From NCBI GenBank assembly GCA_030390025.1, contig CM059428.1, positions 168,578,001 to 168,642,000 of the forward strand: 64,000 bases of DNA, written 5' to 3'. A program made the translations under genes and the position numbers. The stretch comes from Squalus acanthias (lineage: Eukaryota). Below the pieces are notes generated by a model. That model made no database searches and was not told the origin of the DNA. It was given only the letters and a program-made list of their open reading frames with translations. This document shows, piece by piece, positions 1-64,000 of the stretch (the stretch's first letter is position 1; every line of letters begins with the position of its first letter).

Positions 1-512
1 TATACTTGCCATAGAGGGAGTGCAACGAAGGTTCACGAGATTGATTCCTGGGATGGCGGGACTGTCGTATGAGAAGAGATTGAGTAAACTAGGCCTGTAT
101 TCTTTTGAATTCAGAAGAATGAGTGGGGATCTCATTGAAGCATACAAAATTATTACAGGGCTTGATAGGGTGGATGCTGGGAGAATGTTTCCCTTGGCTG
201 GGGAGTCTAGAACCAGGGGCCACAGCCTCAGGATAAAGGGTAGACCATTCAGGACTGAGATGAGAAGAAATTTCTTCACACAGAGGGTGGTGAATCTTTG
301 GAATTCTCTACCCCAGAGGGCTGTGGAGGCTCAGTCATTGGGTATATTAAAAACAGAAGTCGATAGATTTCTGACAAGTAAAGGCATCAAGGGATATGGC
401 GATCGGGCCGGTGAATGGAGTTGAGGCAGAAGATCAGCCATGATCTCACTGAATGGCGGAGCAGGTTTGAGGGGCCAAATGGCCTACTCCTGCTCCTATT
501 TCTTATGTTCTT
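1..512 (+). mobile_element. CR1 LINE 3' end (ORF2 C-terminus and 3'UTR), cut by window edge
   Basis: ORF 20..424 with CR1 motifs (LSYEKRL...RTRGHSL...RNFFTQRVVNLWNSLP). Tail ggcctactcctgctcctatttcttatgttctt. Confidence 0.92.
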
Positions 513-690
513 CTGTCTTCTTTCATTAGCATGTCCAATATGATGTCGAACGTTTTTCAGGTATTCTTGGGGCACAGGACATAGCCCTGCAAAATCGGTC
601 ATTTTCCCCCCTGGAAAACAGCCACAATGATTACCAATTTCTACCCCCAAATTTCAGATGCTACTAATGAGCAGAGCTCAGATCCAAGTA

Positions 691-1054
691 CAGGAAACTC
701 TTTATTAACCGGCACCGACGGGACCGGCGTGGTGCCAGTTAATCAAAAAGTCCGGATAACGGAGAGTTATATCTCCCAACGTACGAGAGCCCCGTACACA
801 TTGACATGCGCCTGCATTCGGAGCTCCGTCTCCCCGGGGACCGCCAGCTGACCATCTGTCGTGTCCGCTGCCTACCCGGGCTGCACATTCCCCTCCCAAT
901 CTACACGCTCCGATACAAGGCAAACGCCTCGGGGTTTTTTTTTAAGTTAATTTTAAACGAGAGATGAAGGAAAACCCCGGTTACCTACTCAAGAATTTTG
1001 CCGGTTAAGAGAGATTTCCGGATATTTGGGTGCCGGTTAATAAAGAGTTTCCTG
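691..1054. mobile_element. Tc1/mariner-type (Tigger/pogo-like) MITE
   Basis: Perfect 26-bp TIR caggaaactctttattaaccggcacc. TA on both flanks (689-690, 1055-1056). Confidence 0.88.
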
Positions 1055-2429
1055 TATTTGTGGCCTGGTCCCTAGCCTCCCAGCAAAACTGATGGCTGGG
1101 AATGGAGACAAAGGCCAACCTTCCTACAAGGCTGACCATTCATACCCTTTAGCCTTGAGGGATGTCTGTGCCTCTCTGAAGTTCCCACTGCATCAATCGG
1201 CCCTCGACCCAGTTTGGCACAACAGGCAACAATCAGGAGAACTCACTTCAGTTAAATTTACAGCCTGGCATGATGGAATCACCAGACTAGGCTAGCTCAT
1301 GCACAAGCTATTCCACTAGTTGGCTAAAAAATTTCACCTCTCCCAACATGACCATCTCTAGATGCCACATTATCTCCAGAACCCTGCAATACTCTGCAGA
1401 CTTCAGCATGAGCCAGTTCTCCTGGAGTTTTTCCTTCACTCCCCAATGGTTTCCTGCATCTCCACCCTGTGCACAATTCTCATGACAATGACCAAAGATA
1501 GGACAGAAAACCTGAGAAAAGCCCAAAATCTAACCACTTATTAAGGGAAGGTGACTAATGAATGGCACGGAGACAGATCCTAAATCCTATCAGATGCAAC
1601 AAAATGCACGAAGACCAACTCAAGATTATATATGACACATAGTGCACCCATGTTCAAGCACCACAAATTGCATCCCTCCATATCAGACAATGCTGGATAG
1701 GTTGTGGCCAGAAGAGCACACCCCTCCACATATTGTTGCCATGCCTCTGCATTCAGCCATTCTGGATAGCAGTTTGGGAGACCACAAGGACCATGGGTGG
1801 CCTTGCAATTCCAGAGGAATTCCACAGGCTTACCCACTCCCTCCCACAATCAACAGGCTAACACAACTCTCACTACTAGCTGCAAGAAGATGATACTCGA
1901 CTCTAAAGCTAAGAGCAGCCCTCCCACCAATAACATGTGGCTTAAGCATAGTTGGAACAGATCTCAATTAGAACGAGTGTTGTTCAGCTCCTGCTTGGAA
2001 TGATAGAAATAGAAAGCAGTCTGGGGTCCATTCTTGAAGGGTCATTCAGCATAAACTGCATTCTCCCAGCAGAGCAGCCCACCCACTAGCCACATGGCCA
2101 AGGAATATAACCAACAGAATCACTAGTAGGCATAGGATCCACCCTTCCACCCACACCAGACCTAATTGATCCCCAATACCAAGATCAAACAAGTTGCCTC
2201 AACTACTGATATACACTGCACCCAACACAAGCAGTCTTGCCAAGACTCCTGCAAGCACTTTGCAATTAACTTGTACAATGTTTTCATAAAATATATATTT
2301 GAATGTAGATTTTAGGGAATTAAATTAAGAGGGAATCTCTGAGCAAATTCAGTTTTGAAAGCACAGCAAAAACACACTGAAATTGGCACAAAGAAACACA
2401 ACAGCAACAATAACACAAATATGAATCTG

Positions 2430-2990
2430 CTTTAAGAGATAGGAGGGATGGGAGAGTGGGTGTGTACCTGGATGCATTTGAGAACCTTAGCGAGGAATGA
2501 GCAATTGGAAAGGTAAATGGGTGCAGGGTGGGCTTTCAAAGAAAGGATGATAACAGCAATTTTGACGGGTAGAGTGACAATGTCAGCGCTGTTAATGTCA
2601 GCAAGCATCGGGCCAAAAAGAGGCAGTTCAGTAATTAGCAGCTGAGTCATGAGTGAGTCAATAGAGCAGATGGTGGGCCTCATGGGGAACATGAGTCTGG
2701 TCAGAGCTGGAAAGGTGATAGGAAGCTACAAAATATTGTGGTGCAGAGGTAGGGCAGAAGGGGTTGAAAGCAGGGAAAGTAATGGAATAAAAAGAGGATG
2801 AAACAGCTGAACAGATAGTCTCAATTTTGGAGACAAAGAAATACCTGAGCTTCACACATCAGTGGTGGGGATGAAAATGGCCAAGTGGAAGACCAAAGCA
2901 GGAAGCCTGAAATAAAGAGGTTTGTCCTTGCCCTCCATGACGATTCTAGAGTAGCACGAGGATTTGATAGCCGTGAGGAAGAAGCCACTA
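2430..2990 (-). mobile_element. Decayed L2-type LINE internal fragment
   Basis: Degenerate RT-proximal motif (PIYLSNCSFLAKVLK resembling YRPISNLPFLSKVLE). Boundaries approximate. Confidence 0.5.
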
Positions 2991-3079
2991 AGCATTAAAA
3001 ATATTAGTGGAGAGGATGAAAAAGTCTATGTGATGAAAATCAAGAGATTGAATAATGGTGAATAATGATTGAGTCCTAC

Positions 3080-3346
3080 CCTTCACTTTTAGGCAAGCAA
3101 TGGTCTGCTGATCTCCAGAATCACACATATATGTTCCAGTATCTTCTATTTTCAGGTCGTGGATTAACAATTCAGTGATGGCACCTTTCTGCTTCATTTC
3201 ATGCTTGTCACTTGGGTGAAGTACCACAGATCCCTTTTTCCATTCTACTGGAGCACCAGGTTTGGTAATCTCACAGCGCAGTGTGGCAGTACCATTCTCT
3301 TCAGCTTCTTCGTTCTGAAGCTCTTGTTTGAAAAGCACAGGCAACG
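3080..3346 (-). CDS. OBSCN: Obscurin exon U, Ig domain (267 nt; ALPVLFKQEL...ACLKVK)
   Basis: Acceptor gtccctcag|CG, donor AAGG|gtagga. Confidence 0.92.
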
Positions 3347-5329
3347 CTGAGGGACGCATTAATGTGAATCATTTAATATTAGAGTGATGTTTACACAAGA
3401 TCCATATCTTTGGGCAACACAATTTTGTTTTACAATACTACAGTACATAATAACACTGAAATGTAATAACTAGAATAGACCATTCAGCTCCCTGTTATTT
3501 GGACCCAATCTGGCTAACTTTCATCTTTTACTACACATGATTTACATATATTTTAATTCTTTGCTTAATCCCTTCTGAATGGTTTAGGTAAATCACTGCT
3601 TATTGTATAAATGTCAGTCTATTCATAAGTCAATGGACAGATTTTACTGTTGCTGTGTGTCAACGTTTTGGATTGACTAGGCACAGCGAGTAGAAAGAGG
3701 TCGGGCAGGAAGGGCCACACACCCATAAGCGAACTGCCTAATTTTCGTCCACTTAAATTAATGCCCAGGAACAAGAAAATCTGCCCCATTGGCTCTAAGC
3801 AGGAAGAAATAATTGAGGTTAACTATAAAATCAAAGTTGAAATCCCTGCCTCCACTAATGTTCATACTCAAGCCTAAATTAAGTTCAGCCAGGTGAAAAA
3901 TCTGATGATTGGGGTTTTTAAGACGTCACACTGACGGTACTCATAGGGTCAATCACCTGTTCAGCCATTACATCCTCCTTCCCATTAAGAATAGCAGGAT
4001 AGCTGTTAGGCTGGTGATTTATTTCAAGCTACATAGCTTACAGTACATACACAATGGACACTTGCAGTGAAAAGAACTGAGATTTTCCTTACACCATGAT
4101 CCAGCAACACTTACCTGATAAATGGGAAAATTAATATATTTTATAAATTCTCTATCGTGCTTAGCTCATAAGATGTGTTGCTTTTTAAATCAATACGTTT
4201 AGTAATATTATAGCCAAATTAATAAAATAAAATCAATTCAAGGTCGATTCAGATAACATTTTCTTTAAAACTAACTTTTTAATTCACTAGCCGGTAATTT
4301 CTTATACTGTTTAGTAAAAAAGTGACTTACTACAAATGAGATGCAAGACATTTCTAAAATTGTCCACATCATTGATATAAAAATTGGTAGATGAAGGCTT
4401 GCCAAGTAAAATTTGAGTTATGCTAGTAACTGAAAGTCAATAAGCAGGGCTTGTTTAGTCAGTAGGCTGGACAACATTAAATCAGTGGCTTCCCAATGAA
4501 ACAAAATCTATGGCAAAAGCAATATAATACAGAGCAATGTTGAGACCAAGTAGCATATTGGTTTGAGCAGTGACTTAAGGGAGACAATAATCCTACCCTG
4601 TGTGTGCACACAAATGAGCTGACTTCAGCAGACAGCTGAAAAGGCCAAAATTTCTTCAGGACTGGAGACCCAATTGGAGGGGGCGGAGGGTAAATGGGCA
4701 CGAGACCTATTGGAGCAGCAAAATTGGGTGGGCCCCAAACATTACTCCTGATGTGACAAGGAGGCAGGTTGGCTTCCCTCTCAGAATTCCCACAACTCCT
4801 GCCCCCCTTTCTGCCCAGCAATAAGCGCCAGGTCATTTTATGGGCGAAACTGAGGCCCACCTGGATCTGGACACCCTTGAAAAATGCCCAGGTGTCAGGG
4901 AGCTTTTCAACAACTTTAAAAAAATCTGTTAAGCTGATTGCGCTGACTGGCCACTCAAGTGCCTTGCCAGCACTGCACGTTCTACCCCCACCCCAGCAGA
5001 TGCCCAAGATGCATTCATGCTAAAATGCTCAAATAAGGTATTTTCAGATACTCCGGCAGAGTCAGGAGCAGAGGTCAACAATGGATCAGGATTCCTGCTC
5101 CACTTCACATACTGGCGTAACAGTCCCGAGGATTTTAAGGGTCAAAATCTGTAATAACCAATGAAAATAACCAAAAGGCTCGAGTTTGATGCATTACCTA
5201 TATTACAAATCAATGAGAAACATAATATTAATGTTGTCTAACCTTGGATAATTAGTAAATGGTACAGTTACTGTGATCATTATTATTGGCAGGGTAAACA
5301 CAGCTTATGAGCAAACCTTTCTTCCTTAC

Positions 5330-5599
5330 CATTCACTTTGACAATGACTTTAGTACATGACGCCACAGTGTGGCATTCATATGTTCCAGCGTCCTCCTCA
5401 ACACTTTTACAAACAATCAGTCTGGCTTCATTCCCAGAACGACTGATTTTGTGCTTGGATGTATTTTTCAAAAGCTTTTCATCCTTAAACCATTTAACTG
5501 GGCAGTCCGGTTTGGACGTTTCACAGAATAAGATGATATCCTCTCCTTCAATGACAGTAGCTGAAGCTGCCAACTCTTTTATTATGATGGGTGGTTTTT
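5330..5599 (-). CDS. OBSCN: Obscurin exon T, Ig domain (270 nt; EKPPIIIKEL...VIVKVN)
   Basis: Acceptor ttgttttag|AA, donor AATG|gtaagg. Confidence 0.92.
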
Positions 5600-6501
5600 C
5601 TAAAACAATATGAATATAGGTTAACTTTATAATGTCTCCAACAGCTTCCCCTCAACCAGCTGGAATTAGGTACTATTTTTGGTTCACCCATGAAGCATGT
5701 GAGCCGTTCAATAAGGTAACCAATATTTTGTCCTTCTGAAGAATGCATTTGATAAACAGGGAAAATAATCGTACTTGACTAAGTCAACTTTAATAGGCTA
5801 AATATTTCTACAATCAAGGAAGTGGAAATGGCCTTTGCGTTTTAAAGAATTGCTTTGTCCTTAGTTCATATATATGATGTACACAAGAACGTAGTGAAGA
5901 CATTGCTTTATATTGCAAGTGCAGTTTCTGCAGGAAAGAATGGACAAATGACATCAATTATAAACAACCTAGAAATTATGGAAGTTTATTCATTGGCTCT
6001 AATAGCAGATCCTTGAGGTTATTCCCTCCAGTGACCATTCTGCAGCAAAAAGTAAACAGAATCGGAGATAAGTATGGCACTGGATAAATAACTCACTTAA
6101 AAACAAGAAACAGAGCAGCCACAAACTGAAGCTGTTTAGGTTGGAAAAAGGGTACCCTAAGTCTCATTCTTGGGACCTTGCTATTTGTAATACTGTATAT
6201 ATGAATGAATTAGATGAGGATATTATAAGTAAAATATACAAATTTGCAAATGGCAAAAAAAGAGGAGATATAAGCAAATACTGAGAACCAATACTACTAG
6301 GTTCAGGATTTAGGGACTATATTTTCTACCCACTGACTATGAATGGACAAAATCTAGGGTTGCATTTTAATTTGGGCCACCCGGCATAAAAGGGGGCTGT
6401 AGCAGCTTGAAAATGGCTTACGCAAGCGCTCCGGCCGCCACCAACTTCAAGAGGGTATACCGTTAGGTGACGGAAGCCTACTTGTTTCGGACGATAGGCC
6501 C

Positions 6502-9072
6502 TTTTTAAAAAATTTGTTCATGGGATGTGGGCGTCGCTGGCAAGGCTGGCATTTATTGCCCATCCTTAGTTGCCCTCGAGAAGGTGGTGGTGAGCCGCCT
6601 TCTTGAACCGCTGCAGTCCATGTGGTGAGGGTGCTCCCACAGTGCTGTTAGGGAGGGAGTTCCAGGATTTTGATCCAGCGACGATGAAGGAACGGCGATA
6701 TACTTCCAAGTCAGGATGGCTTGTGACTTGGAGGGGGAACTTGGAGGTGGTGGTGTTCCCATGCGCCTGCTGCCCTTGTCCTTCTAGGTGGTAGAGGTCA
6801 GTGGTTTGGGAGGTGCTGCCGAAGAAGCCTTGGCGAGTTGTTGCAGTGCATCTTGTAGATGGTACACACCGCAGCCACGGTACGCCAGTGGTGGAAGGAG
6901 TGAATGTTTAAGGTGGTGGATGGGGTGCCAATCAAGCAGGCTTCTTTGTCTTGGATGGTGTCAAGCTTCGAGTGTTGTTGGAGCTGCACTCATCCAGGCA
7001 AGTAGAGAATATTCCATCACACTCCTGACTTGTGCCTTGTAGATGGTGGAAAGGCTTTGGGGAGTCAGGAGGTGAGACACTCGCCGCAGAATACCCAGCC
7101 TCTGATCTGCTCTTGTTGGCGCAGTATTTATGTGGCTGGTCCAGTTAAGTTTCTAGTTAATGGTGCCCCCCAGGATATTGATGGTGGGGGATTCGGCGAT
7201 AGTAATGCCGTTGAATGTCAAGGGGCGGTGGTTAGACGCTCGCTTGTTGGAGATAGTCATTGCCTGGCACTTGTATGGCACGAATGTTACCAGCCACTTA
7301 TCAGCCCAAGCCTGAATGTCGTCCAGGTCTTGCTGCATGCGGGCATGGACTGCTTCATTATCTGAGGAGTAGCGAATGGCACTGAACACTGTGCAGCCAT
7401 CAGCGAAATCCCCACTTCTGACCTTATGATGGAGGGAAGGTCATTGATGGAGCAGCTGAAGATGGTTGGGCCTAGGACACTGCCCCGAGGAACTCCTGCA
7501 GCGATGTCCTGGGGCTGTGATGATTGACCTCCAACCACCACAACCATCTTCCTTTGTGCTAGGTATGACTCCAGCCAGTGGAGAGTTTCCCCCCCCAATT
7601 CCAATTGACTTCAGTTTTACTAGGGCTCCTTGATGCCACACTCTGTCAAATGCTGCCTTGATGTCAAGGGCAGTCACTCTCACCTCACCTCTGGAATTCA
7701 GCTCTTTTGTTCATGTTTGGACTAAGGCTGTAATGAGGCCTGGAGCTGAGTGGTCCGAGCGGAACCCAAACTGCGCATCAGTGAGCAGGTTATTGGTGAG
7801 CACAGTCAACGACACCTTCCATCACTTTGCTGATGACTGAGAGTAGACTGATGGGGCGGTAATTGGCCGGATTGGATTTGTCCTGCTTTTTGTGGACAGG
7901 ACATACCTGGGCAGTTTTCCACATGGTCGGATAGATGCCAGTGTTATAGCTGTACCGGAACAGCTCGGCTAGAGGCGTGGCTAGTTCTGGAGCACAAGTC
8001 TTCAGCACGACAGCCGGTCTTTGCTATATCCAGTGCGCTCAGCCGTTTCTTGATATCATGTGGAGTGAATCGAATTGGCTGAAGACTGGCTTCTGTGGTG
8101 GTGGGGACCTCAGGAGGAGGCCGATATGGATCATCCACTCGGCACTTCTGGCTGAAGATGGTTGCAAACGCTTCAGCTTTGTCTTTTGCACTCACGTGCT
8201 GGGCTCTACCATCATTGAGGATGGGGATATTCATGGAGCCTCCTCCTCCCGTTAGTTGTTTAATGGTCCACCACCATTCACGACTGGATGTGGCAGGACT
8301 GCGGAGCTTCGATCTGATCCGTTGATTGTGGGATTGCTTAGCGCTGTCTATAGCATGCTGCTTCCGCTTTTTAGCATGCATGTAGTCCTGTGTTACAGCT
8401 TCCCCAGTTTGGCACCTCATTTTTAGGTACGCTTGGTCTGGCTCCTGGCATGCTCTTCTACACTCCTTATTGAACCAGGGTTGGTCCCCTGGCTTGATGG
8501 TAATGGTAGAGTGAGGGATATGCCGGGCCACGAGGTTACAGATTGTGGTGGAATACAATTCTGCTGCCCACAGCGCCTCATGGATGTCCAGTTTTGAGCT
8601 GCTAGATCTGTTCTGAATCGATCCCATTTAGCACGGTGGTAGTGCCACACAACACGACGGAGGGTGTACTCAGTGTGAAGACGGGACTTCGTCTCCACAA
8701 TGACTGTGCGGTGGTCACTGCTACCAATGCTGTCATGGACAGATGCATCTGCGATGGGTAGATTGGTGAGGACGAAGTCAAGTAGGGTTTTACCTCGTGT
8801 TGGTTCTCTCACCACCTGTCGCAGGCCCAGACTGGCAGCTATGTCCTTCAGAACTCGGCCAGCTCGGTCAGTAGTGGTGCTACCGAGCCACTCTTGGTGA
8901 TGGACACTGAAGTTCTCCACCCAGAATACATTCTGTGCCCTTACTACTCGAAGTGCTTCTTCCAAGTGGTGTTCAACATGGAGGAGTACTGACTCAGCTG
9001 AGGGAGGGCGGTAGGTGGTAATCAGTAGGAGGTTTCCTTGCCCATGCTTGATCTGAAGCCATGAGACTTCAT
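6502..9072 (-). mobile_element. CR1-group non-LTR retrotransposon, decayed ORF2 (APE endonuclease + RT) and 3' tail
   Basis: Fragmented ORFs: PTRGKTLLDFVLTN and SDH (APE), NPANYRPISLLSVISKVME, ALDIKAAFDRVWH, GVPRGSVLGP (RT). Frameshifts and small deletions. A/T-rich tail near 6502-6516. Confidence 0.9.
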
Positions 9073-9377
9073 GCTAGGCCATTTCAGAGGGCAGTTAAGA
9101 GTCAACCACATTGCTGTGGGTCTGGAGTCACATATAGGCCAGACCAAGTAAGGACGGCAGATTTCCTTCCCTAAAGGACGTTAGTGAACCAGATGGGTTT
9201 TTACGACAATCCAATAGTTTCATGGTCACCATTACTGATACTAGCTTTTTATTCCAGATTTATTTAATTAACTGAATTTAAATTCCCCAGCTGCCGTGGT
9301 GGGATTTGAACCCATGTCTCCGGATCGTTAGTCCAGGATTACTCGTCCAGTAACATAACCACTATGCTACTGTTCCC
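9073..9377 (-). mobile_element. tRNA-derived SINE head/body fused to the 5' end of the adjacent LINE
   Basis: Minus strand begins GGGAACAGTAGCATAGTGG (A box 9359-9369), then GGTTCAAATCC (B box 9302-9312). Runs directly into LINE APE coding sequence. Confidence 0.82.
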
Positions 9378-9734
9378 GTATGCAAATAGGGTCTTATGAC
9401 ATTCATAGGGCCTCGACTGCCATTTTAAAACAGAACTGGGTGAAGCATACGCTGCCCAGTTGCATCTGGCGGTCCATCTAAAGAGGAGCACAACGGCATC
9501 TTTTTATTTATTTTTATGGGGGTTAGGAGGAGCAGTGGTGCACAAAAATAACTTGGGTTGCTGCCACACTGTGTCCCCCACCTCCAATCGAACATTATTT
9601 TGGTCGGGCCCACCTCCAGGGCACCCAATTTTGTGCTGGCCTGGACCCAGTGGGCTGCCCCCATGGATCTATCAAAAAGGAATGGGCTTGTTAAGCTCAG
9701 TCTTTCCCCTTTTCCTAAATTTTTTATGGTCTTA

Positions 9735-10125
9735 GAAACATAGGCAAGGACAGGGTGGGATAAGACACTGCAGTCCATCTGACTAGTCCTCAAAACTAAT
9801 ACCTTAATTGCCCACTTCCTTAAATGTCTATCCAATTATCTATTAAAGTTTTCCCCACTAATCTGCCTCCCTGGGCAGCCCATTCCACATGTTCACCACC
9901 CTCTGCATATAGTAGTTAAATCTAAACTGTCTGTGCACCTTCCCTCTTATAAGCCTGTTCCCACGTTCCTTGGTTCTAGAATTAATGGCAATCTTGAACA
10001 TATTATCAGGGTTCAATTTATCTATCCCCTTAAGAACCTTGAATACTTGAGTAATATGTCCTCTGTGCCTTCTCTTCTTCAAAGTAAACCATCCCTGGTT
10101 GTTTAACTTCTCCTCAAGCTCAGAT
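9735..10125 (-). mobile_element. Old CR1 3' fragment
   Basis: ORF 9858..10082 (RGHITQVFKVLKGID...QRVVNMWNGLP). An L2/SINE tail follows at about 10140-10205. Confidence 0.78.
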
Positions 10126-10524
10126 GCTTTAAGGTAGTTAAAGCGCCTTGGGACGTTTTACTACGTTAAATGCGCTATATAAATACACGTTGTTGTTGTT
10201 GTCGTCAGTTAAATTGCTCTTTTCTAGTTTCAATGCCTGGATATCCTTGTTGACCAGAACTGTACAGTTTGGCCATACCAGTGCCTTAATCTTATCGTAA
10301 CCTTAATCTTACGTTCTATGGGAGAAGAAGCTACTTGCAAATTTCTCTGGGAAAACCTCCACTGCTGTAATTGCATATAATTGTAATCGCTTTCTCTATC
10401 GCTGTAAGAAAGATGGACCATCATTTACTGATTGTTGAATATGCTGTAAGACAGGATTTCTCACATCTACCGGTAACTTTCACTGTTTTAAAAAAAAGTG
10501 TTATATTTTTAAATAAAACTTTAC

Positions 10525-10797
10525 CTTTCACTGTCAGGGCAGCAGAGGTTTTCTTATCTCCAGCTTCAAATGTTATATTACCAGAATCTTTCACTGAAAG
10601 TTTTTTAACTGTTAAAGTGTGATAGCCATCCTCTAGTGATTTAATTTCATTCACATCATTGGTGTGGAGAGGTGTTTTATCCAGGAACCACTGAACGTTG
10701 TTATAATCTGATGGTGATATCTTGCACTTAAATGTTGCTGATTCGCCTTCAAGGACTTCAACATCTTCAAGGTCTTCAACCATTCGAACTTTCTGAC
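10525..10797 (-). CDS. OBSCN: Obscurin exon S, Ig domain (273 nt; GQKVRMVEDLED...AALTVK)
   Basis: Acceptor ctaattacag|GT, donor AAAG|gtaaag. WFLDKTPLH motif. Confidence 0.94.
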
Positions 10798-11327
10798 CTG
10801 TAATTAGTACATATAATTGCATACTTTGTTCCTTTGCAGGGGCACCAGGTGGAGGAGCAGGTTAGAATTCTTCTTTTCAAGATCTAACCCAGATTGAGGA
10901 GATGAAGATCTTCTCTCTTTGACGCTATTAGTAAAATGAGTCTCAATACAGTTTTCAATCAACGTGAGTACACAGCACAACACAATCCTCAAAAATGGAG
11001 TTAGCTGGAATTTTATGTGCCTGCATGCAGTTTGTTATTTGGAAGTGATAGTACCCCTTTACATAAACCTATGGGGTCTTATTGGGGAAATTTCAACTTG
11101 CGGCCAAAACAGGCTCGAAGTGGGCGGGATGATTGCATCACTCGCCCAATGACAAACCCTTTTGATGAGCATGCTGGAAGTTGGGCAGTTCGCCCCGTGG
11201 AGGGGGGGATTTTGCGTCAGCCTACCATCAGTTCTGGGTAGCCTGCACCTCTTAAAAGGTGAGGTGCAGTGCTCATTGTGGACCTGAGCTGAGCTGAAGT
11301 CAATTTCTGTGTACTGGAAGGCAGAAA

Positions 11328-12000
11328 ATGTCCACTGACCGAGCGCCCACGTTATCAGCCAGTGCCCTGGAGGCTTTAGTGGAGGAAGTAAGAAGGAGGA
11401 GGAGGAATGTCTTCTATCCTGCAGCTGGGAGAAGGGTGCCCTGCCACACTGCCAGAAAAGCATGATCCGAGGGGGCTGAGCATGTCAATACCTGCAGTTT
11501 AGCTCCTCAGACCTGGACGCAGTGCAGAAAAAAGTTCAATGATCTGACCTGGGCTGCTATGGCAAGACTCCCATTCATAGTACTGTTGTCATTGTCAGCA
11601 CAGCCCTGCACCACTTTACCGTAACAGCATCAGTGAAAATCGACTTCCCCGCTTCAGTTTCCTCTCATCCAATCATTGCAACACCCTCAGTGCCCTTCTC
11701 CTACTGCCACTTCCAAGCTGTGCCACTGTCATTAACAATTAATTCCCACTCTTGCACACACCTGATGCTTCTCCATAGTGCCAAACAAACTAGTTTACCC
11801 TCAGGCACAGATGCTCAGAACTCTTCAGCGTGCCACTCACTAACAGACTCCCTTTCATCATTCTAGGACACAATTCGAGGGAGAGGATCCTCACAGGAGG
11901 AGGGATACCATCCTTTCATGCGCTTTCAGTGGCTGAAAAGGCTGCCATGGCTATCCTGGGCAGAGGGACTGCTGGAGCTGTTGCAAAAGGAAAGGTAGGG
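11328..12000 (+). pseudogene. Harbinger Myb/SANT-like DNA-binding protein remnant (two exons)
   Basis: 11328-11561 reads MSTDRAPTLSASALEALVEEVRRRR...ARKA*...QTWTQCRKKFNDL (one stop). About 11867-11995 reads HNSRERILTGGG...EKAAMAILG. Confidence 0.8.
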
Positions 12001-12267
12001 CGAAAAATACCACAGGGTGCATGACCCTATAACCTTCCATTTCTCGTGCCACTTAATTATCCCCCCATTCAGTCTACATCACAGCCTGGTGCTTCATTGA
12101 GAAAACATTCCCTCTATATTTGCAATGATATACCATTGCCTCTAGTTACTAAACATTTTCTCTATTTCCTATTTCAAAGAACTATTTAAAGCGTGAATGC
12201 ATCTCTTAAAAGGAGGTTGCATTCACAATGCTGACGCTGGTCTCTGCATTTGCTGAAAAGCAAATTT

Positions 12268-12462
12268 AGGAAGCAAGCCCCCAGGTTTTCTGATACATCC
12301 GTGGCAGTCCTATTGAAGAGATGTGGGTTCGGTGTAAGAGATGCCATAGCATAACATTCAACAGGCCTGGAAGAAGTGGTCAAGGTAGTCAACACTATGG
12401 GAATCACCCCTCAGGACCTGGATTCAATACAGGAAAGGTTCAATGACCTGACCAGCAAGGGT
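12268..12462 (+). pseudogene. Second Harbinger Myb/SANT-like exon remnant
   Basis: KQAPRFSDTSVAVLL...EEVVKVVN...RFNDLT with frameshifts. Confidence 0.65.
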
Positions 12463-13199
12463 GGCTACAAGTCTTCATATCTTTATTTCCCTCAAATACA
12501 TTCGGCAACACCAATTTCTCACGCCCGCCCCAGCACCCTGAGCATTCCCTCACCTCCAACATATCCTTCTTCACCAATCAGAAGGGATTACTGTACCACC
12601 TCTACTTCTCATTCCAATCACACATTCACCTATTTCTTGCTAGTAACAGCATTCTGTTCTCATGTAGTAGCAACATCCTCAGGATGTGAGCTCATCTGCT
12701 CCCTAGCTAACCCCTCAACCAATGCCCATCACGTTGTCAGAAAGCCAGCTGGCCAGACTGCCCCGGCAGCAGCTGAACAGCTGCAGTCTCAAGCCCGAGA
12801 TCCCAAAGCATCTCAAGGGGCCTAACTTGAGCAACAGTGGCCTCCCACTAGCTGTGCTGAAGCCACAGGGTGAGCACTTTGCAGGAGAAGTAGGATTTTT
12901 TTTTTTAATTGAAGAAAGGCAGTTGGGGTTGACACTTGGGGGGGGGGTGGTAATGATATAAAGACTATTATTATTGTAGACATTAAAGATTTCGCATTTG
13001 GAACTTTTGTCTGCAGTGTGGTTTCATAGCAGGTCAGGATGTCATATAGATGACAGTTGATTCAATGGTTTCAATGTTCTTTAGTGCAGGGTTGAAGGAG
13101 TGGCAAATGAAGAAATAAGGAAGGGAATTGTGGAAGGTTTGTGGGGAATGAGCAGGTCAACCAAAGAGCTGCGTAATTAACTCATCCCTGGAATCTTTG

Positions 13200-14110
13200 G
13201 CTGCAAGCTGCTGTAGTGGCCCTTCCTCTTCTGCTCCTTCCTCGCCTTCACCCAAGTCTTCCTAATTAGATATGGGGAGTTCCTCCTGCTGTTCCTCTTC
13301 CATGTGCAACATGCAGCAAACTACCACAATGAGTTAGACTCTCTGTCGGTTGTACTGAAGCGAGCCTCCAGACCTATCCAGGCGCCTAAACTATTGCTTC
13401 GAGAGTCCAATCATGTGCTCGATGATCAACCTGTTGGCACAATGGCTCTGGTTGTACCTCATCAATTCGGGCATGCTGGGGTTACGGAGGCTATCATAAG
13501 GCATGTAAGGAGGGGGTAGTCCTTGTCCACTAACAGCCATACTCCTGTTCCTAAATGGGTGGAATAGTTAGGGGGGGATAGTTGACTGGTGCAGGATGAA
13601 GAAATCTGTGGCAGTGATCACTAACCAGCAACACATTGATAGAATGAAATTCTTTCCGGTTAACAAATGTTCCTGGCTGGTTTTTGTGGTGTCTTGATGG
13701 CTGCATGTACGCAGTCTATGACTCCCTGCAAACAACGGAAGCCAGCCACTAGAGCAAATCCCAGAGCCTTTTCATACTGACTGCTGGTGTACATTGGGAA
13801 GGTTATGTAGCTGTTGGCCCTGGCAAAGAGGACACTGTTTATTTGCTTAACGCATTTATGAACAGCAGACTGAGAGATTCGGTAAATATTCCCTGTAGTA
13901 TCCAGGAAGCAACCTGAGGCAAAGAAGCTAAGGGCTGTAGTGACTTTCACTACCACAGGCAAAATGGCCAACCGGACCAGCAAGCAGTAAGTCTTGTTGC
14001 AGAAGGCTGCAGAGGTCTGCTGCAGCCTGTCTGGAGAAGAGGAGCCTCTTCAAGCACTGTTCCTCAGACAGATTCCAGGAAACTCACTGGGCCTGTAAAC
14101 CCTATGGGCT
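13200..14110 (-). pseudogene. Harbinger (HARBI1-like, DDE_Tnp_4) transposase remnant
   Basis: LPVVVKVTTALSFFASG...ISQSAVHKCVKQ...GVIDCVH, then FVNRKEFHSINV and WLLVDKDYPL across frameshifts. Confidence 0.88.
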
Positions 14111-14630
14111 AAATAAAGCCTTATTCAAGCAGCCCTCCTCACCTCTTGTCTCCCAAGAGGCCCAGTTGCTGCTCCTCGGCACCGAGCAGCCTTTTGCTGT
14201 TGTTGCTCCTCTTCATGCAACCAAATCAAAGTAGCAAGAATGTCACCAATCATGAACCGTGAGCTTATTGAGAGCATGAAAGCAGAATAAATGTAGAAAA
14301 AAAGCAATCTTCAAGGCAAATACTCCTGTGAAAATTCAAATAGCGCAATAGCAAGCAGATACCTATGATTGAGTGCTTGCAGGTCAGTGCCCTTCTAAAT
14401 ACAATGACCGTTTGGAAACCAATCTTGCTAGATTTCACTCAGCGGGCTCAGCGCTGGGCAAGACCTCCATCTCTGCATGTTAAAATCACATCGGGGTTCT
14501 AATAACATCATAGGACCCCGATTTGCATTTTTTCATGATGCTCCTGCTGGCTTCCGGCAGGCAGCTTGGACGCCTAATACTGCCCAGTTAAGCTAACTGC
14601 AGGCGGGAATTAAGAGGGATGGGACAGTAA

Positions 14631-15369
14631 GGGCTGGATTTTGAATGACCCATGGAGTCGGGTTTGGAGGCGTGTGGGGGGTTAAATTTGCGGGGTCGGG
14701 GTTTCCGACCCCATCCCGACTCCATCCCGCCTCCACGCAATTTTGACATAATCAGTCGCGGGGTTCCCGATTCCGTCCCGCCTCCAAGAGGCGGGAGAGG
14801 CAATTAAAGCCCTTAACAAGCTCTCAATTGGCTCTGCAATGCGATTTTGAAACGCTGTAGCTAGTTTAACCCTCTTCTGACGTGAAGCACGCCTGGTGTG
14901 AAACACTCCAGTGAAACCTGGCGGGAGCACAAGTGGATAGCTGACTTTCGGCTGCAAGTCCACTATTACAACGGAGATGTGATGAAGGTGGTAGTGATGA
15001 AGGTGGTAGTGGTACTAGTTGCATTGAATGGCTTAAGAGACTGCCTGGGAGGACTTGCTTGGCAAAAAAACTCTCTCTCTCTCTCTTCCCCCCCCCCCCA
15101 TGTCTGCATCCAGGTCCACTCACATCATAAGCCAGGCAACCCCTCTCTCACCAACAGTCTCTGAGACTAGGCAGTCAGCAATGATGACATCATCAGAGGC
15201 GGGTTTCAGACTGAAAACACTAATTAGTTCATGGGTTCCCACATGCTCCAATTTAATTGCCCAATTAAGTGAAAATTGCATCAGGCACCCACATTAATCT
15301 GGAGTCGGGGGGGAAACACGAAATGCGGATTACACGACCCCAACCCGACCCCAGGACAAAATCCAGCCC
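14631..15369. mobile_element. Harbinger-type MITE
   Basis: 13-bp TIR gggctggattttg / caaaatccagccc with TAA duplicated (14628-14630, 15370-15372). Confidence 0.88.
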
Positions 15370-15514
15370 TAAGTGTCCCAATGTGATTTTTCTGTCCACT
15401 CCCATCCCGTTAATGCCAGGGGGACAGGGAGTTAAAGTCATCCGTTTCGACATTCTCACACTTATTGTATGAATAAAAACAGCCAAAATTCTGAAAGACA
15501 GAAGGGGCAATCTG

Positions 15515-16949
15515 ATGTGGCAAATGTGACACCATTGTTCAAGAAAGGGTGTAATCCTAGTAACTACAGGCCAGTCAGTTTAACATCAGTGGTGGGTAAA
15601 GTTTTAGAAACAATAATCAAGGAAAAAATTAATGGGCACTTGGAGAGGTTTAAGCTAATTAAGGAGAGCCAACACGGATTTGTAAAAGGCAGATCGTGTA
15701 TGACTAATTTAATTGAATTTTTTGAGGAATGTAACAGGGATTATTGATGAAGGGAATGCAATGGATGTTGTCTACATGGATTTTAGGAAGGCGTTTGACA
15801 AAGTACCACATAGAAGGCTGGTTAACAAAATTGAGGCTCATGGAATAGGTGGGTCAGTGGCAGCTTGGATAAGGAATTGGCTTAAGGACAGAAAACAGCG
15901 AGTTGTGGTAAATGGCTGCTTTTCAGACTGGAGGATGGTAGACAGTGGTGTTCCCCAAGGGTCAGTGCTGGGGCCACTGCTTTTTTTGATATATAAATGA
16001 CCTGGATATTGGAATACAAAGTAGAATTTCTAAATTTGCTGATGACACCAAACTTGGGGGTGTGGCAAACAGTGAGGATGATACCAATCGACTGCAACAG
16101 GACATAGAAAGGCTAGCAGAATGGGCAGACAAGTGGCAGATGGAATTTAATACAGAGAAGTGTGAGGTGATGCATTTTGGCAGAAGGTACAGGGAGAGGC
16201 AATATACACTTAATGGCACAGTTTTAAAGAGTGTGCAGGGACAGAGGGACCTGGGAGTTAATGTGCATAGGTCCCTGAAGGTGGCAGGACATATTGAGAG
16301 AGTGGTTAGCAAAGCATATGGGATCTTGGGCTTCATAATTAGAGGTATTGAGTACAAAAGTAGAGAAGTTATGCTGAACCTTTATAAAGCGCTGGTTAGG
16401 CCACAGCTGGAGTATTGCATCCAGTTCTGGTCACCACACTTTAGGAAGGATGTGAAGGCCCTTGAGAGGGTGCAGAGGAAATTTACCAGAATGGTTCAGG
16501 GGATGGGGGATCTTAGCTACAAGGACAGGTTGGAGAAGCTGGATTTGTTTTCATTAGAGCAAAGGAGGTTGAGGGGTGATTTGATAGAGGTGTACAAGAT
16601 TATGACGGGTTTGGATAGGCTGGACGGGGAAAGGCTGTTCCCACTAGTTGATGGTACAAGGACTAGGGGTCACAGATTTAAGGTTTTGGGTAAGAGATAC
16701 AGGGGGGATGTGAGGAAAAACTTTTTTATGCAGCGAGTGGTGAGGACCTGGAACTCGCTGCCGACGTAAGTGGTGGAAGCGGCGACACTCAAATGTTTTC
16801 AAGGGGAGACTGGATAGGCACTTGAGGGAAATAAACTTGCAGGGCTATGGGGTTAGAGCGGGGGAATGGGACTGACTGGATTGCTCTACAGAGAGCCGGC
16901 ACGGACTCGATGGGCCGAATGGCCGCCTTCTGTGCCGTTATGACTCTAT
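15515..16949 (+). mobile_element. 5'-truncated CR1 LINE (RT and C-terminus, frameshifted)
   Basis: NYRPVSLTSVVGK, MDFRKAFDKVPH, GVPQGSVLGP, FADD, then ORF 16062..16769. Tail gggccgaatggcc...tatgactctat. Confidence 0.94.
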
Positions 16950-17245
16950 GGGGGGAAAATTGAGTCGCGCCCCCTCTGGGGTGCTAACTTCGCCGGGGTG
17001 CTACTTTTAGCGCCCCGAAAAAATTAGCACCCCCGCGGCCGAAATTCATCGGTAGCGCCTCAAGAGGGAAGCGGGGCGCTACTGGAAGCACCCCGCCTCC
17101 CTCTTGGGGCGCTGCGAGGGAATATTGCAGCGCCATGCACTGCGGCATATCACGCCACAGTGCTGCAGGCCTTCTTCCCCTTCTTAAAGGGGAGGGGCCT
17201 TACGCAGCGCTAACGGGAGGCGCAAAGCAACCGAATTTTTCCCCT
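16950..17245. mobile_element. Small GC-rich MITE (Harbinger-like) abutting the CR1 tail
   Basis: Imperfect TIR gggggaaaatt / aatttttcccc. TAT on both sides. Internal hairpins. Confidence 0.65.
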
Positions 17246-18413
17246 TATGTCCTTTGTTATCTTAAACCACACACATCCATTTCACAAAGACAAGGAAGGT
17301 TTGATTAGACCAAAGGAGATGAGAATTAAAGTTAGATACAAGTAAACAAACTGACTCAGAGGAGAGAGAAAGTAAAGAAGTAGATTACTCACTGAACACA
17401 AATGTTTGCCCATGTACTCAGGAACAGTCAATAAATGTTAATATGATGTATTAAGAATTATGTATGTATTATTTAGTTTAAGGTAAATTCATAACCTAAT
17501 GTCAAATCTTTAAAATTTATAATCTGATATTTCCTTGTTAAACCTAGTGTTAAAGAGTTCACACTCTTCATTTTATACCGTACCACTTTACTGTTCTCTC
17601 CTCTACATACAAAATGTTCCACTCAATATAACCATGAGTTTAAGCACTACAGTGAAGACTAGTCTTGTGGCTGTATGAGTGAATCAATTCATTCAGGGCA
17701 AGAGAAGCAATATTAGACAATAAAACTAAAGGCGTATAAAAAAAACTTTAGATGACTGAAATTGCATAATGGGTCCATTAGTTTCAGAACTTATCAAGTA
17801 TAATACTTTGTTCCCGTAAACTTTTTAGGAAAGAGCTTCCTTCTGTTTTTATAAACACACAATACAATGACTTCATCTGCATTGGGAAATCTTTGCGTCA
17901 CTCACGCAGCAAAGCAAAAAAGATGTTCAGCTTTTCTAGAATCAGCTGAACAGAATTCGATCCCAAAAACATGGATGATTAATTCCCCCTGCACTAAAGT
18001 TAGTCAAGGCTGTAGATTTAACTATACCAGTCAAACAAAATTATGATGATGCACATGGATTAATAGCAAATGTCAGCTATTAACCAACGGCAAAATTAGA
18101 AGGTGATCAATGCATATCTTTAAACATTGATTAATAGCAATACATCTTTTCCTCTCTTTATATTTATATTGTAGAACATTTTGAAATAATAGAGTTTAAA
18201 CTGAATAATGTATAGGGGCCAATAAAGCAGTTCTTTGTGGTAGAAATTCTTTTATAAAGATTTGAGCTCCTGTACTCATTATATGATGCTACTGCTGGAT
18301 CAAGAAAAACAGCTGTTATTACAACAACAAAAAAATCATAAAATCAGAATTTACACTATAAATAGTAACGGTAAACACAAAAAAACAAATTACGTGATAG
18401 AAATGATCCAGAC

Positions 18414-18680
18414 CTGCGACTGTCAGGCGAGCTCTTGATTGTGTATTACCAATGTCACACGTGTAATGGTCACTATCGCTCTTCTCTAGCTGATTAATTG
18501 TAAGACTTAAGGAAGTGCCATCCTGGTTCATTTCATATTTCTTGTTTGGCTTGATGTCTGCCATCCCTTTTCTCCAGATAGGCTTGTCTGCTGGCTGTTC
18601 CGTTTCACATTCAAAAACTGCAGTTCCTTTCTCTTCAGTTTTTATGTCATGTAATTCCTTGGTAAATTGGTTTACTACTT
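18414..18680 (-). CDS. OBSCN: Obscurin exon R, Ig domain (267 nt; EVVNQFTKEL...ARLTVA)
   Basis: Acceptor ttctttccag|AA, donor GCAG|gtctgg (weak). Length and phase fit. Confidence 0.9.
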
Positions 18681-19628
18681 CTGGAAAGAATGTAAAACAT
18701 GCAAACAATATATTTACAAATAAATTAACTTTATGTTGCATACCCAAAAAACTATATGTTGTATACTTAACTGATGTATATACATTGTGATTCATTGGTC
18801 CCGCACTCCTAGCGGGGAGCGGTAATGACAGGGAGCGCATTTCAGGAAATTGCAGGAGTGTAGCAAGTGATTTTCTTCAGATGCACTTCCCACTTTCAGT
18901 AGAGGATCACAAAATCACCCTTACAGCGCAGCTTCCTGACTCCAATCATTTATAAAGTATCCTAAACCAATCTTTTAAGCTCCATGATTTGTTTTCTTTC
19001 TCCCTCCTTTAGGTTTTCCATGAACGATCCAAGTGGACAGGCAAGCAACCTACTCCCAAGTCCTCTACCAAAACTGCTCTATAACCAGTCGATAGAAAAT
19101 AGGTGTGAGCAATGGGAGTTGTTTTTCTGTCCAATTTTCTCTGATAGCAGGGAAGTATCTCACCTGCTGTTTTAAACTTTACCTCAGTGGTCCAGTTCAA
19201 ATTTTACATTCTCTATCTAGATATTCAGAGGTGCAAATGACCATCCCAGTACAGTTAATGCTGGGCTGCTATACCACCAATTATTATTAATGCATACCTT
19301 TCAGATATCAAAAACAGACAAAGTTGTACCACAAAGTATAGTTCAAAAACACAATTATAATACTTAGGCGCTTAAGCATTCTACTTAAATTAATGCACTA
19401 TTAATTTGTTAGCTATCGCCTAACTACTTAACTCTAGATTTAAATACAGTGCATAAGTTATTAAACAGTACATTAGCAGTGGATGGTGATTCAGGATGTT
19501 GATTGATGACTTGCGATGTCCTATCCACACACAGGCAATAGCTAAATTAATATGATGTAAAGTATGTGCAGATCTTGCTATTGACAATAGTGGAGAGGAA
19601 AAAGAGAATACAAAATGTATGTTTTTAC

Positions 19629-19895
19629 CATTCACAATGACAGTAGCTTTGGTTTTGGAAGTCTCTGTTCCACATGCATACTCTCCAGAATCTTTCGTAG
19701 TTACTTGATGAATTGTCAATTTGTTTACAGTTCCTTGCTGAGATATTTCATATTTCTGACTCTTTCTAATTCTTTTGTCATCCTTAAACCACTTCACTAA
19801 AGAATCAGGCTTGGAGGTTTCACAGCTCAAGTCAATCTTTTCACCTGCTATTGCCACCAAGTTCTCAAGTTGCTTCATGATTTCTGCTGGTTTTT
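19629..19895 (-). CDS. OBSCN: Obscurin exon Q, Ig domain (267 nt; EKPAEIMKQLE...ATVIVN)
   Basis: Acceptor gtgtttcag|AA, donor AATG|gtaaaa. Confidence 0.93.
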
Positions 19896-20649
19896 CTGAA
19901 ACACAAAAATTATTAATATTCTTACACTTTCAATCCTTACAGTTTAGGACTTTTATTAAATGTAATGATGGTTTGCATCAACAACACTGGCCCAGGAAGT
20001 CAGCTTAAAAGCTAAAAAGGTAGAAGAGGGAGGGAAAATAAAATGCGGAGTTGTCACTGGGTTCTTTTCCATGCCTCTTAGCAGCTTGCACTTGAGCAGT
20101 ATGAATGGCTACTCATGTAAAAGTTACCCCCTGCCCCCCACCTGGTCTTGTATGGTTTGGGAAGACTAGAAAGGGAGCACATAATAATAACAGGAGAGAG
20201 ATCAGGAACCTTTAAATAATAATCTTTGTTTAAGTGGTCTGTAGTAGACCACTGATCCTTCATTCTAAAGGAGCTAACATGCTGAGATGACAGGAGGTAA
20301 AGTAATCCTCTTGCAACACTTCTGCTCCATAAGAACAGTATGAATGGAACTGGTCTGTTTACAGTTTGTTTAGAGATCAGCAATTAATTTCTATCTCCCA
20401 CTAATCTCGCTAAATGAAAACTATTCCCAGTTGATATTATGCGGCCAACTGTGAAAACAGTTTTTCTCACGTGCAAAAGCTCTTCAGCTAGGACTATGGT
20501 ACATTATATTGTAGTTTGGTGTCCGTTTGAGCAGCGATAAAGCTCTTGTATTGATACAGCTAGTATAGATAAGTGCTTCGATGTGTTTTAGAAACTGTTT
20601 ATTGAATTTATAAAGGGGAGCTACTGACATCTGCCTAGGCAAACATTAA

Positions 20650-21472
20650 GGGTTGGATTTTCTCAATGGGAAGCTTTTGGAGGCGGGACTGCTGCTTGCC
20701 GGCATTCAATCCCGCCTCCATCAGCTTCTGGCCAACCAGCGGGATTTTTCTCCTGATTGACCTTGTTAAGCCCGCCCAGCGGGCTCAGCAGGCTAATTAG
20801 GGGGAAATCAGTGACAGAGCACATCAAAGTATGATGTGCCATCTGTCAAGAACTTTTGAAAGAAGAGATGTCATTGTTTGACAGCTCTGTGAAGCTGTCA
20901 AACACTGACATTCTGTGCAGTTTGATGAGGCCTTGTGTTCAGGACTCATCAAACCTTTCAACTTTGCAGAAATCACCTGGCTGTTGGTTCGGAGGATCCA
21001 ACAGTCAGTCTGTGATATCTACAATGGAGATGTCGGGACTCCGGCTCCATAGCGGCTGAAGGCTGTAAACAGAAACAAAGGTAAGTGAACATTTTCTAAC
21101 ACTTTACACTCACCTTACATACTTACCACTCCACACTTGCACCCATCACTCACCTCTACATCGCACTTTCAGACCCCTCTGACCCCCGCAGAGCTCCTAC
21201 CTGTCTCCTACACCCTGGCGGGGTTCCCCGAGGTCGGGAAGCCTGCACTTCGGAAGGAAAAATAGGGATAATCCTATTTTCTGCCTGTTAACTACCTGTT
21301 AACAGGCAGTTAATAGGCTTTAATCCCTTTCCCGCCTCGAGGAGACAGGACCCGGGGCAGGACAGCTTCCCGCCTCCTGGCAAGAGGGCACGGAGGCGGG
21401 TTTGCCACCCGCCCCCAAATTCTGCAACTTTACCGGCAGTCCCGCCTCCTCGGGGCTGACAAAATCCAGCCC
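20650..21472. mobile_element. Harbinger-type MITE, family copy 1
   Basis: TIR gggttggatttt / aaaatccagccc, TAA target duplication. Homologous along its length to 32098-32897. Confidence 0.87.
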
Positions 21473-21557
21473 TAAAATTCTGAACCCTTTCATATTGTTA
21501 AATGTGCAAAGAGTGTCACTGAGTACTCATATAAGTGGTGATGTAAACAGATCATAC

Positions 21558-21827
21558 CTTTCACCATCAGTGAGGCTTTTGAGCTAAGATTTCGGACATG
21601 GAAAACAACTTCTCCTGCATCTGAATGAGCTGCGTCCTTAATGCTGAGCATATATTTTCGGCCAATATTAAATGCCTCAAATCGTTCATTGCCTTCCACT
21701 AACTGCCCATTTACGGTCCAGTAATATTCATCGATGCTTTCATGAGAAAGTATGCATTCAAAAGATCCATTTTCTCCTTCTTTAATCTCTGTGCTCTTTA
21801 GCCGCTTTGTGATTCCAATGTTCAAAT
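21558..21827 (-). CDS. OBSCN: Obscurin exon P, Ig domain (270 nt; DLNIGITKRLK...ASLMVK)
   Basis: Acceptor attgttgcag|AT, donor AAAG|gtatga. Confidence 0.94.
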
Positions 21828-22348
21828 CTGCAACAATGTAGGTATTTAAAGCGAGAGCCACAGACATACTTGATTGTTGATTCTGCTGGACATTCGGCTT
21901 CAAGAATACTTTCCACCAGTTGTGGTGATCCTACCTGACTGCATTGGGGAACACTCTTACCCAAGTCACATCCATTGCAAATACAGATATATTGCTTGAA
22001 AGATGTTGTCAAACAGATATGGTAGCATAGTGATCTTTGGGTTTGTTGGTTGGCAAAATGTTTCTTAATATACCTGACAGTTGGCAATGCAGGATTCTAA
22101 AGCTACACTATGGGGCCATTATTGCAATCGGAGGCACATGACAATACAAACCGCCAGAGTTTACTTCACTCCCATAGTTTATTAGCATAAAATATCAGAG
22201 ATGGGTGGGGTGTTCTTATGGGATGAAATAAGGAAAAAGAATAAAGATGGTGGGTACAGCAAATCAAAAAGACTGTTTGCCTTTCCTGCCAAACCTAGAC
22301 AAAAAATACAAAGTATTTGTTTTAGAATTTCTTTTGGCCACATAATTT

Positions 22349-22526
22349 TTGGCCTAGAAATTCGTCTCGGGCAGCGGCACAAAACGGGCTGTATCGGATC
22401 GGCCGCCCGTTATACGCAGCGTCTGATACAGTCAATGGAACTGAATATCAGGCGCTACGTATAACGGATGGCCAATCCGATACCGCTCGTTTTTGTGCCA
22501 CTGCCCGAGACAAATTTTTAGACCAA
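22349..22526. repeat. About 175-bp near-perfect palindrome (hairpin MITE)
   Basis: Arms ggcctagaaattcgtctcgggcagcggcacaaaa...ttatacgcagcgtctgata and tatcaggcgctacgtataa...ttttgtgccactgcccgagacaaatttttagacc. Confidence 0.85.
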
Positions 22527-23347
22527 TATGTATGAGTCAGATATAATTCAATTTCTGTGCTATTTCTCTGGCCTAGTCATAGGCTTGGGGTTGATGAGCT
22601 TTACGCCAAGTTAAATTAAAATGAACTTTCAGATGGAACTCTGGTAGCTCATAGGCCTATACATTTGGCTGTGCAGCACCCGAAAAACAGGTGCTAATTA
22701 GACTACTAAGCCGCCAACTTGACAGACAGGAAGCGCACACACATTTCCGGCCAGAAGTGCGCCACATGCCATATTGGGAAAAGGAAAAATAGGCATTCCC
22801 CATCTTGATCACCAATGTTAACGTTAGACCAGATTAATTCTAAATCCTTAAGGTAGCTGACTTTTCCTGGGGCCCTTTTTCAGAGCACCTGTCCATCTCT
22901 GAGCGCATCTGAATTTATAGGGCCAAGTCATTAACATAACCTGGTCACACCCCCAGCACAGGCCTGCCCCCTAGCAAAGCTGAAAATGGAAGTACCTGCA
23001 GCTGCGGGACTGGCCACTAGCTTCAGGGCCATCTGATTCATATTGAACAAGAGTGGCCAAAAGGCCTTCAGGCCCAAAGAAGGCTGTATGAGAAAGGTGC
23101 CACTTATACTTACAGCCTCCCTAATCAAAGGGAATCCCAGGTGCACCACCAACTCCTTCAAGCGCACTTAAAAATGGCCACCCTTCATATGAAACCATAA
23201 GCAATTAAGCAGGAGAGCAGAGAACCTTCAACTGTTCCTCATATCCATTGGAACATTTGGCCTATCCTATTGCAGACTCAAACCCAGATCAGCCACTCTG
23301 GAGAATGCCAATAAATTCCAGGGCAAATATCCAGTGTCATAGGCCTT

Positions 23348-24095
23348 CAACAACAACAACAACTTGTATTTATATAGCACCTTTAACGTAGTAAAACGTC
23401 CCAAGGTGCTGCATAGGAATATTTTAAGACAAAAAATTTGACACCGATCCACATAAGGATAAATTAGGGCAGGAGACCAAAAGCTTGGTCAAAGAGGTAG
23501 GTTTTAAGGAGTGTCTTAAAGGAGGAAAGAGAGGAAGCGAGGTGGACAGGTTTAGGGAGGGAATTCCAGAGCTTAGGGCCTAGGCAACAGAAGGCACGGC
23601 CACCAAAAGTTGAGCGATTATAATCAGGGATGCTCAAGAGGGCAGAATTAGAGGAGCGCAGATATCTCAGGGGGAAAGGGGGGGGGGGGGTGGGTTGTGG
23701 GGCTGAAGGAAATTACAGAGATAGAAGGGGCGAGGCCATGGAGGGATTTGAAAACAAGAATGAGAATTTTGAAATCGAGGCACTGCTTAACCGGGAGCCA
23801 ATGTAGGTCAGCGGGCACAGGGGTGATGGGCGAACGGGACTTGGTGCGAGTTTGGACACGGGCAGCCGAGTTTTGGATGACCTCAAGTTTACGGAAGGTG
23901 GAATGTGGGAGGCCAGCCAGGAGTGCATTGGAATAGTCAAGTCTAGAGGTAACAAAGGCATGGATGAGGGTTTCAGCAGCAGATGAGCTGAGGCAAGGGC
24001 GAAGACGGGCGATGTTACGGAGGTGGAAGTAGGCGGTCTTTATTATGCTGCGGATATGTGGTCGGAAACTCATTTCAGGGTCAAATATGACACCA
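23348..24095 (-). mobile_element. L2 LINE 3' fragment
   Basis: YFHLRNIARLRPCLSSSAAETLIHAFVTSRLDYSNALL...LHWLPV. Tail gctatataaatacaag(ttg)n. Confidence 0.92.
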
Positions 24096-24293
24096 ACCCC
24101 TTTCTCATGACCATTGTACATGGGGAATAGGTGTTGCCTGGACGCTGTCCTCAGAAGAATCAGCCTCTTAAAGTCTCCCAATATTACAGCCTTATTACTT
24201 CTTCAAACCTCTCTGAATGATCTACAAATCTCTTCCTCTATTTGGTTTTCACTATTTATCAGTCTACAATGGACACCCAATAGTGTTGCATAC

Positions 24294-24560
24294 CTTGGAT
24301 GGTGACCTTAGCGCTTGCTTTGTCACCGCCTATGTCACAAGTATACACTCCTGCGTCACTTTTGTTCAGGTCATGTACTATAAGACAAAGTGTTTTTCCA
24401 GCATGCAGCAGTTCATATTTGTCACTTGAACCAAGAACCACATCATCTTTTCTCCATATGGGATTGACTTTGGGCTTAGATACTTCACATTCCAGTGTGA
24501 TCATTCCTCTCTCTTCCCCAACAATATCATCCAATGATTTCATGAAGACCACTGGCTTTT
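24294..24560 (-). CDS. OBSCN: Obscurin exon O, Ig domain (267 nt; EKPVVFMKSLDD...AKVTIQ)
   Basis: Acceptor catattgcag|AA, donor CAAG|gtatgc. Confidence 0.93.
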
Positions 24561-24671
24561 CTGCAATATGACAGATAGAAGACAAATACAGTCAGGTTTA
24601 TTTTCAAAATTTCCAGAGTAGCTAAAAATCTACCTTGCTAGTGGATTGTTCTAGCACAACTGGCTCTGGTG

Positions 24672-25586
24672 TTAGTACTGAGAGAGTACTGCATTGTCCT
24701 TTCGTGAGACTTTAAACCAACTTATATGGATGTTAAAGATCCCAATGCAGTATTGAAGAAAAAGGAGTTCTCCTGGTGACCTGCACAACATCCCTCCCTT
24801 AACCAATATCACCAAGAAAAAGATTAATTAGTCATTCATTTCACTGCTGTTTGGGAGATGCTTCAGACACAAAGCAACTGTCATGTTTACTTTTACAATA
24901 GTTACTGCATTTCCAAAGTAAGTGATGTTAAACTGATATCCCATCTGTCCTCTTGGATGGATGAGAAAGATCCCATGGCACTATTTAAAGAAGAGCAGGG
25001 GATCCAAGTTGACCTCCAGTGCAGTACTGAACGAGTGCTGCACTGTTGGAGGTGTCGTCTTTCAGATTAGAGGTCCCATCTGCCTCCTCAGGTAGATACA
25101 AAAGATCCCATGGCACTATTTTAAAGAGGAGCAGGGGAGTCCTGGCCAATATTTATCCCTCAACCAACAGCACTTAAAAAAATTATCTGGTCATTATCAC
25201 AATGCTGTGTGGGATCTTGTTGTGCACAAATTATTTGCCACGTTTTGTATATTACAACAGTGACAACACTTCAAAAAGTATTTCATTGGCTGTGAAGCGC
25301 CTAGGGACGTACTGAGGTCACGAAAGGCGCTATATAAATGCAAGTCTTTTTTTTTCTCCTGGTGTCTGACCAACCTTTATTTCTCAACCAACATTACTAA
25401 AAAAAAGCAGATTAACTGGTCATTTATCTCACTGCTATTTGTGGGATCATGCAGTCCACAAATTGGATGGCACATTTCCCTGCACTACAACAGTGACTAT
25501 ACTTCAAAAGTACTTCATTGGCTGTAAAAGCGCTTTGGACGTCCTGTGGTCATGAAAGTCACTATATAAATGCAAGTTTTTCTTTT
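24672..25586 (+). mobile_element. Cluster of three partial Deu-domain (SacSINE1-like) SINEs, one nested in another
   Basis: The core aaagatccca(t/a)...gagcagggga occurs three times. Two tails ctatataaatgcaagt (about 25330 and 25563). Confidence 0.85.
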
Positions 25587-26213
25587 TAAGACTTTCTACA
25601 TTTGAATCTTTAATGACCTCACAAGTATAAGAAATGAATGCTGTTTAAGAAACACTAGAACCCCTTCTCTTTGGTTGGCCAGCGTCACCATCAAGTATTC
25701 TTATTAATATATGCCGAATGTAAAGTAAATCTCCCTCTGTTCTACTTCAATAGCATCCTTTGACCTTGAGTTCAAATGAGTATCACCCACTACCTCACTA
25801 TAATTTTATTTTTCATTTGAATGAAATTACAAAATAGTTATGAAATATGGGCAGGTTTGTGCAGTGAGCTCAAGCCTAATAAATTTGGTGCAGATTGTCC
25901 ACAATCATTTCACTTAGGACACTTATGCCTGCCAGAAAGGAGAGATTTTTATCTCATCTGCCTTGACTGGACTGTAATAGAGGCTTCAGGGGTGAAACAT
26001 CAATGTTCAGCACAATCAAAGCATTTTTGACAAAAATCCCTAGCACATCTGCATACAGTAAACCTACATTTGAGTCAATGCTAGCTCCCAAAAATCTGCA
26101 TACAGTACATTTGAGTCAATGCTAGTTCCCGAAAATCTATTAATGTTCAGCAATGTTAAGCCTTTAGTGGCTCATGCAAATATTTTCCGAACAAGCAATA
26201 ATGGGGTGCTTAC

Positions 26214-26480
26214 CTCGAACATTCAGCTGTGCTGTTTCTGTCACATCTCTCACTTTCAGCATAACTGTTCCTGTGTCATCAAGTGTTACACCTTTCAGAA
26301 TTAACGTGTGTTGCTTTCCTTTTTTCTTTATCTCATTGAAGTTATTGGAGTATAAGGGAGTATCATTTAGATACCACTGAACATCTTCATCATCATGGGA
26401 CAACTCACATGAATATACTAGATTGCTGTCCTCCTCAGTATCTACGTCCTCCAAATGTTTTATTATTTCTATTTTTGGAG
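26214..26480 (-). CDS. OBSCN: Obscurin exon N, Ig domain (267 nt; APKIEIIKHLED...AQLNVR)
   Basis: Acceptor cattttcag|CT, donor CGAG|gtaagc. Confidence 0.93.
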
Positions 26481-28132
26481 CTGAAAATGCAAATACAAAC
26501 ATAGTTAATGTTTCTACCTTGAATATATATACACATCATTAACATACAATGGGGTAAACTTTCAGAGATTCCATTCCAGGCACAGAGACTTGCTCAATGA
26601 ATTGGAGAATCAGTGCCTGGTTTGCAACAACCCCGATTCAGAGCACTCTCGAATGACCCTCGAATCATTGGAAAATTGGGAATGCGTGAATTGTGTGCAC
26701 GGAGCTACAGGCCTGATTCCCTGATCTGTGCTCCAGTCGAGAAAATGCACACCAGAACCAATGTTTGAATATTTATCCCAATATAGAATATTCTACTTCC
26801 CTTAATATTAAGTAAAATGAATTTCACTAACAAATCACAAGACAAAAAAATCCTACTTCCAATAAGCTTCACTTTTAGTAGAATATCAAATAATACAAAT
26901 ATATATACTCATGCATGAGACAAAACAAATCAGCCATGATCTATTAGTATGACAGAACAGACTTGAGAGGTTGAACGAGCTACTCCTGTTCCTATGTTCC
27001 TAAGAAATTTAGGTTACTGTTTAGGAAGATCAACATACATCTGTGTAATTGCAGTGGGTCATTCTGTTGCTTACTTGTAAGGGGTGAGGGCACACTCCCA
27101 TTCTTCCAGCTCTGCTATCCTGTCTCATCCTCTATTGCCAACAGCACCACCCAAAATTGGTCCTCTTGCTTCGTCAGGACGCGACCGGCGTGCTGGGGAC
27201 TCTATTCGCCACAAGAGGCAGTGCGGCGATCGCGAAGACGACGAAAATCGGCTGGTGGGGAAATCAGCAGCGGGCTTACCGAGTCTGGGGGGGAGGGGGC
27301 GGGGAGATCAGGACGGGGTGAGCGGTGGCGGGCAATGGCCAGGAGGAGCACTCCTGCTCTTTTTGGCTCCACACTCAGGTTAAGTGTAACATTGCTAACT
27401 CACCTTTTTTGGTGACAGCCTCCAACGGTTCCTTTAAACACTGCAAGTTTGGTTGCTGTTCGCCTGAGAAAACTGACTGCAGCATGCAAGGCACATGCTG
27501 CAGTCAGTTGCGATCCATTTTCAGAAAGGGGCTTGAAATAGGCATTAAGCCCACGATTTGCATATGCAACTGACCTAACGCCCATTTCAGGCAGGCTCCT
27601 TAGGCGACTGTAGGGCGTCCTAACTAATATGGCATGCGTCGTGTACCCAGTGAGAATGGTCGCGCGCACGACACACACCATATTTCTTGGTCTACAACTC
27701 TTCAGCTTTAAAAAGGTGAATGAGAGAGAGCGAGGACCTCAAAGGTATATAAGATACTACGGTGAATAGAAACAGTTGATTTGGAGTATTATTCCAAGTT
27801 AAAGCACAAAAATGTGACAGGTGTAAACTAGCAAAGGGCAAAATGATTAATACTTGGATGAGCAGAGGAGGAAAAATTTCAGGAAACATTCAAGAGGCAG
27901 TTAAATGGAAAACCTTAGATTTCTTTGGAAGGATGGGCTAAAAGGCATCGCCTAGATGTATTTATCCTGGTGGCCTAAAAAACAAGTAATTAAAAATGCA
28001 TTTTGGGCTTCAGTTGAAAAAAACATTTACTCATATTACTACCACTGGGCTTTGGTGTTAATATTAATTACCCGTCATGCTCTTTCAATATATAGCAGAA
28101 AATAATTTTTATTGCAAGGCGTCAATTCTTAC

Positions 28133-28399
28133 CTTCGACTCGGAGTGTGGCTGTGGTCTGTGCATTACTTGATTTGCAGCTATATTCACCAGAGTCTTTG
28201 GGTGTGAGATTTGTAATGGTAAGTTCTATCACATTCTTATTTTGTTTAAATTTGTATCGGTCAGAAGATTCGATTAAGCTCTGGTCTTTGTACCATCTGA
28301 CTATCTTGGGAGTAGGTGTAAACTCACAGCTTAAAGTAGCAGAATGCTTCTCTTCCAATGTAATGTTCTGTAGTTCTTTGACTACCTTTGACGGAGGCT
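28133..28399 (-). CDS. OBSCN: Obscurin exon M, Ig domain (267 nt; EPPSKVVKEL...ATLRVE)
   Basis: Acceptor atttttcag|AG, donor GAAG|gtaaga. Confidence 0.93.
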
Positions 28400-28440
28400 C
28401 TGAAAAATAATCACATTTGAATTTATACTTAAGGCTGTCA

Positions 28441-29133
28441 AACAACAACAACTGGCATTTATATAGCTCCTTTAATGTAATAAAGCGTCCCAAGGTGATT
28501 CACAGGATAGTAAGAAGACAAAAATTGACACTGAGCCACATAAGGAGATATTAGGATAGGTGGTCAGAGGTAGGTTTGAAGGAGCGTCTTAAAGGAGGAG
28601 AGGTGGAGAATTTTAGGGAGGGCCTGGACAGCTAAAGGCACTGCCGCCAATGGGTGGGTGTGGGGGGCGGGGGTCCGGGGGGGGCAGCAAAGGAAATCGG
28701 GGATGTGCAAAAGGCCAGAATTGGAGGAGCGCAGAGATCTTGGAAGGTTGTTGGGCCGGAGGAGGTCACAGAGATAGGATGGGGCGAGGCCAAGGAGGGA
28801 TTTGAACACAAGAATGAGAATTTTATAATCAAGGCGTTGCTGGACTGGGAGTCAATGTAGGTAAGCGAGCACAGGGGTGATGGGTGAACGGGATTTGGTG
28901 CGAGTTAGGATATGGGCAGCAAAGTTTTGGATGAGCTCAAGTTTACGAGGATGGAAAGTGGGAAGCCAGCTAGAAGAGCAGAAGAACATTGGCATTGTCG
29001 AGTCTGGAGGTAACAAAGGCATGGATGAGGGTTTCAGCAGCAGATGGGCTGAGGGAGGGGCGATGTTCAGAGGTGGTCTTGGTGATGAAGAGGATATGGG
29101 GTCAGAAGCTCAGCTCAAGGTCAAATAGGATGC
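28441..29133 (-). mobile_element. L2 LINE 3' fragment
   Basis: Homologous to 23348-24095 (FKSLLGLAPSYL, same tail). Ends about 40 nt before the exon M acceptor. Confidence 0.88.
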
Positions 29134-29587
29134 TCATCCTTGGCAACATCCTAATGTATCTAATTAATCAATGCTGCACCTTTCACTTTGTTTTTATATT
29201 GTTCTTACAATAGGGTGCCCACCGCTGTACACAATATTCTAACTGCTGCCTAACTCGGTGCTTGCTCAGGTTCAGCATTCCCTCTTCAAATCTTTGTTTA
29301 TAGTGTTATTGCTATTTTTTTTTTTAATTTAGAATTCCCCAGCAACTGATCTTCAGCTAAAAGAATAGACAAAGGGATAAGTAGGTTAAAGATTACTTTG
29401 AGGTTCTGATATTCATTTTGCCATTAGCCTACCAATACTCACGGGTAAGAGTCATAGGAAAAATGGATAGGATGGTGAGGTACTACATGCTGCAGGTGTC
29501 TGTGGAAGCATATGCCAACATGAGTCACTGTCTAGAAGAAAGGGAGGGAGAAAATTGGGAAAATGCGGAAGAAAAGAGTCTGAATAC

Positions 29588-29857
29588 CTTTAATAGTCAG
29601 CCTCGCCTCAGATTTTGATTTCCCTGCAATAAACTGCAGCAAGCCGGTCATCTTACAAGTTGTTTTTTTCAGAGTGAGACGATGAATAGTGCCACAATGC
29701 TCAATGTCCACATCTTCAGAAGCATGAAGAATTTCACCATTTAGTATCCATTTTGGAGGCTTCACGTCAGCTACTGAAAGCTCACACTCAAGAATGGCGT
29801 CATTTGGCTCTGTCACTTCCACATCACATATTGGTTTAATGATGGCAATTGATTGCT
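29588..29857 (-). CDS. OBSCN: Obscurin exon L, Ig domain (270 nt; EQSIAIIKPICDVEV...ARLTIK)
   Basis: Acceptor atttttacag|AG, donor AAAG|gtattc. Confidence 0.93.
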
Positions 29858-32097
29858 CTGTAAAAATAAAATATATTTGTTAAATATATTTGTAAAATAC
29901 ATAGACTGTAGCAAAGTCACAAGAATACAAATTGAAAGGTACAATTATTAAGAAAGAGATTTTGGCAACAAAAAAAATTACTTTAACATGATAATTTTTT
30001 TTTTTATCTTGCATTTTGCCTTTAACATAATAAAACATTCCAAGTAGCTTTATAGAGCAGAAAATGAACTTAATGGTTTTAGCGCTTTTCAAGCAGTTAG
30101 TATTCCTCTTAACTGGTTTAAATTTCACAAAGTTTATTCATTCAGCTTTGGAGTGCACAAATTTGGTAGATAATAGCTGACGGTAACAGAGAAAAATCCT
30201 AATTTACCCACTATGCACTGTAGGTGCTCAGTCCTGCAGCAACATTTTGGGTCTAGAAATTGGATCGCATTGCGCACGTTTTACAGGCATAAAACAGGTG
30301 CCTAAGGATCCATATCGGTTCTGTCTTTTCCTTAGGCATCCAGGGCGCACACCTGAAACAGGCATTAGGATCTTTGTACATGCAAATTCGATTGCGATTG
30401 ACCGCAGCATGCACCGTACATGTTGCGGTCGGTTTCTTCAGGCGCTTAAGGACCGCTGGAGGCGGACACCATAAATATAAGTTTCAACTTCTTTAACTTA
30501 CCTTATTGTGGAGCTAGGAGGAACAGAAGTGCTCCTCCTGGCTCCACATTAAATCCGTGGGCTGCTGACGGCCATTGTTCATCCCCCTCCCGATTGCCTT
30601 CCCAGCAGAATTTATATGAAAGGGAATGTGTGCTGGCAAAGCATACCGAAAATTTGAACCCTGTGTATATAGGAATACATTTTCCAATTTAGTGCTCTTG
30701 ACTCAGAACTTTGTATGAGAGGAGCACAGATTGGGAATTCATAACTCACAAAGTTTACAGGGCACATTTTCTGCTATGAGCACCCGCTGAGGGGACAGCT
30801 GCCTGTGTACGTTGGGGATGAAATAGGAACACACCTGTAAAGGTCTTTATGTAGAGAACAGGAGTGTAGGAAGGGTGTACCACTGCTTTGGGGGTTGGGG
30901 AAGGGAGCAGATTGGTAATTAGGAGATTACCCCGTCAGTACACTGCCGGTGGGGTGGTCTGCACCTCTGATATTGCCTTGCCTTTTTCTTCCATTGGATT
31001 CCTGGGACACCAAAGCCAGCTCTGCTCTGCCAGTTTTTCATGCTACCTTCTCCACTTAACTATCTTGCTTTAACTATTCACATATTCGCTCGGTCTCATA
31101 TGTCTTTTACTTCTCTAATTTCTCTCATGCCTTCTTTTGTCATGTTATTACCACTTCTGTCATTTAGCCAGCTCCTGTTCTCCACTCATCACTTTACAGG
31201 TTATTCTTTTTCTTTTCTTGTATATCTTGTTTCTTCACAACCCGAGGGGTCACCCCCACCCCCACCCCTTCTCTTGCTCTGTTCCTTCTTATAAGTGGTT
31301 CATCTGTAAGAAGTTCCGACAAAGAGTTATACCTGAAACACTTCATGAGACTTGGCACCAGTATTAAAGATAATAGAATGACATTTTATTTTTAGTATTA
31401 AATTGATTGTAATTTAGTCTAGATTATAAATTGGAAAAGTATTTAATACTGCTAACATTTTTAGGTGAATCAATTTTCACCTCTTTTTAATTGGTTTATT
31501 TATCTTCTTGAAACTACCACAATCAGGGTGCCAGGTGCTGATGCACTACTTTCTAATCTAGAAACTACACACTTCACAGTGGAGCAGAAGGATTCAGATT
31601 TTATCCTCAGCTCGCCCAAGCATCGGATATAAACCATGTCACTGTGGGAAGGCACTAAGCAGAAGTCACAGATCTTTCCAAGAGCGGAAAGGACATTTTT
31701 AATGCAGTGTCTTCAGCAAGCTGCTCTCTTGCATCTTTAGGCCCTCTTGGATGATGTAGGAAGTGTGTGGCTACCTCACAGGGTGTGAGAAAAATTGGAA
31801 GGCAAGTTAACCACAGCCTCTCTGATTCACCTCCTAGTAGCCAATTATAGAGCAGCATAGGAGACCACCTGCCTGCCCACTCTCTCCAAAGGGAAATGTT
31901 TTTTTGGGATGGAAGGAACCTAAAAAAAAGAGGATCAAGAAACAATGTGGACTTAAAAATGTATGAAATTCATTTTAGTCAGTGTCAATATTGTTAATTG
32001 TAATTTATGTATAATGGCTGCCTATCCGGGTACGGTGCTATTTAACGAAACATTGGGACAAACTACTTAGTTTTATTAAGGGGATTAAAAGGCCAAG

Positions 32098-32897
32098 GGG
32101 GCGATTTTGTGAATGGAGGCGAGTTGGAGGTGGGACTGCTGCTTGTCGGGTTTCAGTCCCGCCTCCAACGAGTTATGGCCAACCAACGCTATTTTCTCTT
32201 GATTGGCCTTGTTAAGCCCGCCCAGCGGGCTTAGCAGACCAATTAAGGGAAAGCCGGTTGCAGAGCACGTCAACGTATGACGTGTCATCTATCAAAAATT
32301 TTTGACAGATGAATTGTCATCATTTGACAGCTCTGTGAAGCTGTCAAACAGTGACAATCTCTGCAGTTTGATGAGGTCTTGCTTACAAGACCTCATCAAC
32401 CTTCTTTCTTTTACAGAATTGAGATGTTTGTTGCATCTGAGAATGCAACGGACATCTCTCATCTGCAACACGGAGGGTGCGAGACTCTCCGTATAGAAGC
32501 TGACTGAAGCCTGCAGGAAGAAACAAAGGTAAGTACACTTTTAAAAACACTTAGGACTTACCTCAGATACTCACCTCTACACTCTTGCACCCATCACTTA
32601 CCTTCACACCACACTTTTGCACCCACCCACCCCCCCCCCGACCCAGTACTCGCCTCGGTGACCCTGGCGGGTTTTGGTGCTGTCGGGAAGCCCGCACTGG
32701 AGGGCAAAAACGGGATAATCCTATTTTCTGCCTGTTAACTACCTGTTAACAGGCAGTTAATAGGCTTTAATCCCTTCCCGGCGCGGGCCGGCAACCCGCC
32801 TCCTGGGAAGATGGCATGAAGGCGGGTTTGCCACCCGCCCCCAAATTCTGCCATTTTCCCGGCAGTCCCGCCTCCTCAGGGTCGAGAAAAATCGCCC
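32098..32897. mobile_element. Harbinger-type MITE, family copy 2
   Basis: TIR gggcgatttt / aaaatcgccc with AAG on both flanks. Internal sequence shared with 20650-21472. Confidence 0.85.
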
Positions 32898-33045
32898 AAG
32901 TTTCAATATTAGTATATTGCTAACTACTGGAACAAAACCTTAAAAATTGCATTATTTAAAACTTGTTTTTCAGCTCCACTCTTAATGTTGATGAAACATT
33001 TAAAAATTGACATTTAAAAATTTTTATTTCCAAGATCGACATTAC

Positions 33046-33312
33046 CTTCTACATATAACTTTGCTGTGCTTTGGTCATCTATGGCATCACACATGTAGCT
33101 GCCTTCATCTTCAAAAGCGACATTATTAATAATGAGCTTCCTGTACACATCTTCACTCACAATCTCATATTTATTACTGGGATGAATCTCTTTGCCTTTG
33201 TAATACCACTTGACAGCAGCATTTGGCCTGGTAACCTTGCATTCAAAAATGACACGATGTTTCTCCATGCCAATCTTCTCTCTTAAGGGTTTCACAATTT
33301 TAACTGGCAATT
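33046..33312 (-). CDS. OBSCN: Obscurin exon K, Ig domain (267 nt; ELPVKIVKPLREKIGMEKHR...AKLYVE)
   Basis: Acceptor ctgtttcag|AA, donor GAAG|gtaatg. Confidence 0.94.
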
Positions 33313-34104
33313 CTGAAACAGATAAAGAGAACAACTGTTTGATATCTACATTAAAACTATAAAACAGTATGTTAACGGTCATAGCCAGATATTGAAGAGG
33401 CACAGTGACTATGATGGAGAACAACTAGACGAAACAACTATCTGTCATTTTCATTGTAGTGTTACAACACAGTAATATTTTGATAAGAACTGCTTCATCA
33501 CATAACAATGTTTGGTAAATAAGAACAATGTTTACCATGCTCTTTTCATTGAAGACAGAGCCCACTTAAACATATGAGTAAGTTTGAAAGGGTTATTCAA
33601 TCAAATAGATTACTTGTGGTGAAATCTGGCTTTACTGGGAGCAAAAAGCAGGCGATAGCGAATCGACAGCACATTTTATACTCCACCCGATTTTCTTTTC
33701 TATTGACTTGCGACTTGCTATTGCCCGTTTTGCGCTACCTATGAAGTCGAATTACACCTCCTTTGTTTCTATATAGTCTCAAGTTAAATATAAAAATCAC
33801 AGATAGATCAATCATTAACTGACTTTGTTTTCCAATATTAGTCATACATTTGTTAAAGCAGTTCTATGTATATCAAAAATATCTCCAAATAAGGAAATAC
33901 ATTTATGGTTCCATGAGTTAAACAGTGTCAAAGGTTCTCTCGCACACTGATTACTTTTATTACCTTTGCTTTTCTTTTTATGGTTAATTCCACAATCCCA
34001 CTCTCTGAGCGATAATCCCATGCTTGCAGGGCGCACTAAGATAGCATTACAATATTATAGCCTCTAATCTCCAAATCTATAAAGCGTTTGCTAAAAGTTT
34101 TTAC

Positions 34105-34209
34105 CTTTAATTCGAAGCAAAGCTCTGGAAGTAGCACTTTCAGCAACAAACTTGATCTCTGCAGCATCTTCAGTTTTTACTGATTTAAAGAGCAGAATAT
34201 GGGTCCTTC
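34105..34209 (-). CDS. OBSCN: Obscurin exon J, C-terminal part of Ig domain (105 nt; GRTHILLFKSVKTEDAAEIKFVAESATSRALLRIK)
   Basis: Not in the ORF track; read manually. Acceptor tgcacacag|GA, donor AAAG|gtaaaa. 162+105=267 nt. Confidence 0.91.
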
Positions 34210-35404
34210 CTGTGTGCAAAACATTTAGTTATGCTGTATATCAGCAGCATGAAAATAGGTAAAGTGTATATTTTTGAATCAGATTTTGCACGAATTTCTT
34301 CCTTTATGCTTTAATTTTTATATGCTATCTTCAGTTCTATGTTCCAGCAACAGGGAGCATACTTGCTCTGGGATAATCTACTAACTTCTATTGCTCCCAA
34401 CTAAAAACATATTGGAGGATGTGATGGTTTACGTCACCTCAGCAAAGAAAAGTGGCTGTATCGAGTGACCATCCAAGGAAATGCATTGGTCACATTTAAG
34501 GATACAAAGAACAGCATACAGAGATGATGCGCAGCAGATAACATATAAGTGAAACAAGTTAACAAATAATCCACTATTATTCACTTCCATCTGCACTTGT
34601 TAAATTATGTTTAAAAACATCAGATCTTCTCCATATACACCTTTTTAGTCTGATAGTATAATCTGGGAATTTACAGCAAATTGCAAGATCCTCACAGTAA
34701 ACAGAGAACAACCCTGCTTGTTTACCTACTAGAGTGTGACTGGAAGCTGTGGTGCGCAATGCTAAGTTTATCAACATCTGCAGCACATTTGTTAAAAATA
34801 GAATAATTCAACAATGCTGGATTTCAAAAGAACAGTGCAGTTAAAATGACAGATGCTCATTTCAAATGAGACATTGGAGTTAAAAACTACTTCTACTGTT
34901 CGTTCAACTCTGTCACACTGCCTGGCTTAGTAACTGATGGCTGCAGTTATAGACTCAGATCGTTTGCTGCACAGTGCGAGTCGTAGCTGCTACCACCCAA
35001 GTTAAACTACAGGCTGAAATCTTAGTCTAACAGTCAGGAAAGAACTCAGCACGTGGTCCACTCCTGGTCGGTAAAATTTTAATGTTTTGAAAGCAGGGAT
35101 AGGAGTATCCGCTTTCTCAAAACATTAAAATAAAAACTTAGCCCAAGTTTATAAAATGCCAGGCAATCCAATGGACCACCTGTGCACTATTTAATCCTGG
35201 ACTGACATTGCACTGGAGTTATATTCAATGTGGTAGCAAACCCAATAAATGCGAGATGACCTCCCTGCTTCACAGTGACACAAAAATGACATTAACTGCA
35301 GTGAGAGTCTGGAAACACTCGCAGATCTCCAGAAGGCAATAAAAATAACCTTCAATTTTAAATATTTCCTATCAGGTAATAGTCTTCATATGAAAGTTTT
35401 CTTA

Positions 35405-35820
35405 AACTCTCTGGAGTTTAGAAGAATGAGAGGTGATCTCATTGAAACATACAAGATTCTGGAGGGGATTGACAGGGTAGAGGCTGAGAGGTTGCTTCCC
35501 CTGGCTGGAGTGTCTAGAACTAGGGAGCATAGTCTCAGGATAAGGGGTCGGCCATTTAAGAACGAGATGAGGAGGAATTTCTTCACTCAGAGGGTTGTGA
35601 ATCTTTGGAATTCTCTGTCCAGAGGGCTGTGAATGCTGAGTCTTTGAGTATATTCAAGGCTGAGATAGATAGATTTTTGGACTCTAGGGGAATCAAGGGA
35701 TATGGAGATCGGGCGGGAAAGTGGAGTTGAGGTCGATGATCAGCCATGATCTTATTGAATGGCGGAGCAGGCTCGAGGGGCCGTATAGCCTACTCCTGCT
35801 CCTATTTCTTATGTTCTAAT
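35405..35820 (+). mobile_element. CR1 3' fragment
   Basis: SLEFRRMRGDLIETYKIL...RNFFTQRVVNLWNSL plus 3'UTR and tail. Confidence 0.92.
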
Positions 35821-36209
35821 GTTTACCCTTTAAAAATAGTTCCCCTTTTCCTTTAATCACACTATTCTCAGTACAGTACTACATCTTTGCAGGATCACTG
35901 CAAGCATCTAGTGGCAGACGAGGAGTACTGCAATAGTTCATGTACTTCTTTTTCTGGCCTCCAGGATCTTAAAGTTAAATTAATCTTCTGCTTCAGAAAT
36001 GAAAATCATACTTTTTTGGGCCTCAGATCTATACATCAGATTGACTTAAATTTTTTTAACAACTTTTTTCTCATCTAAATGTTCTAAACCAGAAACAATA
36101 TTATTGGAAGCATTCATTTGGATAATAGCATATCCCGATTCTAACAAGATTCACATTAAAATAATTTCTGAAACCATGTTAAATCATAATAAAAAAAAAA
36201 AGATTCTAC

Positions 36210-36371
36210 CTTCCTGACGAATTTTTACGTTTTCCCCAGCCCTGATTTTTATGTCATTCTTAAACCACTGAAAACCAACTTCATCATGCGAGATTTCACA
36301 TAAGAAGGCAGCACTCTCCTGTTCAATCACTTCAAGGTCTTCCAAGGGCCTAATTACTTTGATGTCACGAG
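36210..36371 (-). CDS. OBSCN: Obscurin exon I, N-terminal part of Ig domain (162 nt; ARDIKVIRPLED...VKIRQE)
   Basis: Acceptor gtttgttag|CT, donor GAAG|gtagaa, phase 1-1. Confidence 0.91.
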
Positions 36372-37380
36372 CTAACAAACAACACAAAAGAAATCAAAAA
36401 GTCAAAACTACATCTGTTTTAAAGAGACGGTTATATTTCTGCTGAACGTATGCATTTGCCTACATAACAACAGTGACTACACTTCAGAAGTAATTTTTAA
36501 CTGTGAAGCACTTTGGAACATCCTGAAGGCATGAAAGGTGCTATATAAATGCAAGTTAATTCCTTCTTTCTTTCTGTTTGTTGCACCTTGATTTAACAGG
36601 TAGCAGAAGGCACTCGAACATGTTCAGCAGGTTGTGGTAGTGATACTTGTCAGATATTATTTTTAAATACTTAACTGGTCAAGAACCACTCAGTGATGAA
36701 GAGCAATAGCTCTATGAACAGGCTAACTCCAAACACTGCAAGCAGGGCTGGATTAGCTTACTATACAATAAGGTTCAGCTCTCCATCTATTACAGTGCAA
36801 GGTACTTCACAGAACATCATACATTCTTATACTTCACTTTACAAGTTAATATAATTCAGTACCCTCTGGTCCCTTAGTTTCGGGACTAGATTAACCTAAT
36901 TTTGTTACTGCGGCTCTTAATGACATCATGGCCAGGTCGGTTGTTAAGATCTTCTATGAATGTGAACAGGCTGCTTAAGCCAACTTCCTTAACTTCTCTT
37001 CCTCTGTGGCTTGTTCTAAGGGTATTTGCCCTCTTTTCTCAGCTGTCCTACTCTCTAAGCTGCTCAGGGCTCTCTCTCTTTTTAGTTGCTTTCCTTCTCC
37101 AACTGCTCTCAGGACTCTCTCTCTCCCTCTATCCTCTGTGCCTCAGGTATTCAAGCCTCAAATATATCTGCCGTGTTCTTTGGGCTATATCCTACTTCCA
37201 GTTCAGTCTCGGTCACTTCTGCATACTCGCCCTCCCTATTTCAGCTCTCTGCCTCCTCAACCGTGAATCTAAATGGGTCTCCCACATCAACTGTGCCTTG
37301 CTACTCAAGCCCACCTTGTCTTTCTCTTCCTGGCTCTTACTCTCAGGCCTCATCTTTGTTATCTCCAACATACTCTTTAT

Positions 37381-37536
37381 TACAAAAGCAAAATACTGCG
37401 GATGAAGGAAATCTGAAATAAAAACAGAAAATGCTGGAAATACTCAGCAGGTCATCGACCTGAAACGTTAACTCTGTTTCTCTCTCCACAGTTGCTGCCT
37501 GACCTGCTGAGTAGTCCCAGCATTTTCTGTTTTTAT
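37381..37536. mobile_element. Penelope-like terminal repeat fragments in inverted arrangement
   Basis: aaaacagaaaatgctggaaatactcagcaggtca ... tgacctgctgagtagtcccagcattttctgtttt. Related pieces at about 38745-38820, 41715-41822 and 57060-57168. Family assignment from memory. Confidence 0.6.
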
Positions 37537-38367
37537 ACTCTTTATTAACTGCTTTAGTGCTCTTCGGTGTTTCCAGTGGCTCTCTGCTGCTCTCTTTCAC
37601 TACTATGTTCTTAGGTAATTAATAATGATTTGTAGCACAAAATTCCATATTCATATTCTACCAACCCTCCAAGTAGCGAATGTTTTTTTTAATCTTCCCT
37701 TTTAGTAATTATCTTAAATTTGTGCCCCTTATTACCATCTGGTTGAACAGTCTCATTATTTGTCCCATCATAACCCTACATAATCCTGAAGACCTCTATC
37801 AGGTCACCACTTAACCATCTCAGATCCAGTGAAAAAAAACCTTAACTTCTCAAGCATGTATTTGTAACTGTAATCCCTCCTCTCTGGTAACATCCTAATG
37901 AATCCAGTTGCTGCTTATTGCCAAAACATTATATATGCATTTATTTTAAACACTATGGCGTACATCAACCATTTCTTAGTCTGCCCGTGGGATAAATCAA
38001 TGGTGGACTCTGCATAACCAACAGTCATCCATTCCCTTGGTTTAGTATCACACCTCATTCCTCTTAGTCTTATCCATATGCAGGGTCCACTTTGCATTGC
38101 AGATGAAAAACGATTAAAAGTAGGAGTAGGTTGACTTAATATTCCATGGGGTGCCCCACCCAAATAACAAGCTTTGTGAGAGAGAAATACTGAAATATAC
38201 ACAAAACAATATAACATATATTTTTATATGTTTAGTTGTATAATTATCTATAATCTCACATTACAGCTGGAATCAATTGGACAAAGAACAAAGTAACCAC
38301 TGATATTAAAATGACTGTTTTTATAACAAAAATATAAATCGTGGTCCGATAATCACTAACCACGTAC

Positions 38368-38521
38368 CATGGACAGTAAGCATGGCTGTCGACTTGCTAT
38401 CCACTGCATCACATGTGTATTGCGCTTGGTGTTCATTTCCACACTGGTGAATGATAAGGCTCCTTTTCCTTCCTTTAGATATAATGCTATATCCTTTCCC
38501 TGGTTTAATCGCCACATCACC
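38368..38521 (-). CDS. OBSCN: Obscurin exon H, C-terminal half Ig domain (154 nt; GDVAIKPGKGY...AMLTVH)
   Basis: Acceptor tttctgcag|GG, donor CATG|gtacgt, phase 0-1. Confidence 0.91.
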
Positions 38522-41244
38522 CTGCAGAAAATTAAATCGTAATGGTGAGGCATGAATTATACTGATTTACAGCTGGAAACTATTAAAATTAGCTATTATA
38601 GGATGCATAGTGAGATGGAGAAGAAAGATCAAGAACTTCATTCCCAACTAGAAGATAAATTCCAGGGACTCTAGACTCTACAAATTGCCTGCCACAGTTG
38701 GACAGCTTTAATTTCTTTTTGAAAAAAATAAAAATAGAAATGAAAAACCGGCTAATGCTGGAAATCTGAAATAAAACACAAAATGCTGGAAATACACATC
38801 AGTCAGTATATGTAAAGAAAAAGATTTTGAGGCCTCCCGTCATGTGTAAATGGAGCATTAGAGCCGGGAATAGTGGGGTATGACGTACTGCCCCGTTCCC
38901 ACCGACAGTGTGACTTCAATGGGAAGTACAATCGGGCGCACTGTAAAACAGGCGGCCGATCCAATTTCGTCAGTTTCCTGCCAGGCGGGTTAGGTTAATG
39001 TTACCCCCACTGAGTTGGTTTAGCAGTACTTGCTGCTGTTTTTGCCGTTGATAATTTTGTAGCAGTCTCTGGTGAAGCTCAGATTGAAGCTGTTGGGTTT
39101 GCCACTTTTTCAGTAATCTAAAGACAGGCAAAGCAAGCACTGAATGCTAGGGTATGTTTGTAGGTCCCACGTGACAGTCGCTGCTCTGAACCTGCCAGAT
39201 GGAGCAGGAGAGGTACTGCATTGATAGAACATGATTTTCACAGTGCCTTTCTGATTGCACTGAATCCTGGCAACTTGCGCAGTCTGTGAAATTAAGAACA
39301 GGCATAACTATCAGACAACAAGCTTCATCTTGTATCCAGACCTGGACTGAGACAGATGTCAGAAGGGCTCCACAGCTATGGGAGAAGCACTGCATATTTT
39401 TATGTAAACAGAAGAGAACCCCATGGATATCCAGTTTAGGTCACAAGAGGTTTCACTATTACACCCCAAATCACGCAATCATACAAGTATATATCGGGCA
39501 GTTCAAGTCAACTCTAATAAAAGCAAGATGCTAAGACCATTTGTGGGAGCTATTGAAACCACCAAATCTAAAGTTGGCTACAGAAGACCCAATTTCCTAG
39601 AAACTGCTGGCAGCTACCTGGGACACTAAATTACACTGGTGGCTAAGATCATTTAAAATATTTAAAAAATTTTAAAAGTGAACAGAACTGAATCAATAAT
39701 ACCTTAACAAAAACAAGTAAAAGAGGCAGAAATTGAAATGGCATATTTAGTAGTTAAAAAGTGAGGGAAAGAATTTCAGATAAAGATAAAGTTGTGAGAG
39801 TGAGAGCTTCTGCTAGAATCTCAGAATTGTACAGCACAGAAGGAGGCCATTCAGTCACTGTGCCTGTGACAGCACTGTGAAAGAGCTATCCAATTAGTTC
39901 CCGCTGTGAAAGAGCTATCCAATTAGTCCTCGCTCTATAGAATTATAGAAAAGAATGAGTACAATATGGAAAGGAAGAAGAGCAATGGAAACAGCAAAAA
40001 AGAGCAAGAACGAGAGCAATGAAGGTTGCAAGAACAGTGGGAACATCACAAATTTGAGGGTAATATGAAGGGGAAATATAGCCAGCATGAAGGCATGTGA
40101 GGAGAAATAGCATCACTGTGTGCTTGAACTGGCAAAGAAATGTTCACCATTAGAGTCCCCAGTGAATCATGGTACTCAGGTTCCATATTTTATTAAATCT
40201 ATTCTTATTCCAAATTTTAAAGAGGGGACATGATATTGATAGTTTTATTCAGGCATTTAAATTGTTCGCTGGTCATTGCAAATGGGACAAATATGAATGG
40301 GAGTTTACTCATTCATGTCACTCATTTTAATAGAGAATGAGGTAGAAATAGAGAAAGCAGTAGAGGTGGGCAGGGCGCCAGCAAGTGGCATGCCACATGC
40401 TTCTAGAGGTTTCACAGTCTCGGGAGACGTGGATAGTAGAAACTGAGGAGGGATGGAGGAGGTGCAGTGAACCAACCATGCCTGATGGCTCAGGGACAGG
40501 CAGATCAAAAACTCATCCTTCACACAAACTAAACTTAAAAGGGCACCATATCCTGGGAGGATGTGTTTAGCCATCCAGGAGCACATGGGATGTTCAGGAA
40601 GCAGGTCTGCATCACAGGAAGATTTACTAGGATACTGCTAAAATAACAAACACCTGCAAAAAAACATGCACTTATTAAGAGACCCAAATCCTTATGTAGT
40701 AAAATAAACAAAAGGCACTCTGAAACCACGGACACTTGCAAATTACGAACTACTAACAGACAGCCTTCAATGCAGCAAGCTCTTTTACACTTATAACATG
40801 GAACGCAGCCTGTTGCAAAGCTGCTGTATCTGGAACTTTCAGAGTCGGGATTATTGGCGCTTCACCTTGCAGCCTGCTTCCTTTTTGCCCCAAAATTCTT
40901 GGGAGGTCTTTGCATGCCGGTCAGCACGAGGCAGCAGCGGGTTTTGTGCAAGAAACGGCTTTTGTGGAATGGGGAGTGATTTACCCAGCATGCATAGCGG
41001 CAGAGAAACTGCTCTCTCTCTGGAATTGAATGCTTGCACAACTCTATCCCAGGGATAGAGCAGTATCTCTGTTGCTATGGATACTGAGTAAATAACTCCC
41101 CATTTTACTGAAAATTTTTACAATGCATACAATGACCATTTTGAAAATAAGGATACCTGCAAAAATAGGCAGCCATTCCCTAAGGTGTCCGTAATTTACA
41201 GGTTTCACGGTATGAAGAAAGACTTGGAAAATTGAGACTGTTTT

Positions 41245-41560
41245 CATTGGAACAAGAGACCAAGGGGTGATTTGATAGAGGTGTGTAAAATTATGAAGGG
41301 ATGGGACCGAGAAGATAGAAATAGGTCACTGAGGGAGCTAGGATAAGGGGACATAGATATAAAATTAAATGCAGAAGATTTAGGACAGGAAGCAGGAGAA
41401 ACATTTTTTTTTTTACACAGAGGGTTGTGAGGCTGAGAAATGTACTCAGAGTTAACGAATAAAGCAGAGACCATGTCAGCATTTAAGAATAGGTTAGATA
41501 GTGATTGAAGGAAAGGGCAATAAAGGGATATGGAAACAAAGTGGGCACTTGGGAATAGAA
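41245..41560 (+). mobile_element. Decayed CR1 3' fragment
   Basis: aggggtgatttgatagaggtgtgtaaaattatga and ttttacacagagggttgtga match the other CR1 copies. Confidence 0.75.
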
Positions 41561-41714
41561 CTACATCTACTATTACTAAAATAAATTCGACACCTGTGTT
41601 TTTGCAAACTGCCACCCCATCTCCAACCTCACTTTCCTCTTCAAAGTTGTTGAAAGTGTTCTTGCCTCCCAAATACGTGACCATCTTTCCCGCAAGTCCA
41701 TGTTTGAATCTCTG

Positions 41715-41822
41715 CAGTTCAGATGAAAGGTCATCGACCTGAAACGTTATCCTATTTTTCTCCCTCCACAGATACCGTCTGATCTGCTGAGTGTTTCCAA
41801 TATTTTCTGTTTGTATTTCAGA
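41715..41822 (+). mobile_element. Penelope-like fragment with degenerate hammerhead core
   Basis: cagttcagatgaaaggtcatcgacctgaaacgtta...ccacagata..ctgatctgctgagtgtttcca. Confidence 0.55.
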
Positions 41823-41879
41823 CAGTTTACACCCTCAGCATCCTATCCGACCCCAAGCTGAGCAAAAATAGGATAACAT

Positions 41880-42060
41880 TCCATATGCTCTCCATCGCAA
41901 AGACTGCCTACTTCCACTTGCATAACATTGCTCACCTCTACCCTGCCTCAGCCCATCTATTGCTGAAAATCTCATCCTTTCCTTTGTCATCTCTAAACCA
42001 GACTATTCCAATGCTCTGCTTGCCAGCCCCCTATCTTCTCCTCTCAGTTCTCCATTAACT
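41880..42060 (+). mobile_element. Old L2 fragment
   Basis: gcctacttccacttgcataacattgc and gactattccaatgctct match the L2 RT C-terminus. Confidence 0.7.
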
Positions 42061-42511
42061 CCGTCCTGTAAACTACTATGAGCCCAAGTAAAAACTGAGC
42101 TGATTTGCCCATCAGATTTCCGCCACATTGGAAAGTATCTTATTTCCAGTACGTTCCTAAGACAACCCAGCAGCGGTCAGAAGTTCGCTGTAGTCTTGAA
42201 ATTGAGCAAGATATAGATATGTAAATTTCTCCATTAAAATAGTTGACAAAGAAATTTTGTTAAACATTCATACGTCAATATGCTCCTAAAATAATTTAAA
42301 AGTTTTTGTAAGGAACCATTGAGGAAGAGCAATGCCCTAACACTACATAACTGGCACACCAATTAGCTGTGCCACTGGGTTGCCATTGATATCCAAGTCT
42401 ATTTTCCTTCATAACACTTAGGTTTTAGCTATCACTCATTCCCTCTTTTTATCTTTTTCTATTTACCCAACTTTCTCTGATAGTGGAAGGAATTTGTGTG
42501 TGTATTCATAC

Positions 42512-42624
42512 CTTAAACCATTTAACTTCTGCGTTGGCTCTTGAGAGTTCACATTCAATAATAACTTTATCTTTCTCTGGAACTTTGATATCTTCTAAAG
42601 CTTTGGCAAAAGTCACCGGAGGCT
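42512..42624 (-). CDS. OBSCN: Obscurin exon G, N-terminal half Ig domain (113 nt; EPPVTFAKALEDIKVPEKDKVIIECELSRANAEVKWFK)
   Basis: Not in the ORF track; read manually. Acceptor tttttaccag|AG, donor TAAG|gtatga, phase 1-0. Together with exon H gives 267 nt. Confidence 0.92.
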
Positions 42625-45600
42625 CTGGTAAAAAAAAAGAATGAGAATAAGAGAATAACTGCAACTGGTGCGAACTTTAAAAAATTGGACCTTTAGGCAC
42701 TTGAAAAGCTTCACTTTTAAACTTTTTAATGTTAATGTTATCAGAGAGACAATAGCTCCATTAGTTAAATTTTAAACCAGCATTTGGATGTTTTGCAGCC
42801 AGTGTCATTATATGTGCATGCTGTAATTGCAGGGACATCACATGACTGCACCCAGAGGTTTAAGGCCACAGCCATCCCAACAGAGTCACACCAACCTCGA
42901 CCTGCCACCAGAGTTGTTCCTCCTTCACAGGGAGAACTTAGACACAGCATTAGACCAAGAATTAGGACACGCACTCCTTGTAGCAGAATCAAGGGGAATC
43001 ATGGCAGCTTACATCACTTCATCACTGTTAATAGCACTAAATAAATATTGATCTGGAGCTGGAAAATAGTAATTCAGCTCAAGTAGAGTGAACTTGGCGG
43101 CTGCAAAGTGAGAGATTTAATCGGACAAGGTTCATCAGTGGGAGGAGATGTCCATTACTAGAAGTGGTTATCAAGCACAGAGTTCCACATCAAGTCCCTC
43201 CAGGTCACACTCCTCTTTCTGTGGGCCTGCAGCTTTATAGACCACCCTCCTTGCCCTGCTGCAAGCTCAAACTCCTCAGATTTAGAATTGATCAGCATGC
43301 AGCAGAGAGTGATAATCTTGGAGACTTTGGCCTACGCTTCTTGCTAGGTTGGTGTGTTGTCAAAAATTCAGAGAGAGCAGGCAATTCCGCCCACCGCTCA
43401 AGTGTAGGATGTGTTTTCCAGGGTTAGCTAATTTGCATGAACAAGGGCAGACTGCTGATGGAGATCCACCAGTGATTGAGCACAGGCAATAGAGGAAGCA
43501 AAAATCACAGGAACACAACAGGATGTAAAGTCCTGCTTTTTCTCTTCGGATCATGATCTGTTGAGTTTCTTGAAAGTTTGCACTTACAATTGCAGGCAGA
43601 AGAACAAGAAGAAGAAATACATTTTCACAAAGTGCTGAGTAGGAGTTCAAAGAGTAATCTGAGAGAAGAAACAGAGAAGAAATTGGGAAATTTTAAGGAA
43701 TGGCCTCAAAGACACATAAGGGATGTTTCTCAACCAAGTTTACAGGATGGGGAGCTGAAGGTGCTCCTTCAGGAAGTCATGAAAAAGAGGACAGGGAAAG
43801 AGGTTTCTTGAGTATGGTGATGGCAGCACAGTGACTTAGACTGCGAGTGTCACCTTCACAATCCTTTGATCAGCAGTTCAGTGCCACAAACAATTAATGA
43901 CCTGATGAGGATGGGCAATGTAAGTTTGGGCTTTTGAAGCTTAACATAAACATCTGCGCTGCCATGTGTGTTAATTTCCTACTACTCAGCCACGGGACAC
44001 TTGAAAAGTGCTCATGCTTGCCCAAGTTCCTCACTGCTTTAATCCACTCTAACGCCAATTGTCTCAGGCATGTCTGAATGCTCCAGCTTGAGAGAGTCTG
44101 GTCACGTTACCGATTAGAAACATCCTTTCTCACTCACTTGAATGATCAGCATGTGGGATGAAACACCAATATGTCTCTCACACTTCTCATGTTACCCTTG
44201 CAGGAAAAAAGATGAATCACAATTTGAGGAAAAGCAGCATATAGGCTCTAACTCTCCTTTCAAGAGGAGGTCATAGAGATTCGCACAATGCCTGGGGCTG
44301 AAAGCGTGGGAGATGGTGACGTGGGAGAGCAGGTGCCAGTTGAGGATGTCAAACTACTCCCGGGCTCTCCATCTGGCGCTGATTATACAGAACGCAAAAG
44401 CAAACCACAGCAGGATCAGGCTCTATCCTATTAGGCATGTTAGCAGATGGCCTCCATGTCACATTGTCATTCTTATTTTCCCTTTTTCCCCCCATGCCAC
44501 TTGGAATTGCAGCAGCAATTGGGAACACCTCAGGAGTGTGGCTTCACAAACTCAGAAAGATAGAAGGAAATAAAATAATGCAAGAGGTTCAGTGCAAAAA
44601 TAGAGAAATAGTCCCAGTCAAAACATATACTTCAACAGCAACTGAAACAATAGCCCATAAACTCCGTACTTTCATACGGCAGAATTTGGCCGTAGGACAG
44701 GAGAGGGACAGAACCTGCCTACACTAGATTTAAACCTTTGAAAGCTACACCAGCATATTCCAATAAAGGAGGGTGGACACTTTTGCTTGTGCTCCATCCA
44801 TCTTGATGTCTGTTTGGGGATATGTCCACCTGTTCCGCTGGGTGGGCACCTCTATAACGCCACTACTGACACATGGTACCCGCTGCTAACATGTCCCCAG
44901 GATTTAGGACAAGGTCACGGTGGGGACAAGGCAGTGGGCGGCTGGTCTGCCCGGCTGCACTTCTAGGTCAATATCTTCAAGAAGCACGCCAAAGCAGGTC
45001 AAGCCTGTCGAGCAGTCATGTGCCCATTTTATGTGGGCGAGGTGCACACTGGGGAGAGTCTCTACCAGTGTTATGAAATTTGCATAAATAAAGAACTTAA
45101 ATAAGGCTTGTGCAGCATTATTTTGGCCCTCGAAATTGCACATCGCAAAATGCTAAATTTTGCACCTGTACCCGTCGCCAGCAAGACCCCATTGCTGCCA
45201 GTGAAGTCTCACAAAATTAATCCTTAAATCTCACGGTTTTGTAGTTTAATATGAACATCCTTCATACAGTTTGGAAATCTTTCATAATCATATAAATTTA
45301 AAAAGAGATGTGTGTGTGATGGAGGGAGGTGCGCAGAGGATAAATTTTCTATAAATTAATTGGGAAATTTTCTGTGACATCAGTCTTTCCAACCATCACA
45401 ACACAGTCTCCAGTATTAATTATACGTCTATTTGATAATAGGCTTCAGGTCTACCAGGAGGTGGCACCACAACCATAATTTACCAACATGTCAAGACTTT
45501 ACCAGCTATCCACCAGTTTGTAATGCTTAGTGTCTGCATTTGCAGTTTTACTGAAAGCCTCATTTTTACTAGGAATCCCTCCTTGCTTCACAATTTGATG

Positions 45601-46329
45601 AATTTAAACATGGTTCACTCAATCGTGACAAAGTTATTATTGATTAATTGGCTACATCAAAGGATAATGGCATTATTTTAAAAAAGGTGCAGGGAGCATA
45701 GCTCAATTATTTACTACAGCAATAATAGACTTCAGTGATATATTAACAAGCACCAGGACAGAAGGGAAATGTTTGCGTGTTCATGATGATGTTGTTTAAT
45801 GAGTTATCCCACTGGTCGCACTGTTTTAAAAGTGTATTGCTATAAAGCAATGAAGTCTTGCTGTGCTGTATATACCAAAGAAGTTTTGGCAAAGATTTTT
45901 TTCTTATACATCCAAAATCTCATCTAAATACTCTGGTCTTGAAATAATAATCTATAATCTATAAATGCTTAACGCGCATGTCTAAAATTCCTTTGGCCGC
46001 TGTTTTAACAAATGCTTTAACCCACTGAAAATAAATGGATTTATGCATCTGATAAATTAGTGAAGCTTGGAATTTTAAAGTTTAAATTCTAGGCTGGATA
46101 ATTCTGAAATGTCTAATTTTAAAATACATTAATATAGTAGTATCATTTAAATAAGATCATTGTTAGTGGCAGCCAAAAAAGGAATAGTTATTTTTGTTAT
46201 CTACATCTTAGAATTTATACTATTTACAATGTGAATTGAATGACTATTGATTGTCTTTTTTTTCCAAAAAGGTAAATGAATGTTTGGAGGTATTGTAAAT
46301 GTTATTTTTATATCTTCTTTAGGTCTCCT

Positions 46330-47803
46330 AAGGATCAGTGCTTGGGCCGCAGCTATTCATAACCTATATCAATGATTTGGATGAGGGGACCAAATGTAAT
46401 ATATCCAAGTTTGCTGATGATACAAAGCTAGGTGGGAATGTAAGTTGTGAGGAGGAAGCAAAGAGACTTCAAGGGGATATAGACAGGCTAAGTGAGTGGG
46501 CAAGAACATGGCAAATGGAATATAATGTGGAGAAATGTGAAGTTATCCACTTTGGTAGGAAAAATAGAAAAGTAGAGTATTTTTTAAATGGTGAGAAATT
46601 GGGAAATGTTGGTGTTCAGAGGGACCTGGGTGTCCTTGTACACGAATCATTGAAAGTTAACATGCAGGTGCAGCAAGCAATTAGGAAAGAAAATGGTATG
46701 TTAGCCTTTATTACAAGAGGATTTAAGTATATAAGAGTAAAGACGTCTTGCTGCAATTATATAGGGCCCTGGTGAGACCACACCTGGAGTATTGTGTACC
46801 GTTTTGGTCTCCTTACCTAAGGAAGGATATACTTGCCATAGAGGGAGTGCAACGAAAAAGACTTGCATTTATATAGCGCTTTTCATGACCACCGGACGTC
46901 TCAAAGCACTTTACAGCCAATGAAGTACTTTTGGAGTGTAGTCACTGTTGTAATGTGGGATACGCGGCAGCCAATTTGCGCACAGCAAGCTCCCACAAAC
47001 AGCAATGTGATAATGACCAGATAATCTGTTTTTGTTATGTTGATTGAGGGATAAATATTGGCCAGGACACCGGGGATAACTCCCCTGCTCTTCTTCGAAA
47101 TAGTGCCATGGGATCTTTTACGTCCACCTGAGAGAGCAGACGGGGCCTCGGTTTACGTCTCATCCGAAAGACAGCACCTCCGACAGTGCAGCACTCCCTC
47201 AGCACTGCACTGGAGTGTCAGCCTAGATTTATATGCTCAAGTCCCTGGAGTGGGACTTGAACCCACAACCTACTGACTCAGAGGCGAGTGTGCTGCCCAC
47301 TGAGCCACAGCTGACAAAGGTTCACCAGACTGATTCCTGGGATGGGGGGATTGTCCTACGAGGACAGATTGAGTAGACTAGGCCTATATTCTCTAGAGTT
47401 TAAAAGAATGAGGGGTGATCTCAGTGAAACATACAACATTTTTACAGGGATTGACAGAGTAGATGCAGGGAGGATGTTTCCCCTGGCTGAGGAGTCTAGA
47501 ACCAGAGGTCACAGTCTCAGAATAAGGGGTAGGCCATTTAGGACTGAGATGAGGAGAAATTTCTTCACTCAGAGGGTGGTGAATCTTTGGAATTCTCTAC
47601 CCCAGAGGGGTTGTAGAGGCTCAGTCATTGAGTATATTCAAGAGAGAGATCGATAGATTTTTGGATATTAAGGGAATCAAGAGATATGGGGATAGTTCAG
47701 GAAAGTGGAGTTGAGGTACAAGATCAGCCATGATCTTATTGAATGGCGGAGCAGGCTCGATGGGCCGAATGGCCTGCTCCTATTTCTTATGTTCTTATGT
47801 TCT
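46330..47803 (+). mobile_element. 5'-truncated CR1 LINE interrupted by a SINE
   Basis: LGPQLFITYINDLD...KFADDTKL (46338..46775), resuming after the SINE with LSYEDRL...NLWNSLP and the tail. Possible tctcct duplication (46324-46329, 47801-47806). Confidence 0.93.
46857..47316 (-). mobile_element. Near full-length SacSINE1-like Deu-domain SINE
   Basis: tRNA-like head TGGCTCAGTGG...GGTTCAAGTCC, Deu core GATCCCATGGCACTATTT...GATTATCTGGTCATTATCACATTGCTG, L2-like tail GCGCTATATAAATGCAAGTCTTTTT. Confidence 0.9.
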
Positions 47804-48345
47804 CCTCACAGCATGCACCGAACAGTAGTTGAGAGTGCAAGAACACAATACCAGCAGATACTAAGGAGCTAATCTAATTAATTAAGCTAGACATTAAAGG
47901 AGAAGGAAAGTGTAAGGGAGTTCTTTTCACTCAAACTGCTGCCTCTTTCTCTGGAACAGAATTAGAAACTTACCTTAAAATTCTGTGTTTTTAAAATATC
48001 ACTTTTATCGTTCGAATCAAGGATTGTTTCTCTCCTGCTAGGCTACTCCAGTGATGTGAATTAGGGGAAACAGCCCATGCGTACTGTAGCAGCTCAACTA
48101 CAAACAGGGGCGCTACTTCAAAATGGCCCAAGAACCATTCAGCAGCTGGCTGGAAAACCACACTACAGACTGGGTATATGGGCATCCTAGGAGATGAACC
48201 TAGGGTCTCCCTGCCAGGAATAAAATTAACTTTTTTTTAAATCGAAGAAATCTAAATGAGATTGTTTTCTTTTATAAAAAGGTGAGTACTCTGATGTCTC
48301 ATTGTAAACCCCAAGACTTTTCTTGACCATTAACTAAAGGTTTAC

Positions 48346-48612
48346 CTGTTACAATGAGTCTTCCAGATGTACGTATGTCTTCAGCTTGGAAGCTAATCAG
48401 CCCTGAATCCTCAAGCTTCAAAGTGGACAGTGTCAGGGCATGCTTTTTGCCCAGTGTGGTAATCCTGCAGTTGGCTCCTGATTTCAGTCTGATACTATCC
48501 TTCAACCAGGTTACTTCCACATCTTCATGGGACAGCTCAACTTCAAAAGTGTAAGTTTCTTTCTCGTGCACTTTCACCTCCTCCAATTCTTTGATCAGTT
48601 TAATTTTTCTCA
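48346..48612 (-). CDS. OBSCN: Obscurin exon F, Ig domain (267 nt; MRKIKLIKEL...GRLIVT)
   Basis: Acceptor tttaaatag|TG, donor ACAG|gtaaac. Confidence 0.93.
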
Positions 48613-48917
48613 CTATTTAAACAAAGAATTGTTATTAATATTCTTAGTAATAAATCGGTGATCGACAAAACATTATAAGCAAAAGGTGACAAGTGGTAAA
48701 AATTAAGAGTTCATCAGGGAAGAAAGCTTAATTTGTGGATACTGAAATTAGATATTTTGGACCCCACATATTCATGGGTATCATTAGTTTGATACCTTAG
48801 TTAGACTGTATCTGGTATGCTGGATATCGCTGAGAACGGAGACAAAATGGAATTTGAGACCAGTCTTACAAAATATGTATCAACTGTGTCTTCTATGTTT
48901 CTATTATCTTCTATGTT

Positions 48918-49053
48918 TCTATCAAGGGATATGGGGAGAAAGCAGGGACAGGGTACTGAATTTGGATAATCAGCCATGATCTCATTAAATGGCGGAGCAG
49001 GCTCGAGGGGCCGAATGGCCTACTCCTGCTCCTATCTTCTATGTCTTCTATGT
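48918..49053 (+). mobile_element. Short CR1 3' end
   Basis: atcaagggatatgggg...cagccatgatc...gggccgaatggcctactcctgctcct. Confidence 0.85.
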
Positions 49054-51304
49054 ATGTTCACCCTGATTAGTGTAATCTTCGAGGGAAACTTACATGCATA
49101 TTATGAATCGTTGCAGGTCACATATAAAGTTTAAATCAATTTTAATCTGTATACAATAAAGTTGTAGCTAGCAATAGATCTTCATGTTTTGATTAAAGAT
49201 TTATCCATTAATCACAAAACCGCACTAAAATAGCTCTTTCCAAAATTCCAGGCCTACAAAATTTAAACAGGACAAACCAAGAAGAAATAAATATAAATGC
49301 TAAGACAAACCTTGACTTTGTGGCCTGATTTTCAGGGTTTATGATTGCATAGGGCCCTGGGGCTGGTATAGACCCCCTAATATATAGAACTATGTTCACC
49401 ATCAATTCAGGCTAACTATATAATTGAACTTGCAACTCCAAAGCACATCCAAAATATCTTAGTTTTAACATGAGCCCTTAAGAACACTGCGAGTTATATT
49501 TCAAACTAGTCAAGATACACCCTGGACTAGAATTTCCTCAGTGGTGGATTTACCACCGAAACTGCACTTCCGCCCATCAGTGTATCTCCGCCAAAAACTA
49601 GCCCAATTTTCCTCCGTGCACCTTCATTATATATTCACGGCAGACTTCTGGCTCTATTAGCACCTTCTATAGGCAGTCTGCCTATGGACAAGCGGAAACT
49701 ACAGTGATGCTGCTGTACCTGAAAGAGACCAAGCCAGATATCCATGCCTATTAGAACCTGGCTCGCTGCAATGTCCCAGACTGGTGCTTCTTTAGGGCAC
49801 CAAGCCCATAAATTTAGAGGCTCTTCAGTTAAGGTGTTACTGTCTATAAGCCATAAAGAAACTCCAATTTTTTTGACATCAAGGGAAAGCAGACTAAAGA
49901 CCACCGTTTCTCCCCTTGGTGCCTACTCTCTGTCCTCCTACTTCTTCTATAGTGACAGAAGGTCCTGAGGTGGTTAGCTGATGATTTGCACCAGGTGCTT
50001 TCATGGATTAAGAACCAGTTCTAATAGAAGGAGGTAGCCTTGACAGTGAGTGCCATCACCAGCAACTCCACACAGTTATACAGTACTGGATAATATTCAC
50101 TAACCTCTACAGGGCAGTATGCAAACAGAAGTCAGTCACACCTTGCAACAGTGCACTACAATAAGCATGTTTCCCAGTTGCAGCCACCTTGCCTTCACTG
50201 TTCTGAACACTATTCACAACCTATCATCTACATCAAGGAGTTATCACAGTACTCTTCACACCCCTTCCTTCTGCCACAAGTGTTTCTTTACTCAAACAGA
50301 GAAGCAGCGGATGACTGGCATTGCCCGCACCTGTTCCCACTCCATTAAGGAATATCTTCTGAATGGGTTGCATTCCAAATGATGGCACGTAGACTTCCTT
50401 CATTCTCTCTGCTCTATTCTTAAAGGAGAAATGACCCACAACCAAAGACAAGGACGACCACCTACATCCACTAAGGCTCCTGCTGCAAATTATCAACAGG
50501 CCACCTCAGAAATCATGTCACATATAGAAGAAGTAGGAGGCTAGGATTGAAAGGACACACAAGAGTAGGCACCAAGGAGATGCACAGTGGTCTTAAACAG
50601 TAAGAAGGTTGTCAGATTTGTTTCCATTCGAGATGATTTTTGTCACTAATAGGGTTTGTACAGAATGATTTGGGGCAAGGTTCCTGTGCAAAACAGTAGA
50701 ACGGTCGCCAAATTGTAATTGTGGAAGAGCGCTACATGTCATTATGCAACTAAGTAGTGTTTGTTGCTAAAAGGGAATTGTGATGCAGGACTGATCCAGC
50801 AGTTGCCTTGGATCTTAGCAAGCTGAAGGTTTCCCTTATAAATTGTGCTCAGCGCCATCTAGTAGTTGGCACAACTCAGTTATTGATTTGTGAAGGAACC
50901 ACAGCCTTCTCAAATATTGCCAAAAGTTCATGGTGAAGTAACCCCGCCTAGATTTGTAGAAAGGAAGGCATCAATACCAGCAGGCAGGGACTGGAGGCTA
51001 CTACAGTACCTATTCAGCCTGCCATGTCTCCATTGGTCCTCCTAATCCTGCTTTTCTTTCTCTTCAGAGCAGAGAACAAAAATGGGAAGGTCTAAGGGAG
51101 ACCCCCACTGGTTCCCAAAGAATATCCAAAGTTGGAACAATGGAATAAAAGGAGAAGCTGGGGGATGTAGAGAAAACTGAAGGAAACAAAAGCCCAGTCT
51201 TGCAAGGTAAAACTTAAAAAAAAACTTTAGAAATACTTAAATATATTTAAGGCTTAAAAAAAGCGAAGGAAATTTTTAGAAAATTAGGAAACACTTCTAC
51301 ACAC

Positions 51305-51491
51305 AAACTCTCTTCCGCAAATGGCAATTGATGCTAGGTCAACTGTTAATTTTAAATCGGAGATTGGTAGCTTTTTGTTAACCACAGGTATTAAGGGATA
51401 TGGGCCAAAGTTAGGTTGCAGATCAGCCATGATCTCACTGAATGGCAGAACAGGCTCGAGGGGCTGAATGGCCTACTCCTGTTCCTATGTT
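51305..51491 (+). mobile_element. Short CR1 3' end
   Basis: gatcagccatgatctcactgaatggcagaacaggctcgaggggctgaatggcctactcctgttcctatgt. Confidence 0.82.
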
Positions 51492-51980
51492 AAAAACTTA
51501 AAATATACTTTCAAATATATTAACATACTTTTAAAAATCTTAAATAGATTTAAAATACAATTTAAGTTGTAAACAGACTTAAAATCTATTATCTATTTAT
51601 CTTGCGGTCTTCTGCTCCGAAGTGCCTCTGTCCAGATCTCAATGCCCCTTCTAATGAGGTGCTGTTTCCCACCGGCAGTCACTGGGCGAGAGAAGAAGGA
51701 AATGGGGCTCTGCAGCCAACCACAGACCCCCTCCATACCATTATTTTTTGTGATGGGACAGAGACATTGCGGCTTGAAAAGTCGACCTCCAGCAAAGTAG
51801 TACAATGATCTCTAAGGCATACTTTTGGGGTGAGGATTCAACAGTAGGCATCCCTGCCCATTTTCCTCCCATAAACACTCCAGGATTGTCCAAGAGTGAG
51901 AGGATTCCGAAGGAAAATCCAGTTTACTGACTCTAGAATATGAAACATATATAATAGTTTGTGCAAAGTGTTATACTTAC

Positions 51981-52247
51981 TTTCAACATTTAACTTTGCT
52001 TTTGTCTTTTCATGAAGTGTTTCACAGGAGTAATTTCCACGGTCAGCAAAGCTCACATTTTTAATGGTAAGGATCTGCTTGTTGCCATCAACCTTAATGT
52101 CTACATTTCCATCAGGCTGAATGACGACATTATTTTTCATCCATTTAACTTCACCGCAAGGTTTTGAGAGTTCTATTTCCAAAATGGCTGTCTCTTTTTC
52201 TTCGACAGTCATGTTCTCCAATTTCTTTTTAAACAAGGCTGGAGCTT
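51981..52247 (-). CDS. OBSCN: Obscurin exon E, Ig domain (267 nt; EAPALFKKKLE...AKLNVE)
   Basis: Acceptor tttgttacag|AA, donor GAAA|gtaagt. Confidence 0.94.
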
Positions 52248-52449
52248 CTGTAACAAAATTTCAATACAAATTAATATTACTGTAATTAAAAATTAACCAT
52301 GTGTTTTTTTTTTAATCAACTGGTTCTTATTCAAGATATACTGGTTCAGATGTTTTGGGACGCGCGGGGACTAAGGGTTGATTCCCTGCACTTGAATGAT
52401 GAGTCCCGAGGCTCCACAGATATTGGGCCTCGAACCTCATTATAATGGA

Positions 52450-53052
52450 TTTGAGTATAAGAGTAAAGACATCTTACTGCAATTATATAGGGCCCTGGTG
52501 AGACCACACCTGGAGTATTGTGTACAGTTTTGGTCTCCTTACCTAAAGGAGGATATACTTGCCCTAGAGGGAGTGCAACGAAGTTTCACTAGACTGGGAT
52601 GGGGGGATTGTCCTATGAGGAGAGATTGAGTAGACTAGGCCTATATTCTCTGGAGTTTAGAAGAATGAGAGGTGATCTCATTGAAACATTCAAAATTCTT
52701 ACAGGGCTTGACAGGGTAGATGCAGGGAGGATGCTTCCCCTGGCTGGGGAATCAAGCAGGGGTCACAGACTCAGAATAAGGGGTAGGCCATTTAGCCCTG
52801 AGAGGAGGAGAAATTTCTTCACTCAAGAGGGTGGTGAATCTTTGGAATTCTCTACCCCAGAGGGCTGTAGAGTCTCTGTCATTGAGTATATTCAAGACAG
52901 ATTGATAGATTTTTGGATATTAAGGGAATAAAGGGATATGGTGATAGTGCTGGAAAGTGAAGTTGAGGTAGAAGATCAGCCATGATCTTACTGAATGGCG
53001 GAGCAGGCTCGAGGGGCCGAATGGCCTACTCCTGCTCCTATTTCTTACGTTC
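52450..53052 (+). mobile_element. 5'-truncated CR1 LINE with 10-bp target duplication
   Basis: LYRALVRPHLEYCVQFWSP...; ttataatgga at 52440-52449 and 53053-53062. Confidence 0.92.
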
Positions 53053-53062
53053 TTATAATGGA

Positions 53063-53556
53063 GCCAGGCACAGCCTCAAAGCATGCCGGCGAAGAGCAGT
53101 GGAACGTCTGGCCGCTGGTAACTGCAAGATTGGGGCCGGAAGATCAGGGATCGAGGCCGAGAGCGGCAGCAATGGGGAGAGGGGTGTGGGGTAGGTGCAG
53201 CGGCAATCGGTATCTTTAATGTGAGGTCAGGAGGAGCAGACTTGCTCCTCCCAGGTCCACATTCAGGTAAGTTACTTACTTTCTTAGTTGGCAGGCTTTG
53301 TTACCCTGAATGTAGCCAGCGATGGCACTGGCTTCCTTAGGGCAAACAAATCCAGAGGTGAACTCAAACAGGCATTAGGCCCCTTATTTGTATATGCAAA
53401 GTGATTAACACCCGCTTCTGGCCTGGGTAAAGGATACCTCTTGTTTGTCCTTATCCAATATGGCGGGTGGCGCATTTCCAATCAAAAATGTGCGCATGCT
53501 TCCTGCTTGCGATATTGGGGCCTTAGTAGTCCGATTAGCGCCTGAATAACTAGTCC
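53063..53556. mobile_element. Non-autonomous DNA element copy (host of the CR1; left part about 52355-52440)
   Basis: Inverted homology to 62378-62710 and 22660-22810 (ccaatatggc, gccctgagg/ccttagggc, ctacattcagg, ggagca..tgctcctcc). Confidence 0.6.
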
Positions 53557-53764
53557 CCTTCAATCTCCACCTTGTTCCTGGCCTTGTTAACCGTTTGAAA
53601 GTTCACCTTGACTTTACTACTGAAGGAAATGCGCTGATTTTCTACGATAACTGTGCAAAAACATTTTTGGAACTATTTTTATTTGATTGAAAAACCAAGG
53701 TGAAGGGCTAAGACTCATACTGCAAGGCTGAAGGGATAAAGAAAGAAAGGAAGGCAAGGAGGAT

Positions 53765-53970
53765 TTGCATTTATCACTGCAGTCACTGTTGTTACATAGA
53801 CAACAGTGACAATTTGTGCATAAGATTCCACAAAAAGCAAATGCGATTCATTTATTTTTGTTGATGTTGGTTGAGGGAGAAATGTTGGCCAGGACACTAG
53901 GACAACACCTACTCTTTTACGTCCACCTGAACCATGGGAACAAGTGGACATGGCCTTGGTTTAATGTCTC
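53765..53970 (-). mobile_element. Partial Deu-domain SINE
   Basis: ttgagggagaaatgttggccaggacac...ttttacgtccacctga matches the 46857-47316 copy. Confidence 0.75.
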
Positions 53971-54943
53971 AGCCATAGACTTTCGACAAAACTAGCCCTA
54001 GCAGATCAGCTGCCCGTTATACACCCTCATCAATTTTCCTTTCCATTGAAGTCAAATTACCCCCAAAGATGAAATTCAAGACCCTGAAAATCCATCGGGG
54101 ACCATTTCCCGGTGTAAATGTCAGGATGCGCCCGCCGCAGCTGCTAATCCCGCCAAAGTTCGCAGCTCGAAGAGGCGAGACCAGGAGAAGCAGGTCTTTG
54201 GCACTTGGGGGCACTTTGCAGCATATATGCATATAGCAGGGTAAATGACTAGCTGTGTGTGTGTGGGGGGGGGGCGGATTGGTTGCCACCTAAATCCCCC
54301 TCAGAAACAAATACATCCTACCCTGCCCCCCCCCCCCCCCACCCCCACAGTCCCCTTTGTGCAGACTACAGGGATCTGCTTTCAAAAAATTTAAAATAAA
54401 ATTATGTCCTCCTCTTCGGAAGTCCAAGCTTTGACACCAACTTGGGTCCCGAGGTGGGCCCCACTTCTGCTAGGTGTCAAGCAAGTGCGACTGGGTGTGA
54501 CCCCGACACTACGGCATGACTCAACTAAGGGTTGGGGCACAGGAACTTTGGGCTTCCAGAGTCCTTACACACCCTCCCCCGCTTCCCCTCCCCAATATCA
54601 ATGGTCTTGTAGCGACGGGTGGAGGGTACATCCCTACTCGGCCATTGCCGAATCCTTGGCAAAGTTGGAACCCAACACCCATTCCGGCAGACTCCCACTG
54701 GACTTGTGGTGAGAGTCCACCAGAACAGGCATGGAATTTTGGGTAATAGATTTCTTTACTTCAAATCCAACTTATCTTTCCAGTGTCTGTACAGTAGCAG
54801 TCATTACATTTTGAGTATGCTTTCAAAAAATGCTTTCAACTAATTTTTGGGGGGATTGATCCTTTGAGAATAAATTGTTGTTTAACTCTACAGTGTGCAT
54901 CATTCTCAGGGTACTTGCTAATAAATTAAGTTTGATTTCTCAC

Positions 54944-55213
54944 CTTGAACTTGAAGGTTGGCTGTTGTTTTTCCATTTTCAACTTGTGCAGAAATTTCAC
55001 ATGCATCCTTTAGTATCAGGTTTGTAATGGTCAAATTGTGGTTGGTTCCTTTGCATGATATGACATATTTCTCACTTGGTTCAACTTTGACTCCATTCTT
55101 ATACCAAGTAATTGCAGCATCCTCATGAGAGACACTGCATTTGAAGACGGCGTCCTCTCCTTCCACAGCCACTACACTGTGAAGCTCACTTCCAAACTTA
55201 ATAATCTTTGGAA
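54944..55213 (-). CDS. OBSCN: Obscurin exon D, Ig domain (270 nt; VPKIIKFGSEL...ANLQVQ)
   Basis: Acceptor ctctgaacag|TT, donor CAAG|gtgaga. Open frame. Confidence 0.92.
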
Positions 55214-57059
55214 CTGTTCAGAGTGAAACAAAAGTTTGCACATTGAGAATTGGTCAGTCTTGTCTTTTCAACTACTAATACACACTCACAACACACATCA
55301 TCAGCATAAACATTTATTAACAGAGTTTGCTTCAATAATGTGCTGGAACATTTTAAGTGGCGGTGGATGTAGCTGCTTGATCAAGAATATCAATTTATCA
55401 GGATGGTATTACAGGAAGATTGTTATGAAAGGAGCAAAGAACAGATAAAAATAGCTACACACAACCTGAGCTGAACTAGCCACAGGCTCCAATACTATTG
55501 CGTATTGTGATTTTTTTTTTGGCAGAACGCAGGAAACAAACAAACCAGGCTAAACTACTCAATTTTATGTTAAACGGTAGAATAAGTGTCAACTGATTGC
55601 ATGTATTAAAAACTCATGGACCTAATTGGTACCCACATTATAATTTTATCCCAGTCCACTTTAGGTTGGCATGTTTCAATTAAGATTTAATTCATCCCAA
55701 CCAAATATGTTGAAACTAAAAAAAATTTAACCTTCACAGGTACTCCTTGTTTAAGCCAGTTTGGATTCAGGTTCATTTATCTACAGATAGGAGGGAATAT
55801 TTCCCTCTGGCACTATGTTGGGGCGGGGACAGGACAATTGGGTGGGGAACTATCCCACCAGGGCTCCACAAGTTCTATCCCTGTAACGATCTTCCACTGT
55901 CACATCAGTCAGACATAACCAAATAAGGTGGCAATGATGAAGTGACGTTATACGTCAAATTTTTCATCATTAATGCCATAGCAACACTGGACCTAAGGAA
56001 TTCCTGTATACAACAGGCATCGACATTGCCAGGGCCAGTACAGCCCTTTTTAAATTATAAAGGTCACTAGAGGGACTGCAATCGATTGGTATCTCACTCC
56101 CGGTGTTTTGCTTCCGTTCTTTCAATGTTTAGATGCTTTCCCTTGACCTGGAGTACATCCCCCACATTAAGCTGCTGCAGGTGCCAGAGGCCTACAGCAG
56201 CAGGGATTTTCCTGCACTAGACAGGTGCCCCATGCTGGCAAAAATCCTCCTGGGAGCTCACAAAAAAATATTGAAATAGGGCTAACACTGGAAAGTTTGC
56301 CAGCATCAACAATGCATCTGGTGAGCAGGCAGTAAATCCCGTTCCGTATAACTGCAACAGAGAAAAATCTAGCCCAGGATCTCTGGGTCACTGATGCCTT
56401 AACTTATTTTTGTTATTGCACAAATAAATACTTGTGTTGTCAATTGAGCACCTATACTGACAAAAGCATTATCTAAAGGCGATACTTCTGTTCAAAGTAC
56501 TCCTCCAATCGCACTCTAAACAAAATATATAGCTATAAAAATATTCAGGCAGGAGAGAGCTTTCCTAATATCTGCAGGTTGATGTGAACTTCCAACCCCA
56601 CTGAAAAGAAATATAGTTCTTAGAGGAAACAGGCAGCTTCTTCCCATCAGTGATATCATCAGAGCAGTTCTGGTGAGGAGACCCAAACCGACATGCTTCT
56701 GTGACATCAGAAAATGGACATGTTACAAATGGCAAGACATATTTTTCTAGCTGTATTTTTCCAAAAGAACTGGGGAGGAGAACACTCAACAGAAAATACG
56801 TCCCCATGAATTTCATTCCCTTCAAATGTTACTATTTGCACTATTGCTAGCAGCATCTTTCATTTATATAAAGAGCTTCATTAAAAAAAAGTGACTTAAC
56901 TATATTAGCAATAGCAATGATACAGTTCTGTGCAGCCAAGAAACACAACTCAGTACAAAAAGTGAAATGCACTTCATGGGATGTGGCGGATTTGAACCTA
57001 TTGTTCATTCCAACTTATCTTATCTGTGGGGATTTCTTTTTACAAAGTTAAATTTTTCC

Positions 57060-57168
57060 AAATAAAAACAGAAAACGTTGGAAACACTCAGCATGTCCTG
57101 CTGAGTATTTCCAGCATTTTCTGTTTTTATTGCAGATTTCCAGCATCCGCAGTATTTTGCTTTTGCTT
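57060..57168. mobile_element. Penelope-like inverted terminal fragments
   Basis: aaaacagaaaacgttggaaacactcagca / tgctgagtatttccagcattttctgtttt hairpin. Same family as 37381-37536. Confidence 0.6.
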
Positions 57169-57480
57169 ATATTTTGCAGATGCTTTACATCATAAAGTGA
57201 ATCTGCTTTCTCTTTTTTGAAGGAAAAATTCTTTCGAAAAAGCTCAAAAAAGTATTAAACTTTATTTCTTATGCAAAATGCACATTTTCAGTCATAAGAT
57301 AGCTATGAATATGGCAAGATTGTTAAGAATATTAACATTGAATGATCAGCAGTTAAGGCTACGATTTCATAGTTAAAGCTCAGGAGGGAGACTAATTCAG
57401 CTAACTCTTCTGTTAGTAAAATATTCAACTGTGACAAAATTTGGTTAATAAAGTAGATTGAAAATTGAACAAAGTATTAC

Positions 57481-57747
57481 CCTTGGTGGTCAATTTAGCA
57501 GTGGTAACATCATCCTTTGATTCGCACAGATATTCCCCCTCATCCTCAATAGTTACTTCAGAAATGGTCAAACTTCGCTTCTGACCATCTGCCTGTATTT
57601 TTAGCCTGCGGCTTGGTTTGATTTCTGTTCCATTTCGTCGCCACAAGACATCACCCTTTGCTTGATTTAGCTCACACGTAAGCACAACTGTATCATTGGA
57701 CAGCGCATTTATATTTTCCAGCTTCTTTGTGAACAAGACGGGTAACT
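57481..57747 (-). CDS. OBSCN: Obscurin exon C, Ig domain (267 nt; ELPVLFTKKLE...AKLTTK)
   Basis: Acceptor ttcctcgcag|AG, donor AAGG|gtaata. DEGEYLC motif. Confidence 0.93.
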
Positions 57748-58144
57748 CTGCGAGGAAAACATAATTCCTAAAATAGTCTTAAACCAATCAACATTTTCAT
57801 AAAACAAACTGCTTTCTGTTTTTCCATTCTCTTCCAAAGAGTATTCACTCATATAAGCACTGACTTTTGTTTTCTTTCCAAACCATGCAGCCCCTCAAGC
57901 CTCTTCCTCCGTTTAATTACATCATGGCAGATCTGTACCTCAACTTCATTTACCCGCTTTTATTTCATATCCATTGATACCCTTACCGAACAAATATCTA
58001 ACAATCTCAGTTTCCAAAATAAAATAAGGGGAGAGAAAATTAGGTAGGGAACGGAAACAAAAGGATTGGTTCATCACATGGACAAAATTCATTAATTATT
58101 AAAGGGACAGCAAATGCTGGGGATCTTCTCAGTCAGTTACTAAC

Positions 58145-58414
58145 CTGTAACCTGAATGTTGAAGGTTAGTTTCTCTCCAGCTGCTTCACATATGTATTCA
58201 CCTCCATCTTTTGACTCCACATTCTGAATGATAAGCTTTCGAATTTTACCATCAGATTCAAGTTTCCATCTTTTACTCCGACTGAGCAGTTTTCCATTTC
58301 TGAACCATTTGACCTCGGTTTTGGACTGTGATACTTCGCAGCTGAGAGTAGCATTCTCTGATTGTCGAACCTTCACCTCCTTCTGAACTGAATCTTTATT
58401 GGCAAATTCTAGTT
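58145..58414 (-). CDS. OBSCN: Obscurin exon B, Ig domain (270 nt; ELEFANKDSVQKEV...LTFNIQVT)
   Basis: Acceptor ttgattgcag|AA, donor ACAG|gttagt. Near-duplicate of exon A. Confidence 0.92.
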
Positions 58415-58899
58415 CTGCAATCAAGAAAAGTTCAATTGGAACATTGGAGAGAAAAATGGCAGAGATAAATCTAACCAGTGATTTGAACTCAAAGTTAACA
58501 AAAAGGTTTGATGAGGGACAACAATGTAATAATGCATTCATTTCTTTTTAAATCCATTCCAAATTTTGTAAAACAAACTCTCTAAATTTTGAATGTCTGA
58601 ATTGCTCCAGGATTCATCTCAACACTTGTTAGGAGACCCAACCACCACCATGTTCTTCGGGTACAGACGGATGTCAAAAAGTTCTTTACAAGGAGTAAGA
58701 AACACACTGAACACTAAGAAGGAAGGGGAAAGGGGGAAGCCGGTCCAAAGAGAAAGATTTTGAGGAGGTTTTGGATAAGTCATAACTTCCCCTAGCTAAA
58801 TATTGGGAAGACTGAAGCCATTGTCTTGGGCCCTCACTAGATTCCTCTCCCTCACCACTGAACCTATAAACCCATCTACCACTGTTTCAGCCTTAACAA

Positions 58900-59575
58900 G
58901 ACTATTTGCAACCTCGGAAAAACCATTTGACCCCAAACTGAATTTCTATCCCCCATACCTTCTTCATCAGAAATATTGCTACCACTTTCAGAACATCTCC
59001 CACCTCCATTCCTACCTCATTCCATCTGCTGCTGAAACCTTTATTCATGCCTTCATAAAATACAAACTTGATTACGCCAATGCTCTCCTTACGAGCCTCC
59101 TATCCCTCCACAAACTGCAGCTCATCCATAACTCTCCTGCTCGTTTCCTAACGCACACCAAATCCTGTTCATCCATCACTCCTGTTTTTGATGGCCTACA
59201 CTGACCCCCAATAGACCAATTCCTCAAATTTAAAACTCTTGTTTTTGTGTTTAAATTCCTCCATGGCTTCACCCTCTCTACTTCTGTAACCTCATACAAG
59301 CTTTCCCAAACTCTTATTCATCCCTCCCTCCTTTCAACTCACTAGTAACCATGCCTTCAGTCACCTTGGTCCACTTTCCCGAATTTCCTCTCCAAATTCC
59401 TCCACCTTTCCACCTCTCTTGCTTCCTTTAAGACCTTCTATAAAACCTATCTCTTTGCCCAAACCTTTAGTCAATCCTTATAATTATCCTCACCTTGGCT
59501 TGGAATTTGTATCTTATCACCCTTTGGGATATTTTTCTGTGTTAAAGGCACTATATAAATGTAAGTTGTTGTTTT
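58900..59575 (+). mobile_element. Old L2 LINE 3' fragment
   Basis: PSAAETFIHAF..KLDYANALL..LHKLQLIHNSPAR. Tail cactatataaatgtaagttgttgtt. Confidence 0.82.
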
Positions 59576-60854
59576 CAAAACAAGTTGAGAGTGGAAAGGC
59601 AGAGGGATCTAGGGACAAAGATCTAGGGACAAAGTTCCAGGTAGTAGGGGCATAGTGCCTGCGAGAACTAAAACAAATGATAGAGCAAAGGAAGCGGGGA
59701 ACAAGGAGGGGAGGATGTGTACAAGAGCATATGGCAGAATGAGATCACAGAGACACGCTGGCATGCAACCAGGGTTTGAAAGGGAGGACAAGGATCTTGG
59801 AAGTCAATTCGCTGTGTAACAGAGAGCCAATGAACCTTGGAAAGAACGATAATTGTGCATAGATTTTTGTGTGTGAGGATGTGGACTATTGCATTCTGAA
59901 TGGTTGTTTCTGTCTCACCTGCTCCATCCCTCTTGTACCGTTCCTACCTGTCCATCTCTGTGGCTCTGTTCTCTCCTGGTTCAATTGCCTTTCAACATTG
60001 ACACTGCATTTCTTCCAATGGCTTCTCTCCTGCAACTACAGTCACCTCTGGTGTAAACCAGGGGACCATCTTTTGCCCCCTTCTCACCATCATTTGTACA
60101 GTATCAAAGGCAGGAAAGAGGTTAAGGAAGAGGAGGACAGAAAGCAAGACAAAATCTGGGCAGCCGAATTGTAAAGTCTTGAAAAGAGTGTGGTGGGAGA
60201 GTAGTTGTAAAGCAAAGATTCGATGCAGGATGCAAACTAGAGAGAATGGATGAATTGAAGGTGCTCTTTTTGATGAAGAGGTGATGATGCTTATTATGAA
60301 CGAGGTAAGGACAGTGCTAAATGATAGAAATGGGTTCATGTCAGTGAGCATTGGACCAATTGAAAACGAGTAGAGAAAGCAGACAGGGCAACAGACTCAA
60401 TTCCCGAATCTCGCTCACCTATAAAAATGACTGCAGGTCCCTCCCATGGATAGGTTGGTCTCTCATGTAACAGTTTTCCCTTAGCTACTTTTGTTGCAAC
60501 ATAAGTGCAGCATTAGCCTCGTTATTATAATCAGATATTTTAAGACATTTTTATTTTCATGTTGGCAACAATTTATGTGCTGCATTAAGCATATATATCT
60601 TTGAAATAAAGGAAAGCTATGCGCAGGAATTTCATCTGCGCTGCTCCTGGCCAGTAATGCAGCGGATACCGTTTATGCACTTAAATGGGATTTCCGGCAT
60701 ACTTCCGGAAAAGTTACATCAGTGAATGGGGAGAAACTCCGAGGACTTCCCGGCATATGTCAGAAAAACGGTATGTGAGAGATAATTACCTCAGAAAATA
60801 TCATCAGCAAACATAAAATGAAAACCAGACAGCAAATCATCAACAATTACTAAC

Positions 60855-61130
60855 CTGCAACATCAATATGGAAAATCAATTTCTCTCCAGCTGCTTCACA
60901 GATATAATTGCCTCCGTCCTTTGACTCTGCGTTCTGAATAACAAGTTTTCGAATTCTACCGTCAGATTCAAGTTTAACTTTCTGACTGGGACTGAGAATT
61001 TTTCCACTTTTGGACCATTTGACCTCAGTTTTGAGTTGTGACACTTCACAGCTGAGAATAGCATTCTCTGATGCGCGAACCTTTACCTCTTTCTGAACTG
61101 ATTCTTTATTGGCAAATACTGGTTCTGGTT
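60855..61130 (-). CDS. OBSCN: Obscurin exon A, Ig domain (276 nt; EPEPVFANKESVQKEV...LIFHIDVA)
   Basis: Acceptor ttgtttgcag|AA, donor GCAG|gttagt, phase 1-1. Typical obscurin 276-nt tandem repeat exon. Confidence 0.93.
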
Positions 61131-61847
61131 CTGCAAACAAAAGAGTTTTGACTAGTAAGATCAAGAATTTTTAAGAATAGGAAAATGCCATTAGGCCCAA
61201 CAAGTCCATCATCCCTTTCTGATGTTGTTAATCCCACCTAGCCACCTTCTCATCAAACCCTTAACCCTTTCTCCCTTCTAACAACATATCTAGGTGTCCC
61301 TTGAATTAATTTGTACTGTTTGCTTCAGTGTTCTTCCCTGGTAATTTATTCCACTAGTCTAATACATATTGTTTGAAAAGTTATGGCTGGCTTCTCTTCT
61401 TACTCCAAACATCCTGAGCCGAGAAAACGTGTGAATCAGATTATCGTCCAGGTTTCCACACCTCTCAGGATGCCCAGCAAATTGTACTCCAGGGGTAGGC
61501 ACTTCCCCTGCCCATTCCCGTTACACTGAACCAGCACTTTGGGGCATTTCTAGGGGTATTTATACGCTATGCCGGAATTCCACCTGAAGTGTCCCTGACA
61601 GGCCCAGCGGGACCTGTATCTGCTAAGGTTCCATTGTGGGCTGAAAGTGGGTCTGAAATTACAATGGTATACAGCAAACCATCCCATCGTTTGCTTCGGG
61701 TCGGCAGCAGAAATCCTGTACTGCCACAGTTCCACTACCACAATAGTGCCACGGAATTTCAGCCCCTACTGTTTAAATGTTGTCCTCTGATATTTGAATT
61801 CTTCACCACTACCTACTATTTGGCAATGCTCTTCACAACCAATCAAT

Positions 61848-62234
61848 TAATTTTGAAGTGTAGTCGCTTGTAATTTAAGAAAATGCACAGCCAATTTGCA
61901 CATAGCAAGGTTCCACAAACAGCAATGAGATAAATGGACTGATAATCCATTTTAGTGATGCTGGTTGAAGTATAAATATTGGCCAAAATACCAGGAGAAC
62001 TCCACTGCTTTTCTTTGAATTGTACCATGGGATCTTTTACATCCATCTGAGGGGGCAGACGGGGCCTCGGTTTAACATCTCATCCGAAACACGGCACCTC
62101 CAGGTGTGCAGCACTCCTTCAGTACTGCACTGAAGTGTCATCCTAGATTATGTCCTCAATTCTCTGGAGTGGGGCGTGAACCTATGACCACCTGACCCAC
62201 AGGTGAGAGTGTGACCCCCTGAGCCAAGACTAAC
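61848..62234 (-). mobile_element. Deu-domain SINE (head and core, tail missing)
   Basis: Homologous to 46857-47316 from the tRNA head through the Deu core. Confidence 0.85.
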
Positions 62235-62377
62235 AGTTCTCCTCCAATGTGTTCTTAAAATGAAAAAAAATGCCAATTGTTTTTTCATGAAAACAGACCT
62301 CGTTGAAGAAAATATGAAGGGTTTACAATAAATGGAAACATTATCTTCTCACCATAATACAACATGCATTTACATAT

Positions 62378-62712
62378 GGGGCTAGAAACTAGGCTGCGTA
62401 GTGCTCATTTTTCAGGTGCTAGGCTGAGGCCCCTAACTTTTGGCTGAACGTGAACTAACTGCCATATTGGGTATGGAAAAACAAGAAGCGTCCTTTGCCC
62501 GTGCCTGGAGCAGGCGTTAGGCCCTTTTCTAATGCAAATAAGGGACCTACCACCTGTTTGAGGTCCCCGCTCCAACATTGGTTTGCCCTGAGGCATCAAG
62601 CGCCATCACAGGCTACATTCAGGAAAAATTGCCCTACTGAACAGCAGCCAATCAAGAAGCTAAGCAACTTAGCTGCATGTGGATCCAGAAGGAGCACAAG
62701 TGCTCCTCCCAA
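62378..62712. mobile_element. Non-autonomous DNA element end (ggggctagaaa...)
   Basis: Shared motifs with 53063-53556, 30247-30600 and 27340-27690. Confidence 0.55.
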
Positions 62713-62899
62713 CCCCAATCATCACTACCGACACAGCTCCCCACCACCACCCCATCCCACCACCAATGCCTAGTTCTGAAGCAGCTTCAAAAATTTCTTT
62801 ATGTAAAAGTTCAAAGTCTAGAAATTCAAGAGCACCCATTTCTAGGTAAACATAAATATATTTCCCACAGTGCTTCACAACCAGGCGTGAGGAAAATGA

Positions 62900-63330
62900 A
62901 CTCCAGCCTGAAAGGGTGAATTAAGGAGGGATGACTAAAAGCTTGGTTAAAAAAAGATAGCTTTTAAGGCGATCTTTACAGATGTGCAGAGAGGTGGCGA
63001 GGCAGAGATGTAGGAAAGGAGTTTCAGAGCTTAGTACTGAAGTGACTGAAGGGTTTGTTGTCAATTACAAGGCAAAAGAGGTATAGATTTATAGACAAGG
63101 ATTAGGATTGAATGTAATGCATTGGGGACAGGAAACCAGTATAGGTCAGCGAGGTTCGCTGTTGACAGGCAAGTGGAATTTAGTGTGGGACAGAGTATGT
63201 GTGAAAGTTTATGTAGGGTGGAGGATGGGAGGCGAACAAGAAGAATATTGAAGTACACAAGTCTGGAAGTGGTGCAGATAAGGGTTTCAGAAGAAGGGAC
63301 AAATATTACTGCAATGTACAAGTGAGACAC
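62900..63330 (-). mobile_element. Old L2 fragment
   Basis: SSETLICTTSRLVYFNILL...DLYWFPV...ILILVYKS. Confidence 0.7.
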
Positions 63331-63480
63331 TAAAATATGCGGTAACAGGAATATCACTGCACATGTTAATTTAACTCCCTTATACCTAATGCAGTGAAAC
63401 ACTTGACAGATATATAACTTTCAAGTAATTACTCGCAAATACTTAGATAAGGCATATTATCGTGGCCTCTATCTCCTCCC

Positions 63481-63690
63481 CAAGCCGTAATGGCTGACCT
63501 CCCCTCAGCCCCACCCTCCTAAACCACGAAGGCTGATCTCTCCATCCAGCCTCCAAGCTGTGATGGCCAATCTCTCCCCCGCAAGTCATAATAGCCGATC
63601 TCTTCATTTCCCCAAGCCGCAATGGCCAGCCAACCTGACCTCCCCCTCACCGCCCCCACCCCCCAAACCACGATGGCCGACCTTCTCCCC
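63481..63690. repeat. Degenerate minisatellite, about six units with core aa(g/a)cc(g/a)(c/t)(a/g)atggc(c/t)ga(c/t)ct(c)n
   Basis: Units aagccgtaatggctgacctcc, aaaccacgaaggctgatctctcc, aagctgtgatggccaatctctcc, aagtcataatagccgatctc, aagccgcaatggcca, aaaccacgatggccgaccttctcc. Confidence 0.7.
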
Positions 63691-64000
63691 TCCCGATTGC
63701 TGAGGACCGTCCCTAAAGGTCTCCGACTGCAGCCTCCTGCCACCGCTTTTCCCTCCCAGCCGCCAGCCAAGCTGTCAATTTGGCCAGCTGCCGGGCGGGA
63801 AACGGATCCAATAAATAACAAACAGGTCCTGTTGTTAAGTTCGTCAGGACCTCCAAGTACTAGGCCTTGCCGAGTTCTTCGATGTTTTCAGCCTCCCCCG
63901 CACATATCGCGGCCAATGCCTCTGGACTGGAAGGGGGAACAGTAAATCATCCAGGGTTCCCATTGCTACCAGTGACCCCTGATGGGAGTGCACTGGTGCT

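Follow-up and report, generated by a model that had tools for sequence, protein, structure and literature searches.

Positions 6502-9377 of the 64,000-nt stretch of dogfish (Squalus acanthias) DNA analysed here (the window) hold a single minus-strand insertion, a dead, internally deleted copy of a tRNA-headed elasmobranch CR1-Zenon LINE that is 95.3% identical to the majority sequence of its family. Read from 9377 to 6502, it consists of a tRNA-like head, an AT-rich spacer, a conserved body, APE-coding sequence, a broken RT frame, a 3' untranslated region and a tail. The tRNA-derived head (9295-9377) begins at the sharp 5' end of the family, position 9377, and carries the two boxes of a predicted type 2 Pol III promoter; the original prediction had placed an A and a B box in a SINE-like minus-strand head, and both were confirmed, the A box at 9369-9359 and the B box at 9313-9302. 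Behind the head lie the AT-rich spacer (9207-9294) and the body of the 5' region (9074-9206), which by eye is nearly invariant in five shark and ray consensuses. Head and body together span about 305 nt and pass, with neither tail nor spacer between, into APE-coding sequence from 9073.

The remnant of the single APE-RT frame (6566-9073) comprises the remaining part of the endonuclease region (8690-9073; Pfam PF14529) and a frameshifted RT region with the approximate limits 7177-7880, and it closes with a stop codon at 6568-6566. As had been claimed, this RT-bearing frame runs to a single A-rich 3' tail near 6502; in the window copy, however, it is broken by seven frame-shifting indels (near 8568, 8019, 7801, 7599, 7408, 6970 and 6738). 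The 3' untranslated region of 47 nt (6519-6565), with AATAAA at 6557-6552, is common to the short SINE-like forms of the family. The A-rich tail (6502-6518), whose last ~5 nt may be host T-tract, contains a T6 run (6512-6507) that is the sole run of four or more T on the sense strand of this copy. No further Zenon copies were found within the window.

The insertion interrupts an old interspersed repeat, the halves of which lie at 6300-6501 and 9378-9490. This host repeat shows 73-90% identity among 19 other copies; within the window, parts of it also occur at 53370-53400 and 62513-62545. In nine of the 19 other copies the left flank runs directly into the right flank (z of at least 4); a T-tract of about 5 nt separates the flanks at these empty sites, and at the window locus it merges with the tail of the element. 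Comparison with the host-repeat copies revealed no target-site duplication. Since the two halves of the host repeat join up once the insert is taken out, head and LINE represent one insertion, and the earlier claim that excision of 6502-9377 restores the repeat is thereby upheld. Elsewhere in the genome, two different Zenon copies (L080 and L096) seem to have entered a CR1 element at one identical point, which hints at target preference or at a duplicated locus.

Within the window, an open frame on the minus strand (18319-18876) contains an immunoglobulin I-set-like exon, which by resemblance we take to be of the obscurin/titin type. The Zenon copy has the same orientation and probably lies in or beside that gene. 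Fragments of canonical CR1 elements, 66-80% identical to our control CR1 family, are found at 5-509, 15667-16769, 35401-35823, 46332-47801 and 52447-53045, and an L2-like remnant at 23648-24202.

The direct join of head to endonuclease is real at this locus, but it is not the junction of the family. Compared with the family majority, the window copy lacks nt 312-692 (381 nt), lost at a microhomology of 2-4 nt (9070-9074); the missing segment comprises the A-rich linker, a basic N-terminal extension and the first part of the endonuclease. The join is thus an internal deletion of this one copy. A pattern search allowing up to two mismatches matched the exact junction once in the genome, and among 40 scored out of 1,062 candidates, only the self hit spans it, while 33 match the head side and six the endonuclease side. 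Second copies of the exact junction were therefore discarded as a candidate within this search.

Linkage of head and LINE, on the other hand, is the normal architecture of the family. The head end passes into the LINE linker in at least 1,057 exact matches in the genome, joins the tail within 25 nt in at least 219, and is matched at least 5,275 times in all, while the reversed-pattern control gave 0 in each case; because copies are ~5% diverged, these counts are lower bounds. Seen from the other side, 34 of 39 copies that include the endonuclease start are preceded by head sequence, in one case beyond an insertion of ~900 nt, and 17 reach the first 15 nt of the head; these copies derive from the best 40 of 2,169 matches and are biased to one young subfamily. 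The five headless copies end at different breakpoints with unrelated DNA beyond. Upstream of head position 1 the flanks are mutually unrelated, with a sharp 5' end and no conserved sequence further upstream, so that the head constitutes the 5' end of the family.

What appear as free SINEs are head-plus-3'-end deletion forms of the same LINE. When head-end matches were followed in the order of the genome, 16 of the first 30 continued into the endonuclease region, and the remaining 14 were fused to the 3' end of the same LINE at several different, partly recurrent breakpoints; an unrelated tail followed the head in none of the 30. The earlier statement that free shark SINEs with this head share the tail of the LINE was thus right, given these 14 copies and the head-to-tail matches counted above. 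Large internal deletions with head and tail intact were noted individually in seven loci (L073, L078, L101, L107, L332, L336 and L340). Internal deletions are common in the headed Zenon family, unlike the 5' truncation usual for CR1-group LINEs.

The family majority, derived from 37 aligned sequences that are 92-97% identical to it, measures 3,312 nt and contains a single stop-to-stop frame of 973 codons (nt 330 to 3251). Only 329 nt precede this frame and there is no ORF1. Natural copies yield both endonuclease (PF14529/PF03372) and RT (PF00078) domains, which share the one frame of the majority, and a poly-A tail is present. None of the copies examined has kept its frame intact, the longest natural frame being 509 codons. 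The protein is 27% identical to the canonical CR1 of the same genome and 46% to its best homologues.

Past purifying selection on the 973-codon APE-RT frame is shown by the variants among 66 copies, whose tree is ladder-like. Non-CpG variants that are shared between copies divide into 98 non-synonymous and 98 synonymous changes (plus 10 stops), as opposed to 1477 and 479 among singletons, and therefore the headed master copies coded for their own protein. Of the 57 coding columns that distinguish two subfamily majorities, 33 are synonymous. In the first 40 codons selection was not detected (12 to 5 vs 49 to 23), few sites being available there.

In the head, shared non-CpG variants affect none of the 21 A/B-box columns as compared with seven of the 82 columns of the tRNA part, and in five elasmobranch consensuses, judged by eye over the first ~400 nt, both boxes are kept while the sequence between them differs, one B box being degenerate. 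ARAGORN calls a tRNA at 9292-9365 of the window, the only call among ten loci tested; the Val isotype that it assigns is not reliable and was rejected. Against the Cys and Lys tRNA genes of the genome, the two isotypes retrieved, the family head scores z of 2.0-5.3. Within the head, family nt 28-69 form a tandem duplication of an anticodon-arm-like segment, which in one copy (L321) is extended to about seven 21-nt repeats. Genes for tRNA-Lys(TTT) lie in tandem arrays with a period of ~1.8 kb on four contigs (C29, C1484, C1516 and C2208; L152-L181).

The body matches none of the printed Deu, Meta and UCON3 alignments. It gives no folding signal (z -0.49), and a search of Rfam at E<=1 with four loci returned one weak antisense snoRNA match only, with no HDV-like ribozyme or known IRES; an IRES-like role of the body is for these reasons without support.

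The frame of 973 codons and the absence of ORF1 agree with the architecture that had been anticipated, but the expected in-frame start codon downstream of the head is missing. The first methionine of the frame is residue 287, beyond the endonuclease, and the nearest AUG, at nt 358, belongs to the +1 frame. Among 107 rows, a few of which repeat a copy, 37 have ATG at this codon and 57 have ATA. Copies with ATA have longer terminal branches and were still selected (24 to 49 vs 1148 to 428), so the out-of-frame AUG is not required, and we consider it improbable as an obligatory start for the dogfish genome, in which the older selected lineage has ATA. All five published elasmobranch consensuses nevertheless possess the out-of-frame AUG, which would allow a frameshift route. 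By eye, the low-complexity linker at family nt 329-359 measures 31 nt in the dogfish majority and in the consensuses of three other species, 27 nt in whale shark and 30 nt in the published dogfish entry; this near-constant length suggests that the distance from body to frame is constrained. A short segment of the body may be able to pair with the linker, again judged by eye only.

A further peculiarity concerns runs of T on the sense strand. Ahead of the tail, the family majority contains no T4 run and seven TTT runs in 3.3 kb, and T4 is likewise absent from both subfamily majorities. TTT occurs at 0.31 of the expectation from composition. In 51 related frames the ratio is 1.11±0.16, the lowest value being 0.59, and every one of these frames has T4 runs (3-58 each). 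These relatives are metagenome loci with frames of at least 700 codons and 30-46% identity, 29 of 80 loci with shorter frames being left out. Nearly all metagenome relatives have an early methionine. No pair of A and B boxes was detected in the upstream DNA examined for the 51, and relaxed ARAGORN matches on the metagenome loci were dismissed as scattered noise. For the canonical CR1 of the dogfish genome the TTT ratio is 1.02, with three T4 runs, and A-runs of four are not depleted in the Zenon family.

Taken alone, the absence of T4 is weak evidence, with p values of 0.02 under base shuffling, 0.12 under synonymous-codon permutation and 0.23 under a dinucleotide model. Within the frame, five TTT were observed against 11.3 expected (p 0.006), a depletion that weakens under the dinucleotide model (p 0.15) because TT itself is depleted. 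None of the single codon-choice tests reached significance (p 0.12, 0.35 and 0.08). Some avoidance of T4 appears to be general to LINEs, given that the CR1 control is also depleted with respect to codon permutation (3 vs 8.2, p 0.009). We regard the comparative controls as more telling than the shuffles. Runs of T4 or longer were present in 23 of the 114 tails read, vs 14 of 114 flanks.

The family has a published counterpart. The elasmobranch Zenon elements described by Stuart et al. (2026; PMC13343379) lack ORF1 and end in a poly-A tail; their consensuses are named SquAca_Zenon-1/2/3 and CarCar_, ScyCan_, RhiTyp_ and HypSab_Zenon-1. By eye, over the first ~400 nt, the consensuses of white shark, catshark, whale shark, dogfish and stingray from that work all start with the head, and SquAca_Zenon-1 equals our family majority almost letter for letter in this part (3,314 vs 3,312 nt in total). 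No such head is seen in the first ~400 nt of the Zenon consensuses from hagfish and coelacanth, although these entries may be incomplete or otherwise oriented. In the main text of the article the terms 'tRNA', 'start codon' and 'polymerase III' occur 0 times, and head, missing AUG and avoidance of T-runs go unremarked there. The architecture is real and conserved, but has apparently passed without remark within a catalogued family. The linkage counts, the survey of 30 copies and the five consensuses together support what the original prediction offered as its second reading, namely an autonomous family with a tRNA/SINE head whose SINE is an internal-deletion derivative.

As the full-length form combines tRNA-type boxes with a lack of T-runs that would stop Pol III, a coding element transcribed by this polymerase is likely. 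From the sequence features, we assign a probability of about 0.6 to the reading that the tRNA-derived head acts as the Pol III promoter of the whole 3.3-kb single-frame LINE, whose RNA would then be translated non-canonically. Pol III would start at +1, directed from the head, and might read through 3.3 kb owing to the lack of terminators, stopping in the tail or in the flank. Translation of the uncapped RNA would begin at a non-AUG codon that lies within the A-rich linker or shortly behind it, a step in which the conserved body could perhaps assist. The protein is then supposed to insert its RNA by target-primed reverse transcription at T-tracts, without duplication. Template jumps at microhomologies would generate internal deletions such as that of the window copy, and deletion forms that keep promoter and tail could ultimately amplify as SINEs. 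Non-AUG starts and ribozymes play a role in R2 elements. The broader proposition, that an autonomous LINE has been transcribed by Pol III from a captured tRNA promoter throughout shark and ray history, with uncapped, AUG-less translation and its own SINEs arising by deletion, strikes us as evenly balanced.

Consider, as an alternative, a head that was captured long ago from a SINE and now serves as an ordinary internal Pol II promoter or 5' untranslated region, with T-poverty being compositional and the frame reached by leaky scanning or by way of the out-of-frame AUG and a -1 shift. This is unlikely in our judgement, yet it draws on several of the observations above: T4 absence is not significant under the codon and dinucleotide nulls, the CR1 of the same genome also avoids T4, AATAAA and an A tail are present, and the out-of-frame AUG is found in five of five published consensuses. 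In addition, all studied LINEs are described as Pol II-transcribed or co-transcribed (PMC10886601). It does not sit well, however, with the retention of both boxes in sharks and rays alike despite a changing sequence between them, with a TTT depletion that is T-specific and far outside the 51 relatives, or with an older, successful lineage that does without the out-of-frame AUG.

Alternatively, the element could have no relevant promoter of its own and depend on read-through from the host, the tRNA-like head being a processing signal for an RNase P-type cut that yields the precise 5' end. HDV-like ribozymes provide precise 5' ends in R2 and L1Tc. Such a cut would be in line with the sharp 5' end, and the resulting uncapped RNA would account for the missing AUG as well; but the anticodon-arm segment is duplicated, most copies form no cloverleaf (one ARAGORN call in ten), and avoidance of T-runs is not predicted, which together make this explanation improbable. 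Least credible of all, and very improbable indeed, is a one-off template-switch chimera or a chance nesting of SINE and LINE at this locus. The singularity of the exact junction, spanned by the self match alone among the 40 scored of 1,062 candidates, would fit it. That junction is nonetheless a deletion within a normal head-LINE element, the flanking host repeat becomes continuous when the entire insert is removed, and linkage, far from being unique to this locus, recurs at least 1,057 times in the genome and in five species. At the family level the one-off reading is refuted, and it applies solely to the deletion junction of the window copy.

The working rule in the field holds that LINEs act through Pol II-made or co-transcribed mRNAs and that SINEs are short, non-coding Pol III parasites; likewise, Kojima (2024; PMC10886601) assigns non-LTR elements to Pol II and SINEs to Pol III, the latter polymerase being regarded as poorly processive when templates are long. 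If the Pol III reading is true, a LINE of several thousand copies would amount to a natural 3.3-kb Pol III mRNA, in which cap-independent, non-AUG translation could be tested directly. This would further imply a second route to SINE birth, through deletion from a headed LINE as opposed to capture of a head by a deleted LINE. Many shark 'SINE' annotations would then represent 5' ends or deletion products of the headed Zenon LINE.

Partial parallels exist in known systems. The lepidopteran Zenon (PMC6740152) similarly has a single frame and short, internally deleted derivatives with shared ends and variable breakpoints, but its SIDE Persaeus begins with the Zenon 5' untranslated region and is stated to be without tRNA homology or Pol III promoter. 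Bov-tA, CoeSINE4 and SINE2-1_EBu (Kojima, 2018, PMC5786205; Kojima, 2020, PMC7245038) also join a tRNA head to LINE-derived 5' and 3' parts; these are, however, non-coding, with the head added to a deleted RTE or Vingi LINE, whereas in the headed Zenon it is the autonomous element that bears the head, and its SINE is a product of deletion. The T+ SINEs B2, Dip and Ves (PMC8466645) share a Pol III head, AATAAA, a variable T-run and a short A tail, but are short and non-coding, and the T-run of the Zenon tail is not clearly above background. SacSINE1 (Deu) and HE1 (V-SINE) are likewise tRNA-derived elasmobranch SINEs with LINE-related tails (PMC5499810, PMC3747384), their described partners being instead L2/CR1-4_DR-like and HER1 LINEs.

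No description of a tRNA-headed autonomous LINE was found among the openly accessible papers that the search covered. With respect to the SINE2 class, the Zenon element shares the tRNA-derived head with A and B boxes, while only its short derivatives are short and non-coding.
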